Below are positions 1-64,000 of a DNA stretch of 64,000 nucleotides, piece after piece (within the stretch, counting starts at the first letter, position 1; each line of letters opens with the position of its first letter). The position numbers were made by a program, and so were the translations under genes. The stretch comes from Candidatus Eiseniibacteriota bacterium (lineage in GTDB: Bacteria > Eisenbacteria > RBG-16-71-46). The notes under the pieces were generated by a model. The model saw only the letters and a program-made list of their open reading frames with translations. It was not told the origin of the DNA and did not search any database. The stretch is taken from assembly GCA_038231135.1 (NCBI GenBank), contig JBBRLX010000003.1, positions 1-64,000 on the forward strand, given 5' to 3'.

Positions 1-1
1 C

Positions 2-1243
2 AAGCTCTACCTGCCGCAGGCCTACCCGTCGATGCACTCGTATTGCGTCCACGTGATGCACCGCACGGAAGAGGTGGCGGATAAGCTCATCCGCGTGGCG
101 CGCACGGCCTACAAGTTCCCGGCCATCTTCCCGGCGCTGGCCGAGGGCCGGCTGCGTCAAGCCGCCGTCATCGTGCTGGCCTCGAAGCTGACTCCGGCCA
201 ACCCGGGCGAGTTGATCGCGGCCGCCACGCACCAGTCCAAGTCCGAAATCGCCCGGCTGCTCGCGCAGCGCTTCCCACGGCCGGACATTGCGGCGCAGGT
301 GACGCCGATGTCGGCGCGGAATGAGCAACCGTCCCCGGGGACGGTTGAGGACTACACCGGACAGTTCGCCCTGGAGCAAGTCGCTCCACGTACGAAGGTC
401 ATGCCGCTGGCACCCGAACGCTTCGGATTGCAGTTCACGATCGACCAGGCCACCTACGACAAGCTCAAGTATGCGCAGGGTTTGGCCAGTCATTCGATCC
501 CCGCGGGGGATCTGCCTCGGCTCTTCGACCAGGCCCTGGACACGCTCATTCACAAGCTCGAGCGGCGCAAGTTCGCCGCGACGACGCGGCCGCGAGTGAG
601 TGCGCGGCGTTCAAAGCATCCGAGTGCGGGGCGGAAACATGTTCCGGCCCAAGTAAAGCGCGCTGTCTGGGAGCGGGACGGCGGTCAGTGCACGTTCGTG
701 AGCGAGACGGGCCATCGCTGCGCAGCGCGCAGCCTGCTCGAGTACGACCACGCTGACCCAGTGGCACTTGGTGGCGAAACGTGCGTGGCACGGATGCGGC
801 TCCGCTGCCGTGCTCACAATCAGTACACGGCGGAATGCGAGTTCGGTGCCGACTTCATGAAACGCAAGCGCGACCTCGCGCGGGAGGCGGCGGCGCAGCG
901 ACGGTCGCAGGCGGCCGAGGCGAGAGCCGCAGCCGAGGCCAAGGCCCGGGCCGCGAACCCGGAATGGGACGTGGTTCCCTGGCTGCGCCGTCTCGGATTC
1001 CGTGCCGAGGAGACACGGCGTGCGGCGGAATATTGCGAGACCCTGCTGGATGCCTCGCTCGAGGAGCGCGTTCGGGCCGCGCTGGCTTTCCTCGGCTGGA
1101 ATGCGACGCATCGCGGGCGGCGAACGTCGAACGACTCCGGCCCCCGGGCGAACGGCAGAATCTCGAGCCCCGTCGTCGGTCCGCGACCCGGGGCCGCAGG
1201 GAGTCCGAGCCCGATCCCGATCCAGATCACTCAGGGCCCCTGA
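2..1243 (+). CDS. HNH endonuclease-domain protein (DUF222-like N-terminus, RuvA-C-like tail), 5'-partial
   Basis: Frame is open from the window edge (KLYLPQAYPSMHSYC). HNH/zinc motif VWERDGGQCTF...RC...LEYDH...GG...LRCRAHN. Confidence 0.75.
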   Translation, partial: KLYLPQAYPSMHSYCVHVMHRTEEVADKLIRVARTAYKFPAIFPALAEGRLRQAAVIVLASKLTPANPGELIAAATHQSKSEIARLLAQRFPRPDIAAQVTPMSARNEQPSPGTVEDYTGQFALEQVAPRTKVMPLAPERFGLQFTIDQATYDKLKYAQGLASHSIPAGDLPRLFDQALDTLIHKLERRKFAATTRPRVSARRSKHPSAGRKHVPAQVKRAVWERDGGQCTFVSETGHRCAARSLLEYDHADPVALGGETCVARMRLRCRAHNQYTAECEFGADFMKRKRDLAREAAAQRRSQAAEARAAAEAKARAANPEWDVVPWLRRLGFRAEETRRAAEYCETLLDASLEERVRAALAFLGWNATHRGRRTSNDSGPRANGRISSPVVGPRPGAAGSPSPIPIQITQGP

Positions 1244-1415
1244 TCCAACGTTTGTTCCCCACAAATGGGGTTGGTTCCGACCGCTTTCGGGTCACGCCAA
1301 TACGGGCAGGCCGCCCGGGGGATTTTCGCTTTCAGGACATGGCGCGGCGGCTGCTATCTTTGTGGACAGTGCCACCCCTCTCGACCCTGAACATCCTGTC
1401 TGCCACGGAGAGCCG

Positions 1416-4256
1416 ATGCGCCGCCTGCCCTTGATGTTCACGGTTTTCGCTGTGTTGCTCGCCGTCATCGCGATGCCGCGCCACCTGGTTTCCCGCGTTG
1501 CCACGAATCCCGACTTCGTGCATTTCGAGAGCAGCCACGTGCATCCGGCCGTGATGACCCCGGACGGGTCCCGGCTGCTGGTGGTGAATACCCCCGATAA
1601 CCGCCTCACGGTGTTCGACGTCACGGGCGCCACGCCGGTGCGGGTGGCGGAGATCCCGGTGGGCATGGAGCCGGTGTCGGTCGCGGTGCGCACGAACGGC
1701 GAGGCCTGGGTGGTGAACAACCTGTCCGACGACGTGAGCATCGTCGACCTCGCCACGCTGCACACGCGCGCGACGCTGCGGGTGGGCGACGAGCCCAACG
1801 ACGTGGTGTTCGCCGGGCCCGGTAACAAGGCGTACGTGAGCGTGGGGCAGGAGGACGCGGTCAAGGTGTACGACCCGGCGAATCTGGCCGCGGCGCCGCT
1901 GGTGATTCCGATTCCCGGCCGCACGCCGCGCTCGCTGGCGCGCTCGCTCAATGGCTCGCAGGTGCTGGTGAACGTATTCAACTCGAGCGCTCAATCCACC
2001 ACGTTGAGCGCCCTCGAAGCCGGCGACTCGCTGCCGCCGCCGAGCCCGCCGCTCGCGGCGGGACTGCCGCCGGTGCCCAAGACCGGGCTGACGCTCAAGC
2101 GCACCGGTGGAATGAACGGCGGCTGGCTCGATTCGAATGGCCACCGCTGGGATTCCAAGGTTCCGTATCAGGTGCCCCTGGTCGAGGTGGTGTACCTGTC
2201 CACGATCGACACGACGATCACGGTCCTGCCGAGCGGCACCAGGACCATCCCCGCGAACACCGTCATGGCCACCCGCGGCGACATCGCTTCGATCCTGCTC
2301 GCGAGCGCGGTGAGCCCGGCGAGTGGCGCGGCCGCCGTGACAGGCACCTACGCGATCATCGAGACGCGCCTCGAGCCGAACCTGCGCGGGCATTTTACCG
2401 AGCAACGGCTGGCGATCCTGCCGGGGTTCAGCGTTGGCCGCACGGAGGTCGGACTCAATCCGCTCATCAATTACAGCGTCTCGCCAGGTCCCACGATGGA
2501 GCGTGACTCGTCGCTCGGGATGCCGGACGGCGTGTGCTGGTCGGCCGACGGGCAGCGCGTCTACGTGACGTCGCTCGCCACCGACAAGATCGGAGTGTTC
2601 GACGCGGCGGGCGTGCTCAAGGCGCGCGTTTCGACTCTGGCGGGGCCGACGGGCGTGATCGCGGATCCGTTGCGGCCGCGGCTCTACGTGGTCGGCCGCT
2701 TCCACAACCAGCTCCAGACGCTGTCGACCGCGAACTTCTCGAGCCTGTCGGTGACATCGATCGGGTTCGATCCCACGCCCGATGCGATCGTCAACGGCCG
2801 CAAGTTCTTCTACGGCGGCTTCACGTCGGGCCACGGCGACCAGGCGTGCGCGAGCTGCCATCTGTTCGGCGACACGGACGGCTTCGCGTGGGAGCTGGGC
2901 AACCCGCAGGGCACGATGGCGCCGGCGCCGCCCAATCAGACCGATCCGCTGCTGCAGGGCTATCACCCCATGAAGGGCCCGATGGTGACCCAGAGCCTGC
3001 GCGGGCTGCTGAACACCGGGTTGCTGCACTGGCGCGGGGACCGCTCCGACATCACCGCGTTCAACGGCGCGTTCGTGAGCCTGATGGGACGCAGCTCGCA
3101 GCTGCCCGACAGCGAGATGGCGGCGTTCGCCGACTTCGTGATGCCGCTGGCGTACCCGCCGAATCCCAACGAGTACCTGAATCGCACGATGGTCGACGCG
3201 CCCCCCGGGCAGCCGAGCGCGCTGCGCGGCCAGACGTTCTTCAGCAACCAGGCGGTCGATGGCCCGCTCAAGTGCGCGGATTGCCACGCGCTGCCGACCG
3301 GCACCAACGGCCAGGTGATCGATCACACGGCGCTGCAGGCGCCGCAGGACATGAAGGTCCCGCAGCTGCGCAACCTGTACAAGAAGTCGGGCTTCAAGGA
3401 TTCGATCGGCGTGGTGAACAAGCGCGGCTTCGGTTACACGCACGACGGCTCGGTCGACAACCTGTTCGACTTCCTCAAGTTCCCGGGCTTCAACTTCGGC
3501 TTGAACCAGCCGGTCGCCGACGCGACGCGCCGCGATCTCGAGCGGTTCCTGTTGAGCTTCGACACCGGCATGGCGCCGGCGGTGGGCGTGCAGGTCACGT
3601 TCGACGGCACCAACAACTCGAACGCCGCGCTGCTCGCGCGCCTGGACACGCTCGAATCGCAGGCCGATCTCGGCAATTGCGAGCTGATCGCGAAGGGCCG
3701 AGTCGGCTCAACTCCGCGAGGCTACCTGTACCGGGGCGCGGGCGCCTGGGAGTCCGACCTGTCGAGCGACGGTCCGTTCACCCGCTCCACGATGATCGCG
3801 CTGGCGGCCACCGGGCACGAACTGACGGTGACCGGCGTGCCGCCAGGCTCGGGCCAGCGCATGGGCATCGATCGCGATCGCGACGCGTTCAAGGACGGCG
3901 ACGAGCTGGCGGCGGGCACCGATCCCGGCGACCCGGCGTCGCATCCGCTGGCCGGAGTTCCCGGCGCCATCACGCCGACCGACGGGCTGCGTGCGGTGCG
4001 TCCGAACCCGTTCCGCGTGGCGGCGACGGTGGACTTCGCGCTCGCCCGCGGGGGTGCGGTGTCGGTCGCGGTGTTCGACATCATGGGCCGCGAGGTGCGC
4101 TCGCTCGCCCGCGCGCAGTGGATGGCGGCGGGCCCGCAGACGCTGCGCTGGGACGGTCGCGCGACGGACGGGCACGCGGTGGCGACGGGTGTGTACTTCG
4201 TGCGCCTGAGCACGGCCGCGGGCCGCTGGCAGCGCGCGGTGATCAGGGTTCAGTGA
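1416..4256 (+). CDS. Secreted YVTN-type beta-propeller / diheme cytochrome c (CcP/MauG-like) protein with C-terminal FlgD-Ig/CTD-like domain
   Basis: GGAG RBS, ATG 1416, signal peptide. Propeller repeats (IPVGMEPVSVAV, LRVGDEPNDVVF). Two CxxCH motifs (CASCH, CADCH). C-terminal PNPF...VFDIMGREVR...WDG...GVYFVRL. Confidence 0.75.
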   Translation: MRRLPLMFTVFAVLLAVIAMPRHLVSRVATNPDFVHFESSHVHPAVMTPDGSRLLVVNTPDNRLTVFDVTGATPVRVAEIPVGMEPVSVAVRTNGEAWVVNNLSDDVSIVDLATLHTRATLRVGDEPNDVVFAGPGNKAYVSVGQEDAVKVYDPANLAAAPLVIPIPGRTPRSLARSLNGSQVLVNVFNSSAQSTTLSALEAGDSLPPPSPPLAAGLPPVPKTGLTLKRTGGMNGGWLDSNGHRWDSKVPYQVPLVEVVYLSTIDTTITVLPSGTRTIPANTVMATRGDIASILLASAVSPASGAAAVTGTYAIIETRLEPNLRGHFTEQRLAILPGFSVGRTEVGLNPLINYSVSPGPTMERDSSLGMPDGVCWSADGQRVYVTSLATDKIGVFDAAGVLKARVSTLAGPTGVIADPLRPRLYVVGRFHNQLQTLSTANFSSLSVTSIGFDPTPDAIVNGRKFFYGGFTSGHGDQACASCHLFGDTDGFAWELGNPQGTMAPAPPNQTDPLLQGYHPMKGPMVTQSLRGLLNTGLLHWRGDRSDITAFNGAFVSLMGRSSQLPDSEMAAFADFVMPLAYPPNPNEYLNRTMVDAPPGQPSALRGQTFFSNQAVDGPLKCADCHALPTGTNGQVIDHTALQAPQDMKVPQLRNLYKKSGFKDSIGVVNKRGFGYTHDGSVDNLFDFLKFPGFNFGLNQPVADATRRDLERFLLSFDTGMAPAVGVQVTFDGTNNSNAALLARLDTLESQADLGNCELIAKGRVGSTPRGYLYRGAGAWESDLSSDGPFTRSTMIALAATGHELTVTGVPPGSGQRMGIDRDRDAFKDGDELAAGTDPGDPASHPLAGVPGAITPTDGLRAVRPNPFRVAATVDFALARGGAVSVAVFDIMGREVRSLARAQWMAAGPQTLRWDGRATDGHAVATGVYFVRLSTAAGRWQRAVIRVQ

Positions 4257-4750
4257 CCTGCGTGCACGCGGAGTGGCAGCGGGATGGGTACACGGTGACG
4301 ACCGATCCGGCGCGGGCCGACCTGGCGGTGATCCACGGGTTCCTCACGAATTGCTATTGGGCCCACGGCATCCCGATCGAAGTGGTGCGGCGCGCGGTGG
4401 AGCAGTCGCTCAACTTCTCGATCCTCCACGACGCCACCGGCGCCCAGGTGGGGTTCGGGCGCGTGGTCACGGATCGCGCGACGTTCGGCTATCTGGGCGA
4501 CGTGTTCGTGCTCGAGGAGCATCGTGGCCGCGGGCTGTCGAGATTCCTGATGAAGTGCATCGACACGCATCCGGATCTCCAGGGCTTCCGCCGCTGGGTG
4601 CTGCTGACGCGGGACGCCCACGATCTCTACCGGAAGTTCGGCTACACGTCGGTCGCGAACGCCGATCGCTACATGGAGCGCTGGGTGCCCAACGTCTACC
4701 TGGGCCCGGCGCGTCCGCCCGGCGCCACGGGCATCGCAGGGACGACATGA
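4253..4750 (+). CDS. GNAT family N-acetyltransferase
   Basis: GFGRVVTDRATFGYLGDVFVLEEHRGRGLS acetyl-CoA motif and LYRKFGY. GTGA overlap with the upstream stop; start could be 4262. Confidence 0.88.
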   Translation: MTCVHAEWQRDGYTVTTDPARADLAVIHGFLTNCYWAHGIPIEVVRRAVEQSLNFSILHDATGAQVGFGRVVTDRATFGYLGDVFVLEEHRGRGLSRFLMKCIDTHPDLQGFRRWVLLTRDAHDLYRKFGYTSVANADRYMERWVPNVYLGPARPPGATGIAGTT

Positions 4751-5448
4751 GGATCGCCGCCGCGAACTGGATGCAGGTCGAACAGTACCTGGCGGGCGAG
4801 GACCGCGCGGTGCTGCCGCTGGGATGCACCGAGCAGCACGCCTACCTGAGCCTCGCGACCGACACGATCCTCGCCACGCGGGTGGCGGAGGAGGCGGCCG
4901 AGCCGCTCGGGGTCGCGGTGTTCCCCGCGGTCGCCTACGGCATCACCCCCAATTTCACGGCCTATCCCGGCACCGTGTCGCTGCGGGTGGGCACGCTGAT
5001 CGCGATCGTCGCGGACGTACTCGACGGGCTCGCGAACCAGGGCTTCCGGCGGATCGTGATCGTGAACGGCCACGGCGGGAACTCGCCCGTGCAGGGGTTC
5101 ACCCACGAATGGATGGCGCGCCGGCCGGGCGTCCAGGTCAAGTTCCATAGCTGGTGGAACGCGCCGCTCACCTGGGCCCGGGTGCAGCAGATCGATCCGG
5201 TTGCGTCGCACGCCTCCTGGATGGAGAATTTTCCCTGGACCCGGATTCCAGGTGTCGAGCTGCCCCACAGTCAGAAGCCGCCGGTCGACTACGCGGGTGC
5301 GGCACACCTGGGGCCGCCGGCGATCCGGGAGCGGCTGGGCGACGGCAATTTCGCCGGCCGCTACGTGCGCGCGGATTCGGACGTGCTCGAGCTGTGGCAG
5401 GTGGCGGTCGCCGAGACGCAGGACATCATCGAACGGGGGTGGGCATGA
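4747..5448 (+). CDS. Creatininase/creatinine amidohydrolase family protein
   Basis: LPLGCTEQH, D, VNGHGGN and HASWME motifs; ATGA overlap. Confidence 0.88.
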   Translation: MRIAAANWMQVEQYLAGEDRAVLPLGCTEQHAYLSLATDTILATRVAEEAAEPLGVAVFPAVAYGITPNFTAYPGTVSLRVGTLIAIVADVLDGLANQGFRRIVIVNGHGGNSPVQGFTHEWMARRPGVQVKFHSWWNAPLTWARVQQIDPVASHASWMENFPWTRIPGVELPHSQKPPVDYAGAAHLGPPAIRERLGDGNFAGRYVRADSDVLELWQVAVAETQDIIERGWA

Positions 5449-7262
5449 CGTCTCACACAGCCTTGGGCCTGCGCCGGATCGCCTGCGTGCTGGCGGCCTG
5501 TGTCCTGATGCCCGCCGCCGCGCATGCGTGGACGTGGGGCGACACGCTCACCACCATCTGGAAGCCGCTGCCGAACCTGCCGCAGCTCGCGCGGCCGGGC
5601 GACACGCTGTCGGTGTGGGCCAGCGCGCCGGCGGGGGCGAACGGCTGGAGTGCGTTGCTCCAGTACGGTTCGTATACCGTGGCGATGCCGCCCGCGGGGG
5701 GCGCCTACGTGGCGAGCCGGGCGCGGTGGGAGCTGGGCTTCGTGGTGCCGGCCGGGACGCGCTGGCAGGTCTACGACTTCGTGCTGATGTCGAGCGCCAC
5801 GGCTCCCGACACCAGCCGGCACGCGGTCAAGGTGCTGCCGGCCTATCGCGATACGTTCTACTTCGCGCAGATCTCGGATACGCACCTGCCGACGCACGCG
5901 TTGAGCATGAATGGCATGATCAACACCGCCGACACCTCCGGGTTCGCGGACTTCGACGCGGTGGCCGCCGATCTCAACGTGATCCATCCCGAGTTCATCC
6001 TGCACACCGGCGACCTCGTGAACGAAGGCGAGCTCGAGCAATACCTCGCGATGTACGAGATGAGCCGGGCGAAGGCCGCGCTGTCGCGGCTCGCGGACCC
6101 GGTGTTCGTCGTGTCGGGCAATCACGACCTCGGCGGCTGGCAGGCGACCGCGCCCCCCGACGGCACGTCACGCTACAACTGGTGGCGGCTGTTCGGCTGG
6201 CCCTACCTCGACTCGCCGCCGGCCGGGGACCCGGTGCATTCGCAGGATTATGCGTTCGATTACGGCCTGCTGCACTGCGTCGGGCTCGAGAACTACATCA
6301 ACAACGGTTCGTACGATCACTTCCGAACGGCACAGTACGGCGCCCAGAGCCTGTCCGCCGAGCAGATGAGTTGGCTGACGACGCATCTCGCGACGGTGCC
6401 GGCCGGGCACACAAAGTTGCTGTTCTACCACTATGATTTCGGCGGCACGCTGTCCAACGGGTTGCCGGGAGCGATGTACACGCAGATCAATCCGGTGGCG
6501 CTAGGCGTCAACGGCGCGATCTGGGGGCACTTCCACTCCGTGCCGGAAGACACGCTTACACACCGCAGCGCGAAGCCGTTCAATCTCGGACTGCAGTCCG
6601 TGATCGACTATCGCGCGTTCCGGATCTTCCGGGTCGTGAACGGCGTGATCTCGCCGGGACCGATGCACCACAGCGGTGGCATCGCCAGCACGCCGCTCGA
6701 TTCGCTGACGGTGTCGTTCACCGGCGCCAACGACGGCAGCGCGACCGTGCTCGGGGCCACGGTCACCAACCGCTTCGGCGAGACCTGGGATCACGGCCGG
6801 CTGGTGTTCAAGATGCAGCCGGGCGGCGGCTACGCGGCGACCGGCGGCAGCGTGGTGCAGCAGTTCGTCCACGACGGCATCACCGAGGTCGAGGTGGCGT
6901 GCGTGCTGCCGGCGGGGGGTGTGACGATCGTCACCGTGACCCGGACCGCGGGCGTCGATGGCGGGCCGGTCGCGGACGACCTGCAACTCGCGCCGCCGAC
7001 GCCGAACCCGTTCGTGCCGGGCCTAGGGACCCTGGTGCTGCGGTTCTCGCAGCCGCGCCGCCAGCGGGTGAGCCTCGTGGTGCTCGATCTCGCCGGGCGC
7101 CGGGTCGCGACGCTGAAGCAGGGCGACGAACCCGCCGGGCCGATGGTGGTGCAGTGGAACGGCCAGGATCGGGCGGGGCGCAGGGTGCGCGCCGGGTCCT
7201 ACGTGATCGCGCTCGAGGCCGGCGGCGCGCGCCGCGTCGCGAAGGTGATCATCGCGAACTGA
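5445..7262 (+). CDS. Secreted calcineurin-like metallophosphoesterase with C-terminal FlgD-Ig/CTD-like domain
   Basis: Signal peptide ending AAAHA. SDTH, GDLVN, GNHD and GHFH motifs. C-terminal PNPF...LDLAGRRV...WNG...GSYVI. ATGA overlap. Confidence 0.82.
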   Translation: MTSHTALGLRRIACVLAACVLMPAAAHAWTWGDTLTTIWKPLPNLPQLARPGDTLSVWASAPAGANGWSALLQYGSYTVAMPPAGGAYVASRARWELGFVVPAGTRWQVYDFVLMSSATAPDTSRHAVKVLPAYRDTFYFAQISDTHLPTHALSMNGMINTADTSGFADFDAVAADLNVIHPEFILHTGDLVNEGELEQYLAMYEMSRAKAALSRLADPVFVVSGNHDLGGWQATAPPDGTSRYNWWRLFGWPYLDSPPAGDPVHSQDYAFDYGLLHCVGLENYINNGSYDHFRTAQYGAQSLSAEQMSWLTTHLATVPAGHTKLLFYHYDFGGTLSNGLPGAMYTQINPVALGVNGAIWGHFHSVPEDTLTHRSAKPFNLGLQSVIDYRAFRIFRVVNGVISPGPMHHSGGIASTPLDSLTVSFTGANDGSATVLGATVTNRFGETWDHGRLVFKMQPGGGYAATGGSVVQQFVHDGITEVEVACVLPAGGVTIVTVTRTAGVDGGPVADDLQLAPPTPNPFVPGLGTLVLRFSQPRRQRVSLVVLDLAGRRVATLKQGDEPAGPMVVQWNGQDRAGRRVRAGSYVIALEAGGARRVAKVIIAN

Positions 7263-7273
7263 CGGGCATGGCA

Positions 7274-7301
7274 AAGGGTGCGGCAATCGCGCCGCACCCT
7301 T
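7274..7301. terminator. Hairpin between convergent genes, probable bidirectional terminator
   Basis: AAGGGTGCGGC-AATCGC-GCCGCACCCTT, perfect 11-bp stem. Confidence 0.6.
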
Positions 7302-7327
7302 CGAGTGGCTGCACGTGCGTCATGACG

Positions 7328-7891
7328 TCAGAAACGGATCGCGAGGCCCGCCGTCGTCGACCAGAAGCTGGGGTCGAACTTGTTCGGAGGCAGATCGCTG
7401 ATCTGCTTGCTGAGGAACACGTACCGTCCGTTCACGTCGATCGCGAGCGACGGAGCCAGCGGCACCTGAACGCCGCCGCCCAGGTGCGTTCCGAACTCCT
7501 GCTTGGTGAAGTCCCGGGCCGGAACCGCTGCCGAGTAGTCGTACGTCGTGTTGTACCAGCCCACGCCGCCGCCCAGGTACAGGGCCGAAACCGGCGACAG
7601 CCACAACGACGCGGTGATCGGCCACTGGCGCACCTTCAGCAGGCCGTCGTTGCGATCCTCGGTGCGATAGGCGACACCGATTTCGCTCTTCAGGAACGAT
7701 GTGATGTTGCCGCGGAACGCGAGACCGCCATAGATCGTCGCGTCCGAGTTGCCTTCGTGGACCAGCTTCGTGATGCCGATCGAAGGAATGATCTCGCCGG
7801 CACGAACGGTGGATGCGACGGCCACGAGCGCGGCCGACGCCACGATGGCGGCGATGACCGGCGCCAGACGTGACGATTCGATGATCTTCAT
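7328..7891 (-). CDS. Small outer-membrane beta-barrel protein (OmpW/OmpA-like 8-stranded barrel family)
   Basis: AGGAGGAGG RBS before ATG 7891. Signal peptide, alternating aromatic strands (YLGGGVGWY), C-terminal Phe (GLAIRF). Confidence 0.8.
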   Translation of the reverse strand: MKIIESSRLAPVIAAIVASAALVAVASTVRAGEIIPSIGITKLVHEGNSDATIYGGLAFRGNITSFLKSEIGVAYRTEDRNDGLLKVRQWPITASLWLSPVSALYLGGGVGWYNTTYDYSAAVPARDFTKQEFGTHLGGGVQVPLAPSLAIDVNGRYVFLSKQISDLPPNKFDPSFWSTTAGLAIRF

Positions 7892-7959
7892 GATGAACCT
7901 CCTCCTAGGTGAATCCCGCTTCGCGGCGAAGCCGGACGTTGCGAACCGCACGGCGCTAG

Positions 7960-7975
7960 TACAAGGCTCGTGCCG
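7960..7975 (-). promoter_or_regulatory. Putative sigma54 -24/-12 promoter (variant -12)
   Basis: Minus strand CGGCACG-AGCC-TTGTA versus consensus TGGCACG-N4-TTGC(A/T), about 70 nt upstream of ATG 7891. Confidence 0.4.
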
Positions 7976-8171
7976 TGACGTGTGTGTGTGCGGTACGCAA
8001 GTTAGGCGCGCAAAGCTTCACAAACGTCCCCGAATGGCGTCGCGGTTGTATGCGTTACATGCCGCAACCGCACGTTGTGCCCGTCTGCCGCGGGACCGGG
8101 GTGCGCAGGAAATGCTGCGAGGAGCGCCGGATTGCGGGCGCTCCTCGCGGAGTTGCGGATTCGAAAACGCG

Positions 8172-8384
8172 CTACGCGCGGCGGCGATCCGCCAGCACGA
8201 GCACGAGTCCGGCTGCGAGCGACAGGCCGCCCAGCAACGGAGACACCGGAATCGTCTTCTTCTGGTCGACGCTCGCCTGGATCGGGCCCACGTCCAGGAC
8301 CTTGTGCTCCTGCGTGTAGGTGATGCCCTTATAAGCCAGCGACAGGATTCCGATCAGGATGAGAATGATTCCGAGAACCTTCAT
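8172..8384 (-). CDS. Small two-TM membrane protein (DUF3185-like)
   Basis: GGAGG RBS. Hydrophobic helix, then KVLDVGPIQASV...IPVSPLLGG, then a second helix. Confidence 0.7.
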   Translation of the reverse strand: MKVLGIILILIGILSLAYKGITYTQEHKVLDVGPIQASVDQKKTIPVSPLLGGLSLAAGLVLVLADRRRA

Positions 8385-8476
8385 GTGAGTCCTCCGTGTG
8401 GTGGGCGGCCATCCAAGGCCAGGTGCGCCGCCGGACGTCGACGGCCTATGTCACCGAGCTCTGGTCCACGAACTCT

Positions 8477-8746
8477 TCAGACCGGTTCGCGCGACGAGTC
8501 GTCCATTTCCCGCTCGTAGGCGTCGCGTCCGGCATGAATCGCCTCCTTGCCGCGTTCGACCATCGTGTCCTTCAGGTCGCCCAGGCGGTGACTGGTGGTC
8601 GAGCGGATGCGCTTGGCCGTCTCGCCGATGTGCCGGCGCGTGTCTTCCCCCGCCGCCGGTGCCATGAGCAGTGCCACCCCGGCGCCTACCGCGGCTCCGA
8701 CCAGGAAACCCAGCAGAGCCATGTTGCCATCCCGATTGTCAGACAT
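8477..8746 (-). CDS. YtxH domain general stress protein
   Basis: FLVGAAVGAGVALLMAPAAGEDTRRHI signature; GGAGGG RBS. Confidence 0.85.
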   Translation of the reverse strand: MSDNRDGNMALLGFLVGAAVGAGVALLMAPAAGEDTRRHIGETAKRIRSTTSHRLGDLKDTMVERGKEAIHAGRDAYEREMDDSSREPV

Positions 8747-9134
8747 TTCGCTTCCCTCCGTTGAAGTGATGCGTGGAAACCACCGGGGAACGCCGGCCCA
8801 GCAATGCTGCGGCGCCGGCTCGGACTCCCTGTGCGAGCGCCGCCGCGCTGCGGGCGGGTCCCTCGATCTCATCGATCACCAGCGACGACAGATCCGTCAC
8901 GCGCGTGCTCAGTGTTTCGAATTGCGCGGAGCTGCGTTGAATGCCCTTCGCCGCATGCTGCAGGGTCGCGATGACCTGCTGGGCCTCGCTGGTGGCACGC
9001 CGGGCTTCGTCGACCCCCAGCGAAACCTTCAGCGCGAGCTGTTCGAACTTCTTGGACGCCTTCCAGATCACGACCGCGGTGAAGACGAGGGCGAGTGTCA
9101 CAATTACAACGCAAATCTGGGCAACCAGGCTCAT
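8739..9134 (-). CDS. Membrane-anchored coiled-coil protein (DUF948/YtxG-like)
   Basis: N-terminal TM helix, then heptad-rich helix. Overlaps the ytxH-like gene, as in ytxG-ytxH pairs. AAAGGAGG RBS. Confidence 0.65.
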   Translation of the reverse strand: MSLVAQICVVIVTLALVFTAVVIWKASKKFEQLALKVSLGVDEARRATSEAQQVIATLQHAAKGIQRSSAQFETLSTRVTDLSSLVIDEIEGPARSAAALAQGVRAGAAALLGRRSPVVSTHHFNGGKRNV

Positions 9135-9219
9135 TCACCCCCTCCTTTCTGGAGAAAACTGCCAGTTACGCCCGCAGGGGGCGCGTTCGCGCGCCATGCG
9201 GGATTCGTGGATCGTCAAG

Positions 9220-9235
9220 AGCAACAAGCGGACCA
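9220..9235 (-). promoter_or_regulatory. Putative sigma54 -24/-12 promoter for the DUF948-YtxH genes
   Basis: Minus strand TGGTCCG-CTTG-TTGCT, GG-N10-GC spacing. Confidence 0.5.
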
Positions 9236-9268
9236 AGATCCGTCCGGAGAATGTTCCGGGCCGAAACC

Positions 9269-9284
9269 GGGCGCGGGGCTTGCG
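9269..9284 (+). promoter_or_regulatory. Putative sigma54 -24/-12 promoter for the Fet4-like gene
   Basis: GGGCGCG-GGGC-TTGCG, GG-N10-GC spacing, about 68 nt upstream of ATG 9352. Confidence 0.45.
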
Positions 9285-9351
9285 TAGGCTGCCGGAACGG
9301 AGGCGGCAACCCTTAGGAACCAACCCATCGTTCCCTCGCGAGGAGTCTCGA

Positions 9352-9846
9352 ATGAAGAAGCAGCGGCCGGGCGTGTTCGCGTGGTTCGGCAGTATCATGG
9401 AGGGTTTTTCCCACGCCGCGATGGTGTGGACGGGCAGCACGCCGGCGTTCCTCTCAGCGGTGGTGTTGCTGGTGGTGTGGGTGCTCACGGGTCCGCTATT
9501 CCACTATAGCGACACGTGGCAGCTGGTGATCAACACCTTCACCACCATCGTCACGTTCCTGATGGTGTTCCTCATTCAGCGGGCGCAGAACAAGGACTCG
9601 CGGGCGGTGGCGCTCAAGCTCAACGAGATCATCGCGGCGCTCGATGGCGCGAGCAATCGCATGATCGGGGTGGAGCGCCTGCCGGAAGCGCAGCTCGACG
9701 TCCTCGACAAGCACTTCCGGCAGATCATCAAACTCGCGGAACGCGAATCCACGGTCGGCCAGTCGCACTCGATCGAAGAGGCGACGCGGCGCTCCGAGGC
9801 CAAGAGCGGAAAACACCGGCGTGCCACGCCGGCGAAAGCCGGCTGA
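9352..9846 (+). CDS. Low-affinity iron permease (Fet4-like) family membrane protein
   Basis: GPLFHYSDTWQLVINTFTTIVTFLMVFLIQRAQNKDSRAVALKLNEII signature; GAGGAG RBS. Confidence 0.85.
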   Translation: MKKQRPGVFAWFGSIMEGFSHAAMVWTGSTPAFLSAVVLLVVWVLTGPLFHYSDTWQLVINTFTTIVTFLMVFLIQRAQNKDSRAVALKLNEIIAALDGASNRMIGVERLPEAQLDVLDKHFRQIIKLAERESTVGQSHSIEEATRRSEAKSGKHRRATPAKAG

Positions 9847-9859
9847 CCCGGGCCGATGC

Positions 9860-11221
<1,362 letters not shown>

Positions 11222-11459
11222 TCAGTGCCTCGTCAATTCGAAGGAACGGCTCGCGAGGCGGTTGTGCACCCGCGAGTTGGAGTATGTCGGACCGCCGAAG
11301 TATGCGACCGCCGGGACCGGGGGGCAAGCGGGTCCGAATGTCATCTCTTCGTGTAGCGGCTACACCGGAACGCAGCAGGGCTTACATCACCGTCGGGGCC
11401 GGCGTACGGAAATCGGAGAAAACAGCGGGGTTTTGGAGGACGCCGTCCGCGCGCGTCGA

Positions 11460-11475
11460 TGGCACGATGCATGCC
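11460..11475 (+). promoter_or_regulatory. Putative sigma54 -24/-12 promoter
   Basis: TGGCACG-ATGC-ATGC: exact -24 element, GG-N10-GC spacing, about 64 nt upstream of GTG 11538. Confidence 0.55.
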
Positions 11476-11537
11476 CTATCTCCGGGTCGGTCTGGGCCCG
11501 TATCCAGGCTGACGCGTAGACATCGAGGGGGGACGCA

Positions 11538-11885
11538 GTGCGCCTCACAGGTCATGACGTCATCTCGATTCGATACAAGCTTCGCAGCGACGCCGGGCTC
11601 GTGGAACTGGCGCGGCGGGGCGACACCGGAGCGTTCGACGCATTCGTGGAACGTCATCAGGGCTGCGTCTATGCGCTCGTTCTCGGACTCCTCGGCCACG
11701 AGCAGGATGCCGCCGTGCCGTTGCGCGAAACGTTCGTCGCCGCTTATCGCGACCTGAACGACGCGGCTGCCGTGGGGTCTCCGCGCCTGTGGCTGCATCG
11801 CCACGCGCTGCGGGCGGCCTTCGCGTCGATTCACGCGCTGCATGGCGAGCGTTCGCGGGTCATGGAGCGACACCGGTCCTCGTAG
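11538..11885 (+). CDS. ECF sigma factor region-2-only protein (no region 4); possibly a truncated gene
   Basis: SDAGLVELARRGDTGAFDAFVERHQGCVYALV...DAAVPLRETFVAAY...PRLWLHRHA resembles sigma70 regions 1.2-2. GAGGGGG RBS. Stops after 115 aa. Confidence 0.65.
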   Translation: MRLTGHDVISIRYKLRSDAGLVELARRGDTGAFDAFVERHQGCVYALVLGLLGHEQDAAVPLRETFVAAYRDLNDAAAVGSPRLWLHRHALRAAFASIHALHGERSRVMERHRSS

Positions 11886-12271
11886 CGAGCGGTTCGACTC
11901 CGGGAGCCTGGAGCAGGCAACCCCTTCCGCCTGCCCGATCGTTCCCGGGGTGATCATGGCGGCCGGGCCCCCTCCGGGCCGCCCCCTCGCTCCGTCGAGC
12001 CTCCAGGGGGGCGTCCGCCCCGAAATCGGGAATCCTGCCCGGTGTGACCGGCCATCGTTCAATTTGCCATGCCGTTCCCGTGCTGCCTCGTGATTGGGTT
12101 CGCGGCGGATTGTTCAGTCGTGGTAATGTGGAACGGACCCTCGCCCGCCGGAGACACTCGCATCCGGCGGCATTCCGACGTGCAACCCAACCGATTTCCC
12201 CCCGTGCGGACACGTACCCGCCCAGGATCGCTGCTCCGGCGCGGTTCGGACGGCAGACGAGGAGCGACATC

Positions 12272-13987
12272 ATGCGCAGCGGTGCCCCCGTGCTTCGAAG
12301 CACAACGATCGCGAGTTTCCTGGCACTGGTTTCGGCAGTTACTCTGGCGTCGTCCCCGGCCTGGGCCGGCCCCCTGCTGGCGGCCCGCCCGTGGGTCTCG
12401 CAGCGCGCGGCCTCGGGCCCCACGAACACCACGCTCGCCCCGTCCAACGACACCTGCGCCGGCGCGATCGTGATTCCGTGCGGCACGTTCAACCTGTCCG
12501 GCGACACCAGCACCGCCACCAACGACTACACGTTCCCGTCGGACGACGCCTCGTGCACCGGTTTCATCGAGAACGGCCGCGACGTCGTGTACAAGATCAA
12601 CGCCATGGCGGGGGACAGCATCTGGGTGGACTTCAGTTCCGCCTCGACCGATGGGGCGATCTACATCGTCACCGACTGCAACAACGTTTCGGGGTCGTGC
12701 GTGGTGGGCGAGGACAGCACGAATGTCGGAGAGCTCGAGTCGCTGCGCTACAAGTTCACGGCGGCCGGCACCTACTACATGATCTTCGATTCATTCGGCA
12801 ACGACGTCGGCGGCACGTGGAGCGCGACCGGCCAGCTCATCTGCGTGGTGCAGCCGCCGCCGCCGTCCAACGACCGCTGCAACACCGCGACGCCGATCAC
12901 CTGCGGCGCGTTCTCGTTCTCGGGCAGCACCGAGTTCGCCACCAACGACTACCAGTTCCCGAGCGCGGCTGCGTCGTGCTTCAACTCCATGGCCCAGGGC
13001 AAGGACGTCACCTACAAGCTGGTCGTGGGCCCCGGTGACAGCCTGTGGGTGAACTACAACTCCTCGACGGACGGCGCCGTGTACCTCATCGCCGATTGCG
13101 CGGATCCGGTCAACACCTGCGTCGTCGGCGCCGATGCCGTGGGGGCGGGCCAGACCGAGCAGTTGCGTTACCGGTTCAATTTCGGCGGCACCTATTACCT
13201 GGTGCTCGATTCCAAGGCGCTGAACAGCTTCGGCACGTTCACGATGAGCGGCGAGTACCTCTGCCCGCAGCCGCCCAAGAACGACATCTGCGAGTTCGCG
13301 AACCCGATTCCGTGCGGCAATTTCAGCCTGTCGGGCAGCACCCAGCTCGCGAGCGACAACTACTCGTTCGACACCGACGCCCAGTCGTGCACCGGCTACC
13401 GGGCGGCGGGCCGGGACGTGGTCTACAAGGTCTACGCCACCACCGGCGACAGCCTGGCGATCGACTATCGCAGCACGGCGGACGGTTCGATCTACATCCT
13501 CACCAATTGCAACGACACGAACGGCAGTTGCGTCGCGGGCGAGGACAGCGCGGGCATCGGCGACACCGAGACGCTGCGGTACAAGTTCCACTCCACGGGC
13601 ACCTTTTACATCATCCTCGACTCGTTCGGCACCAACACGTACGGGACGTGGACCGCTACCGGCCGCATGAACTGCAAGACCACCGGGGTCACGGACCCCT
13701 CCGAACCGACCGCGCTCGCGCTCGGGGCGCCGATGCCGAATCCGTTCCGCTCCGCGACGACGATTCCGTTCTCGCTGCCGCGCCGCGGGCTCGTGACCGT
13801 GCGCCTGCTGGACCTCCAGGGTCGCGTGGTGCGGACGCTCGCCGATGGCGAGTTCGCCGCGGGCAGCCACGACATCCACTGGGATGGGCGTGACGATCAG
13901 GGCAGTCTGGTGCGAGCCGGCGTGTACTTCGTGAAATTGCGCAGCGCCGACGGCTCCGACATGCGTCGCGCCGTGTTCGTTCGATAA
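12272..13987 (+). CDS. Secreted protein with three tandem ~140-aa Cys-rich (PPC-like) modules and C-terminal FlgD-Ig/CTD-like domain
   Basis: GAGGAG RBS, signal peptide. Repeats start NDTCAGA, NDRCNTA and NDICEFA. C-terminal PNPF...LDLQGRVVR...WDG...GVYFVKL. Confidence 0.8.
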   Translation: MRSGAPVLRSTTIASFLALVSAVTLASSPAWAGPLLAARPWVSQRAASGPTNTTLAPSNDTCAGAIVIPCGTFNLSGDTSTATNDYTFPSDDASCTGFIENGRDVVYKINAMAGDSIWVDFSSASTDGAIYIVTDCNNVSGSCVVGEDSTNVGELESLRYKFTAAGTYYMIFDSFGNDVGGTWSATGQLICVVQPPPPSNDRCNTATPITCGAFSFSGSTEFATNDYQFPSAAASCFNSMAQGKDVTYKLVVGPGDSLWVNYNSSTDGAVYLIADCADPVNTCVVGADAVGAGQTEQLRYRFNFGGTYYLVLDSKALNSFGTFTMSGEYLCPQPPKNDICEFANPIPCGNFSLSGSTQLASDNYSFDTDAQSCTGYRAAGRDVVYKVYATTGDSLAIDYRSTADGSIYILTNCNDTNGSCVAGEDSAGIGDTETLRYKFHSTGTFYIILDSFGTNTYGTWTATGRMNCKTTGVTDPSEPTALALGAPMPNPFRSATTIPFSLPRRGLVTVRLLDLQGRVVRTLADGEFAAGSHDIHWDGRDDQGSLVRAGVYFVKLRSADGSDMRRAVFVR

Positions 13988-14009
13988 GACGCGGGGCGAC
14001 GAGGCGATC

Positions 14010-14040
14010 ACGGGACTGCGCCGCGAGGCGGCAGTCCCGT
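14010..14040 (+). terminator. Probable intrinsic terminator hairpin
   Basis: ACGGGACTGC-GCC-GCGA-GGC-G-GCAGTCCCGT stem with a GNRA loop, just after stop 13987. Confidence 0.55.
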
Positions 14041-14090
14041 TCGCTTGGGTGCGCCGCTGGCCGGGCGGAACACGAGACCGGGAGGCGCCC

Positions 14091-15392
14091 ATGCGGGTGA
14101 TGCTGGCGATGCTGTCCCACACCTACCGCGCGGGGGCGTTTCTCGACGCCGCGCGCACGCTGGGCGTCGAGGTCACGGTGGCCTCGGAGCGTGCGCAGGC
14201 GCTGGCGGCGCTGCACCCCGCCGGACACCTCACGCTCGACTTCTCCGATCCCCCGCGGGCGGCGGCGGCGATCGCCGACTTCGGGCGGCGTCACCCGCTC
14301 GACGCCGTGGTGGCCACGGATGACGAAGGGGCATGGGCGGCGGCGCTGGCGGCCCGGGAACTCGGTCTGCGTCACGCCGCGCCCGGGGCCGTGGCGGCCG
14401 CGGGTGACAAGGCGCTGATGCGCGCGGCGTTCGAGCGCGCGGGACTGCCCGGACCGCGGGTCGAGCGCTTCACCACCGCCGACGATCCCGCGTCGTTCGC
14501 GGGGCGGATGAGCTATCCCTGCGTGGTGAAGCCCACGCGCCTCGCCGCGAGCCGCGGCGTGATTCGCGCGAACGACGCCCGGGAATTCGTCGAGGCGTTC
14601 CGGCGCACCGGCGCGATCGTGGAAGCGGCGGCCGCGACGATCACGGGCCCGAGGGCCGCCGGTGCCGCGGGCGCGACCGCCCCCGGTGCGATCCTCGTCG
14701 AATCGTTCCTGCCCGGCGTGGAAGTGGCGGTCGAGGGCGTGCTCACCGCGGGAGTCCTGCGGGTGCTCGCGATGTTCGACAAACCCGATCCGCTCGACGG
14801 GCCGTGGTTCGAGGAGACGCTCTACGTCACCCCGTCGCGCCACCGGGCGCAGGTCCGGGAGGCAATCGTCGATGCGGTGGACCTTGCAGCACGGGCCCTC
14901 GGCCTCGACCACGGACCGGTGCACGCCGAGGTGCGCTGGGACGGATCCCGGGCGGTGGTGGTCGAGATTGCCCCGCGTTCGATCGGAGGGCTATGCTCAC
15001 GGGCGTTGCGGTTCGATCCCGACGGCTCGCTCGAAAGCGTGCTGTTGCGCCACGCGCTCGGCGACCCGATCGAACGGGTCGAGCGCGAATCGCGGGCTTC
15101 GGGGGTCATGATGCTGCCGATTCCCCGCGCGGGCACGCTCGCCGGGGTTCGCGGCGCAGAGGCGGCCCGCGCCGTGGCGGGCATCGACGACGTGCGCATC
15201 ACGATTCCCGTCGGGGACCGGCTGGTGCCGTTGCCCGAGGGCGCACGGTATCTGGGATTCGTGTTCGCCCGTGCCGGCACACCGGAAGCGGTGGAAGCCG
15301 CGTTGCGGGCCGCGCACGGGCTGCTCGAATTCGACATCGTCAGCGAGGCCGCGCCGCAGGCGGCACGGATCGCGAAAGGACACTCCGCATGA
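14091..15392 (+). CDS. ATP-grasp domain protein (L-amino acid ligase-like)
   Basis: DKALMR, YPCVVKPTRLAASRGV, ILVESFLPGVEVAVE, HAEVR...VEIAPRSIGG; GGGAGG RBS. Confidence 0.9.
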   Translation: MRVMLAMLSHTYRAGAFLDAARTLGVEVTVASERAQALAALHPAGHLTLDFSDPPRAAAAIADFGRRHPLDAVVATDDEGAWAAALAARELGLRHAAPGAVAAAGDKALMRAAFERAGLPGPRVERFTTADDPASFAGRMSYPCVVKPTRLAASRGVIRANDAREFVEAFRRTGAIVEAAAATITGPRAAGAAGATAPGAILVESFLPGVEVAVEGVLTAGVLRVLAMFDKPDPLDGPWFEETLYVTPSRHRAQVREAIVDAVDLAARALGLDHGPVHAEVRWDGSRAVVVEIAPRSIGGLCSRALRFDPDGSLESVLLRHALGDPIERVERESRASGVMMLPIPRAGTLAGVRGAEAARAVAGIDDVRITIPVGDRLVPLPEGARYLGFVFARAGTPEAVEAALRAAHGLLEFDIVSEAAPQAARIAKGHSA

Positions 15393-16030
15393 TCACGATC
15401 ACTCCCGTCGCCATCGGACGTATTCACGAGTTCATGGAGGCCGAGGCGGCCCAGCGGGCAGCGGGCGCTCCCCCCGACGACGCCGCGGCGCCGGCCGCCC
15501 CGGCACTCGCGCTGCGCTTCGGGGTCCAGGGCCGCGGGCCGGGCGGATTCCAGTACAAGCTGGCATTCGTGGGCGCGGCCGATCGCGCGCCGTCGGATAC
15601 CGTCGTCGACGCCGGGCCGTTCCAGGTGTTCATCGAGGCCGACAGCGTCGCCTCGCTGACGGGCGCCGTCATCGATTTCGTCGAGGGGCCCGGGGAGAGC
15701 GGGTTCAAGATCGACAATCCGAATCCGCTGTGGACCGACCCGGTCGCCCAGGCGGTGCAGAAGGTGCTCGATGACGACATCAATCCCGCGGTGGGATCGC
15801 ACGGGGGCTGGGTGTCGCTGCTGGATGTGAAGGACCAGGTGGCCTACGTGCAGCTCGGGGGCGGCTGCCAGGGCTGCGGCATGGCCGACGTCACGCTCAA
15901 GCAGGGCATCGAGGTCCGCATCAAGGAGATGGTGCCGGCGATCCGCGGGATCGTGGACACCACGGATCATGCGGGGGGCTCGAACCCCTACTATCGCCCG
16001 GCGAAGGGCGGCGCCTCGCCGTACTCGTGA
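15389..16030 (+). CDS. nfuA: Fe-S cluster carrier NfuA (degenerate A-type domain + NifU-C domain)
   Basis: GAVIDFV...GFKIDNPN and INPAVGSHGGWV...GGGCQGC...TLKQGIE...DTTDHAGGSNPYY. ATGA overlap. Confidence 0.85.
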   Translation: MITITPVAIGRIHEFMEAEAAQRAAGAPPDDAAAPAAPALALRFGVQGRGPGGFQYKLAFVGAADRAPSDTVVDAGPFQVFIEADSVASLTGAVIDFVEGPGESGFKIDNPNPLWTDPVAQAVQKVLDDDINPAVGSHGGWVSLLDVKDQVAYVQLGGGCQGCGMADVTLKQGIEVRIKEMVPAIRGIVDTTDHAGGSNPYYRPAKGGASPYS

Positions 16031-17454
16031 CGCCGCGCGCCGGGCGCGCGCCACGCCACGCTCTGCTCGTCTCCACCTACGATCTGGGGCACTCGCCGTT
16101 CGGCCTGGCGTCCCCGGCGGCGTGGCTCAGGGAGCGCGGCTGGCGCGTCTCGGTCGCCGACACCGCGATCGATCCGCTCGACGAGTCCGCCGCGGCCGCC
16201 GCCGACCTGATCGCCGTGTACGTCCCTATGCACACGGCCACGCGCCTCGCCGCCCGGTTGCTGCCCCGGCTGCGGTCGCTGAACCCGCGCGCACACGTCA
16301 TGCTCTACGGACTCTACGCCGCGCTCAACCGCGATCACCTCGTGGCGCTGGGGGCCGACTCGGTCGTGAGCGGCGAATTCGAAGGCGCGCTCGCGGCGCT
16401 GGCGGCCGCGATCGAGGCGGCGGTCGACCCGCGCACCGTCGAGACGGGACCCGAGGTGGTGCTCGACCGGCTCGAGTTTCGCGTGCCCGATCGCACCGGG
16501 CTGCCGCCGCCCTCGCGCTATGCGCATGTCCACCTGCCCGACGGCTCCATCCGCGCCGCCGGTCACACCGAAGCCAGCCGCGGCTGCCGGCACCACTGCC
16601 GGCACTGTCCGATCGTGCCGGTCTACGACGGACGGTTCCGGATCGTGCCGCGCGAGATCGTGCTGGAGGACATCCGGCGGCAGGTCGCGCAGGGCGCGGG
16701 CCACATCACGTTCGGCGATCCGGATTTCTGGAATGGTCCCGGACACGCGATGCCGCTGGTCCGCGAGTTGCACGCCGAGCACCCGCATCTGACCTACGAC
16801 GTGACGATCAAGATCGAACATCTGCTGGCCCACGCGGACCGGCTGCCGGAGCTGGCCGCCACCGGCTGCCTGTTCGTGACCAGCGCCGTCGAAGCCGTCG
16901 ACGACCGCATCCTCGAGCGTCTCGACAAGCGCCACACGCGGGCCGACTTCGTCATGGCCGCGCAACGGATGCGGGCGGCCGGGCTCACGCTGCACCCGAC
17001 GTTCGTGGCGTTCACGCCGTGGACCACGGCGGCCGGCTGGCTCGACATGCTCGAGACCATCGAGGAGCTGGGGCTGATCGAGCACGTGGCGCCGATCCAG
17101 CATGCGATCCGGCTGCTGGTGCCGGCGGGCTCGCGGTTGCTCGAACTGCCGGAGGTGCGCGGCTGGACGGGGCCGTTCGATCGCGAGGCGCTCGTCCATC
17201 CCTGGCGGCATCCGGATGCGGAGGTGGACCTATTGCAGCAGCGGGCGCTCGAGGTCGTGACGGCCGGAGCGGCCGCCGGGTGGCCGCGAGCGTCGACGTT
17301 CGAGCGGTTGCGGGAGCTGGCCGCCCGGAGCGCAGGCCGGGCGGCGCGCCGCGTCGCCGACGCCGGCTCCTGGCGCCGGGCCCCGGTTCCCTATCTCAGC
17401 GAGCCGTGGTACTGCTGAGCAGAGCCGCTCGCGGAGCCGGCGGCTCCCGTTTGA
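16027..17454 (+). CDS. CUAEP-tail radical SAM selenoprotein (B12-binding-like N-terminus); Sec at TGA 17416-17418, true stop 17452-17454
   Basis: CxxxCxxC motif EASRGCRHHCRHC. The 3' end reads gag ccg tgg tac tgc TGA gca gag ccg = EPWYC-U-AEP, then LAEPAAPV*. Hairpin directly downstream. GTGA overlap with nfuA. Confidence 0.85.
17419..17449 (+). promoter_or_regulatory. Candidate bacterial SECIS hairpin
   Basis: GAGCCGC(17422-28)/GCGGCTC(17440-46) stem, or alternatively GGAGCC-GGC-GGCTCC(17433-47). Both give a G-starting apical loop 15-21 nt after the UGA. Confidence 0.6.
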
Positions 17455-17585
17455 TGGAAGTTCGATCTCGCACGCGGAGCCTCCCGGCTTCCGGTCGCCG
17501 TGCGGTTCGAGTCACGTAGGGCGGGGGAATCCCGCCAACCCACGCAGCCGGGCCTTGGGTCCCGGCGCAATCACGGAGCCGAACG

Positions 17586-18026
17586 ATGAAGCGCACGGCA
17601 GCAGCGGAGTGGAAGGGCGGCCTCAAGGACGGTGCGGGAATTGTGTCGACGGGCAGCGGAACGCTGAAGAACGTCCGCTACTCCTTCCGGGACCGCTTCG
17701 AAGATGGACAGGGCACGAACCCCGAGGAATTGATCGCGGCCGCGCACGCGGGGTGTTTCTCGATGGCGCTGTCGGGGGAGCTCGGCAAGGCCAACCTGAC
17801 GCCCGACAGCATCCAGACCACGGCGAACCTGACGCTCGACAAGACCGATGCCGGCTGGACGGTGACCGCGATCCGCCTCGACCTCCGCGCCCGCGTCCCC
17901 GGCGCCACCCCCGAAGCCTTCGACAAGGCCGCGCAGGACGCCAAGCGCGGCTGCCCGATCTCGCGGCTGCTGAACACCGAGATCACGCTCGACGCCAAAC
18001 TGGAATCCGAACCCGCGAGGAACTGA
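17586..18026 (+). CDS. osmC: OsmC family peroxiredoxin
   Basis: WKGGLKDGAG...GTNPEELIAAAHAGCFSMAL...AKRGCPISRLL with two catalytic Cys. Confidence 0.92.
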   Translation: MKRTAAAEWKGGLKDGAGIVSTGSGTLKNVRYSFRDRFEDGQGTNPEELIAAAHAGCFSMALSGELGKANLTPDSIQTTANLTLDKTDAGWTVTAIRLDLRARVPGATPEAFDKAAQDAKRGCPISRLLNTEITLDAKLESEPARN

Positions 18027-18117
18027 GCGGAGCGACAGGCGAGGCGTATCGGAAGGTACTCCGCAGCCTGTCGCGACGAGCCAACGCGTCAATCGGGCAG
18101 CCTACGCGCCCTGACGT

Positions 18118-21100
18118 TCACCAGCCCGGTTGGACGCTGAATTGCCAGTACCAGCTCTTCCCCGGCCGGTCGTTGGGATGGACGTAGTCCAGCTCGCCGA
18201 TCAGGAAGCCGAACAGGTTCGCGCGCATCGCGAGTCCCTGGCTCGTCACCCCCGTGTGGCCGGATCCGGAGAAGCTGGGTGAACCGCCCGAGTTCCACGC
18301 CACGCCGGCGTCGAAGAACGGCGCTAGCTCGACCGGCGGCACACCGGGCGTGTTGAACAGGCCGAACGCTCCCACCAGCGGGATCCGCAGCTCGATGTTG
18401 CCCACCGCGAGCCGGCTGCCGAACAGCTGCCCGTAGGTCGGCGACTGGGATACTTCGTCGAGCGAGAACGACCCGTCGTCGTAGCCCCGCACCAGGTTGG
18501 GATAGCCGAGGAACAACGGGCTCAGCACCCCGGCCTCCGCATCGCTGCCGTAGCGGCCGTAGTGCAGGCCCCGCACGGCGATCGTCCACGGCTTGCGCGG
18601 CATGAGGTAGCTGCGCCAGTCCGCGAGCACTCCCGTGTAGTGGAGATCGCCGGTCACCGGCTCGAGCGAGAACCGGCCACGGCTCCCCGCGATCGGGCTC
18701 GTGCCGCCGAAGAACGAGTTGTCGTGCACCCATGCGATGTTACCGACCGCGAGATCCACGCGCGGCAACCCGGTCTGGAGGTTCGACGTGTTGTCCGACT
18801 GGATCGTGCCGTCGGGGTTGATGATCCGGGTCTCGACCTGTGCCGCGAATTCGAGGCTCTGATAGCCCGCGGACATCTCGACGCGCTCGGAGCGCGAGAA
18901 CGGGTAGGCGATGGTCGCCGCGGCACGGCGCTCGGTCTGCCAGAACCGGACGTCCTGCTGGCGCAGGTAGCCGCTGACCGGATCGATGTCCTGCGTGATC
19001 TGGCGCGTGATGTACGGCAACTGGCTCAGCTCGAATCCCCAGTTGAGGCGCGAGCGCAGGTTCGTGTAGTCGGCAACCGCCGCGATGTTGCGCGTGAAAT
19101 CGCTGCCGTCGGAGCTCAGCTGGAGGTACGTGTCCAGGTTGTGATCGCCCAGCATGTCGCTCCAGTAGAGCGCGGCGCCGCCGACGCCGGCGACGCCCGT
19201 GCCCGTGGAGCCGAACCCGACCTCCACCTGCGACACCTTGTCGAGCGTGAGCGACGGCCGGTAGCGCGAGTGCTGGAACGAGCTGGTGTCAGTGCGTCCG
19301 AACCGGGTATCGCCGATCAGCGTCGCGACCCGGGGGGCATCCGGACCGGCCACCCGCGTGCGCCAGGCGGTGCTGGTGTCATTCGCCGTCACGACCGGTG
19401 GCAGCGAGGTGTCGTCGAACATCGACGTGCGGGAGCGCGGGATCAGCATCGGGGGCTGGCGGTCCTTGAGTGCGCTGTCGGGCGGCGCCATGCGATGGGC
19501 GAGCGGCAGCGGCGGCTCGACCGGAACGTCCGCGATGAGGCTCGCCGGGTTCGGCGTGGGCAGGTCGCGTAACGGAGTGTTGCGGTGCGACAGCGAATCG
19601 ACCGAGTAGAGGTTGTAGGTGCCGTTGTCGTAGCCGGCGAACACCATGCGGTCCGCGTCGCGGGCGACGGAGAACGCCGGACTGTAGGCGGTGATGCCAC
19701 TCACCCCCGAGGACACGGTCGTGACCTGCGACCAGTCCCCGCTCGCGATGTCGAGCCGATAGACGTTGGAGATGCCGCCGCGGTCGACCACCGCGTAGAT
19801 CGAGTTGCCGTCGGCCGACCACTGCGGATTGATGTGCTTGGCGCCCTCGATGTGCGGGAGCTCGCGGATCGTGCCCGTCGCGGGCTCGATCGTCGCGAGC
19901 CGCAGCGACCCCACGGCCAGGCTGTCGAGGTTCGTCGAGAACCGCTCGGTGCTGAACGCGATCGTGCGGCCGTCGGGGGACCAGGAGGGCTGCAGGTCGG
20001 CATAGAGGTCTTCGGTGAGCCGCTCGGGCTCGCCGCCCGCCAGCTTCAGCGTGTAGAGGTCGCTCTCCCCATGGACGAGCGCCGAGAATGCGAGCGTCGT
20101 TCCGTCCGGGGACCACGACAGACTCAGCACCTCGTCGACCTGCGGCAACTGGTACGCGTGCGTCATGCGGCCCGAGGTGGCGTTCACCACGGTGATCGAC
20201 GCCTCGCCGTTGCGCACGGTCGAGAACGCGAACGACCGGCTGTCCGGGCTCCAGGCGCCCGAGCCCGACACGAATTCGAGGCTCTGGAGGTGCGGGTCCA
20301 CGGTGGCCCGGGTCAGCTTGCGCAGGATCCTGCCGGAGTGCGCGTCGGCGAGGTAGAGGTCCATCGTGTAGAGGTCGCGCTCGGACAGGAACATCATGCG
20401 GCTGCCGTCGGGGCTCACCGACGGCGCCAGATTGTAGCGGCCGACGTCGCCGCGGTTCTTCACCAGCGCGTGGCCGTCCTGGCCCGGATCGCGCCGCGGC
20501 ACCTGGTTTGCCAGCGCGCGCAACGACCGTTGCCACTCGCGCGACAGCGAATCCGAATTCATGCCGAGCTGCGACGAGAACGCCAGGTTGACTTCACCCC
20601 CGCGGGCGGCCGAGCGCATCACCTCGGCGACCGCGCGATCGCCCCAGCGCTGGCCGATGTAGGCCCACAGCGCGTGGCCGAACCGATACGGGAAGTAGTG
20701 CGGATCGCTGAGCTTCTCGATCGTCGGCAGGTGGTTGTGGTACGCGGCATCGCGCATCCACATCGCGGTGTGCGGGTCGACGGGGCCGATCGACATGTAC
20801 TCCGCCATGCCCTCGATGAACCACAGCGGCAACCGCTGGATCGCCGGCTGGGAGCCCTGCGACCGCCCGGTCATGTCGTACTGGAACGCGTGGGTCAGCT
20901 CGTGGCCGATCACGTGATCGGTCTCCGCGAGCGATGCGCCGACGGGCAGCACGATGCGGCGCTTGAGCGATTCGGTGACGCCGCCGGTGCCCTCCTCGAG
21001 CTCGCCAGGAATTGCATTGGTCTGCTCGAAGTGCGTGTGGCTGGCGTAGAGGATCAGCGCCTGCCGGTTCGACAGGTCGTGACCGAGCACGCGCGACAGC

Positions 21101-21327
21101 CGGGCGTACCACCGCTCCGCCATGCGCCCGGCCTGATCGACGATCCGGGCTTCCTCCGGGTAGTAGTACACGTCGAAATGTTCGGTGCGGAGGATCTTGA
21201 ACTGGAAGGTGCGGTACAGCACCTTGTTGCGGCCGAAGTACTGGGCGTGGGCGGTGGTGACGCCCAAGCACGCGCCGCAGATCGCTGCCGACAGAACGAG
21301 CCCTACGGTCGCACTGCGTAGAAACAT
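18118..21327 (-). CDS. Outer-membrane protein: zincin-like (HExxH) domain + TolB/PD40 propeller + Omp85/BamA-type barrel
   Basis: Signal peptide then AQYFGRNKV. HELTH...WFIEGMAE. SPDG/WSPD repeats. LVRGY...LFGSRLAVGNIELRIP...PFFDAG barrel motifs. C-terminal Trp. Confidence 0.8.
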   Translation of the reverse strand: MFLRSATVGLVLSAAICGACLGVTTAHAQYFGRNKVLYRTFQFKILRTEHFDVYYYPEEARIVDQAGRMAERWYARLSRVLGHDLSNRQALILYASHTHFEQTNAIPGELEEGTGGVTESLKRRIVLPVGASLAETDHVIGHELTHAFQYDMTGRSQGSQPAIQRLPLWFIEGMAEYMSIGPVDPHTAMWMRDAAYHNHLPTIEKLSDPHYFPYRFGHALWAYIGQRWGDRAVAEVMRSAARGGEVNLAFSSQLGMNSDSLSREWQRSLRALANQVPRRDPGQDGHALVKNRGDVGRYNLAPSVSPDGSRMMFLSERDLYTMDLYLADAHSGRILRKLTRATVDPHLQSLEFVSGSGAWSPDSRSFAFSTVRNGEASITVVNATSGRMTHAYQLPQVDEVLSLSWSPDGTTLAFSALVHGESDLYTLKLAGGEPERLTEDLYADLQPSWSPDGRTIAFSTERFSTNLDSLAVGSLRLATIEPATGTIRELPHIEGAKHINPQWSADGNSIYAVVDRGGISNVYRLDIASGDWSQVTTVSSGVSGITAYSPAFSVARDADRMVFAGYDNGTYNLYSVDSLSHRNTPLRDLPTPNPASLIADVPVEPPLPLAHRMAPPDSALKDRQPPMLIPRSRTSMFDDTSLPPVVTANDTSTAWRTRVAGPDAPRVATLIGDTRFGRTDTSSFQHSRYRPSLTLDKVSQVEVGFGSTGTGVAGVGGAALYWSDMLGDHNLDTYLQLSSDGSDFTRNIAAVADYTNLRSRLNWGFELSQLPYITRQITQDIDPVSGYLRQQDVRFWQTERRAAATIAYPFSRSERVEMSAGYQSLEFAAQVETRIINPDGTIQSDNTSNLQTGLPRVDLAVGNIAWVHDNSFFGGTSPIAGSRGRFSLEPVTGDLHYTGVLADWRSYLMPRKPWTIAVRGLHYGRYGSDAEAGVLSPLFLGYPNLVRGYDDGSFSLDEVSQSPTYGQLFGSRLAVGNIELRIPLVGAFGLFNTPGVPPVELAPFFDAGVAWNSGGSPSFSGSGHTGVTSQGLAMRANLFGFLIGELDYVHPNDRPGKSWYWQFSVQPGW

Positions 21328-21540
21328 GGGGTCCTCGAAACGCGAAACCGGTCGGAGCCGCGACGGGCTTCGGCGGGGTGGTACGATCCGGTCTACGCAG
21401 CCAGGAAACACGTAACAGTTGGATTCCCGAGCCCAACCCAAGTTCTGCTATTCTGCGTCCTGAAATGTCACCTTCCGGATAATGATACGCCACGGAGCGT
21501 CGCGCCACCCCATGGGTTTGATCGAGCTTTGCCAACCGTG

Positions 21541-23577
21541 ATGGACTGCCCGCCCGCCCGCGGGACTCGCGCGCCGCGGCTGCCGCTGTGCGCCGCCGTC
21601 GGCTGGCTCCTGGTGCTGCCCGCCGGCGCCGCCGCGGCCCCGCCGCCCGATTCGGTCGCGGTGACGCTGCCCGTCGTCGAAGTGGGTGCGCTGCGCGGCC
21701 ATGACGCGATGCGCGACATCCCCGCCACCACGTTCGTGATCCCGCACGACCAGTTGCAGCGGATCGGCAGTGGCCGGATCGCGGCTGCGCTGGCCACCCT
21801 GCCCGGGCTCAACGGGTATCGCGCCACCGGCAGCGGGGAGCCGTCGGTGATCGATCCCCGCGGGTTCAGCGCCAGCGGCGAGAGCTCGTATCTCAAGGTG
21901 CTCGTCGATGGCCAGGACGTTCGTGACGTCGAGAACGGCAACGTCGACTGGGACTGGCTGCCCACCGATGCGGTGGACCGCGTCGAGGTCGTGCAAGGTT
22001 CCGGCGCGTGGCTCTACGGCGACGGCTCGGAAGGCGGCGTCGTCAATCTGGTGCGCCGCGACGCGAACCCGGGCTGGCGCCCGTTCGCGACCGTGAGCGG
22101 CGGCAGCTTCGGACTGCGCGGCGGCAACCTGTCGGTCGCCGACGCCGGCTCGAACTGGAGCAGCGGCCTGCGGGGCGGCGCCCGCCACGCGGACGGCTGG
22201 CGCGACCGCAGCGAGGAGGACGCGTATACGGCGGGCGCGAGCGCGACGCTGCGACCGGGCCCGCATGCCGAATTTGGCCTGGACGCGGCGTGGCTCGACT
22301 CGCGGCGCGAGGATCCGGGCTCGCTCACGCTCGACCAGCTGCGCGCCGATCCGACCCAGGCGGAAACCTCGACGGACTACCTGCACACGCGCCGCCTGGT
22401 GCTCGGCGCCCATCTGGCGTCGGCGCCCGCGGCCGTGAGCCGCTGGCGGCTCGCGCCCTATCTGCGGCTGGAACGCACCGACGGGATCCAGACGATCTTC
22501 TTCACTCCCGAGTCCCATCCCACCGCCGCCTCGACCGCCGGCACCGAACTGACGTGGCAGCACCCGCTGGGTCGCGGCGCGCGAGCCTGGACGGCCGATG
22601 TCGGGGGGCAGGCCGAGCGGGCCCGGCTCCGGGCCGACTATCGCCAGCCGTCCGATTCCCAGCTGGAGACGCGCACCGACGGGCGCCGCACCAGCGGTGC
22701 GGTGTTCGGGGGACTGCGGGGCCCGATCACACCAGTGATCACGGCACGGCTCGGATTGCGGCTCGATGCGATCCGGCTCGGACCCCTCGACCGCCTGGGC
22801 GCCGCGTCCATCGGGACCCGCACGGTGTCGCAGGCGAGCCCGTTCGTCGCGCTGTCCGGCACGGTCGGCCGCACGGGAACGGTGTACGGCAGCTTTGGCA
22901 CCGGGTTCCGGGTGCCCACTCTGCATCAGCTCTACGACGCGCGGCCGTTCTTCGATCCCTCGAGCCAGCAGACGATCTTCATCTCGAATCCCGATCTCGA
23001 GCCGCAACGCTCGATCGGCGTCGAGCTGGGCGCGCGCTCAGACCGTGCCGACGGCTCGTGGGCGGCGCTCAGCGTCTACTCGGTGCGGGTGCGCGACGAG
23101 ATCGACTTCGACCTCGGCCGGTTCTCCTACGCGAACCTGGGCCGCAGCTGGCACCGCGGCGTCGAGTTCGGCACCTGGCAGCGCCTGCCGGCGAAATTCG
23201 CCGCGACGCTGAACGGCGCCTGGACACCCACCACGATCGTGGGCGGCGACAACGACGGCCGGCAGATCAACGGCGTGCCCCAGGGCATGGCCTACGGCGC
23301 GCTGAGCTGGGCGTGGCAGACCCACGCGACCGTCGAGGCCGGGGTCCGCTACACCGGCAAGCAATGGCTCGACAAGGCGAACCAGCAGGTGCTGCCGGAT
23401 TTCGCGACCGCGGAGCTGGCGCTGACCGCGCGGCGCGGCGGCGTGAACGCGACCGCGCGCGTAGCAAATCTGCTGGATCGTCGCTACGCGGATTCCGGAT
23501 TCATCGGCGCGCTCGGCGACGAGCGGTTCCTGCCTGCCTCGGGCCGCCGGTTCTCGGTGGCGATCTCACTGGAGTGA
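21541..23577 (+). CDS. TonB-dependent receptor
   Basis: Plug motif PRGF...VLVDG...VDRVEVVQGSGAWLYG...GGVVNL. Barrel motifs FRVPTLHQLY, NPDLEPQ, NLLDRRY. Confidence 0.9.
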   Translation: MDCPPARGTRAPRLPLCAAVGWLLVLPAGAAAAPPPDSVAVTLPVVEVGALRGHDAMRDIPATTFVIPHDQLQRIGSGRIAAALATLPGLNGYRATGSGEPSVIDPRGFSASGESSYLKVLVDGQDVRDVENGNVDWDWLPTDAVDRVEVVQGSGAWLYGDGSEGGVVNLVRRDANPGWRPFATVSGGSFGLRGGNLSVADAGSNWSSGLRGGARHADGWRDRSEEDAYTAGASATLRPGPHAEFGLDAAWLDSRREDPGSLTLDQLRADPTQAETSTDYLHTRRLVLGAHLASAPAAVSRWRLAPYLRLERTDGIQTIFFTPESHPTAASTAGTELTWQHPLGRGARAWTADVGGQAERARLRADYRQPSDSQLETRTDGRRTSGAVFGGLRGPITPVITARLGLRLDAIRLGPLDRLGAASIGTRTVSQASPFVALSGTVGRTGTVYGSFGTGFRVPTLHQLYDARPFFDPSSQQTIFISNPDLEPQRSIGVELGARSDRADGSWAALSVYSVRVRDEIDFDLGRFSYANLGRSWHRGVEFGTWQRLPAKFAATLNGAWTPTTIVGGDNDGRQINGVPQGMAYGALSWAWQTHATVEAGVRYTGKQWLDKANQQVLPDFATAELALTARRGGVNATARVANLLDRRYADSGFIGALGDERFLPASGRRFSVAISLE

Positions 23578-23638
23578 CGATGCCGGCGCTCGAGGTTCAG
23601 AGCACGGGCCCGCGCGATGCGCCCCCGCGGGCCGGCGC

Positions 23639-25339
23639 ATGGCGCTGATCGAACGGCTGGCCGCCCGAGCCGAGCCGTGGTGGCCGCGATCCGTCACCTG
23701 CCTGCGCGAATTCGGGCTGTCGACGCTCCCCAACGACGCGGTGGCAGGCATCACCGTGGGCCTCGTGGCGTTGCCGCTGGCGATGGCGTTCGCGATTTCG
23801 TCGGGGATGCCGCCGCAGTCGGGGATCTACACCGCGATCGTCGCAGGCCTGCTGATCTCGGCGCTCGGAGGCTCGCGCACCCAGATCGGGGGACCGACGG
23901 GTGCGTTCGTGGTGGTGGTGTCGGGAATCGTCGCGGTCCATGGCGTCGACGGCCTGTTCATGTGCACGGCGATGGCCGGCGTGATGCTGGTGATCCTCGG
24001 CGCCACCGGCATGGGGACCGCCGTGAAGTTCATCCCGCGCCCGGTGGTGATCGGGTTCACGAACGGGATCGCCGTGCTGATCGCGAGCACCCAGCTGCGC
24101 GACCTGTTCGGCCTCCCGATCCCGCACCCGTCGAGCGTATTCCTGCCGCGGTTGATCGAGGTGGCGCACGCCCTGCCCGGGCTGTCGTCGTCGACGACGC
24201 TGCTGGGGCTGGGCGCGCTCGCGATCCTTCTCGTGCTGCCGCGACGCTGGCCGCGGGTGCCCGGCGCGATCGTAACGCTGGTGCTGGGCGCGGCCGCGGT
24301 GGCGTGGTGGAAGCTGCCGGTGGAGACGATCGGCACGCGGTTCGGCGGCATTCCCTCGGGGCTGCCCGCGATCCGCCTGCCGCACTTCCGTCCCGAGCTG
24401 ATCCACGCGTTGATGTCCCCGGCGCTCACCGTCACGATGCTCGGCGCCATCGAGTCGCTGCTGTCGGCGACGGTTGCGGACCGCATGAGCGGCGACCGCC
24501 ACAATCCCAACGTCGAGCTGGTGGCGCAGGGCATCGCGAACATGGTTTCGCCGTTGTTCGGCGGCCTGCCGGCCACCGGGGCGATCGCCCGCACCGCCAC
24601 GAACATCCGGGCCGGGGCCAGGACGCCGCTCGCCGGCATGATTGCGGCGCTCGCGGTGCTCGCCGTGATCCTGTTCGCGGCGCCGCTCGCCCGCTGGGTG
24701 CCGCTCAGCGTGCTGTCCGCGATCCTGCTCGTGGTCGCCTGGAACATGGGAGAGTGGTATGAAATCCCCCGGCTGCTCGAGCTGAGCCGGGCCGACGTGA
24801 GCGTGTGGGCGGTGACGTTCGCGCTCACCGTGTTCGCGGACCTCACGGTTGCCGTCGAGGCCGGCATGATCCTGGCGGCCCTCCTGTTCATCCGGAAGAT
24901 CGCCGCCACCACCTCGGTGCTGGCGGTGACTCCCGAGGACCTCGAGAGCTCCCGCGCGCATGCCCTGCACGAACAGTCGATCCCGGCCGAGGTGGCGGTG
25001 TTCCGGGTGCATGGCCCGTTGCTGTTCGGCACCGCCGACAAGGTGAGGTCGATCGCGGACCGCATCGATTCGATGCCCGTCATCGTGGTCGTCAAACTGA
25101 GAGACATGTCAGCGCTGGACGCCACCGGGCTCCAGGCGATTCACGATCTGGCGGTGCGGCTGGGCCATTCCGGACGGACGCTGATCCTGTGCGGCGCGCG
25201 CAGCCAGCCTGCGGAGTTGCTGACGCGCGGTGGCGTCGTCGATCTCGTGGGTCACGAGAACTTCTGCGCCGACACCGGCGCCGCCATGCACCGCGCCCGG
25301 GCCCTGATCGCGCACGCCGGGCGGCAGGCCGCGATCTGA
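23639..25339 (+). CDS. SulP family anion/dicarboxylate transporter with STAS domain
   Basis: DAVAGITVGLVALPLAMAFA, QIGGPTGAF, PATGAIARTATN and STAS GPLLFG...LDATG. Confidence 0.93.
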   Translation: MALIERLAARAEPWWPRSVTCLREFGLSTLPNDAVAGITVGLVALPLAMAFAISSGMPPQSGIYTAIVAGLLISALGGSRTQIGGPTGAFVVVVSGIVAVHGVDGLFMCTAMAGVMLVILGATGMGTAVKFIPRPVVIGFTNGIAVLIASTQLRDLFGLPIPHPSSVFLPRLIEVAHALPGLSSSTTLLGLGALAILLVLPRRWPRVPGAIVTLVLGAAAVAWWKLPVETIGTRFGGIPSGLPAIRLPHFRPELIHALMSPALTVTMLGAIESLLSATVADRMSGDRHNPNVELVAQGIANMVSPLFGGLPATGAIARTATNIRAGARTPLAGMIAALAVLAVILFAAPLARWVPLSVLSAILLVVAWNMGEWYEIPRLLELSRADVSVWAVTFALTVFADLTVAVEAGMILAALLFIRKIAATTSVLAVTPEDLESSRAHALHEQSIPAEVAVFRVHGPLLFGTADKVRSIADRIDSMPVIVVVKLRDMSALDATGLQAIHDLAVRLGHSGRTLILCGARSQPAELLTRGGVVDLVGHENFCADTGAAMHRARALIAHAGRQAAI

Positions 25340-25409
25340 AACACAGCGACCACCCCATTGAGGGGTGGCCGCATGGTAAGGACGTGCCGGGATCCCGGGT
25401 CGTTCGATA

Positions 25410-28349
25410 TCAGCGCATGAGGACGATGGCCTGCGACGACCTGGCCCCCTGCTGGGCCAGCCGCACGAAGTAGGGTCCGTTCGCCACCGGGCGGCCCGCC
25501 GCGTCGCGGCCATCCCAGTTCGAGGAGTGGCGCCCGGCTTCCTGATTCCCGGCCACCAGCGAGCGCACCAGGCGGCCCTGGATGTCGAACACCGCCAGCG
25601 TCACCGGTCCGCGCGACGCCAGGGAGTACACCAATTGGGTCGAACCGCGGAACGGATTCGGGCTCGCCGGCGCGAGCTGGAACACCGCCGCCGGCGCATG
25701 GTCGTCCACACCGACGCTGGTGGGGAACGCGTAAAGTGCGAAGTCGTCGACCGCGGCCTCCACGATCGACGGAAAGGTGAGGTCGTCGGTGGCCACGAAG
25801 CGCATTTTCATGTTGTTCGTTGGCGTCACGTAGTCCTTGATCGAGAACATCACGCGCCGCCAGGACTGGTCGGTCTCGAGCGTGTTCTCGACCGGCGTCC
25901 AGGTCGAGCCGCCGTTGTTCGAAATATCGACCTTCCACGGGTCCTGGCCGGGATTGTCGCCGCCATTGTTCGAATACCAGCGCCAGTAGCTGACGACGGG
26001 GCGGATCAGGCCGCCCGCCGTGGCATCGAACGTCGAGGACGTGAGCGTGGTCTTGCCGCCATCCACGTCGTTGACGGCCGGAGGGTCGTCGGGCAGCGCG
26101 TTGCCGGTGACGTAACACAGCGTGCCGTTCGGCGAGTGATCCGCGCCCGGCTGCACCGCCGAGCCCACCGGCACCGCCCGAATCCAAATGCCGGTCGTCG
26201 CCGCGTCGCCTGCGGCGCCGACGGTCCATCCGAGGTCGTTGTCGAAATCGTTCTCGAGCAGCGTCGAGAACGGACCGCCGATGAAGCTGAAGTAGCGTCC
26301 CGGCGCGCCGGCCGGCTGAGTCTTGACGCCGCCGTCGATCGTGCTCGCGCGCACGTAGCAGCGGATCACCGCCGACGCCTGCGCCGGCACCTGGGCGCCG
26401 TATTCGTCGGGGTTGCCGGTGGGGAACATCGGTGCCGAGGTGAACGCGGCGCCGTTGATGGAGTAGAACAGCCGCGGCGAGGTCACATCGAGCCCGCCGA
26501 ACGTGCCGTTGTAGGAGATCGTGGCCGTGACCGGGAACGGGCCGGTGTTCGGCTGGTCGTCCGCGACGACGTCGATGCCGATGAAGTAGTTCGTGCCAAT
26601 CCCATGATTGTTGAACGCGGCGACGATCTGGTTGTAATGGGGGGTGCCGTCGGAAAGATTGCCGTTGTTGTCGTCGGCGACCAGGACGTCGACGAAGTAC
26701 TCGTTGAACGCGACGCCGTCGTCGTTATCGTCGGCCAGACCGTACTTGGCGTAATGCATCAACCGGCCGGCGGTCGCGAGCCCCAACGACTGCCGCAGCT
26801 CCCACATCGCGCCGGCCAGGATCTCACCGGTCTCCTGCGGATCCACCGCGTTCCAATCTTGCGGCCACTGGCGGGTGTTCAGGCAGGTGCGGAGACTCGT
26901 GCCGGGGCCAAACAGGCCGCTGCCGATCACCGGATTGTCGATCATGTACGAGTCATAGACGTCGGCCAGCCCTTCGGAGAGTGGCTGGTTGGCCAGGCCC
27001 TGGGGTCTGCCGTGGGCTACGTACAGGTTGTCGTTCACGGCGTGGCCGTACTCGTGATACACGAGATCGGCGGTGCTGGCGGTGTTCGGGCAGCCACTGC
27101 CGGCCGAGAGCAGGCTCAGCGAGTTCGTGCCGAAATCCCAGAACGCGTTGCAGTTGTCGCTCAGGTCCGTGTAGGTGGTGAGCGGGTAATCGTTGGCGGT
27201 GTAGGTGGGGTCGAGCGTCTTGACGTAGCTGTGGGCGCGGTTCACGTGATAGAACGCATCGCGCTCCGACTGCTGGGAGTTGGTGGACAGCCACGCGATG
27301 TTCGTCGGCGACGACGACGTGCTCTTCGAGAAGCTGCCGTCGCCGGTTGGGCACACATCGCTCACGCACCGGTCGACATTGCAGTACGGACCGAGGAACG
27401 CCGACGTCACCACGACCGTGCCGGTCGAAGCTCCGGAGTAGTTGCCGAGGCTGTCGGTGTTGACGGCCAGCGCGCCGATGTTCACGGTGGCACTGCGCAG
27501 CGGCTTGGTCTGGAGCGGGTCGGTCGGCAGCAGCGGGTGAACGGTGGCGTTGACGTTGCCCGTCATGAGATGCCGCAGCATGGAGCTGCGCTGGACGATC
27601 TCGCCGTTGGCGGCGTCGACCAGCGTGTACCAGCTCTGGCGCGGGTCCATCGTGATCACATGCAGCTCGTAGACCAGCCGGAAGTTCGTGGCGCCGCCGC
27701 GGTTCACGGGCAGGATGTACAGCCGGTCGCCGTCGACCCGGTCGCGCGCCGCGTCGAACGCGAGGCCGCGCTTGGCGGCCTCGCGAGCGACCGACAGCGG
27801 GATGCGCGGGCTCGTCACGAGGCCTGTGGGAACCGCGTAGTGATCGGCGCCGAACGCCATCAGGTTGCCGTTCACCGCCACGCGGAACTCCCAGTCCGCG
27901 TTCAGCACCGGCACGCCCGACACCATCTGCTGATACCGCACGTACCAGACGTTCCCCGCCCGGTGCGTGTCGGTCAGCGCGAGCTGGGGAGCGCTGCCGA
28001 GCAGCGGAGCGTTCTGCGCGACGAAATCGCGCACCGACCGGTCCACCGCCGTGGCGTCGTCGCGGAATCCGGTCAGCGGAATGGCGCGGCCGAACGCCCG
28101 GTGCGGCGTGTGGGTGGCCTCGTTCCAGCTTGCGGTCCAGGTTCCGTAGCGATGCTGGAACGAACTCCAGGCCGGGGCCTGGGACAGCTGGCGCTGCACG
28201 GCGGGACGCGGCTCACGCAGCACTCGGTCGGCGATCGTGCCGATCGCACCTTCGGAATCCGAGCCCACTCGCACGTATGCGCCGGCGATCGATGCGGTGA
28301 CGGCGAGGCCGAAGGGGATCATCCAGACGAATCGTCCCGGCGACGTCAT
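25410..28349 (-). CDS. Secreted thermolysin/fungalysin-like (M4/M36) metallopeptidase with propeptide and C-terminal FlgD-Ig/CTD-like domain
   Basis: FTP-like (VRYQQMVSGVPV) and PepSY-like (VDAANGEIV) propeptide. NAFW, HEYGH, LSEGLAD. C-terminal PNPF...FDIQGRLVR...WDG...GPYFVRL. Confidence 0.82.
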   Translation of the reverse strand: MTSPGRFVWMIPFGLAVTASIAGAYVRVGSDSEGAIGTIADRVLREPRPAVQRQLSQAPAWSSFQHRYGTWTASWNEATHTPHRAFGRAIPLTGFRDDATAVDRSVRDFVAQNAPLLGSAPQLALTDTHRAGNVWYVRYQQMVSGVPVLNADWEFRVAVNGNLMAFGADHYAVPTGLVTSPRIPLSVAREAAKRGLAFDAARDRVDGDRLYILPVNRGGATNFRLVYELHVITMDPRQSWYTLVDAANGEIVQRSSMLRHLMTGNVNATVHPLLPTDPLQTKPLRSATVNIGALAVNTDSLGNYSGASTGTVVVTSAFLGPYCNVDRCVSDVCPTGDGSFSKSTSSSPTNIAWLSTNSQQSERDAFYHVNRAHSYVKTLDPTYTANDYPLTTYTDLSDNCNAFWDFGTNSLSLLSAGSGCPNTASTADLVYHEYGHAVNDNLYVAHGRPQGLANQPLSEGLADVYDSYMIDNPVIGSGLFGPGTSLRTCLNTRQWPQDWNAVDPQETGEILAGAMWELRQSLGLATAGRLMHYAKYGLADDNDDGVAFNEYFVDVLVADDNNGNLSDGTPHYNQIVAAFNNHGIGTNYFIGIDVVADDQPNTGPFPVTATISYNGTFGGLDVTSPRLFYSINGAAFTSAPMFPTGNPDEYGAQVPAQASAVIRCYVRASTIDGGVKTQPAGAPGRYFSFIGGPFSTLLENDFDNDLGWTVGAAGDAATTGIWIRAVPVGSAVQPGADHSPNGTLCYVTGNALPDDPPAVNDVDGGKTTLTSSTFDATAGGLIRPVVSYWRWYSNNGGDNPGQDPWKVDISNNGGSTWTPVENTLETDQSWRRVMFSIKDYVTPTNNMKMRFVATDDLTFPSIVEAAVDDFALYAFPTSVGVDDHAPAAVFQLAPASPNPFRGSTQLVYSLASRGPVTLAVFDIQGRLVRSLVAGNQEAGRHSSNWDGRDAAGRPVANGPYFVRLAQQGARSSQAIVLMR

Positions 28350-28752
28350 GACTCCTCCTTGCGATGGGGGTGCTCGGTGGCGGAATTCGAAATGGCGTTC
28401 GGCCGGATGAACCGTACGTCCGTCGTCGTATGTCGGTCGTGCGTACTGGGAGGGTACCCATTGTGCCGGTTGGCGGACACGGAGTCAGGGGGGCCTGGGC
28501 ACTCACGACTATCTCACTTTGATTACCGTTGCTTCAACGGCAATATGAGGTTTCAAGGGCTTTCAGAGCACGATTTTGCACGATTCGACGGCGCCCGTTG
28601 CAGAATGCCCGGCAGGGTCCGGCGTCGCCCCCTGGCGACCCGCGGCGGCGCCATCGGTGGTTTCCGAGCCGGCCTGTGGCATGCTGCGCCGGTGGTGGCC
28701 GGACCATCCCGGCGTTCCCCTATCCCAGGGTTCTCATGGCCCAGGAGGCAGC

Positions 28753-29154
28753 GTGCTCAAGGACTTCCGGAAGTTCCTGCTCCAGACGAATGCTCTGGCC
28801 CTGGCGGTGGGTGTCATCATCGGCGCCGCGGTCGGCAAGGTCGTCAGCTCGCTGGTGAGCGACATCCTGATGCCGGTCATCGGCATCGCCATGCCTGGCG
28901 GGGCCTGGCGGGACTTGAAGATCGTACTCAGCCTGAAGCCCGACGGCAGCGTCGCCAACGCCATCACCTACGGCGCGTTCCTCGGCAACGTGATCGACTT
29001 CGTGATCGTGGCGTTCGTCGTATTCATGATCACCAAAGCGCTGCTGAAGCCCGAGCCCGCTCCGGCTGCGGCTCCAACCAAGGTGTGCCCGTTCTGCCGC
29101 GAGGCGATTCCCCGGGACGCCACCAAGTGCCGGGCCTGCGCGAGCGCCGTCTGA
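28753..29154 (+). CDS. mscL: Large-conductance mechanosensitive channel with C-terminal zinc-ribbon
   Basis: DFRKFLL...LAVGVIIGAA...LVSDILMP...YGAFLGNVIDFVIVAF, tail CPFC-x10-CxxC. AGGAGG RBS, GTG start. Confidence 0.9.
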   Translation: MLKDFRKFLLQTNALALAVGVIIGAAVGKVVSSLVSDILMPVIGIAMPGGAWRDLKIVLSLKPDGSVANAITYGAFLGNVIDFVIVAFVVFMITKALLKPEPAPAAAPTKVCPFCREAIPRDATKCRACASAV

Positions 29155-29202
29155 CTTTCGTGATAGGCTCCCGCGGTTCCCACACTCGATCCCACCAGGA
29201 CC

Positions 29203-31980
29203 ATGCCTGACCCACTCGACGCCTTTCAGCAGGCCAACGCTGCCTACCTCGAGCAGCAATACGCGCAATTCCGGCGGGATCCCGCCTCGGTGCCTGCCGA
29301 CTGGGGGACGTTCTTCGCCGGGTTCGAGCTGGGTTCGGGAGGTCAGAGTCCGGCCGGTGGTCCGCAGGCCGGAGGCGTGTTCGGGCTGGTGTTCGCCTAC
29401 CGGGAATTCGGGCACCTGAACGCGGACATCAATCCGCTCGAGCGGCCCCCCGGCGCCCATCCGCTGCTCGCGCTCGAGAACTACGGACTCGGCGCCTCGG
29501 ATCTGGATTCGCCCGTCGGGCAGCATCCGTTCCGCGGCCCGTTCGCGGGCGGCACACTGCGCGACCTGATCGCGGCGCTGCGCACCACGTACTGCGGCAC
29601 GCTCGGCGTCGAGTACATGGCGGTGCCGGAGGCGGAGCGGCGGGAATGGCTGCAGGACCGCATGGAATCGGGGCTCAATCGCCCCGCACTCACCGCCGCG
29701 GACCGGATCGGGACGCTGCGCGGCCTCGTCACGGCCGACGTGTTCGAGCAGTTCCTGCACGTGAAATACGTCGGGCAGAAGCGATTCTCGCTCGAGGGCG
29801 CGGCCTCACTCATCCCGATGCTCGACACGCTGCTCGAGTCGCTCGCGGCGATGGACGTGGAGCAGGTCGTGATCGGCATGCCGCACCGCGGCCGGCTCAA
29901 CGTGCTGGCGAACGTGCTGCACAAGCCGCTCGAGCTGATGTTCAGCGAATTCGAGTCGTCGTTTGCGCCCGCCGACGTGCAGGGCCACGGGGACGTGAAG
30001 TACCACATGGGATATTCCGCGCTGTACACGTCGCGCACCGGCCGCGCGATCCACCTCGACCTCAATTTCAACCCCAGCCATCTCGAGTTCGTCAACCCGG
30101 TGGTGCTCGGCTCGGTCCGCGCGCGGCAGGATGTCATGCACGACGAGCCGCGCGCGCACGGGATCCCGGTGCTGATCCACGGCGACGCCGGGTTCTCGGG
30201 GCAGGGGATCGTGCCCGAGACGCTGGCGCTGGCGCAGCTGCCGGCCTATCGCACCGGCGGCACGATCCATATCATCGTGAACAATCAGGTCGGATTCACC
30301 ACCTCGCCCGAGGACGTGCGCATCACGTCCTACGCCACGGACATCGCGAAGGTGGTGAAGGCCCCGGTGTTCCACGTGAACGGCGACGATCCCGAGGCCA
30401 CGGTGCACGCGATCCGGCTGGCGGCGGCCTACCGCGGCGCGTTCCAGTCCGACGCGTTCATCGACCTGGTGTGCTACCGCAAGCACGGTCATAACGAGCT
30501 CGACGATCCCACGTTCACCCAGCCCGTGATGTACCGCAAGATCGCGGGCCACGTGCCGGCGGCGAAGCAGTATGCGCAGCGGCTGATCGCGGACGGAGTG
30601 CTCGACGCCGCGGCGGTCACCGCCATGGAGCACGAGTTCGACGAACGGCTGCAGACCGCCTACCGGCGGACCCGCGCCGAGATCACGCTGAACGACGAGG
30701 TGCCGCTCGGCGGTGCGTGGAACGGGTTCGAATGGGCCGGCGCCGACTGGAGCGCGCGGACCGCGGTCGACCGCGCCACGCTCGAACGCGTGATCCGCAG
30801 CGCCGCGGTGCTGCCGCCCGGGTTCCACCCGCATCCCAAGATCGCGCGACTGCTGGCCGAGCGGATCAAGATGGTCGAGGAGGACCGCATCGACTGGGGC
30901 ACGGGCGAGGTGATGGCGCTGGGATCGCTGCTGCTCGAGCGGTTCGATGTGCGCCTGGCCGGCCAGGATACCGGCCGCGGCACGTTCAGCCACCGGCACG
31001 CGATGCTGCACGACTTCGAGAACGGCCAGCGACATGTGCCGCTCCAGCACCTGGCCCGGGACCAGGGCCGGTTCGAGGTGATCGACACCCTGCTGAGCGA
31101 GGCGGCCGTGCTCGGTTTCGAATACGGCTACAGCACGGCGGATCCCAACACGCTGGTGCTGTGGGAGGCCCAGTTCGGGGACTTCGCGAACGTCGCGCAG
31201 GTGTACATCGACCAGTTCCTCGCGAGCGCCGAGTCCAAGTGGCGGCGGATGTCGGGCATCGTGATGCTGCTGCCGCACGGTTACGAGGGGCAGGGCCCCG
31301 AGCACTCCAGCGCGCGCCTCGAGCGGTTCCTCGAGTTGTGCGCGAACGGCAATCTGCAGGTGTGCAACCTCACGACCCCGGCGCAGTTGTTCCACGCCTG
31401 GCGGCGGCAGCAGCATCGGAAGTTCCGCAAGCCGCTCGTGATCATGAGCCCCAAGAGCCTGCTGCGCCACCGGCGCGCGGTCTCGGCGCTCGAGGACTTC
31501 ACCGCGGGGGAGTTCCAGACCGTGATCGACGACCGCGCGGTGCGCGATCCGGCCGCGGTGCGGGCGGTGCTGCTGGTGTCGGGCAAGTTCTATTACACGC
31601 TGATCGAGGCGCGCGATGCGCGCGGCGCGGCGGACGACCTCGCGGTCGTGCGGGTGGAGCAGATGTATCCGTTCCCGCGCGCCGAGCTCGAGGCCGTGCT
31701 CGCGCGCTACCCGCAGGCGCACGAACTGCGCTGGGTCCAGGAGGAGCCGGCGAACATGGGTGCCTGGCGCAATCTGCGGCACCGGATCGAGGCCATGCTG
31801 CCCGAGCGGTTCTCGCTGCGGCTGATGTCGCGCAAGGGCTCGCCCACGCCCGCCACGGGCTACTACCACATGCACGTCGAGCAGGAACGGTTGCTGCTCG
31901 AGCGCGCGCTCGCCACCGGCGACGCTGTCGACGCGCGGCGGCCGCGACAGGCGCGGACGCGCCGGCGGGTGCCGCGATGA
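29203..31980 (+). CDS. sucA: 2-oxoglutarate dehydrogenase E1
   Basis: [58 protein letters not shown]. Confidence 0.96.
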
Positions 31981-32020
31981 CCCGGCATCGCACGTGGTCC
32001 GCGAGCTGCGAGGAACGATC

Positions 32021-33430
32021 ATGAGCGTCGACGTCCAGGTCCCCCGGCTCGCGGAGTCGATTTCGGACGCGGTGCTCGTGGAGTGGCTGCGCGCCGACGG
32101 CGCCACCGTGAAGGCCGACGAGCCGATCGCGACGCTCGAGACCGACAAGGCCGCGGTCGAGATCGCCGCCACCGAGCCGGGCGTGCTGCGCCACGCGCGC
32201 GCCGTGGGGGAAACGGTGCTGGTCGGCGACGTGATCGCGCGGATCGACGCCGGCGGCGCGGACGGTTCGAAGCCGGCGCCGGTGGCCGGCGCGTCCGCCG
32301 CTGCGAAGCCGCCGGCGCCCGCGAGGATGCCGGTGGGTGCGAGTGCGTCCGCCCTCTCGCTCCCGAGTCCACCCGCGGCGGTGCCCGCGGCCGCGGTGAG
32401 TCCACCCGTCGCCGGTGCTGCGAATGCGGCCGCCTCGGCCGCCGGACCGCCCCCGAACGGCGGTGTCACGACCCCCGATGCGCCGTTGTCGCCGGCGGTG
32501 CGGCGGCTGGTCGAGGAGCATCACCTCGAACCGGCCACGATCCCGGCCAGTGGCCGGGGCGGGCGGCTGCTCAAGGAGGACGTGCTGCGCCACCTCGAGA
32601 GCGCATCCGCGCCGGGCGCCGTTTCCGCGCCGTCAACGCCCACGCCGCCCGGGATACCGGCTCCGGCGATCGCACAGGCGTCCGCGCCGGATCCGGCCGC
32701 CGCCGTTCGCCCGCCGGCCGCCGCGCCGTCCGCGGACGAGCGCGTGGTGCCGATGAGCCGGCTGCGCCAGCGCATCGCCGAACGCCTGGTCCAGGCGCAG
32801 CACACCGCGGCGATCCTGACGACATTCAACGAGATCGACATGACCGCGGTGCTGGAGTTGCGCGCGCGGCACAAGGACGCCTTCGAGCGCCGGCACGGCG
32901 TCAAGCTCGGCTTCATGGGCCTGTTCACGCGCGCCTGTGTGCATGCGCTCGAGGACGTGCCCGAGCTGAACGCCGAGATCCGCGGCACCGATATCCTGTA
33001 CCGGCGCCGCGTCCACATGGGTGTCGCCGTCGGCACGCCGCGCGGGCTCGTGGTGCCGGTGGTGCGGGACGCGCACGCGCTCACGCTCGACGGCATCGAG
33101 CGCGAGATCGGGCGGCTCGCGGTGCGCGCGAAGGACGGCACGCTGTCGCTCGACGAGCTGACGGGCGGCACGTTCACGATCTCGAACGGCGGCGTCTACG
33201 GCTCGCTGCTGTCGACGCCGATCCTCAATCCGCCGCAGAGCGGCATCCTCGGCATGCACAAGATCGAGCGGCGCCCGATCGCGCTCGATACCCAGGTCGT
33301 GATCCGCCCGATGATGTACGTGGCGCTGTCGTACGACCATCGCATCGTCGACGGCGAGCAGGCCGTGACGTTCCTCGTGCGCGTCAAGGAACGCCTCGAA
33401 GACCCCGAGCGCATGCTGCTCAACCTGTGA
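32021..33430 (+). CDS. sucB: Dihydrolipoyllysine-residue succinyltransferase E2
   Basis: Lipoyl motif ETDKA, E3-binding SPAVRRL...GRLLKEDV, catalytic [10 protein letters not shown]. Confidence 0.95.
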
Positions 33431-33482
33431 CTCCGGCGCGCGTCCCGATGATCCCCGATCGATCGACTCCGAGCGTGCCCGC

Positions 33483-34934
33483 GTGACCGCCACCGATTTC
33501 GACCTGATCGTGATCGGCTCGGGCCCCGGCGGCTACATTGCCGCGATTCGCGCGGCCCAGCTCGGCCTCAAGACCGCGTGCATCGAGAAGTACCCGTCGC
33601 TCGGCGGCACGTGCCTGAACGTTGGCTGCATCCCGAGCAAGGCGCTGCTCGAGTCCAGCGAGCACTTCGCGCTCGCGCGCCACGGGTTCGCCGCCCACGG
33701 CATCCGCGCCACGGTCGAGCTCGACCTGCCGAAGATGCTGGCACGCAAGGACGCGGTGGTGAAGCAGCTCACGCGCGGCGTCGAGACGCTGTTCAGGAGC
33801 CACGGCGTGACGCGCCTCGCGGGCACGGGCCGCATCGTGTCGCCGGGAATCGTCGAGGTCACCCCGGCGCCGGGCGCCGCGCCGGATGCGCAGGCGAAGC
33901 GCTACACCACGGCACGCATCCTGATCGCCACCGGCAGCAAGCCGGTCGCGCTGCCGGGCATCGCGTTCGACGACCGGCGCATCGTGCATGCGACGCAGGC
34001 GCTCGAGCTGACGGAGGTGCCCGGGCGGCTCGGCGTGATCGGCGCGGGCGCGATCGGGCTCGAGCTCGGGTCGGTGTGGAACCGGCTGGGAGCCGAGGTC
34101 ACGGTGTATGAGTTCCAGGACCGGGTGGTGCCGGGCATGGACCGCGAGAGCGGGATTCTGCTGCGCAAGTCGCTCGAGCGGCAGGGCATGAAGTTCGAGT
34201 TCGGCGCGTCCGCCCGCGCCGCGAAGCTCGACGGGGACGTGGTGCGCCTCACGATCGAGCAGGGCGGCGCCACCCGCGACGTGGAGTGCGACGTGCTGCT
34301 GGTCGCGGTCGGCCGCCGGCCCTACAGCGACGGGCTCGGAGCCCGCGAAGCCGGCGTGGCGTACGACGATCACGGGCGCATCACCGTCGACGACGCGTAC
34401 CGCACGTCGGTGGCCGGCATCTGGGCCATCGGCGACGTGATCGCGGGGCCGATGCTTGCGCACAAGGCCGAGGAGGAGGGCGTCGCCGCGGTCGAGATCA
34501 TGGCTGGTCTCGCGGGCCACGTCGCCTACGAATGCGTGCCGAACATCGTCTACACGTGGCCCGAGCTCGCGAGCGTGGGGCTGACCGAGGACGAGGCCGC
34601 CGCGCGCGGCCCGATCCACGTCGGCCGGTTCCCGTTCCTCGCCAACGGCCGCGCGAAGACCATGGAGGAACGCGAGGGCCAGGTGAAGATCATCGCGGAC
34701 GCCGCGACCGACCGCATCCTCGGCGCCCACATCGTGGGGCCGCGGGCGAGCGACGTGATCGCCGAGCTGGCGGTGGCGATGGAGTTCGGCGCGAGCGCCG
34801 AGGACGTGGCGCGCTCGGTGCACGCGCATCCCACGCTGTCCGAAGCGGTGAAGGAGGCGGCGCTCGCCGTCGGCAAGCGCTCGATCCACCTGGGGCGGGA
34901 CCCGGGCGCCGCCCCGGTGCCGCCGCGGCCATAG
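33483..34934 (+). CDS. lpdA: Dihydrolipoyl dehydrogenase E3
   Basis: GSGPGGY, GGTCLNVGCIPSK, HAHPTLSE. Confidence 0.96.
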   Translation: MTATDFDLIVIGSGPGGYIAAIRAAQLGLKTACIEKYPSLGGTCLNVGCIPSKALLESSEHFALARHGFAAHGIRATVELDLPKMLARKDAVVKQLTRGVETLFRSHGVTRLAGTGRIVSPGIVEVTPAPGAAPDAQAKRYTTARILIATGSKPVALPGIAFDDRRIVHATQALELTEVPGRLGVIGAGAIGLELGSVWNRLGAEVTVYEFQDRVVPGMDRESGILLRKSLERQGMKFEFGASARAAKLDGDVVRLTIEQGGATRDVECDVLLVAVGRRPYSDGLGAREAGVAYDDHGRITVDDAYRTSVAGIWAIGDVIAGPMLAHKAEEEGVAAVEIMAGLAGHVAYECVPNIVYTWPELASVGLTEDEAAARGPIHVGRFPFLANGRAKTMEEREGQVKIIADAATDRILGAHIVGPRASDVIAELAVAMEFGASAEDVARSVHAHPTLSEAVKEAALAVGKRSIHLGRDPGAAPVPPRP

Positions 34935-34937
34935 ATC

Positions 34938-35792
34938 ATGCGACTCACGCTCGGGGACTGGACGCTCACGCCGGTCGAGACCGGCTTCCTGTGGCTCGAC
35001 GGCGGCTCGATGTTCGGATCGGTGCCGAAGCCGTTGTGGAGCCGCACGAATCCGCCCGATGAGCGCAACCGCATCCGGCTCGCCATGCGCTGCCTGCTCG
35101 CCGAGGGGCACGGCCGCCGCGTGCTGGTGGACGATGGACTGGGCGACAAGTTCCCGGACAAGCTGGTCGAGATCTATCGCGTCGAACAGGACCCGGTCCG
35201 GCTCGAGCGCTCACTCGCGGCGCACGGCCTCGGAATCGGCGACATCACCGACGTGGTGCTCACGCATCTGCACTTCGATCACGCCGGCGGCTCGACCGCG
35301 CGTGACGGCGACCGCCTGGTGCCGCGACTGCCGAACGCCCGCTACTACGTGCAACGCCGCAACTGGGAGAACGCCATGCACCCGAACCCGCGCGAGCGGG
35401 CGTCCTACCTGCCCGAGAACTTCGTGCCGCTCCTGGAGGCCGGCCGGCTCGAGCTGTGGCACGGCGTGCAATCGCCATGGCCGGGCTTCGAGCTGGTGCT
35501 CGCCGATGGCCACACGCGCGGGCAGCAGCTGCCGCGGTTCTCGGGCCCCGAGGGCGCCGCCTACTTCGTCGCCGACCTGATCCCCACCGCCGCGCACGTG
35601 CGCATTCCGTTCGTGATGGGTTACGACGTCGCCGCGATCGAGACGATGGAGGAGAAGCGCACGCTGCTCACGCGTGCGTGCGCCGAGGGTGCGTGGATCT
35701 GCCTCGAGCACGATCCCGCCATCGCGTGGGCGCGGCCCGCGGTGGATGGTGACGATTTCAATTGGGCCGAAACCGTGCCGGCGGGGAGCTGA
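34938..35792 (+). CDS. MBL-fold metallo-hydrolase (YtnP-like)
   Basis: LDGGSMFG, THLHFDHAGG, GHT, ADLIP, MGYD, HD. Confidence 0.9.
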   Translation: MRLTLGDWTLTPVETGFLWLDGGSMFGSVPKPLWSRTNPPDERNRIRLAMRCLLAEGHGRRVLVDDGLGDKFPDKLVEIYRVEQDPVRLERSLAAHGLGIGDITDVVLTHLHFDHAGGSTARDGDRLVPRLPNARYYVQRRNWENAMHPNPRERASYLPENFVPLLEAGRLELWHGVQSPWPGFELVLADGHTRGQQLPRFSGPEGAAYFVADLIPTAAHVRIPFVMGYDVAAIETMEEKRTLLTRACAEGAWICLEHDPAIAWARPAVDGDDFNWAETVPAGS

Positions 35793-35794
35793 CC

Positions 35795-36445
35795 ATGTTC
35801 CATGACCTGCTCGCCACCTGGTTCCGGCTGGCGCTCGCGTGGGGTTACGGCGGGGTGTTCCTGATGATGGCGATCGAATCGACCGTGTTCCCGCTGCCCA
35901 GCGAGGTGGTGATTCCGCCCGCGGCGTACTGGGCCGCGCAGGGTCATCTGAGCTTTTGGGGCGTGGTCGCGGCCGCGACGCTCGGGTCGTGGGCGGGAGC
36001 GGCCATCTCCTATGGCGTCGCGGCCCGGCTCGGGCGCCCGCTCATCCTGAAATACGGCCGGTTCGTGATGGTGACGGAGAGCAAGTGGTTGCTCGCGGAG
36101 CGCTGGATCCAGCGCTACTCCGCGGGTGGCGTGTTCTTCGCGCGGCTGCTGCCGGTGGTGCGGCACCTGGTGTCGCTGCCCGCGGGCGCGGCCCGGATGC
36201 CGTTCGGCAGGTTCTCGCTGATGACGCTGCTCGGGTCCGCGCTGTGGAGCACCGTGCTCGCGTGGTTCGGAGCGCGGGTGCTGGCCGACCAGCCGCGGCT
36301 GCTCGATGATCCCGACGCACTGGTGCACGTGCTCAAGGACAAGCTGATCTGGTTCGTGGGCGCCGCCGCGGTCCTGCTGGTGCTGTACGTGGCCGTGGAC
36401 CTGATCGGCCGCCGGCTCAAGCGCTCGGCCGCAGCATCGGGCTGA
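35795..36445 (+). CDS. DedA family membrane protein
   Basis: MAIESTVFPLPSEVVIPPA...ARLLPVVRHLVSLPAG. Confidence 0.92.
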   Translation: MFHDLLATWFRLALAWGYGGVFLMMAIESTVFPLPSEVVIPPAAYWAAQGHLSFWGVVAAATLGSWAGAAISYGVAARLGRPLILKYGRFVMVTESKWLLAERWIQRYSAGGVFFARLLPVVRHLVSLPAGAARMPFGRFSLMTLLGSALWSTVLAWFGARVLADQPRLLDDPDALVHVLKDKLIWFVGAAAVLLVLYVAVDLIGRRLKRSAAASG

Positions 36446-36453
36446 ACGACAGC

Positions 36454-36483
36454 GCGGCGGGCCCGGAACCCCGGACCCGCCGC
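36454..36483. terminator. Hairpin between convergent genes
   Basis: GCGGCGGGCCCGG-AACC-CCGGACCCGCCGC, 13-bp stem with one mismatch. Confidence 0.5.
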
Positions 36484-36514
36484 CTGTTCGAGAACTGCCG
36501 CGCTTCGCCTGCGA

Positions 36515-37099
36515 CTACTTCCACAGATAGACGTGGAAGCCGATCGTCGTGAAGTTGTTGCCGAACGTCTGGAAGCGCGTTTCCTTGGTGGCACCTGCCA
36601 GATCGGGCTTGGCGCTTTCGTAGGCCACGCCGTGCGTCGCCGAGACGCTCACGTTCGGAACCAGGAACACCTCGGCTTCCAGCTCGCCCGTGACCGCCCA
36701 TACGTTGAGTTTGTACTTTATGGGGTTCCCGAGTGCATCGATGGCATCGTTCTGGTCCGTGCTCAAGTACTCGAAACCGGGGCGAAAGATGAACGTCGCC
36801 CGTTCCCATTTCTTGACCGCCAACGGCACGCCCACCTCGGTGGCGAACGTGTTCAGCGTGACGGTCTCGTCCTCGAACCCCGGGTTCTTGATCGATTGGA
36901 ATCCGACCGCCAGATCGAGACCGGCTCTGTCCGACAGCCACCACCGGATACCGATCGGGGCGTCGCCGGTGTGGAAGCCCAGACCGCCGCGATTCATCTG
37001 GGAATCGCCCGACATCGTTTCGGCCGCCGCGGATGAGAACGTGATCGCAGTTGCCAGCACAGCCAGCACTCCCAACACCGACATGATATGACGCTTCAT
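36515..37099 (-). CDS. Outer-membrane beta-barrel protein, unknown function
   Basis: GGAGG RBS, signal peptide, amphipathic strands, C-terminal GFHVYLWK. Confidence 0.7.
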   Translation of the reverse strand: MKRHIMSVLGVLAVLATAITFSSAAAETMSGDSQMNRGGLGFHTGDAPIGIRWWLSDRAGLDLAVGFQSIKNPGFEDETVTLNTFATEVGVPLAVKKWERATFIFRPGFEYLSTDQNDAIDALGNPIKYKLNVWAVTGELEAEVFLVPNVSVSATHGVAYESAKPDLAGATKETRFQTFGNNFTTIGFHVYLWK

Positions 37100-37477
37100 G
37101 GAGTCCTCCGTGAATGATGCAAATCACCGCACTCCGGACCGGACGGACCGGGAGCAGGATCGAGCAGCCGAGTGGTGAACCGGGGTGATGCGACCTGCTC
37201 GGGGTCACCTCCTTTGTGTTTCGCCGAATGACCCCACGCTCCGGAGACATCCTGTCCCTCGGGTGAGCGCGGATCGGCAGTGCGAGCCAGGGCACTGAGC
37301 GGGAGTTTTGAAGCTGGCGGCGCGAAAGTCAAGCACGCAATCGCTGCCAACGGACGCAACCACCGCCGGTTGCGGGCGGCCAGCCGCGGGTGGTCCGACC
37401 GCATTCCGTTTGGAGCGCCCGCCGCCGATGCATTAGGGTCGATTGGTATTCGCGGCGCAATCACCGGAGGGAACGCG

Positions 37478-38587
37478 ATGCCAGGCGTCGAGCTCGACAA
37501 GGTCAGCAAGATCTACGCGCGCGGCCAGAAGGCCGTCGACAGCGTCACGCTGAGCATCGCGGACGGCGAGTTGCTCGTGCTCGTCGGCCCGTCCGGGTGC
37601 GGCAAGTCCACGCTGCTGCGGATGATCGCGGGCCTCGAGGAGGTCTCGGAGGGCACGATCCGCATCGGCTCCCGGGTGGTGAACGACGTGGCGCCGCGGG
37701 ATCGCGACATCGCGATGGTGTTCCAGAACTACGCGCTCTATCCGCACATGACCGTGTTCGAGAACATGGCGTTCGGGCTGCGTCGTCGCAAGACGCCCGA
37801 GCCCGAGGTTTCGCAGCGCGTCAACGCCGCAGCGAACATGCTGGGCCTCGAGTCGTACCTGCAGCGCCGGCCGCGGGAGCTGTCGGGCGGCGAGCGCCAG
37901 CGCGTGGCGCTCGGCCGGGCCATGGTGCGCAACCCGCAGGTGTTCCTGTTCGACGAACCGCTGTCGAACCTCGACGCCAAGCTCCGCGTCCAGATGCGCG
38001 CCGAGATCAAGCGCCTGCACCAGCGGGTGCACTCGACGATGATCTACGTGACGCACGACCAGACCGAGGCCATGACGCTCGGCGATCGGATCGTGGTGCT
38101 GCGCAAGGGCGTGGTGCAGCAGACGGCGGACCCGGTGACGCTCTACCAGCGGCCCGCGAACCAGTTCGTGGCCGGCTTCATCGGCAGCCCGCCGATCAAT
38201 TTCTTCTCGGGGAAGCTGAGCGCCGAGGGCCAGGCACTGGCCGTCGCCACCGCCGGCGCGACGATTTCGCTGGGCGGCGACCTCGCGCCGCGGCTCGCCG
38301 GGAATCGCGGCGGCGCGGTGACGGTGGGGATCCGTCCCGAGGACCTGACGCTCGAGCCTGCGGGTCCCGGCGGCCGGATCGAGGCGCGCGTCGAGGTGCG
38401 CGAACCGCTGGGGAACGAGGTGCTGGTGCATTGGACCACGCCGATGGGCGAACTGCTGTCCCGCGTGCCCGGCCAGGTGGCGCCGCGCGAGGGCGACACC
38501 GCGACGCTGCACTTCGCGTTCGCGAAGCTCCACTTCTTCGACCCCGAGAGCGAGCGGGCGCTGGACGGAGCGCTCGCGACGGTGTGA
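37478..38587 (+). CDS. MalK/UgpC-type sugar ABC transporter ATP-binding protein
   Basis: GPSGCGKST, VFQNYALYPH, LSGGERQR, DEPLSNLDA, YVTHDQ, C-terminal TOBE-like region. Confidence 0.93.
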   Translation: MPGVELDKVSKIYARGQKAVDSVTLSIADGELLVLVGPSGCGKSTLLRMIAGLEEVSEGTIRIGSRVVNDVAPRDRDIAMVFQNYALYPHMTVFENMAFGLRRRKTPEPEVSQRVNAAANMLGLESYLQRRPRELSGGERQRVALGRAMVRNPQVFLFDEPLSNLDAKLRVQMRAEIKRLHQRVHSTMIYVTHDQTEAMTLGDRIVVLRKGVVQQTADPVTLYQRPANQFVAGFIGSPPINFFSGKLSAEGQALAVATAGATISLGGDLAPRLAGNRGGAVTVGIRPEDLTLEPAGPGGRIEARVEVREPLGNEVLVHWTTPMGELLSRVPGQVAPREGDTATLHFAFAKLHFFDPESERALDGALATV

Positions 38588-38618
38588 TGCGGGCGGAGGC
38601 GTCGGCCCCCGACTCGCC

Positions 38619-39758
38619 TCAGCGTGCCGTCAGCCGCTGAACGAACCAGCACGCTCCGGCGGCGATGATGATCAACGCTGTCACCGTCACCAGCCGGTCC
38701 CCGATCACGGGACGCTTGCGTCGCACCCACGCGAACACCGGCGCCACCGCGAGCACGATGCACGCCTGCGCCACCTCGACGCCGAGATTGAACGAGCCGA
38801 GCGCCCAGCCCATGGCCCCCGCCGGCAGGCCGAAATCCCGCAGCACGCTCGCGAAGCCGAAGCCATGGACCAGGCCAAACCCGAACGCGATGCGCGCGCG
38901 CGCGTCACGCCTGCGATGGAGCGCGATCAGTGTCTCGATGCCGATGGTGACGATGCTGAGCGCGATCGCCGGCTCGACGATGCGCGGCGACGGATTCACG
39001 ATCCGGAGCGTGGCGAGGATCAGCGTGATCGTGTGCGCGAGCGTGAACGCCGTGACGATCTTGAGCAGCCGCATCAGGCTGCCGCCGAGCAGCAGCAGCC
39101 CCACGACGAACAGGATGTGATCGGGGCCGATGAAGATGTGATGGATGCCGGCGAGCACGAACGTCCGGATCACGTGCCCCAGGGTCTGCCGCACGCCGGT
39201 GCCCCACGCCCCGGCCGTGTGCTCGTGATCGAGCAGATCCTCGTGGATGAGCTTGCCGTCGGCGTAGATGTTCACGTAGGACTCGTGCGGCGGGTCGTAC
39301 GGGAACAACGGGCCCTTGAGCGCGAGTGTCACCGGCTCGCGCACGTCCGACGTCCACTCGAAGCCGATCGAGCGCTTGGCCGGGACCACGGCGAACGCGC
39401 CGAACCGAGGCCGCACCGGCTTGCCGTCGGCCTCGAGCTGCAGGTGCGAATCGATCACCTGTTCGAGCGCCGCCAGGTTGCGCCGCGTGAACGCGGCGTC
39501 GAGCAGCGAGTCCGGGACCGGCAGCAGTGCCTCGTGCGCCAGATCGACCACGTGCGCCGTGACGCGGCCGTGCAGCGCCCCGCCGTCGATGCGCACGTCG
39601 ATGAAGCTGTAGGGCTGGGAGTGCGCGCCGGCCGCGGCCGGCAGCAGGAGGCCCAGAGCCGTCGCGAGGATCAGCCCGACTGCGGCGAGCGCACGATCGG
39701 CCCACCGCGCACTGTCGCCCGGGCGGGAACGACGTCCGGCGCCGCCCGGCGCGATCAC
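38619..39758 (-). CDS. HupE/UreJ family membrane protein with periplasmic N-terminal domain
   Basis: GIHHIFIGPDHILF, TAFTLAHTITL, FGLVHGFGFA, FNLGVE. GTGA overlap; start uncertain. Confidence 0.85.
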   Translation of the reverse strand: MIAPGGAGRRSRPGDSARWADRALAAVGLILATALGLLLPAAAGAHSQPYSFIDVRIDGGALHGRVTAHVVDLAHEALLPVPDSLLDAAFTRRNLAALEQVIDSHLQLEADGKPVRPRFGAFAVVPAKRSIGFEWTSDVREPVTLALKGPLFPYDPPHESYVNIYADGKLIHEDLLDHEHTAGAWGTGVRQTLGHVIRTFVLAGIHHIFIGPDHILFVVGLLLLGGSLMRLLKIVTAFTLAHTITLILATLRIVNPSPRIVEPAIALSIVTIGIETLIALHRRRDARARIAFGFGLVHGFGFASVLRDFGLPAGAMGWALGSFNLGVEVAQACIVLAVAPVFAWVRRKRPVIGDRLVTVTALIIIAAGACWFVQRLTAR

Positions 39759-40606
39759 TTCCGGCCCGGGACCCGCGCGAACGTCAGCGACGCCCAGTAG
39801 CTCTCCCAGTCGGCGGAGCGGGGGTCGGAGCTGGGCACCATGTGCACCGCGCTCACCATCCACTCGCCGGTGCCCGACAGCGCCAGCGTCGCGACGCCGT
39901 GGTCGTTCGTGCGCGCGTGCGCGACCGGTCCTACCGAATCGCGCGCGGCGCCGTCCTGCGGCGTCCAGCCATTCGCGAGCTTCTGGTTCCACGCGCGCAC
40001 CAGCGCGCCCGCGAGCGGCTCGCCCTTGAACAGCACGCGCACGGTGAGCGGGCCCGGGCGCGTGGGGTCGGTGGCGGGCACGATCTCGATCGACTGACCC
40101 ACCGGCGTCGTCACGCGCTTCGAGTCCGCGCCCGCGATCCACGTCTTGGGACACCGCGCGTAGCGTTCGCGTCCGTCACCCGCCCTGGCCCCGAGTTTCG
40201 CGCGCTCCGCCAGCGGCTCGTCGAGACCTTCCAGCTTGAGATAGGCGTCGAACTCCGGCGCGGGGAGCTGGATCGTCACGAAGTTCGACTCGTAGGCCGC
40301 CAGCGCGCCACCACCGTCGCTCGCGCGCCAGCGCCCGAAGATCTCGTCGGCGTTCGAGGTCGTCGACCTGAGATCTTCCATCCGGGAGGTCTTCGCGGCC
40401 CACGCGATCGTGCGCGTCGTGGCGTACGGTTTGAGCTCGCCGCGGAACCCGGTGCCCACGTACACCCGCAGTTGCACGCTGTCGCCGGGGGCCGCGTGGT
40501 AGGTCGACGGCGCGAGCCAGAACTCGTGCGCGCGGGCGGGAGCGGCGGCTGCGGCCAGCGCGCACGCGCCGGCCAGCAGCGCGGAGGCGATCGGGACGAG
40601 CTTCAC
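39755..40606 (-). CDS. DUF4198 family periplasmic protein (putative Ni/Co-binding)
   Basis: Signal peptide then AHEFWL. YLKLEGL...ERYARCPK and WESYWASLTF motifs. Confidence 0.8.
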   Translation of the reverse strand: MKLVPIASALLAGACALAAAAAPARAHEFWLAPSTYHAAPGDSVQLRVYVGTGFRGELKPYATTRTIAWAAKTSRMEDLRSTTSNADEIFGRWRASDGGGALAAYESNFVTIQLPAPEFDAYLKLEGLDEPLAERAKLGARAGDGRERYARCPKTWIAGADSKRVTTPVGQSIEIVPATDPTRPGPLTVRVLFKGEPLAGALVRAWNQKLANGWTPQDGAARDSVGPVAHARTNDHGVATLALSGTGEWMVSAVHMVPSSDPRSADWESYWASLTFARVPGRK

Positions 40607-40708
40607 GGCGGGGCATCCTTTCGAAATCGGGAATGGGGAGGCGACAGCGGGCTTAGGACCGGCAGGTGCCCGGTCTACGCGGCCGCGGCCGTGACCGGAT
40701 GAGCGGCG

Positions 40709-41554
40709 TCAGCCCGGACGCCGCGCCAGCAGCCGTGACGTCCAGGGTCCGCCCGCGGGGGACGGCTCATCGTAGCGAACCACCTCGAGTCCGGGAAACG
40801 CGGCGCGCAGCTCGCCCGGCTCGAGCAGGAACCGCCGGCGCTGCGGCTTGCCGAACCGTTCCTGCCCGGCGCGGTAGGTCTCGTAGATCAGGTGGCCGCC
40901 CGGCGCCAGTGCACGCTCGAGCCGCGGCAGCAGCGGGCGGTAGAGGAACCGGAAGCACACGATCAGGTCCCACGCCGCGTCCGGCAGCGGCGAGTCCGCG
41001 GCTTCGAGATCGCACGCCAGCGTCCGCAGCGTGACGCCGGAGCGCTTCGCGAGCGCCTGCGCCCGGCCCAGTGCCAGGGTGTCGAAGTCCCACGCCTCGA
41101 CATCCCAGCCGCGGCCGGCGAGGAACACGGCGTCGCGACCCGAGCCGCACGCCAGATCGATCGCGCGGCCGGCCGCGGGCAGCAACGGCAGCAGCTCGAC
41201 GAGGAACGGATTCGGCCGCCACAGCGGCACGGCGGGCGCGCGATCGGCGGCGACGCCGGGGACGGCGTCCCAGGGCGCCGCGAGCCAGCGCACGTCGTGG
41301 AATCCGAACGCCACGAGCCGCAGGGCGCCCGCCGCCGCCGCGGCGGCGGATTCGGCGACCACCAGCACCGGCGCCTCGCGCGGCGGCAGCTCGGCGCGGC
41401 GCGCGGTCAGATCGGCGCCCGCCACGTTCCCGCTGCCCGGCAGGTGACCGGCTGCGAATTCATGCTCGGCCCGCACGTCGAGCACCGCCCGGCGGCCCAT
41501 GTGGAGCGCGGCATCATCGGGGACGATGGGCTGCGGCGCCTCGGTCATCGGCAT
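40709..41554 (-). CDS. Rhodanese-like domain + class I SAM methyltransferase (TehB-like) fusion
   Basis: LDVRAEHEFAAGHLPGS, then AIDLACGSGRDAVFLA...DLIVCFRFLYR...PGGHLIYETY. Confidence 0.8.
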   Translation of the reverse strand: MPMTEAPQPIVPDDAALHMGRRAVLDVRAEHEFAAGHLPGSGNVAGADLTARRAELPPREAPVLVVAESAAAAAAGALRLVAFGFHDVRWLAAPWDAVPGVAADRAPAVPLWRPNPFLVELLPLLPAAGRAIDLACGSGRDAVFLAGRGWDVEAWDFDTLALGRAQALAKRSGVTLRTLACDLEAADSPLPDAAWDLIVCFRFLYRPLLPRLERALAPGGHLIYETYRAGQERFGKPQRRRFLLEPGELRAAFPGLEVVRYDEPSPAGGPWTSRLLARRPG

Positions 41555-41556
41555 CG

Positions 41557-42642
41557 TCAGGAGATGATGGGAAGCTCGCAGCAGTCGCCGGCGGGAATCG
41601 GCTTGCCGTGCGGACACTCGCGCGGGTGCCCGAGGTAGGAGCAGATGCTGTTCGTCACGCCGGCGTCGATGATGTGCTCCATGCGGCATGCCGCCAGCTC
41701 GACTTCGGGGTCGGGAATCCGCATCGCCGACGAGAACAGCACCTCCGCGAGCCGCCGGCGCCGCACCAGGTCGCGCGCCTGCCCGCGTCCGCGCGGCGTG
41801 AACTCCAGCGCCGGGCCGTGCTGCACCATGAGCCCGCTCTCCATCATGCCGAGCAGCGTGCGGCGATTGTCGACCACGTCGGGAATCTTGACGCGCTCGG
41901 CGTCCGGCACGCGGCCGTCCTCGGTCAGCGTCCACATCTGGACCAGCACCTCGTCGTAGCGGCGCTCGATCTCCTCGCTCGGCACGGTGAGGTCGGCGAG
42001 GCGGCCGTGGTGCAGCTCCACGCGGCGGTCGGCCAGGTGCCCGACCTTGGGGGCGTGCGTGACCGTGACCAGCGTATGGCCGTCGGCGTGGAGCTGCTGC
42101 AGCAGCCGCAGCACCTTGTCCTCGTTCTCGGCATCGAGGTTGCCGGTGGGCTCGTCGGCGAGGATCAGCGCCGGCTGGTTGATCAGCGCACGCGCCACGC
42201 ACACCCGCTGCTGCTCGCCGCCCGACAACTGCGACGGCAGGTGTGTGGCGCGATCGCCGAGCCCCACGCGCTCGAGCGCGGTCGTCGCCTCGCCCGCGTC
42301 CGCGACCGAATGATAGTGCTGGGCGACCATCACGTTCTCGAGTGCGGTGAGGTAGGGGAACAGGTGGAACTGCTGGAAGATGATGCCGACCTTCTCGCGG
42401 CGGTAACGCACGCGGTCGCTGTCGCCCATCGCCGAGATCTCGAGGCCGTCCACCAGGAGCCGGCCCGCGGTCGGGCGGTCGAGCGCGCCGAGCAGGTTCA
42501 CGAGCGTGCTCTTGCCGGAGCCCGACGGCCCCATCACCGCCAGCCACTCGCCGCGGCGGATCTCGAGATCCACCGCGTCGAGCGCCTTGAGCGACGCGAA
42601 CTGCCGCGACACCTGCTCGAACCGCACGAGTTTGTCGGTCAT
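41557..42642 (-). CDS. ABC ATP-binding protein (LolD/MacB-like) fused to a DtxR/MntR-like metal-binding dimerisation domain
   Basis: GPSGSGKST, LSGGEQQR, ADEPTGNLD. C-terminal RRLAEVLF...ACRMEH...LGHPRECPHGKPIP. Confidence 0.88.
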   Translation of the reverse strand: MTDKLVRFEQVSRQFASLKALDAVDLEIRRGEWLAVMGPSGSGKSTLVNLLGALDRPTAGRLLVDGLEISAMGDSDRVRYRREKVGIIFQQFHLFPYLTALENVMVAQHYHSVADAGEATTALERVGLGDRATHLPSQLSGGEQQRVCVARALINQPALILADEPTGNLDAENEDKVLRLLQQLHADGHTLVTVTHAPKVGHLADRRVELHHGRLADLTVPSEEIERRYDEVLVQMWTLTEDGRVPDAERVKIPDVVDNRRTLLGMMESGLMVQHGPALEFTPRGRGQARDLVRRRRLAEVLFSSAMRIPDPEVELAACRMEHIIDAGVTNSICSYLGHPRECPHGKPIPAGDCCELPIIS

Positions 42643-42649
42643 GCCGGTG

Positions 42650-43798
42650 TCAGTCCCCCTTGAGCGCCATCGCCGGCTCGATCCCGAGCGCGAGCCGCAC
42701 CGGCCCCAGGCTCGCGATCGCCGCGACCAGCAGCGACAGCGCGATCACGATCAGCGGCACGTCCCAGCGCGGCACCACGATCGAATGGAACACCTCGCGG
42801 CCGATCACCTCGGCCATGCCGAGCCCCAGGATCCAGCCGGCGACGCCGCCGAGCACGCCGATCGCCAGCGACTCGACGGCGAACTGCCGCACGATCTCGC
42901 GCCGGGTGGCGCCGAGCGCCTTCATCAGCGCGATCTCGCGCCGGCGCTCGAGCGCCAGGTCGGTGAGCGAGCCGAACGCGCACAGCCCGGCGGCGACGAG
43001 CGCCGCGATCGTGACGAGCGCCATCAGCCGCCGCATGCGGTCGAGCAGCCGGCCCTCGGTGGCGGTGAGCGCGTGCAGCGGCAGCACCGCCAGGTCGCCG
43101 TCGCGCTCGAGCCCCCGGGCGAGCGTCGCCGCGTCGCGCGCGTCGCCGTCGACGCGCGCCTGCACCACGCTCGCGCGGCCGGGCTCGGCGCCCAGCGCCT
43201 GGGCGGTCGCGAGCGGGATCCACAGCGCCTCGTCGTCCGCGCCCCCGGCGTCGAGCGCGGGGCCCGCGACGACGTCGGCGCTGCGGGCGCCATCGAGGCT
43301 CTCGAGCTTCACGTGTGCTCCGGGCGCCAGCCCAAGCCTGCGCCCCAGCCGCGCTCCGACCCACGACGGCTGCGGGCCGGCCGGCAGCTTCCACGACGGA
43401 TGCAGGCGCCGCGACGCGGCGAAGTCGGCGCCGATCACCTGGAGCGGCTGGCGGCCTGTCCGCGCCGCCACGTAGAGCAGCGGGGCACCGTCGACGCCCG
43501 TCGTGCGCAATCGCCCGAGCGCGTCCGCGGCGTCGAGGAACCGTCCGCCCGTGGCACCTTTGGCGGGCACCACCAGCAGGTTGGGCCCCAGCGAGCGCAG
43601 TTCGCGCGTGAGCTTGCGCGACACGTCGCCCTGCACGTGCAGCAGCGCCGACGCCACCGACGCGCCGATCGTCACCGCCAGCACCGCGAGTCCCGCGGTG
43701 CCGCGCTGGCGCCACAGCGCGCCGCGCAGCAGCCGCGCGTCCATGCCCAGCGATCGCGAACGGCCCGGCGTCCGTGTGCCCGGCGCGCGCTCAGCCAC
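42650..43798 (-). CDS. ABC transporter permease (FtsX/MacB family)
   Basis: ELRSLGPNLLV, ERRREIALMKALGA...E, C-terminal EPAMALKGD. Start may be 43744. Confidence 0.88.
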   Translation of the reverse strand: MAERAPGTRTPGRSRSLGMDARLLRGALWRQRGTAGLAVLAVTIGASVASALLHVQGDVSRKLTRELRSLGPNLLVVPAKGATGGRFLDAADALGRLRTTGVDGAPLLYVAARTGRQPLQVIGADFAASRRLHPSWKLPAGPQPSWVGARLGRRLGLAPGAHVKLESLDGARSADVVAGPALDAGGADDEALWIPLATAQALGAEPGRASVVQARVDGDARDAATLARGLERDGDLAVLPLHALTATEGRLLDRMRRLMALVTIAALVAAGLCAFGSLTDLALERRREIALMKALGATRREIVRQFAVESLAIGVLGGVAGWILGLGMAEVIGREVFHSIVVPRWDVPLIVIALSLLVAAIASLGPVRLALGIEPAMALKGD

Positions 43799-45044
43799 GC
43801 AGCACCTGCGCCGGATCGAGCCGCAGCGCCATGCGCAGTGGCGCGAGTGTGCCCAGGATCGCGACCGCCACCGCGATCAGGATCGCGAGCGGCAGCAGCA
43901 GCGGCGAGACGACGGAGGCGGTGCCGAACGTGTCGCCGCGGATCGCCGCGGCGCCCGCCATCCCGAGGCCCCAGCCCAGCACGCCGCCCGCCAGCGACAC
44001 CAGCAGCGTCTCCGCCAGCAGCAGCGTCGCGATCTGCGCCGACGTCGCCCCGAGCGAGCGCAGCAGGCCCAACTCGACGCTGCGCTCGACCACGGTGGCG
44101 GTGCTGGTCGACAACAGCCCGAGCACGGACGCCAGGATCGCCGCCGCCGCCAGCAGCAGCATGAGCAGGTTGAGCCGCGTCACCACGGCGCCCTCGCCCG
44201 ACACCATCTCGGTCATCGGCAGCACCTCGGTGTGGGGGATGCTGTTCTGCAGCGCGCGCGCGACCACGTCGGGATAGGCGGTGCACATGTGCTTCTCGTA
44301 GCCGGCGGGGTCGCGGCGCGGGTCGGGGATGGACTTGGTGCTGGGCGGCCGCACCAGCGCCGACAGCCACACGCGGTCGATGCCACCCGCGCCCGCGAGC
44401 GGCTCCAGGCGTTCGAGTGGCAGCCATGCGCGGTCGGCGTCGGCGGGCTCCACAGCCACGAGTCCGGTGACGCGCGCCGTGGCCGTGGCGCCGCCGACGG
44501 CCAGCGTCACGCTACTGCCCGCGCGCACGCCGTTGCGCTCCGCCCATGCGCGGTCGACCGCGATCTCTGCGGCGCCGTCCGCGGGCCAGCGGCCCGTCAC
44601 GCTCCAGTTGGGCCGCAGCCGCGCGAGCCCGGTGCGCCAGTCGCCGTCCTCCACGCGGATCGTGCGGTCGAACCACGTTCCGACCAGCGTCACGTCGTGG
44701 CCGGCGAGCCGGCCCGCGACCGCGCGCTCGGGTGCGGCCTCGAGGATGTTGTTGCGCCAGAACGTCGACTTGAGCTTCGCCACGGCATCGGTGCCGAGCA
44801 CCAGGCCCGCGCGCGCCGGCTCGACCTCGGCGCCGCCGAGGTTCAGCGCCCAGCGCGCGCCGGCGGGCAGCATCACGAAGTTGGGGCCCGCGGCGCGCAG
44901 CGTACGCGCCAGATCGTCGCCGACCTGGAGCGCCAGCGTCGCGAGCGCGATCGACACGGCGACGCCGAGCGTGACCGCGAGCAGCGCCAGCACCAGGCGC
45001 CCGCGCCGGGCGCGCAGCGACGAAGCCAGCATGCGCCCGAGCAT
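43791..45044 (-). CDS. ABC transporter permease (FtsX/MacB family)
   Basis: FWRNNI, MCTAYP, ERSVELGLLRSLGA, LDPAQVLRG. Confidence 0.88.
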   Translation of the reverse strand: MLGRMLASSLRARRGRLVLALLAVTLGVAVSIALATLALQVGDDLARTLRAAGPNFVMLPAGARWALNLGGAEVEPARAGLVLGTDAVAKLKSTFWRNNILEAAPERAVAGRLAGHDVTLVGTWFDRTIRVEDGDWRTGLARLRPNWSVTGRWPADGAAEIAVDRAWAERNGVRAGSSVTLAVGGATATARVTGLVAVEPADADRAWLPLERLEPLAGAGGIDRVWLSALVRPPSTKSIPDPRRDPAGYEKHMCTAYPDVVARALQNSIPHTEVLPMTEMVSGEGAVVTRLNLLMLLLAAAAILASVLGLLSTSTATVVERSVELGLLRSLGATSAQIATLLLAETLLVSLAGGVLGWGLGMAGAAAIRGDTFGTASVVSPLLLPLAILIAVAVAILGTLAPLRMALRLDPAQVLRG

Positions 45045-45046
45045 GC

Positions 45047-46318
45047 TCAGTGGCCCTTCAGGTGAGGCAGCACGGCGCGCAGGTCCAGCGTGCGGATCTC
45101 GAGCTGGCCGGCGGTTTCCTCATGGGGGAGTGGAATCGGGTTGCAGCCGCCGGTGCGGCCGAGCGACGCCAGCACGATCGGCGACGTGCAGTTGCGGCAC
45201 ACCGCATTGGTGCCACTCTCGAAGTAGCCCTTGTCGCCGCAGATCTCGCACGCGTCGAAGCAGGTGCGCACCTTGCCCCCGACGTCGATTGCGAAGAACC
45301 GGATCGGCTGCTCGGGCAGCACGACCTGATAGAAGTGCATGTGGCCGTCCGCGAGCGCCGCGTGCGGGAACGACACCACGCCGTTCACGACCGGCAGCGG
45401 CTCGGCCGGCGCCGGCCCGGGGATCTTGGACGTCTGGACGAACGCCACCGACAGGAACCCCACCACGATCAGCCCGACGATGCCGAGGTTGCGCCGCAGG
45501 CCCAGTTCACGCGTGCGCGCGGCGCGCGCCAGCCGCGCCTCGGGCCCCGTGGTCTCGGGCGCCACCGCCGCCGCCGCGACTTCGCTGTGCCCCGGTCCGA
45601 ACAGCAGCCAGCCCGCCGCCAGCGCCACGGTGAGCGTGAACAGCAGCAGCTCGTTCTTGACGATCGGCCCGATGATCGCCATCTCGGAGCGGCTCGACGG
45701 CAGGAACTGGCCCTCGGACAGCTCGTGCAGCCCGCCCACCAGCAACTGGATGCCGATCAGGATCAGCACCGCGGAGGTGAGCGAGAAGAACGGCTTGAGC
45801 GGCACGCGCAACGTGCCGCGCGCGAACAGCACGCCGAACACCACGGCCAGCGCGAGGCCCGTCACGGCGCCCAGCCACAGGCCGAGGCCGTGGCTGTTGA
45901 AGCTCGCGGCCGACAGGAAGATCGTGGTCTCGACGCCCTCGCGGAACACCATGCCCAGCGCGAACAGGAACAGCCCCGCCGCGTTGCGGCGGTCGCCGCG
46001 GCCGGTGACGGCGCGGTCGATGCCGCTCTGGATCTCGCCTGTGATGCCCGCCGCCGAGAGCCACATCCACCACACGAGGCTCACCACCAGCGCCGCGCCA
46101 ATCAGCATCGCCGTGCCCTCGGCCAGCTCCTCGTTGTAGGTGACGTGAGACGCCAGCCAGGCGCCCACGATCGACAACACGATCGCGACGGCGGTGCCGG
46201 CATACAGGGCCCAGTTCAGGCGGGTCAGCCCGCGCTTGCGCAGCAGGCTCAATGCGATCGCGAGCACGAGGGCGGCTTCCACGCCTTCGCGCAGGGTGAT
46301 TACCAGGGCTTCGAACAT
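45047..46318 (-). CDS. FTR1-family iron permease fused to a DUF2318 Cys-rich domain
   Basis: Two REGxE motifs (LREGVEA, FREGVET). C-terminal DACEIC...YF...CRNC...GGCNPIPL. GGAGG RBS. Confidence 0.88.
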   Translation of the reverse strand: MFEALVITLREGVEAALVLAIALSLLRKRGLTRLNWALYAGTAVAIVLSIVGAWLASHVTYNEELAEGTAMLIGAALVVSLVWWMWLSAAGITGEIQSGIDRAVTGRGDRRNAAGLFLFALGMVFREGVETTIFLSAASFNSHGLGLWLGAVTGLALAVVFGVLFARGTLRVPLKPFFSLTSAVLILIGIQLLVGGLHELSEGQFLPSSRSEMAIIGPIVKNELLLFTLTVALAAGWLLFGPGHSEVAAAAVAPETTGPEARLARAARTRELGLRRNLGIVGLIVVGFLSVAFVQTSKIPGPAPAEPLPVVNGVVSFPHAALADGHMHFYQVVLPEQPIRFFAIDVGGKVRTCFDACEICGDKGYFESGTNAVCRNCTSPIVLASLGRTGGCNPIPLPHEETAGQLEIRTLDLRAVLPHLKGH

Positions 46319-46325
46319 GCGCGGC

Positions 46326-46847
46326 TCAACCTCCGTTGCGGGTGCCGGCGCGACCGGAGCTGGGTCGCGCGGTCCGGCGGGATTTGGCGGTGGCGGCGCG
46401 GCGCAGGCGCAGGGCCGCCGCCGCGGCAGCGGGCGACTCGATGCCGACGAGCGGCGCGCCGTCGATCTGACGCCACGCGTGGCAGGAGCGCGGCGCGCAG
46501 AACCCGAACGCCGATTCGTTGAGCGCGTACACCTGCGACTTGCCGTCGCGGCGCACCCGCACGATGTCGAGATCGCGCAGGATCCGCAACTGGTGCGACG
46601 TGGCCGACAGGCTCGTCCCCAGCGCCTCCGCCAGCTCGGTGACGCACAGGTCCTCGAGTGACAGCGCGTAGACGAGTTTGCTGCGGGTGGGATCGCCGAG
46701 CGCGCGGAACGTGCGCGACAGGCGCTCCACCTGCGCGTGGTCCTCGAGCGCGCGGCCGACGCGCGCGGCGCGCGCCGGATCGATCGGCTCGGGGCGCACC
46801 GTTGCGGGGGCGCCCCGGGTTGAACGCTTGAGAGAATGTTCACGCAT
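46326..46847 (-). CDS. ArsR/SmtB family metalloregulator
   Basis: FRALGDPTRSKL...LCVTELA...SLSATSHQLRILR...RRDGKSQVYAL. Start may be GTG 46799. Confidence 0.88.
   Translation of the reverse strand: MREHSLKRSTRGAPATVRPEPIDPARAARVGRALEDHAQVERLSRTFRALGDPTRSKLVYALSLEDLCVTELAEALGTSLSATSHQLRILRDLDIVRVRRDGKSQVYALNESAFGFCAPRSCHAWRQIDGAPLVGIESPAAAAAALRLRRAATAKSRRTARPSSGRAGTRNGG
46821..46842. promoter_or_regulatory. Candidate ArsR/SmtB operator (imperfect inverted repeat)
   Basis: TGAACGCT-TGAGAG-AATGTTCA, an AT-rich TGAAC...GTTCA dyad at the 5' end of arsR. Confidence 0.4.
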
Positions 46848-46896
46848 GAGCGCAGATTCGCCGATCGGCCGGGCGGCCGTCAAGCGCGGGTCGCTA

Positions 46897-46958
46897 GGGG
46901 GTGACAGAATCACTGCGGAGTCATGTCGCACGCATTCCGCAGTGATTCTGTCACCCCC
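46897..46958. repeat. Perfect 23-bp inverted repeat with 16-nt spacer (REP/MITE-like palindrome)
   Basis: GGGGGTGACAGAATCACTGCGGA (46897-46919) and TCCGCAGTGATTCTGTCACCCCC (46936-46958). Confidence 0.9.
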
Positions 46959-47084
46959 CAAGTGCGCTCAAGAATCCGCGCGCGGAAGCCCGGTCCGCCG
47001 CGTCCGGATTCCAGCGGTTGACAGCCCGCGAGCCGCTGTCGATGATCGAATGAGTCCGGGCGCCGGCACACATTGGACCACCGC

Positions 47085-49061
47085 ATGATCCTTGCGTCAC
47101 ACGGGATCCGCGGGCGACGCTCGCCCGGCCGGATCCTCATACTCACACTTCTGCTGCTGACCGCCGTCGCGTCCGCACCGCGCGCCGCGCCGGACCGCCG
47201 TGTCGAGGCCCAGCAACTCCACCTGCATGCCCAGAGCATGCTCGAGCGCGGCACCATCGAGGGCCGCCGCACGGCGATCGCCGACCTCGAACAGGCGACG
47301 CTGCTCGATCCCGGCAATCCCGGGTACGAGCTGGCGCTGGCGCGCGTCTACTACCAGGTCGGGTTCCTCAAGTCCGCGCGCCGCCGGTTCGAGCGCGTGG
47401 TCCGGATGATGCCGAACGACGCCAACGGCCGGTTCGGGCTGGGCCAGGTGTGGCGGCGGGACTGGCTCAAGTACCTCGAGCCCGCGTCGCTCACCCGCGC
47501 GACCGATCACTTCAACGCCTGCTGCCGGCTGCGGCCGGGATTCACCGACAGCTGGCTGATGCTGGTGCCGCTGCTCATCGAGCAGCACGATTCGACCGCC
47601 GCCTACGCCGCCGCGATCCAGGCGCTGCAGTCCGACGAGCGCCGTCCCGACGCGCTGCTCGCGCTGGCCTACACCGCATACCACGTCGGCCAGCTCGAGC
47701 GCGCCGACAGCGCGTTCGACCGCGCGATCCCGCGGATGCCGAAGAGCGTGCGCGACCGGTTCGACGACATCAGCCCGGTCGCGAGCGCGCGCGACACGTT
47801 CACGCTCCACCGGCTGCCGGAGTCCGAGCAGAACGAATTCGTGCGGCGGTTCTGGAAGGACATGGACCCCGATCTCGCCACGCCCGAGAACGAGGCGCTG
47901 CTCGCGTACCGTGCGCGCGTGGCGCACGCGTACTTCCTGTTCTTCAACGTCAAGCTGCGGGAATGGGATGAGCGCGGCGAGGTCTACGTGCGCTACGGCC
48001 CGCCCGAGAAGGTGACGTACAACCCCGTCGGCATGAACCTGAACGTCACGCACGTGACCGACGGCGTGTGGTCGAGCGCGAGCTCGTTCCCCGCGAACGT
48101 GCTGCTGTGGGAGTACCCGTCGCTCGGCATGGAGATCACGCTGCAAGACCGCACGCTGAGCGAGTACTACATGCTGCCGATTTCGATGGACCACGATCCC
48201 GACCCGCTGCCCGATGCCGATTCGCTCGCCGCCCACGGCGACCAGCTCGCGTCGCGCAGCGGCCGAGGCGTGTTCCCGATGCTGCCGCCCGGTGTGAAAC
48301 CGCTCGACGTCACGGGCACCGTCGCCCGGTTCGAGACCGAGAAGACTCCGCAGTTGCTGGCGCAGATCGAAGTCGCGGGCTCGCCCGTGGACAGCCAGTG
48401 GGTGGACTGGGCCGTGCTCGATTCCATGCGTCACGAGGTGGCCCGCAATCACCGCACGCTGTCACCCTCGGCGTGCGACCCCACGACGCGGCGCGTGGCG
48501 GACTTCGCGACCGAGCTCAAGCCCGGCAACTACGTCGTCGGGATCACCGTGCGCGATGCACACGGCCGCCGGGGCGTGTTTCGTGAGGAGGTCAGCGTCG
48601 ATCCCGTGCTGCGGGAACTCGAGTTGAGCGACGTGGTGGTGTCGTGCGGCGCGCCCTACGTGGGCGCGGGTGGCGGGCGCACGGTGGCCGTGCGGCCCGA
48701 GGCGAACCCCGCCGCGCGTGTGGCCGCGGGCGAGCCGCTCACCGCGTATTTCGAGATCTATCACCTGACGCCGGGCGACGGCGGGACCTCGCGGTTCGAG
48801 TACGTGTACACCGTGAAGCCGGCGTCCCGCGACACGCGCATCTGGCTTGAGCGCGCGATCGCGCCGCGCCGGACGCCCGATCCCATCTCGGCCACGCGCG
48901 GCGAGGAGCAGCCGGGCACACTGCGCCGCCAGTTCGTGAGCGTGCCCGTGCAGGGATTGCCGCCGGGGAGATACCGGCTCGAGATCACCGTGCGCGACCT
49001 GGTCGCCATGACCGAGGCGAAGACGCAGGTGGAGTTCGTGAAGACGGCGGAGGTGCGGTAG
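47085..49061 (+). CDS. Secreted TPR + GWxTD-like domain protein
   Basis: Signal peptide and TPR-like helices. FWKDMDPDLATPENE...RVAHA...WDERGEVYVRYGPP. Ig-like C-terminus GRYRLEITVRD. Confidence 0.75.
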   Translation: MILASHGIRGRRSPGRILILTLLLLTAVASAPRAAPDRRVEAQQLHLHAQSMLERGTIEGRRTAIADLEQATLLDPGNPGYELALARVYYQVGFLKSARRRFERVVRMMPNDANGRFGLGQVWRRDWLKYLEPASLTRATDHFNACCRLRPGFTDSWLMLVPLLIEQHDSTAAYAAAIQALQSDERRPDALLALAYTAYHVGQLERADSAFDRAIPRMPKSVRDRFDDISPVASARDTFTLHRLPESEQNEFVRRFWKDMDPDLATPENEALLAYRARVAHAYFLFFNVKLREWDERGEVYVRYGPPEKVTYNPVGMNLNVTHVTDGVWSSASSFPANVLLWEYPSLGMEITLQDRTLSEYYMLPISMDHDPDPLPDADSLAAHGDQLASRSGRGVFPMLPPGVKPLDVTGTVARFETEKTPQLLAQIEVAGSPVDSQWVDWAVLDSMRHEVARNHRTLSPSACDPTTRRVADFATELKPGNYVVGITVRDAHGRRGVFREEVSVDPVLRELELSDVVVSCGAPYVGAGGGRTVAVRPEANPAARVAAGEPLTAYFEIYHLTPGDGGTSRFEYVYTVKPASRDTRIWLERAIAPRRTPDPISATRGEEQPGTLRRQFVSVPVQGLPPGRYRLEITVRDLVAMTEAKTQVEFVKTAEVR

Positions 49062-49122
49062 GCCGGCCACTGCGACCGTACGGAGCAGCTGGGGCCAGGG
49101 AAAGGCGTTGTATCGGTAGGAG

Positions 49123-49935
49123 CTATCCCGGCTTCGCCACCCCCGGTCCGAACTCCCTCACGATCCCCTCCATCGCCCCCTGAATCCGTCCGTTGCTCGC
49201 GATGATCTCCCGGCGATCGACGGCGAACGCCTCGCCTTCCATGTTCGTCACGGTGCCGCCGGCTTCGCGCACCATCAGCACGCCCGCGGCCATGTCCCAT
49301 GCCGACAGGTGGCGCTCCCAGAAGCCATCGAACCGGCCGCATGCCACGTAGCACAAATTGAGCGCGGCCGAGCCGTCGCGGCGCACGCCCTGCGCGCGCA
49401 CGAGGAACGCCTGGAACAGCGGCATGATGGCTTCAGGGTTCTCGCGCACGGTGTACGGGAAGCCGCTCACGAGCAGCGCGTCTTCGATGCGCGCGATCGC
49501 CGACACGTGGATGGGCGCGCCGTTCCGGGTGGCGCCGGCGCCGCGGGCGGCGGCGAACAGTTCGTCGCGCGTGGGGTCGTACACGGCGCCCGCCACCAGC
49601 TCGCCGTCGCATTCGACGCCGATCGACACGCAGAAGAACGGGTAGTTGTGGGCGAAGTTCGTGGTGCCGTCGAGCGGGTCGATCATCCAGCGGAATCGCG
49701 ACGAGCGGTCGTGCATGCCCGATTCCTCGGCGAGGATCGCATGGTCGGGGAACCGCTCGCGGATGCGCGCCAGCAGCAGCGTCTCGCTGCGCCGGTCGAA
49801 CTCGGTGACGAGATCGATCACGCCCTTGTGCTCGGGGGCGTGCACGGTGCCGTAACCCTGAAGCAGGATCGCGCCGGCCTCGCGGGCGAACGCGCTCGCG
49901 GCGTCGCGCAGCTCGACGGGCGTTGCGTCCGTCAC
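49123..49935 (-). CDS. suhB: Inositol monophosphatase family protein
   Basis: DLVTEFD, ILAEE, WMIDPLDGTTNF, GSAALNLCYVACGRFDG, WDMAAG. Confidence 0.9.
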   Translation of the reverse strand: MTDATPVELRDAASAFAREAGAILLQGYGTVHAPEHKGVIDLVTEFDRRSETLLLARIRERFPDHAILAEESGMHDRSSRFRWMIDPLDGTTNFAHNYPFFCVSIGVECDGELVAGAVYDPTRDELFAAARGAGATRNGAPIHVSAIARIEDALLVSGFPYTVRENPEAIMPLFQAFLVRAQGVRRDGSAALNLCYVACGRFDGFWERHLSAWDMAAGVLMVREAGGTVTNMEGEAFAVDRREIIASNGRIQGAMEGIVREFGPGVAKPG

Positions 49936-52900
49936 GCGGCGCCGCCCGGCCGCAGGGCACTCGACGGGCAGAACCGCGAGTAGGGGCAGAAGCTGCAGCG
50001 CCGGGGCTCGGGTGTGGCGGGGAACCGCGCGCTGCGGATGCCGGCAGCGGCCTCCATGATGCGCTGGCGGGCACGCACCAGATGCTCGGGCTTCACCTCC
50101 GCCGAGCCCACGAGGCCCGATTCCACGAACCGCAGCTCGACCCGCGCGGGCATGGTGCCGCGCGTCTCGAAGTAGGCGAGCGCGTAGATGCCGAGCTGCT
50201 CGTCCTTGAGGCTCTGCTCGGCGCGCTTGTCGGCGCGGTCGACGGCCTCGATCTCGGCGGTCTTGTAGTCCACGAGCACGATCTCGCCGTGGCGCTCGTC
50301 GATGCGGTCGAACCGGCCGATCACCGTCGCGGCCTCGACGGCGAACCGGAACTCCATCTCGATCGCGAGCGGTATCACACCGCTGTTGTCCTCGGCCTCG
50401 ACGAACCGGCGCAGGATCGCCTTGCCTTCCTCCTGGCGCAGGTCCTCGTGCTCGCGGGTGTAGAACCCCTCGCTCGACCACGCGCCGGTGAACGCGCCGA
50501 TCACGTCGTCGGTGGTGATCGGCAGGCCCTTGAGCTTGTGGCGATGGTAGATCTTGATCGCGTGGTGGATCGCGATGCCGAACATCATGCGCGGGTCGCG
50601 GGCGAGCGGGATCTGCGCGAGGTGGGCGTAGCGATACTTGAGCGGGCATGTCAGGTAGTCGTCGATCTGGTGGTGCGAAATCGTGATCGGCGCGTCGTCC
50701 GCCAGCGGCTGCATCTCGGGCACCGGCGCGTCGGTGCCGGGGGCGTAGCGGGCGATCGACTGCATCGCCGACGACGGCTCGGCGCGTCGCGGGGTCTCGG
50801 TGAGACCCAGCGCCTCGACCACGAACTTGCTGGTCTTGCGCAGCATCTTGCCGCCGTAGTCCGCGGCGTACGTCATCACCAGCCGGTCGCGCGCGCGCGT
50901 CACGCCCACGAAGAACAGCCGGCGCTCCTCGCGCTCGTGGTCGGCCTTCTCGTCCACCGCGCCGATGTACAGCTCGGGGGGCAGCGCCATGGTCTCGCTG
51001 CGCTGCCGCAGCGGAAACTTCTGCTCTGCGAGCTGCACCATGTACACCACCGGGAACTCGAGGCCCTTGGCGTTGTGGGCGGTCAGCAGGTGCACGGCGT
51101 TCTCGTCCAGCTCGATCTCGGCGGCGGACGGGTCGTCGCCGGCCTCGATCAGGAGATCGAGGTGGCGCATGAACTGGTCGACGCGATCCACCTTGAGCAA
51201 GGGGCCGATGCGAGCCGCGATGTGGAACAGCTTGTTCAAATTCTTCGCCTGCTCCACGGCCTCGAGGCTGCCGGCGCCGGCGAGCGATTCCAGGATGCCG
51301 CTCTCGGCCGCGAATTCGTACAGCACCTCGGTGGTCGGCCGGCGCACCGCGCTGCTGGCGAGCCGGCGGTGCAGCTCCGCGAACGACACGATTGCCGTGC
51401 GCGACGCGGCCGACAGGTCGAACGACGCGTCGCGCGCCGCGGCGGTCGCGATCGCGAGCAGGCCCTGGTTGCGTCGGCGCGCGTGGGCCGACAGCCGTGC
51501 CAGGTCCACGGCGTCGACGCTATAGAGCGGATGGCCCAGCACCTGGTGCACCGAGGGACCGTCATCGGGATCGGCGATCGCGCGCAGCACGTTGAGGCAT
51601 AGCTGCACCTCGGTGCGGCCGTAGAGGCCGCGCGTGTTTGCGCGCTGGAACGGAATGCCCCTGGCCTTGAGCGCGGCGGCGAACGGCTCGAGGTGCGTGT
51701 GCGCGCGGGCGAGGATCGCGATGTCGCCGGGGGCGAGCGTGCCTTCGGCGAGCGTCTGTTCGATGGATGCGATGACCGCGTCGGCCTCGTTGCTCGCCGT
51801 GCGGTAGGTCTCGTGCTCGACCACGCCGGGTTCCGGGCGGTGGGCCCGCAGCCGCTTGTCGAGGTTCGCCTTGAACTCGAGCCGCTCCGGATTGTTGCGC
51901 TGGATCAGCCGGTGCGCGACGTCGAGGATCGCCTGGCCCGAGCGGTAATTGCGGGTCAGCAGCACCATCTTCGAGTTGGCGTAGGTGTCGCGGAACTGCA
52001 GCAGGTTCTCGACCTTGGCGCCGCGGAACCGGTAGATGCTCTGGTCGTCGTCGCCGACCACGGTCACGTTCGGCCGGCGTCCCGCGAGATGCTTCACCAG
52101 CTCGAACTGCACGTGGTTCGTGTCCTGGAATTCGTCGACCAGGACGTAGCGATAGCGCTCGGCGTATTCGCGGCGCAGGTACGGCCGCTCGCGCAGCAGC
52201 CGCAGCGCAAGGCTGATCTGCGAACCGAAGTCGATGCGGCCGTTCGTCAGCAGCAGCTGCTGGTAGGCGGCGTACGCGGTCGCCTTCTCGAGCTCCATGT
52301 CGGCGCGATCGCGGTCGGCGTCGGTGGTCGCCGCTGCCGCCAGCTCGTGCGCGAACGCCAGATACCGCTCGGGCGACACGTCCTCGTCGCGCGCGCGGTC
52401 GAACAGCGTCACCAGCGCATCGAGGTGCTCGTCGGGCCGGCCGAGCGGCAGGTAGCGCCTGAGTCCCAGCTCGAACAGGTGTTCGCGCAGGAACACCAGG
52501 ATCTCGGCGCGGCTCTCGACGCGGAGCTGGGTCGTGAGCCCGAGCTCGACCGCGTGCTCGCGCAGCATGCGGTCGCCGAACGCGTGGAACGTGCAGATCG
52601 TGGTGCCGGTGAAGCCGTAGGGGACCAGCTCGTCGACGCGCGCCTCCATCTCGGCGGCGGCCTTTTCCGTGAACGTCAGCGCCAGGATCTGCTCGGGGCG
52701 CGCCTTCTTGGCCGCGATCAGCCACGCGATGCGGCGCGTGACGACCTGGGTCTTGCCGGTGCCGGCGCCCGCGACGATCAGCAGCGGGCCCTCGCCGTGT
52801 GTGACGGCGGCGCGCTGCTCGTCGTTCAAGCCCTCGAGGATCGCGTCGGCGGCGCTGCGCGGGACGGCGGGCTCGATCGCGGCCTCGGCCGGGTCCGCCA

Positions 52901-52961
52901 CCGTGGCCGGGCCGAACAGCTCGAGCGACGGGTCCCCGGGCCGGGCGCGGGGGGTGGTCAA
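49932..52961 (-). CDS. UvrD/PcrA-like helicase with C-terminal PD-(D/E)XK Fe-S nuclease (AdnA/AdnB-like)
   Basis: AGAGTGKT, LTFTEKAA, VDEFQD, GDDDQSIY, NYRS, AKGLEF. Nuclease TCP...GRFDRID...VDYKT...CSFCPYSRFC. TTG start overlaps the upstream TGA; start approximate. Confidence 0.9.
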   Translation of the reverse strand: MTTPRARPGDPSLELFGPATVADPAEAAIEPAVPRSAADAILEGLNDEQRAAVTHGEGPLLIVAGAGTGKTQVVTRRIAWLIAAKKARPEQILALTFTEKAAAEMEARVDELVPYGFTGTTICTFHAFGDRMLREHAVELGLTTQLRVESRAEILVFLREHLFELGLRRYLPLGRPDEHLDALVTLFDRARDEDVSPERYLAFAHELAAAATTDADRDRADMELEKATAYAAYQQLLLTNGRIDFGSQISLALRLLRERPYLRREYAERYRYVLVDEFQDTNHVQFELVKHLAGRRPNVTVVGDDDQSIYRFRGAKVENLLQFRDTYANSKMVLLTRNYRSGQAILDVAHRLIQRNNPERLEFKANLDKRLRAHRPEPGVVEHETYRTASNEADAVIASIEQTLAEGTLAPGDIAILARAHTHLEPFAAALKARGIPFQRANTRGLYGRTEVQLCLNVLRAIADPDDGPSVHQVLGHPLYSVDAVDLARLSAHARRRNQGLLAIATAAARDASFDLSAASRTAIVSFAELHRRLASSAVRRPTTEVLYEFAAESGILESLAGAGSLEAVEQAKNLNKLFHIAARIGPLLKVDRVDQFMRHLDLLIEAGDDPSAAEIELDENAVHLLTAHNAKGLEFPVVYMVQLAEQKFPLRQRSETMALPPELYIGAVDEKADHEREERRLFFVGVTRARDRLVMTYAADYGGKMLRKTSKFVVEALGLTETPRRAEPSSAMQSIARYAPGTDAPVPEMQPLADDAPITISHHQIDDYLTCPLKYRYAHLAQIPLARDPRMMFGIAIHHAIKIYHRHKLKGLPITTDDVIGAFTGAWSSEGFYTREHEDLRQEEGKAILRRFVEAEDNSGVIPLAIEMEFRFAVEAATVIGRFDRIDERHGEIVLVDYKTAEIEAVDRADKRAEQSLKDEQLGIYALAYFETRGTMPARVELRFVESGLVGSAEVKPEHLVRARQRIMEAAAGIRSARFPATPEPRRCSFCPYSRFCPSSALRPGGAA

Positions 52962-54055
52962 GTCCGCAGCCGCGGCACGCGCCAGTCGATCGGCGCGCGA
53001 TTGAGCCGGCGGGCGCCTTGATCGGTGACGGCGACCAGGTCCTCGAGCCGCACGCCGAACGCGCCCGGCAGGTAGATGCCGGGCTCCACGCTGTGCGTCA
53101 TGCCCGCGCGCAGCAACTCGCGATTGCCGGCGACGATGTAGGGCGGCTCGTGGACTTCGAGGCCGACGCCGTGGCCGGTGCGGTGGACGAACTCCGCGCC
53201 ATGGCCGGCGGCCTCGATCACCGAGCGCGCGGCGCGGTCGACCGACTCGGCGGTGACGCCCGGCTTGAGCGCCGCGATCGCCGCGGCGCGCGCGGCGTTC
53301 ACCGTGTCGAATACGGCGATGAATTCGGCGGGCGGCGTGCCCATGAAATACGTGCGCGTGATGTCCGACACGTAGCCGTCGGTGACCGCGCCCAGGTCGA
53401 GCATCACGACGTCGTCCTCGCGGATGCGGTCGCCCGAGGTGAAGTGATGGGGCAGCGCCGAGTTCGCTCCCGCCGCGACGATCGCCCACGCGCCGTCGTC
53501 GCCCGCGGCCTCGAACGCCTCGAAGATCATGCGGGCGACGTCCTGCTCGGTCATGCCCGGCGCCATGCGGTCGGCGACGGCCTCGACGATCGCGTCGGCG
53601 TGCCCGGCGGCGCGCTCGAGCGCCGCCAGCTCCTGCGCGTCCTTGACGGCGCGCAGCGGCCCCAGCACCTCGGTGGCGGGCCGGCAGCGCACCAGCCCGG
53701 CCAGCCTGAGCAGCGGGGACACGCGCAGGCCTTCGCCCAGCAGCAGCGTGGACGCGGCACCCAGCCCCATGCGGCGCTCGAGCCGCTCGATCGGGTCCTC
53801 GGCCTCGGTCCACACCTCGAGCGCCAGCCACGGGCACTCCCGGCCCAGCATCTCGGCTTCGAGCGCCGGCACCACGGCGAAGGGGTCGCCGCGGGCGGGC
53901 ACCGCGATCGCGACCAGCCGCTCGGTCGCGCGCGCCCGGGCGCCGGTGAGCCAGCGGAAGTCGGGCGACGCCGGCACCAGCAGCCAGTCCGCCGCCGCGC
54001 GCGCGAGCGCCGCCTGCACGCGCTCGAGGCGCGCCGTCGTTCCCGTGGCCGTCAT
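52958..54055 (-). CDS. Xaa-Pro peptidase (M24B) family protein
   Basis: NSALPHH, DLG...YVSDITRT, HRTGHGVGLEVHE, EPGIY, GVRLED. Confidence 0.92.
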   Translation of the reverse strand: MTATGTTARLERVQAALARAAADWLLVPASPDFRWLTGARARATERLVAIAVPARGDPFAVVPALEAEMLGRECPWLALEVWTEAEDPIERLERRMGLGAASTLLLGEGLRVSPLLRLAGLVRCRPATEVLGPLRAVKDAQELAALERAAGHADAIVEAVADRMAPGMTEQDVARMIFEAFEAAGDDGAWAIVAAGANSALPHHFTSGDRIREDDVVMLDLGAVTDGYVSDITRTYFMGTPPAEFIAVFDTVNAARAAAIAALKPGVTAESVDRAARSVIEAAGHGAEFVHRTGHGVGLEVHEPPYIVAGNRELLRAGMTHSVEPGIYLPGAFGVRLEDLVAVTDQGARRLNRAPIDWRVPRLRT

Positions 54056-54126
54056 GTTGGGACGCTAGCACGGGAGCCGAGTGCGTTCCAGAGTACCGCG
54101 CGATGTGCGCTACACTGCGTGATTCC

Positions 54127-55713
54127 ATGGACGGACCCACCCGGTTCACCGCATCCGCGCTGCGGCGCGCGAACGCCCGATCGAGATTCGCGATCGTGGT
54201 GGCGAGCGCGTTCGCGATCGCCACCGCTGGCTGTGCCCAACATCACCTGGCGCCGGTCACGAACCTGTCGTGGGCGCTCGGCGGTTCCGAGCCGCCGTTC
54301 GATCCCGAGGGTCCGCCCGATGTGCGGCGCTGGGCGCTCGAGCGACTGCTGACGCGCGGGCTCGTCGACGAGGAGCGCGACGGCGCCATCGTTCCCGCCG
54401 CCGCCGAATCGATTCTCGTCTCGGACGACAGCCTCACATGGACGTTCCGCCTCAAGTCCGGGCTCGTGTTCAGCGACGGCACGCCGTGCCGCAGCGCCGA
54501 CTTCGCGCGCGAGCTGACGGGCGGGCTCGGGCGCGCCGACCATGCGACGCGCTCGTGGACGCTCGCCGCGGTGCGCGGCGTGGACGCGGTGCGCGTGGGC
54601 AAGCCGCTGCCCGCGCTCGGCATCGAGACGCCGGACGACCGCACGCTGGTGCTGCGGCTCGTCCGCCAGGACCGGCTGCTGCTGCGCAAGCTCGCGATGC
54701 CCGGCGTCAGCGACGCGTGGTCCACCGGGTCGGGAGCGACGTGGAAGGGCGCGCGTGGCCTCGGCCCATTCCGCGTGGCCGCGGCGGATTCCGGGCGCCG
54801 CATGTGGCTGGTGCCGGTAGGCAAACCCCAAACGTTCGGCGCCTGGGTCGAGCCCGAGACGACGCTGATTCGCTTCGGCCTCACGCCCGCGCGCGTCCGT
54901 GCCCTGCAGCGCAACCACGCGGTGGACCTGGTGTGGCCGCTGCCGGTCGGCATGCTCGACCAGGCGCTGCCCGACGGCTTCCGCAGCGCGACAGCGCCGG
55001 CGCGTCCGCGGCGACTGATGCTGCTGGTGATGCGCGCCGACCTGCCGCCCACATCTAAGCTCGCGGCCCGGCAGGCCCTCGCTCACGGGATCAATCGCGA
55101 CGACGTCGTGCGCCTGCTGGGTCAGGATGCCGATCGGCGGACATCGTGGATCGTGGGCGCCGGCCCCGCGGACTTTCCGACACTCGACGGCGGGCAGATT
55201 CAGTTGTGGATGGACCGCGGCAAGCTGGGCCGTTCTTTCCACGTCGATCTGGCGTTCCGCGGCGACGGCGAAGGCGCGAGCATCGCTCGCACCATGCAGG
55301 GCGACTGGTCGCGGTATTCGATCTACATCGAGCCGACCCCGATGCGCGGCGAGCGCTGGACCGAGGAGGCGCTCAACGGGTCGACGCACCTGTTGCTGGT
55401 CGAATCGCAGGCGCCGCTCGATGACGTGTCAGCCGAGCTGGCGCAACTCGTGATGCCGCTGCGCGGTCCGGCGGTGGGCACCTGGCGGTCCGGCTGGCGG
55501 ACCCGGGAGTTCGACGCCGCGATCGGCTGGAAGGCGGCGGTGGCGCCCCCGGACCCCGAGGTCATTGCACAACGCCTCGAGCAGGAGCTGGTGGCGCTGC
55601 CGCTCGCCGAACTGCCATGGGCGTGGATCCAACGTGAAGGGACGCCTGATGTTCCGGTACATCCCCACTTCGGTCCCGAGTGCCTGATCCCGGTGCCGGC
55701 CAAGGCCCCGTAA
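54127..55713 (+). CDS. Family 5 (peptide/nickel) ABC substrate-binding lipoprotein, divergent
   Basis: Lipobox-like TAGC. VPAAAES...SDDSLTWTFRLKSGLVFSDGTP and ARQALAHGINRD. Confidence 0.75.
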   Translation: MDGPTRFTASALRRANARSRFAIVVASAFAIATAGCAQHHLAPVTNLSWALGGSEPPFDPEGPPDVRRWALERLLTRGLVDEERDGAIVPAAAESILVSDDSLTWTFRLKSGLVFSDGTPCRSADFARELTGGLGRADHATRSWTLAAVRGVDAVRVGKPLPALGIETPDDRTLVLRLVRQDRLLLRKLAMPGVSDAWSTGSGATWKGARGLGPFRVAAADSGRRMWLVPVGKPQTFGAWVEPETTLIRFGLTPARVRALQRNHAVDLVWPLPVGMLDQALPDGFRSATAPARPRRLMLLVMRADLPPTSKLAARQALAHGINRDDVVRLLGQDADRRTSWIVGAGPADFPTLDGGQIQLWMDRGKLGRSFHVDLAFRGDGEGASIARTMQGDWSRYSIYIEPTPMRGERWTEEALNGSTHLLLVESQAPLDDVSAELAQLVMPLRGPAVGTWRSGWRTREFDAAIGWKAAVAPPDPEVIAQRLEQELVALPLAELPWAWIQREGTPDVPVHPHFGPECLIPVPAKAP

Positions 55714-55879
55714 GTTTGATCTCGATTGTCGTTGATCCCTGTCTGAACACAATCTAAACTTCTGATGCGCGCTCCGAACCCCCTTCCGAGCGTGGTAACC
55801 ACCTTGAGACGGATGCCCCCGCTGTAAGCCCCAGTGGTATCCGGGCATCGTTCTCACGCCTGGCCCAGGAAGGTCCCCC

Positions 55880-58800
55880 ATGATTCGTCGGAACTCTGCC
55901 GTGGTGTGTGCTGGATTCCTGTGTGTGTCGCTGTTCGCCGCCGCCGTGCAGGCCGCGACGGTGGAGCGTGAATTCCGCTATTCATCCGACCGGATTCACG
56001 TGAACGCGGCGCAGGGGACCGTCGATGTCGATCTGCCCGGCGCCACACGCGAGTTCCGCCCCGGCCGCCCCGACCTGCCGCTCGTCACCGAACGTGTGGA
56101 CCTGCCGGACGGCATGCGCGTCACCGGCGTGCGGGTCATCGAGCTGGTCACGGCGCCGCTCGGACCGCGCGTGAAACTCGCGAGCTCGATGGTGGTGAAG
56201 CCGGGACTCGGTGCGATCGCCCGCACCCCCCCCGACGCCCAGTTTTTCTCCCGGCCGGGCATGCAGCCCGAAATTCCGGTGTCGCTCGGCTATCAGGGCT
56301 TCCAGCGCGGCCAGCACGTGGCCCTGCTCGCGGTCGCGCCCGTGCGCTGGAACGCCGGCACCGGGGCGCTCGAGCACATCACCCGGCTGCGCGTGTCGCT
56401 CACGCTCGAGCCGTCCACCGAGGTGGCGCTGCGCCGCGAGCGCATCGTGCCCGAGTGGGAGGACGACCGGCTGTTGACGGCGCCGGGCCGTGTGATGCCG
56501 CCCGCGTCGCTCGGCATGCGCGCCAATGCCGTGGGCCGCATCCAGAAGCCGGTGTTCGCCGCGACCCAGCTGCCGTCGCTGCTGGGCAGCCCGGTCGCTT
56601 ACGTGATCGTGACGAGCGATTCGATGGCGGCCCAGTTCCAGCGCCTCGCGGACTGGAAGACCCAGACCGGCGTGCCGGCGGTCGTGCGCACGATGACCAC
56701 GATCCGCCAGCAGTATCCGTACGCGTCGGACGATGCCGACCGCGTGCGCCAGTTCGTGCGTGACGCCTACACGCGATGGGGCACCAAGTGGCTGCTGCTC
56801 GGCGGCGACGTTGACGCGGTTCCGTCGCGGACCGCCTACACCACATTCTACGAGCCGGGCGGCGAGAACATCCCGACCGACATGTACTACTCGTGCCTCG
56901 ACGGCAACTGGAACGCCGACGGCGACAGTCTCTACGGTGAGGGGTATCTCGACGCCACCGACCCCGGTGACGCGGCCGACATGCTGCCCGAGGTCTACGT
57001 CGGCCGCGCGCCGGTAACCACCTCCGCCGACGCGAAGCTGTTCGTCGACAAGACGCTGCAATACGAGAAGACGCCGGTCGGCGACTACGAGAATACGGTG
57101 CTGTACTTCGCCCAGGTGCTGTTCCCGGAGAACTGGACGCCGGGCCAGTTCGTCTCGCTGGACGGCGCCGCATTGGCCGAGGAGACGCTGCCCTACCTGC
57201 GTGCGCATGGCGGAATCCACTATGCGCGGCTCTACCAGAACTACACCGATTCCACCTGGGAGCCCGGCTCGCTGCCCGAGAACCGGACTTCGGTGCTCGA
57301 TTCGCTCGACCGCGGCTACAACATGGCGGTGCACATCGGTCACGGCTACCGCAATGTCATGGCGGTGGGCTACCAGCAGAACCTGGTGAACGCGGACGCG
57401 CTGGCCCTGACCAACGGCAACCGACTCATCAACCTGTATTCGATCAATTGCACGTCGAATGCGATCGACTTCCCGTCGATCGGCGAAGCGTTCCTGCTCG
57501 CCGCCAACGGTGGCGCGGTGACGAACGTCGGATCGACGCGGCTCGACTTCCCGTCGGCCGGCCGCAGTTACCAGAAGGAATATTTCAAGAAGGTGTTCCA
57601 GGACAGCGTCACCGCGGTGGGTGAGGCGGCGGCGGATCAGAAGCTGCCGTTCGTGACCTATTCCACGAGCGACAACGTGAACCGGTGGATGGAGTTCACG
57701 CTGATCCTGCTCGGCGACCCCGAACTGCGCATGTTCACCGCGAAGCCGCGCACGCTGACGGTGACGAATCCGGCGTCGATTCCGATCTCCGACTCCACGC
57801 TGACGGTGAACGTCAAGGTCGCGGGCGTCGCGCTCAAGGGCGCGCGGGTGACGGCCTACAAGGTGAACGACGAATACCGCATCGGCACCACCGACGCCGC
57901 CGGCAACGTGGTGCTGCCGTTCCGTCCCGACACCGCCGGCACCGTCACGCTGACCGTGAACGCGTACGACGCGCGGCCCTACCAGGTGCAGGTCCCGATC
58001 GTCGCGGGCGCCCAGCCGGTGATGGCCGAGGGCTCGCCGGTGATCGACGACGACAACCTGGGCGGCACGAGCGGTAACGCGAACGGCCTCGTCGACGCCG
58101 GGGAAGTGGTCGACCTCAAGGTGCAGATCCGCAACAACGGCAGCGCGACCGCGTCCGGCGTGACCGGCACGCTGTCGTCGTCCGATCCCTACGTCACCGT
58201 GATCCAGCCGACCGTGTCGTACGGCACGGTGGCTGCCGGCGCCACCTCGGCGGTGTCCGTGGCCTACCGCATCAACGTCCCGCTCACGACGCCGGACGAT
58301 CGCGAAGTCTCGTTCAACCTGCGGCTGGCCGACGGCGCCGGCCGGACATGGAACGAGCGGATTTCCGTGGTCAGTCACGCACCGTCGATCCGCCACTATT
58401 CGGAGACCGTGATCGACACCGGCATCAATCCCAACGGCCGCCCCGATCCGGGTGAAACGGTGCAGTACCTCGTCAAGCTCCGCAACGTCGGCACGGGTGT
58501 GGCGCAGTCGGTGACCGCGAAGCTGCGGTCGTGGAACGGCCTCGCCTCGGTCACCGACAGCACCGCCACGTGGGGCACGATCAATCCGGGTGAGGAGAAG
58601 CAGGGCGACGCGATGGTGTTCATTCCCACGAGCACGAACGCGATCCTCCAGTTGCTCGTGTCGGACGCGCATGGCCTCGTGTTCTCGAAACTGCTCGACC
58701 TGCATCAGCCGCCGTCCCCCGTCGATCTGAGCGGGCTCGGCTCCACGTCGAGCATCCCGCTGACATGGGGTCACTCGGCGGTGCCCGATCTGCTCGGCTA

Positions 58801-60643
58801 CAACGTGTACCGTTCGGCCAGCGCCGCGGGCCCGTTCACCAGGCTGACGCCGATCCCCACCGAGCGCACGTCCTACTACGTCGACGCCAGCCTGGCGACG
58901 CTCACTCGTTACTACTACCAGGTCACCGCGGTCGATTCCTCCGGCAACGAGTCCGACCGGTCGCCGGTCGTGTCCGTCAGCACGAACCCGCCGTACCACA
59001 CGAACTTCCCGTTCCCGATTCCGGCGGCGTCGAATTCGCCGGTGGCCGTGGACCACGTGTGGCCGGGCTATCCGCTGAGCATCGTCACGGGCACAGGCGA
59101 CGTGATCTACGCCTGGAATCCAGATGGCTCGGCGCCGGTCGATGCCGACGGCTCGGGCGCGACCAGCGGTGATTTCACCACCCGCGGCCACAACTACGTC
59201 GCACCGGTTTCGATCGGCGACCTCGATGGCGACGGCTCCAAGGAGATCGTCGCCTCGTCGTGGGACTCGCTGCGCACATACGTGTTCAACAAGAACGGAC
59301 AGGTGGAGCCTGGCTGGCCGGTCGCGACGGCGCAGCCGGTGTGGTCGGCCGCCGCGATCGCGGACCTCGACAACGACGGCAAGAAGGAGATCGTGTTCGG
59401 GTCGAACTACTATTACGTGTACGCGTTCCATTCGGACGGCACCGAGGTGCGCGACGGTGACGCGAACCCGGCGACCGTCGGAGTGTTCAAGTCGATGCCC
59501 GTGCCCTGGAACTTCGCCACGCCCTCGATCGCGGACATCGACGGTGACGGCCGCAAGGAAGTGATCCTGGCCGCGCCGAACGGCACCGTGTTCGCGCTGC
59601 GGTCGGACGGCACGACGCCGGCCGGATGGCCGGTAAACCTGGGATCGACAGGCGGTGTGAACATCACCGGCTCGTCCGCGATCGGCAGCCTCGACGGCAC
59701 TTCGGAGCTATCCATCGTGATCCCCATGCAGCGTGACCCGTCGGGCGCCGACTCGATGTACGTGCTGCGTCCGAACGGGCAGCGCAAGCCGGGCTGGCCG
59801 CAGCCGATTTCGTGTGGTGGCATGAGCCTCGCGCCGTCCCCGGCGCTCGCGGACATGAACAACGACGGCAAGCTCGACGTGGTCTACGCCGGCACCGACG
59901 GCAGGCTCTACGTGTACTCCGGCAACGGAGTGCCGATCGCTCCGCTCAACGGAGTGCGGTTCAGCACCATCGTCCGCTCGTCCGAGGGCGGCGCGACGAC
60001 GTGCAGCCCGGTGGTGGCGGATATCAACGGCGACGGCCTGAACGACGTGGTGATCGGGGACGAGCTCGGGTTCCTCACTGCGATCAGCGGCGACGGCACC
60101 GTGCTGCCCGGGTTCCCGATCCACCTCGGCGCCGAGATCCAGGGCAGCCCGGCGCTGTGCGACCTGGACGGCGACGGCCTGACCGAGATCGTGTTCTCGG
60201 GAATGGACCAGCAGGTCCACGTGTGGGACTACGACTTCCCGTTCTCGCCCAATGGTCCCGCGCCGTGGCCGCAGTTCCACCACGACGCGGCGCGCACCGG
60301 GTTCGCGGGCAGCCCGATATTCACCGGCGTCGGCGACCCGCCGGTGACCCAGGTGCGCACCGTAGAGTTCGCGGCACCCACGCCGAATCCGGCGCCATCG
60401 GCCACGCGGATCGCGTGGGCGGTGCCCGCCGACCGCGTCGGATCTCCGCTCGATATTTCGATCTACGACCTGTCCGGCCGCCGGATCCTCGATCTCGTGC
60501 ACGGCACCGCCACGGCCGGCCGGTACTCGAGGACCTGGGATCTGCGCGACGAGCACGGTGCCCGGGTTCAGGCCGGCGTGTTCTTCGTGAAGATGGCGCT
60601 GGGCGGCGAAGCCCACACGCACAAGCTCGTGATCCTGAACTAG
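55880..60643 (+). CDS. Gingipain-family (C25) cysteine peptidase with propeptide, FN3, FG-GAP repeats and FlgD-Ig/CTD-like C-terminus
   Basis: PGRPDLP propeptide. LLLGGD...TDMYY...VGRAP. HIGHG / INC catalytic dyad, LLGDP. GYNVYRS FN3. DLDGDG repeats. PNP...YDLSGRRI...WD...GVFFVKM. Confidence 0.85.
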   Translation: MIRRNSAVVCAGFLCVSLFAAAVQAATVEREFRYSSDRIHVNAAQGTVDVDLPGATREFRPGRPDLPLVTERVDLPDGMRVTGVRVIELVTAPLGPRVKLASSMVVKPGLGAIARTPPDAQFFSRPGMQPEIPVSLGYQGFQRGQHVALLAVAPVRWNAGTGALEHITRLRVSLTLEPSTEVALRRERIVPEWEDDRLLTAPGRVMPPASLGMRANAVGRIQKPVFAATQLPSLLGSPVAYVIVTSDSMAAQFQRLADWKTQTGVPAVVRTMTTIRQQYPYASDDADRVRQFVRDAYTRWGTKWLLLGGDVDAVPSRTAYTTFYEPGGENIPTDMYYSCLDGNWNADGDSLYGEGYLDATDPGDAADMLPEVYVGRAPVTTSADAKLFVDKTLQYEKTPVGDYENTVLYFAQVLFPENWTPGQFVSLDGAALAEETLPYLRAHGGIHYARLYQNYTDSTWEPGSLPENRTSVLDSLDRGYNMAVHIGHGYRNVMAVGYQQNLVNADALALTNGNRLINLYSINCTSNAIDFPSIGEAFLLAANGGAVTNVGSTRLDFPSAGRSYQKEYFKKVFQDSVTAVGEAAADQKLPFVTYSTSDNVNRWMEFTLILLGDPELRMFTAKPRTLTVTNPASIPISDSTLTVNVKVAGVALKGARVTAYKVNDEYRIGTTDAAGNVVLPFRPDTAGTVTLTVNAYDARPYQVQVPIVAGAQPVMAEGSPVIDDDNLGGTSGNANGLVDAGEVVDLKVQIRNNGSATASGVTGTLSSSDPYVTVIQPTVSYGTVAAGATSAVSVAYRINVPLTTPDDREVSFNLRLADGAGRTWNERISVVSHAPSIRHYSETVIDTGINPNGRPDPGETVQYLVKLRNVGTGVAQSVTAKLRSWNGLASVTDSTATWGTINPGEEKQGDAMVFIPTSTNAILQLLVSDAHGLVFSKLLDLHQPPSPVDLSGLGSTSSIPLTWGHSAVPDLLGYNVYRSASAAGPFTRLTPIPTERTSYYVDASLATLTRYYYQVTAVDSSGNESDRSPVVSVSTNPPYHTNFPFPIPAASNSPVAVDHVWPGYPLSIVTGTGDVIYAWNPDGSAPVDADGSGATSGDFTTRGHNYVAPVSIGDLDGDGSKEIVASSWDSLRTYVFNKNGQVEPGWPVATAQPVWSAAAIADLDNDGKKEIVFGSNYYYVYAFHSDGTEVRDGDANPATVGVFKSMPVPWNFATPSIADIDGDGRKEVILAAPNGTVFALRSDGTTPAGWPVNLGSTGGVNITGSSAIGSLDGTSELSIVIPMQRDPSGADSMYVLRPNGQRKPGWPQPISCGGMSLAPSPALADMNNDGKLDVVYAGTDGRLYVYSGNGVPIAPLNGVRFSTIVRSSEGGATTCSPVVADINGDGLNDVVIGDELGFLTAISGDGTVLPGFPIHLGAEIQGSPALCDLDGDGLTEIVFSGMDQQVHVWDYDFPFSPNGPAPWPQFHHDAARTGFAGSPIFTGVGDPPVTQVRTVEFAAPTPNPAPSATRIAWAVPADRVGSPLDISIYDLSGRRILDLVHGTATAGRYSRTWDLRDEHGARVQAGVFFVKMALGGEAHTHKLVILN

Positions 60644-60749
60644 CCGCATTCGCGCGGGCACCCCGCCTGCGCTAGATTCCGCTGGCTTCGGACGCCGTGT
60701 CCTTCGGGGCGCGGCGTTCGTATTTGAATCGCCAGGGGACGAGGACTTC

Positions 60750-62222
60750 ATGAGCGTACGCGTTCGATTCGCACCGAGCCCCACCGGCTACCTGCACGTG
60801 GGCGGCGCCCGCACGGCGCTCTACAACCTGCTGTTCGCGCGCCGGAACGGCGGCACGTTCGTGCTGCGCATCGAGGACACCGACGCGGCGCGCTCGACCG
60901 ACGATTCGGTGACGGCGATCTTCGACAGCCTGCGCTGGCTGGGGCTCGAATGGGACGAGGGCCCGGGCATCGGCGGGCCGCACGGCCCGTACTTCCAGTC
61001 CGAGCGGCGCGAGATCTACGGTCGCCACGCTCAGACGCTGCTCGCCGCGGGCCGGGCGTACCCGTGCTTCTGCACCCCCGAGGAGCTCGAAACGCGGCGC
61101 TCCGCGATGGCCGCGCGCGGCGAGGCGCCGCGCTACGATGGCCGCTGCCGCCGGCTCACCACGGCCGAGCGCGAGCGGTTCACGGCGGAGGGCCGTCCGG
61201 CAGCGCTGCGGTTTGCGCTCGATCCCGCGGGCGAATCCGCGTGGGACGATCGTGTCCGCGGTCGCGTGGTGTTCCAGAACGAGGTGCTCGACGACTTCGT
61301 GCTGGTGCGGTCCGACGGGCTGCCGACCTACAACTTCGCGTGCGTGGTCGACGACGGCTCGATGGAGATCACCGACGTGATCCGCGGCGACGATCACATC
61401 TCGAACACGCCGCGCCAGCTGTTGATCTACCTGGCACTCGGCTGGACGCCGCCGCGGTTCGCGCACGTGCCGATGATCCTGGGCGAGGACGGCACGCGGC
61501 TGTCGAAGCGTCACGGCGCGACCGCGGTCGGCGCCTGGCGCGAGCTCGGCTATCTGCCCGAGGCGCTCGACAACTTTCTCGCGCTGCTGGGCTGGTCGTA
61601 CGACGGCCGCACCGAGCTGTTCTCGCTTGCCGAGCTCGAGGAGAAGTTCGACCTCGATCGCGTCGGCGCGAATCCCGCGGTGTTCAACACCGAGAAGCTC
61701 GAATGGATGAACGGCCAGCACCTGAAGCGCCTCGACGAGGCCGCGCGGGTGCAGCTCGTGCGCGACTATCTCGCGCATCACGGCCGCGACCTGGCGGGCC
61801 GCGACCCGGAATGGCTCGCGACGCTGGTGCGCGCGATCGGCGACCGGCTGAAGACGCTCGCCGACGCCGAGCGCTACGGGAAATTCGCGTTCGACCTGGA
61901 GCTCGACATGGATTCGCAGGCCTGGTCGGAACTGCTCGAGCGGCCGCAGGCGGGCGAACGGCTGACCGCGCTCGCAGCCCGGCTCGAGGCCGACACCGAG
62001 TTCTCGCTCGCGAGCCTCGAGCGCGAGACGCGGGCGCTGGCGGCGGAGTCCGGTATCAAGGCGGGCGAGTTGATCGGCATCGCGCGCGTGGCGCTCACCG
62101 GGCACAAGGTGAGCCCGGGCATCTTCGACGTGATGTGGCTGCTGGGGCGGGAGCGGGCGGTGGCGCGGCTGCGGGATGCCGCGGCGCGCTGGCAGCGGGA
62201 GCACGCCGCCGAACGGGTTTGA
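60750..62222 (+). CDS. gltX: Glutamate--tRNA ligase
   Basis: RFAPSPTGYLHVGG, LRIEDTD, IRGDDH, RLSKRHG, anticodon-binding domain. Confidence 0.96.
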   Translation: MSVRVRFAPSPTGYLHVGGARTALYNLLFARRNGGTFVLRIEDTDAARSTDDSVTAIFDSLRWLGLEWDEGPGIGGPHGPYFQSERREIYGRHAQTLLAAGRAYPCFCTPEELETRRSAMAARGEAPRYDGRCRRLTTAERERFTAEGRPAALRFALDPAGESAWDDRVRGRVVFQNEVLDDFVLVRSDGLPTYNFACVVDDGSMEITDVIRGDDHISNTPRQLLIYLALGWTPPRFAHVPMILGEDGTRLSKRHGATAVGAWRELGYLPEALDNFLALLGWSYDGRTELFSLAELEEKFDLDRVGANPAVFNTEKLEWMNGQHLKRLDEAARVQLVRDYLAHHGRDLAGRDPEWLATLVRAIGDRLKTLADAERYGKFAFDLELDMDSQAWSELLERPQAGERLTALAARLEADTEFSLASLERETRALAAESGIKAGELIGIARVALTGHKVSPGIFDVMWLLGRERAVARLRDAAARWQREHAAERV

Positions 62223-62341
62223 ACGGAGGCGCCACGACGGGTCTCCGCCTGCGTGCGCGGCGCGGCCGTCGTCCGAACGCGAGCCGTGGACGGAACTTGC
62301 CCCGAGCGTCGCGGCTCTGCTAGCTTCACCGGCCGCTCTGC

Positions 62342-62415
62342 TGCCCGGTGGTGTAACGGTAGCACGGCTGGCTCTGGACCAGTTAGTCGAGGTTCGAATC
62401 CTTGCCGGGCAGCCA
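62342..62415 (+). tRNA. tRNA-Gln (anticodon CTG)
   Basis: TGCCCGG/CCGGGCA acceptor stem. Anticodon arm GCTGG-CTCTGGA-CCAGT. GGTTCGAATCC T-arm. G discriminator and encoded CCA. Confidence 0.96.
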
Positions 62416-62422
62416 ATTCGTT

Positions 62423-62455
62423 CGCGCCCCGGACCTGCACAGGGTCCGGGGCGCG
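62423..62455 (+). terminator. Hairpin downstream of the tRNA
   Basis: CGCGCCCCGGACC-TGCACAG-GGTCCGGGGCGCG, perfect 13-bp stem. Confidence 0.55.
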
Positions 62456-62646
62456 CGCATTAAAGCCGGGTCACGGGTGGAAGGGGCTCCGTCCCTCTGG
62501 TGTCGCCACCGAGCCGTTCCAACCCTCGATCGACCCTGCACGGCTCGCCGCGCGGCGCCGGGCGATATTCGTCGCCGGCCGCTCGACCGCGGCGCGAACC
62601 CTTCGATTCCGGGACGGTCGTGAGATACCATCATGATCACGGCCCG

Positions 62647-63411
62647 ATGCGGGGCCCGGCGCTGCTCAGACATCCCGGGAGACTCCTCTTGCGCCTCGTC
62701 GACTTCGATCGCAACACCACCCGGTTCGGAATCCGGGTCCCTGGCGTTCCGGAACCGCACACGCCGCGACGCCGCTCCGCGTTTTCGCCGCGGTGGGCCG
62801 CTGCCGCGTGCATCGTCGCCGCGTGCGCCCTGAGTCCGTCGCACGCGCACGCCACGGTGCGGCCGCCGGCGGACTCGCTGCGGGTGCGATTCGACTGGAT
62901 CGATCAGGGCGGATCGCCGTGGCTCGCGCGGGTGCGTGCCCTGCGTTATACCACCAGCGGCAGCGCGCCCGGCACCACGGTGTTCACCGCGCTCGCCCTG
63001 CGACTGGCGGATTCGCTGGCGGTCGCCGGCGCCGACAGCGCGCTAGTCGTGCTGCCCGGCACTCGGATTCCTGCGCCCGGCTATCCCGTGCTGCTGCCCG
63101 ATGCGCCCACCGCGACCGCATTTCGCAATCAGGCCGGCGCCCCGGCGGGCGGATTCTGGCTCGGCGCCCGCGCCACCGCGCGCACCGCGATCGTATTGCC
63201 GAACGAGCCCGTCGACATCCTGTGGTTCGTGCGCGTGATCCCGGACAGCACCGGTACTGCGGCGCCGATTGCGCTGCGCGGCGCCACGTTCGGCAGCGCG
63301 ACCGCCAACGGCGCGGGCGCTCCGACCGGAAATGTGGCGTTCAAAACGGTCTCGAAGCTCGGCGTTTCGAGTCCGCGCGGAGGGGGTGGCCCCCATGCGA
63401 TCGATCCCTGA
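62647..63411 (+). CDS. Hypothetical exported protein
   Basis: Signal-like AAAACIVAACALSPSHAHA. Overlaps the next gene's start. Start codon uncertain. Confidence 0.5.
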   Translation: MRGPALLRHPGRLLLRLVDFDRNTTRFGIRVPGVPEPHTPRRRSAFSPRWAAAACIVAACALSPSHAHATVRPPADSLRVRFDWIDQGGSPWLARVRALRYTTSGSAPGTTVFTALALRLADSLAVAGADSALVVLPGTRIPAPGYPVLLPDAPTATAFRNQAGAPAGGFWLGARATARTAIVLPNEPVDILWFVRVIPDSTGTAAPIALRGATFGSATANGAGAPTGNVAFKTVSKLGVSSPRGGGGPHAIDP

Positions 63412-64000
63412 GTTGCGGTGGTCACTGCTCGCGGTCGCGATCGCGGCGCTGCTACCGGCCGCGCGCGCGGCCGCCGGGTTCGTGCCGCGCTGGACCGCCG
63501 AGTCCGACTTCGCCGGCGCGCGCTACGGCACCGTGGTGGCATCGGCGGGCGACGTGAACGGTGACGGTCTGTTCGACATGCTGGTCGGTGCGCCTTACGC
63601 CGCTGGCACGCAACCCGAGCAGGGCAAGGTGTACCTCTACCTCGGCACGCCATCGGGCCCGTCCGCGACGCCGTCGTGGATCGGCACCGTGAACCAGGGG
63701 GGTGCGCTGTTCGGCTACGCGGTCACGGGCGCCGGGGACGTCAACGGCGACGGTTACGACGACATCGCGGTGGGCGCGCCGCTGTGGGACGGCGGCCAGA
63801 CGGACGAGGGCGCGGTATTCATCTATTACGGGTCCGACACAGGTCTCGTGTCGACGCCCGCGATGGTGCTCGAGAGCAACAGCGTGGGAGCGCTATTTGG
63901 CGCAGCGCTCGCGGGGTTCGGCGACGTGAACTTCGACGGTTTCAACGACCTGCTGGTGGGGGCGCCGCAGTATACGAACGGTCAGACCCGCGAAGGCCGG
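63395..64000 (+). CDS. Secreted FG-GAP/integrin-alpha repeat protein, 3'-partial
   Basis: Not in the ORF track (runs off the edge). MRSIPELRWSLLAVAIAALLPAARA then AGDVNGDGLFDMLVGAP...GKVYLYLG, GDVNGDGYDDIAVGAP and GDVNFDGFNDLLVGAP. Confidence 0.88.
   Translation, partial: MRSIPELRWSLLAVAIAALLPAARAAAGFVPRWTAESDFAGARYGTVVASAGDVNGDGLFDMLVGAPYAAGTQPEQGKVYLYLGTPSGPSATPSWIGTVNQGGALFGYAVTGAGDVNGDGYDDIAVGAPLWDGGQTDEGAVFIYYGSDTGLVSTPAMVLESNSVGALFGAALAGFGDVNFDGFNDLLVGAPQYTNGQTREGR

Follow-up and report, generated by a model that had tools for sequence, protein, structure and literature searches.

Radical SAM proteins that end in a CUAEP or CCAEP tail have already been named as an uncharacterised family by Haft and Gwadz (accessible part of bioRxiv 10.1101/2022.07.06.499078), and no functional study of this family was found, although subscription papers and supplements (selenoprotein tables, ArsL networks) may hold more; the terms CUAEP, CCAEP and NF040546 are absent from PMC13326102. 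The closest studied relative of the protein described here is ArsL (33% identity over 415 aa), which cleaves SAM to MTA and an aminocarboxypropyl (ACP) radical and forms a carbon-arsenic bond; its RCCLKC tail is needed for As(III) binding and binds no auxiliary cluster (bioRxiv 10.1101/2024.02.01.577332). In PaArsL all three cysteines bind arsenite, and single Cys-to-Ala replacements are reported to abolish activity (bioRxiv 10.64898/2026.04.29.721666, accessible part). An ArsL mutant called 'MCCA' is reported to be the most efficient on methylarsenate (open portion of PMC13598754); its name may mean that only the vicinal CC is kept and that two thiols suffice for a methylated arsenical (an unverified reading). 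AprD4 and ArsL homologues have a Rossmann-like domain, yet are reported to bind no cobalamin (PMC12931638, in the part available). As far as the accessible texts go, the L-amino acid ligase BL00235 makes Met-Gly and Met-Met (PMC6920838), and in the bacterial SECIS (bSECIS) consensus the loop lies 16-37 nt from the UGA (PMC13188914).

The gene of interest lies in a window of 64,000 nucleotides (the whole stretch of Candidatus Eiseniibacteriota DNA that was analysed) and is the last of three overlapping genes, behind those for an ATP-grasp ligase and an NfuA-like Fe-S carrier (Table 1). The ligase stop and the nfuA start share ATGA, the nfuA end and the radical SAM start share GTGA, and the ligase start, ATG 14091, is preceded by GGGAGG; a promoter and terminator scan gave nothing above chance. 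The table-11 open reading frame of the radical SAM gene (16027-17418) encodes 463 aa and ends SEPWYC. Its 3' end reads gag ccg tgg tac tgc TGA gca gag ccg ctc gcg gag ccg gcg gct ccc gtt TGA, and the product of read-through has 475 aa, ends WYCUAEPLAEPAAPV and is 12 residues longer than the ORF call. An earlier note on this DNA had described the first TGA (17416-18) after SEPWYC, the codons gca gag ccg behind it and the 11 residues up to the TGA at 17452-54, and these coordinates and codons are exact.

Table 1. Features of the cassette, in window coordinates.
Feature	Position	Strand	Details and basis
ATP-grasp L-amino-acid-ligase-like gene	14091..15392	+	433 aa; Pfam ATP-grasp_4, LAL_C2, ATPgrasp_N
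NfuA-like Fe-S carrier gene	15389..16030	+	213 aa; Pfam NifU and Fe-S_biosyn
Predicted CUAEP-tail radical SAM selenoprotein gene	16027..17454	+	475 aa with Sec464; predicted start; NF040546 match and translation
CxxxCxxC [4Fe-4S]/SAM motif	16585..16608	+	C187, C191, C194; invariant in 68 aligned members
Cys463-Sec464 codons TGC TGA	17413..17418	+	TGC 17413-15 = Cys463; TGA 17416-18 in frame
Minimum-energy hairpin (alternative fold, not the conserved SECIS)	17422..17446	+	folding, shuffles, homologue pairing
Conserved bacterial SECIS upper stem-loop, GGAGCC-GGC-GGCTCC	17433..17447	+	covariation; UGA-form specificity
Inferred true stop TGA	17452..17454	+	11-residue tail = median tail of UGA-form homologues

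In an NCBIfam profile search the 463-aa form scored 622.5 bits against NF040546 (cut-off 500), which bears out the membership of the CUAEP/CCAEP family proposed in the earlier note, and the read-through form scored 635.1 bits over profile positions 2-467 with one TGA read through. The next-best family was the ArsL model NF040542 (275.4 bits, under its cut-off of 450), the third-best model reached 45 bits, and all others scored no higher than that. Pfam placed a B12-binding-like domain at residues 14-126 (43.5 bits) in addition to the radical SAM domain. The public protein collection holds the gene as the 463-aa product (P0003), and of the top 120 matches in the collection 57 go no further than the first Cys and 62 have CCAEP. 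Truncation by gene callers had been suspected, and it does affect about half of the full-tail members in the collection (57/120 top matches); a protein annotated only up to that Cys lacks what is probably the enzyme's working end.

The UGA at 17416-18 is very likely read as selenocysteine. The loci were sampled from species-representative genomes as the best 80 of at least 545 confirmed relatives (not counted are the row of the window itself and, in L043, a second match that was spurious), and in these 80 the site codon is TGA in 35 and TGC or TGT in 44, with one locus lacking the motif. Neither TAA nor TAG occurs at the site in the 79 motif-bearing loci of this best-80 sample, and xEP is conserved past it in all 79. 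Cultured organisms with the UGA form include Ktedonobacter racemifer (L037) and Thermosporothrix hazakensis (L032), and Chloroflexus islandicus (L065) has a natural Cys form. In a quick maximum-likelihood phylogeny that comprises 68 members and 4 ArsL-type proteins (11 of the 79 loci, partial or frameshifted, and one duplicate being omitted), Sec and Cys forms are interleaved, with 11-12 changes, at least four of them forced by strong branches. Among 41 genomes searched (the own one plus 40 relatives) the family cut-off was passed in 11 genomes; all 11 matches carry one TGA at the site, and selA was found in all 11 genomes. selA, selB and selD, each over its cut-off, and tRNA-Sec are all present in the own genome (93% complete), where SelD is a Cys form. 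Formate dehydrogenase, taken as a control for Sec use, gave no over-cut-off match and no in-frame stops. In the wider sample (best 80 of at least 545 loci) selA was found in 29/35 UGA-form and 33/43 Cys-form genomes and was therefore rejected as a marker that discriminates between the two forms; completeness figures are not given for the six UGA-form genomes without a match. A TGA within the ligase match of G015, considered as a second Sec codon, is a normal stop. The counts take in three unpublished genomes: G026 is one of the 41, and G049 (L017) and G116 (L084) enter the loci counts, the alignments and the selA counts, G116 also the DUF169 observation given below; none of the conclusions depends on these three alone.

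A conserved stem-loop follows the UGA. It pairs 17433-38 with 17442-47 (6 pairs, -10.2 kcal/mol) around the loop GGC at 17439-41, 20 nt after the UGA, and its spacing, loop, stem and energy all lie within the bSECIS criteria (a loop of 3-9 nt with G in its first two nucleotides, a stem of at least 4 pairs and an MFE of at most -7.5). In 36 UGA-form sequences 83.8% of the cells of this stem, which is centred on an invariant C-G pair and the loop G, are paired, a value that none of 500 shuffles reached and that exceeds all slid controls, with 30 double changes over five of the six pairs; the stem was derived from the very sequences tested, which favours it over its slid versions. A core with all 5 pairs, in one or the other of two loop registers, is present in 39 of 45 UGA forms versus 2 of 42 Cys forms (3 duplicates collapsed among 90 rows), counts that are not p-values because the kin are not independent; in the genome background the core follows 576 of 84,593 TGA trinucleotides (0.68%). 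The loop is GGC here and AGTT(G) in most NF040546 members. From these comparisons, SelB would almost certainly bind the GGC-loop hairpin and insert Sec464.

The earlier note had singled out another hairpin, starting 3 nt past the UGA. It is indeed the predicted minimum-energy fold (loop GGA, -16.4 kcal/mol) and overlaps the conserved stem, but its loop, at 14 nt, falls outside the 16-37 nt range, and its strength does not exceed what chance gives (z -1.33 with 21/200 shuffles as good, and z -1.02 with 29/200). In the 36 UGA-form sequences 71.4% of its cells are paired, the same as the shuffled mean (216/500 as high); its covariation score alone was equalled in 2/500 shuffles, yet lay below that of a slid control. 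What stands of that claim is a SECIS 3' of the UGA, in an overlapping stem other than the one named. In a longer fold (17416-17515; z -2.4, 3/200 shuffles) the spacer downstream base-pairs with the SECIS region, an arrangement that would hide the SECIS in RNA that is not being translated, and GCGGAGCC occurs a second time at about 17476.

The second UGA, just 33 nt on, would have to terminate, the SECIS competes with the stabler alternative fold (-16.4 vs -10.2 kcal/mol), and selA is missing from 6/35 UGA-form genomes searched, but an ordinary stop with the protein ending at Cys463 is exceedingly improbable in view of a site that is always TGA, TGC or TGT in the best-80 sample, the xEP kept beyond it, a hairpin specific to UGA forms, and a SECIS stem that becomes the predicted fold once the first 9-14 nt past the UGA (ribosome-covered) are removed. 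The alignment of homologues and the search for selA, selB, selD and tRNA-Sec that had been proposed as checks thus both came out on the side of a predicted selenoprotein with a vicinal Cys-Sec C-terminal tail, for which codon alternation, SECIS and Sec machinery all speak. Judged by sequence, the gene is a real selenoprotein gene of a catalogued family, of which both the family and its Sec were already known; the Sec assignment itself would not surprise a specialist.

The upstream ligase travels with the enzyme. A close ligase homologue was found in 10/11 enzyme-bearing genomes versus 0/30 of the others (41 searched), with 51-61% identity among the relatives; in the eleventh, which has no close ligase, a contig ends just upstream of the enzyme gene, and 3 of the 30 enzyme-less relatives have ligases at 30% identity only. 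Across the best 80 of at least 545 loci, the ligase lies within 37 (36 by tblastn), and 34 of the 42 genomes behind the other 43 loci encode it elsewhere. Of the same best 80 loci 49 have YggX and 4 have NfuA, nfuA is adjacent in all ten of the relatives' regions (10/10), and of 18 unlinked ligase genes inspected (out of 34) 8 have YggX nearby and 3 NfuA. The NfuA-like protein of the window scores 105 bits against TIGR03341 (cut-off 269), and YggX has no match in the own genome (93% complete). The idea that NfuA partners the enzyme exclusively was rejected: it is present in 12/30 relatives that lack the radical SAM enzyme and the ligase, so that it is better seen as a helper than as a dedicated part. 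In G001, a genome of the same genus (97% complete), nfuA is present and both the ligase and the radical SAM gene are missing, which makes these two an accessory pair.

Other neighbours (YbaK, formyltransferase, aconitase, HAD) look like lineage synteny; the accessible part of a tRNA-deacylase paper (PMC13149037) does not cover the locus. An OsmC peroxiredoxin gene (17586-18026) lies downstream of the cassette and is also near it in L009, L012 and L115, a proximity that is probably lineage synteny too. In several Acidobacteriota genomes (L123, L132, L133, L135 and L137-L139) the ligase gene is near yggX and away from the radical SAM gene, and the YggX frames there are extended at the N terminus by MGCG, with one more cysteine. 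The window also encodes large secreted-type proteins at 12044-13987 and 25410-28349, the former with a C-terminal FlgD-Ig domain and repeated Cys-containing modules.

The AlphaFold2 model of the radical SAM protein has a pLDDT of 92.5 and a pTM of 0.92, with pLDDT 86 for residues 451-460 and 58 for 461-470, which is consistent with a tail that is docked and then mobile. The top Foldseek match is AprD4 (6FD2; E 9.4e-19, TM 0.69), TsrM, MgmA, OxsB and TokK are among the top fold matches, and MiaB, RimO and LipA are among the fold matches; a single-sequence search of the PDB returned 0 matches, with no solved structure close by sequence. AprD4 ranks first by default because the PDB searches gave no ArsL chain. 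Of 94 family-conserved columns, 52 are identical in all 4 ArsL-type proteins (2 of them being the end-anchored CC) and 42 differ, among them M68-H69-T70, P195, K262, E264 and H193, the last invariant in the CxxxCxxC motif of the 68 aligned members.

The best solved relative of the ligase is BL00235 (3VOT), with E 1.4e-70 using the family profile and 8.4e-31 for the next. The preference of BL00235 for Met is only a lead to the substrate of the ligase here; the methionine backbone is that of an ACP-X product, which fits the ligase link, agreeing with it without showing it. Three of the four ArsL-type clusters inspected also hold an ATP-grasp gene (Alicyclobacillus, Priestia and Pantoea, not Pseudomonas). 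Two of these ligases were compared with the one in the window and share 24-27% identity with it, no closer than generic L-amino-acid ligases, so that orthology is unsupported. The three plasmid clusters, which are of the ArsL type with RCCLKC (L118:1427-2659 in Alicyclobacillus, L119:1732-2955 in Priestia and L121:7569-8774 in Pantoea), have the ligase beside ars genes, which suggests arsinothricin-containing peptides; a literature search on arsinothricin and ATP-grasp found no paper on the ligases of ArsL clusters.

Arsenic genes were sought around the family loci and such a context was not found: ArsR, ArsC, ArsB, ArsM-like and ArsN-like queries each matched 1/92 sequences, and ArsQ, ArsH, ArsI and aquaporin queries matched 0/92. 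The own genome has, on another contig (C42:20500-22146), an arsR-arsM pair (arsenite methyltransferase-like) and a short acr3 fragment. Genes for a MerB-like lyase and for DUF169 are present in both actinobacterial loci (L007:12174-13579 and L060:1079-9727), which hints faintly at a soft metal or metalloid; L060 also has MerR and ArsR regulators, a PLP decarboxylase and a fusion of ligase and GNAT that ends CTATSCTC, and in L084 a DUF169 gene stands between enzyme and ligase. Two proteobacterial genomes have a linalool dehydratase/isomerase-like gene (PF18566; L022:620-1999 and L062:5230-6867) upstream of their Cys-form members, and the ligase has no match in either; one of the two has the region in two copies (L062, L081). 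The gammaproteobacterial match L075:7001-8758 spans about 1,750 bases against the usual 1,400 or so, which suggests that this member carries an insertion.

The gene is predicted to help make a small peptide together with the amino-acid ligase. The Cys-Sec tail would likely hold a soft heteroatom substrate and, being mobile, would deliver it; the enzyme would transfer the aminocarboxypropyl part of SAM to the heteroatom, as ArsL does; the methionine-like ACP-X amino acid would be the substrate of the neighbouring ligase, which would likely join it to another amino acid; and NfuA (YggX in other phyla) would maintain the cluster. By analogy with ArsL, cleavage of SAM to MTA and an ACP species is somewhat probable. 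Kinship with ArsL and the link to the ligase, weighed against the absence of an ars context and of a third ligand, lead us to favour ArsL-like ACP transfer onto a soft heteroatom that the Cys-Sec pair holds, with dipeptide ligation as the next step, as a tentative reading that may well be wrong. The fuller version, an undescribed pathway spread over several phyla in which a Sec ligand traps a metalloid, or some other soft heteroatom, for ArsL-type chemistry and BL00235-type dipeptide ligation, is less likely, if credible. The best single substrate candidate, a trivalent arsenical such as methylarsenite, is doubtful when taken by itself. If the pathway is real, it would contain a second radical SAM family that transfers ACP and has the canonical motif, and its products would be a new class of organometalloid peptides.

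Three other readings keep the Sec and change the chemistry. C-terminal Cys-Sec pairs act as a redox arm in animal thioredoxin reductase, and the mobile pair might do so here, supplying electrons or a hydrogen atom, in an enzyme that, like AprD4, acts on an organic substrate through the canonical 5'-deoxyadenosyl radical. This is rather unlikely; the top rank of the AprD4 fold, the presence of just two tail ligands, the lack of arsenic context and the substrate-side residues that differ from ArsL are in its favour, and AprD4 shares 18% identity with the protein where ArsL shares 33%. Alternatively, the tail might carry sulfur or selenium (as a persulfide or selenosulfide) or ligate a sacrificial cluster, with S or Se inserted into a metabolite, which we consider unlikely. 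NfuA reloads lipoyl synthase with iron and sulfur, and NfuA or YggX would do the same here; one or the other recurs at the enzyme loci and the relatives' regions in the numbers given above and beside 11 of the 18 unlinked ligase genes. L008 and L028 have a rhodanese gene nearby, and MiaB, RimO and LipA appear among the fold matches; but the rhodanese neighbours are sporadic, these sulfur-inserting folds rank below AprD4, TsrM and OxsB, and the analogous ArsL tail binds no auxiliary cluster. A Sec-tailed, cobalamin-dependent radical SAM methyltransferase, to which the Pfam B12-binding domain and the TsrM, MgmA, OxsB and TokK fold matches point, is very unlikely, as AprD4 and ArsL homologues are reported to bind no cobalamin and no B12-methylase NCBIfam model exceeds 45 bits.

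Returning to ACP transfer followed by ligation as the preferred reading, the family is widespread, and the ligase link and ArsL kinship allow a simple first experiment, on the SAM fragments formed and on binding by the tail. Compared with known systems, the protein does not differ in kind from NF040546 members: it lies over the cut-off and has the same C-(U/C)-A-E-P tail, the same Cys/Sec alternation and CxxxCxxC, with the difference that the Fe-S helper here is NfuA and in most loci YggX. With AprD4 it shares the Rossmann-like domain and the radical SAM barrel, but the identity is 18% and NF033070 gives 30 against a cut-off of 500. The ligase resembles BL00235 as an ATP-grasp protein with a LAL_C2 domain and has it as best solved relative by a wide margin, but the two are distant when compared as single proteins (phmmer E 2.4e-28), the likeness being one of sequence. 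The enzyme has the same domain layout as ArsL, a C-terminal vicinal pair (CC in ArsL, CU here) and an ATP-grasp protein encoded nearby, as in three of the four ArsL-type clusters. It differs in ending WYCUAEP, with two ligands, where ArsL has RCCLKC with three As-binding cysteines, in having His in the cluster motif where ArsL has Tyr, about 45 extra residues before the tail and Sec, in staying below the NF040542 cut-off, and in its surroundings, since ArsL clusters are full of ars genes and none is enriched at the loci of this family.
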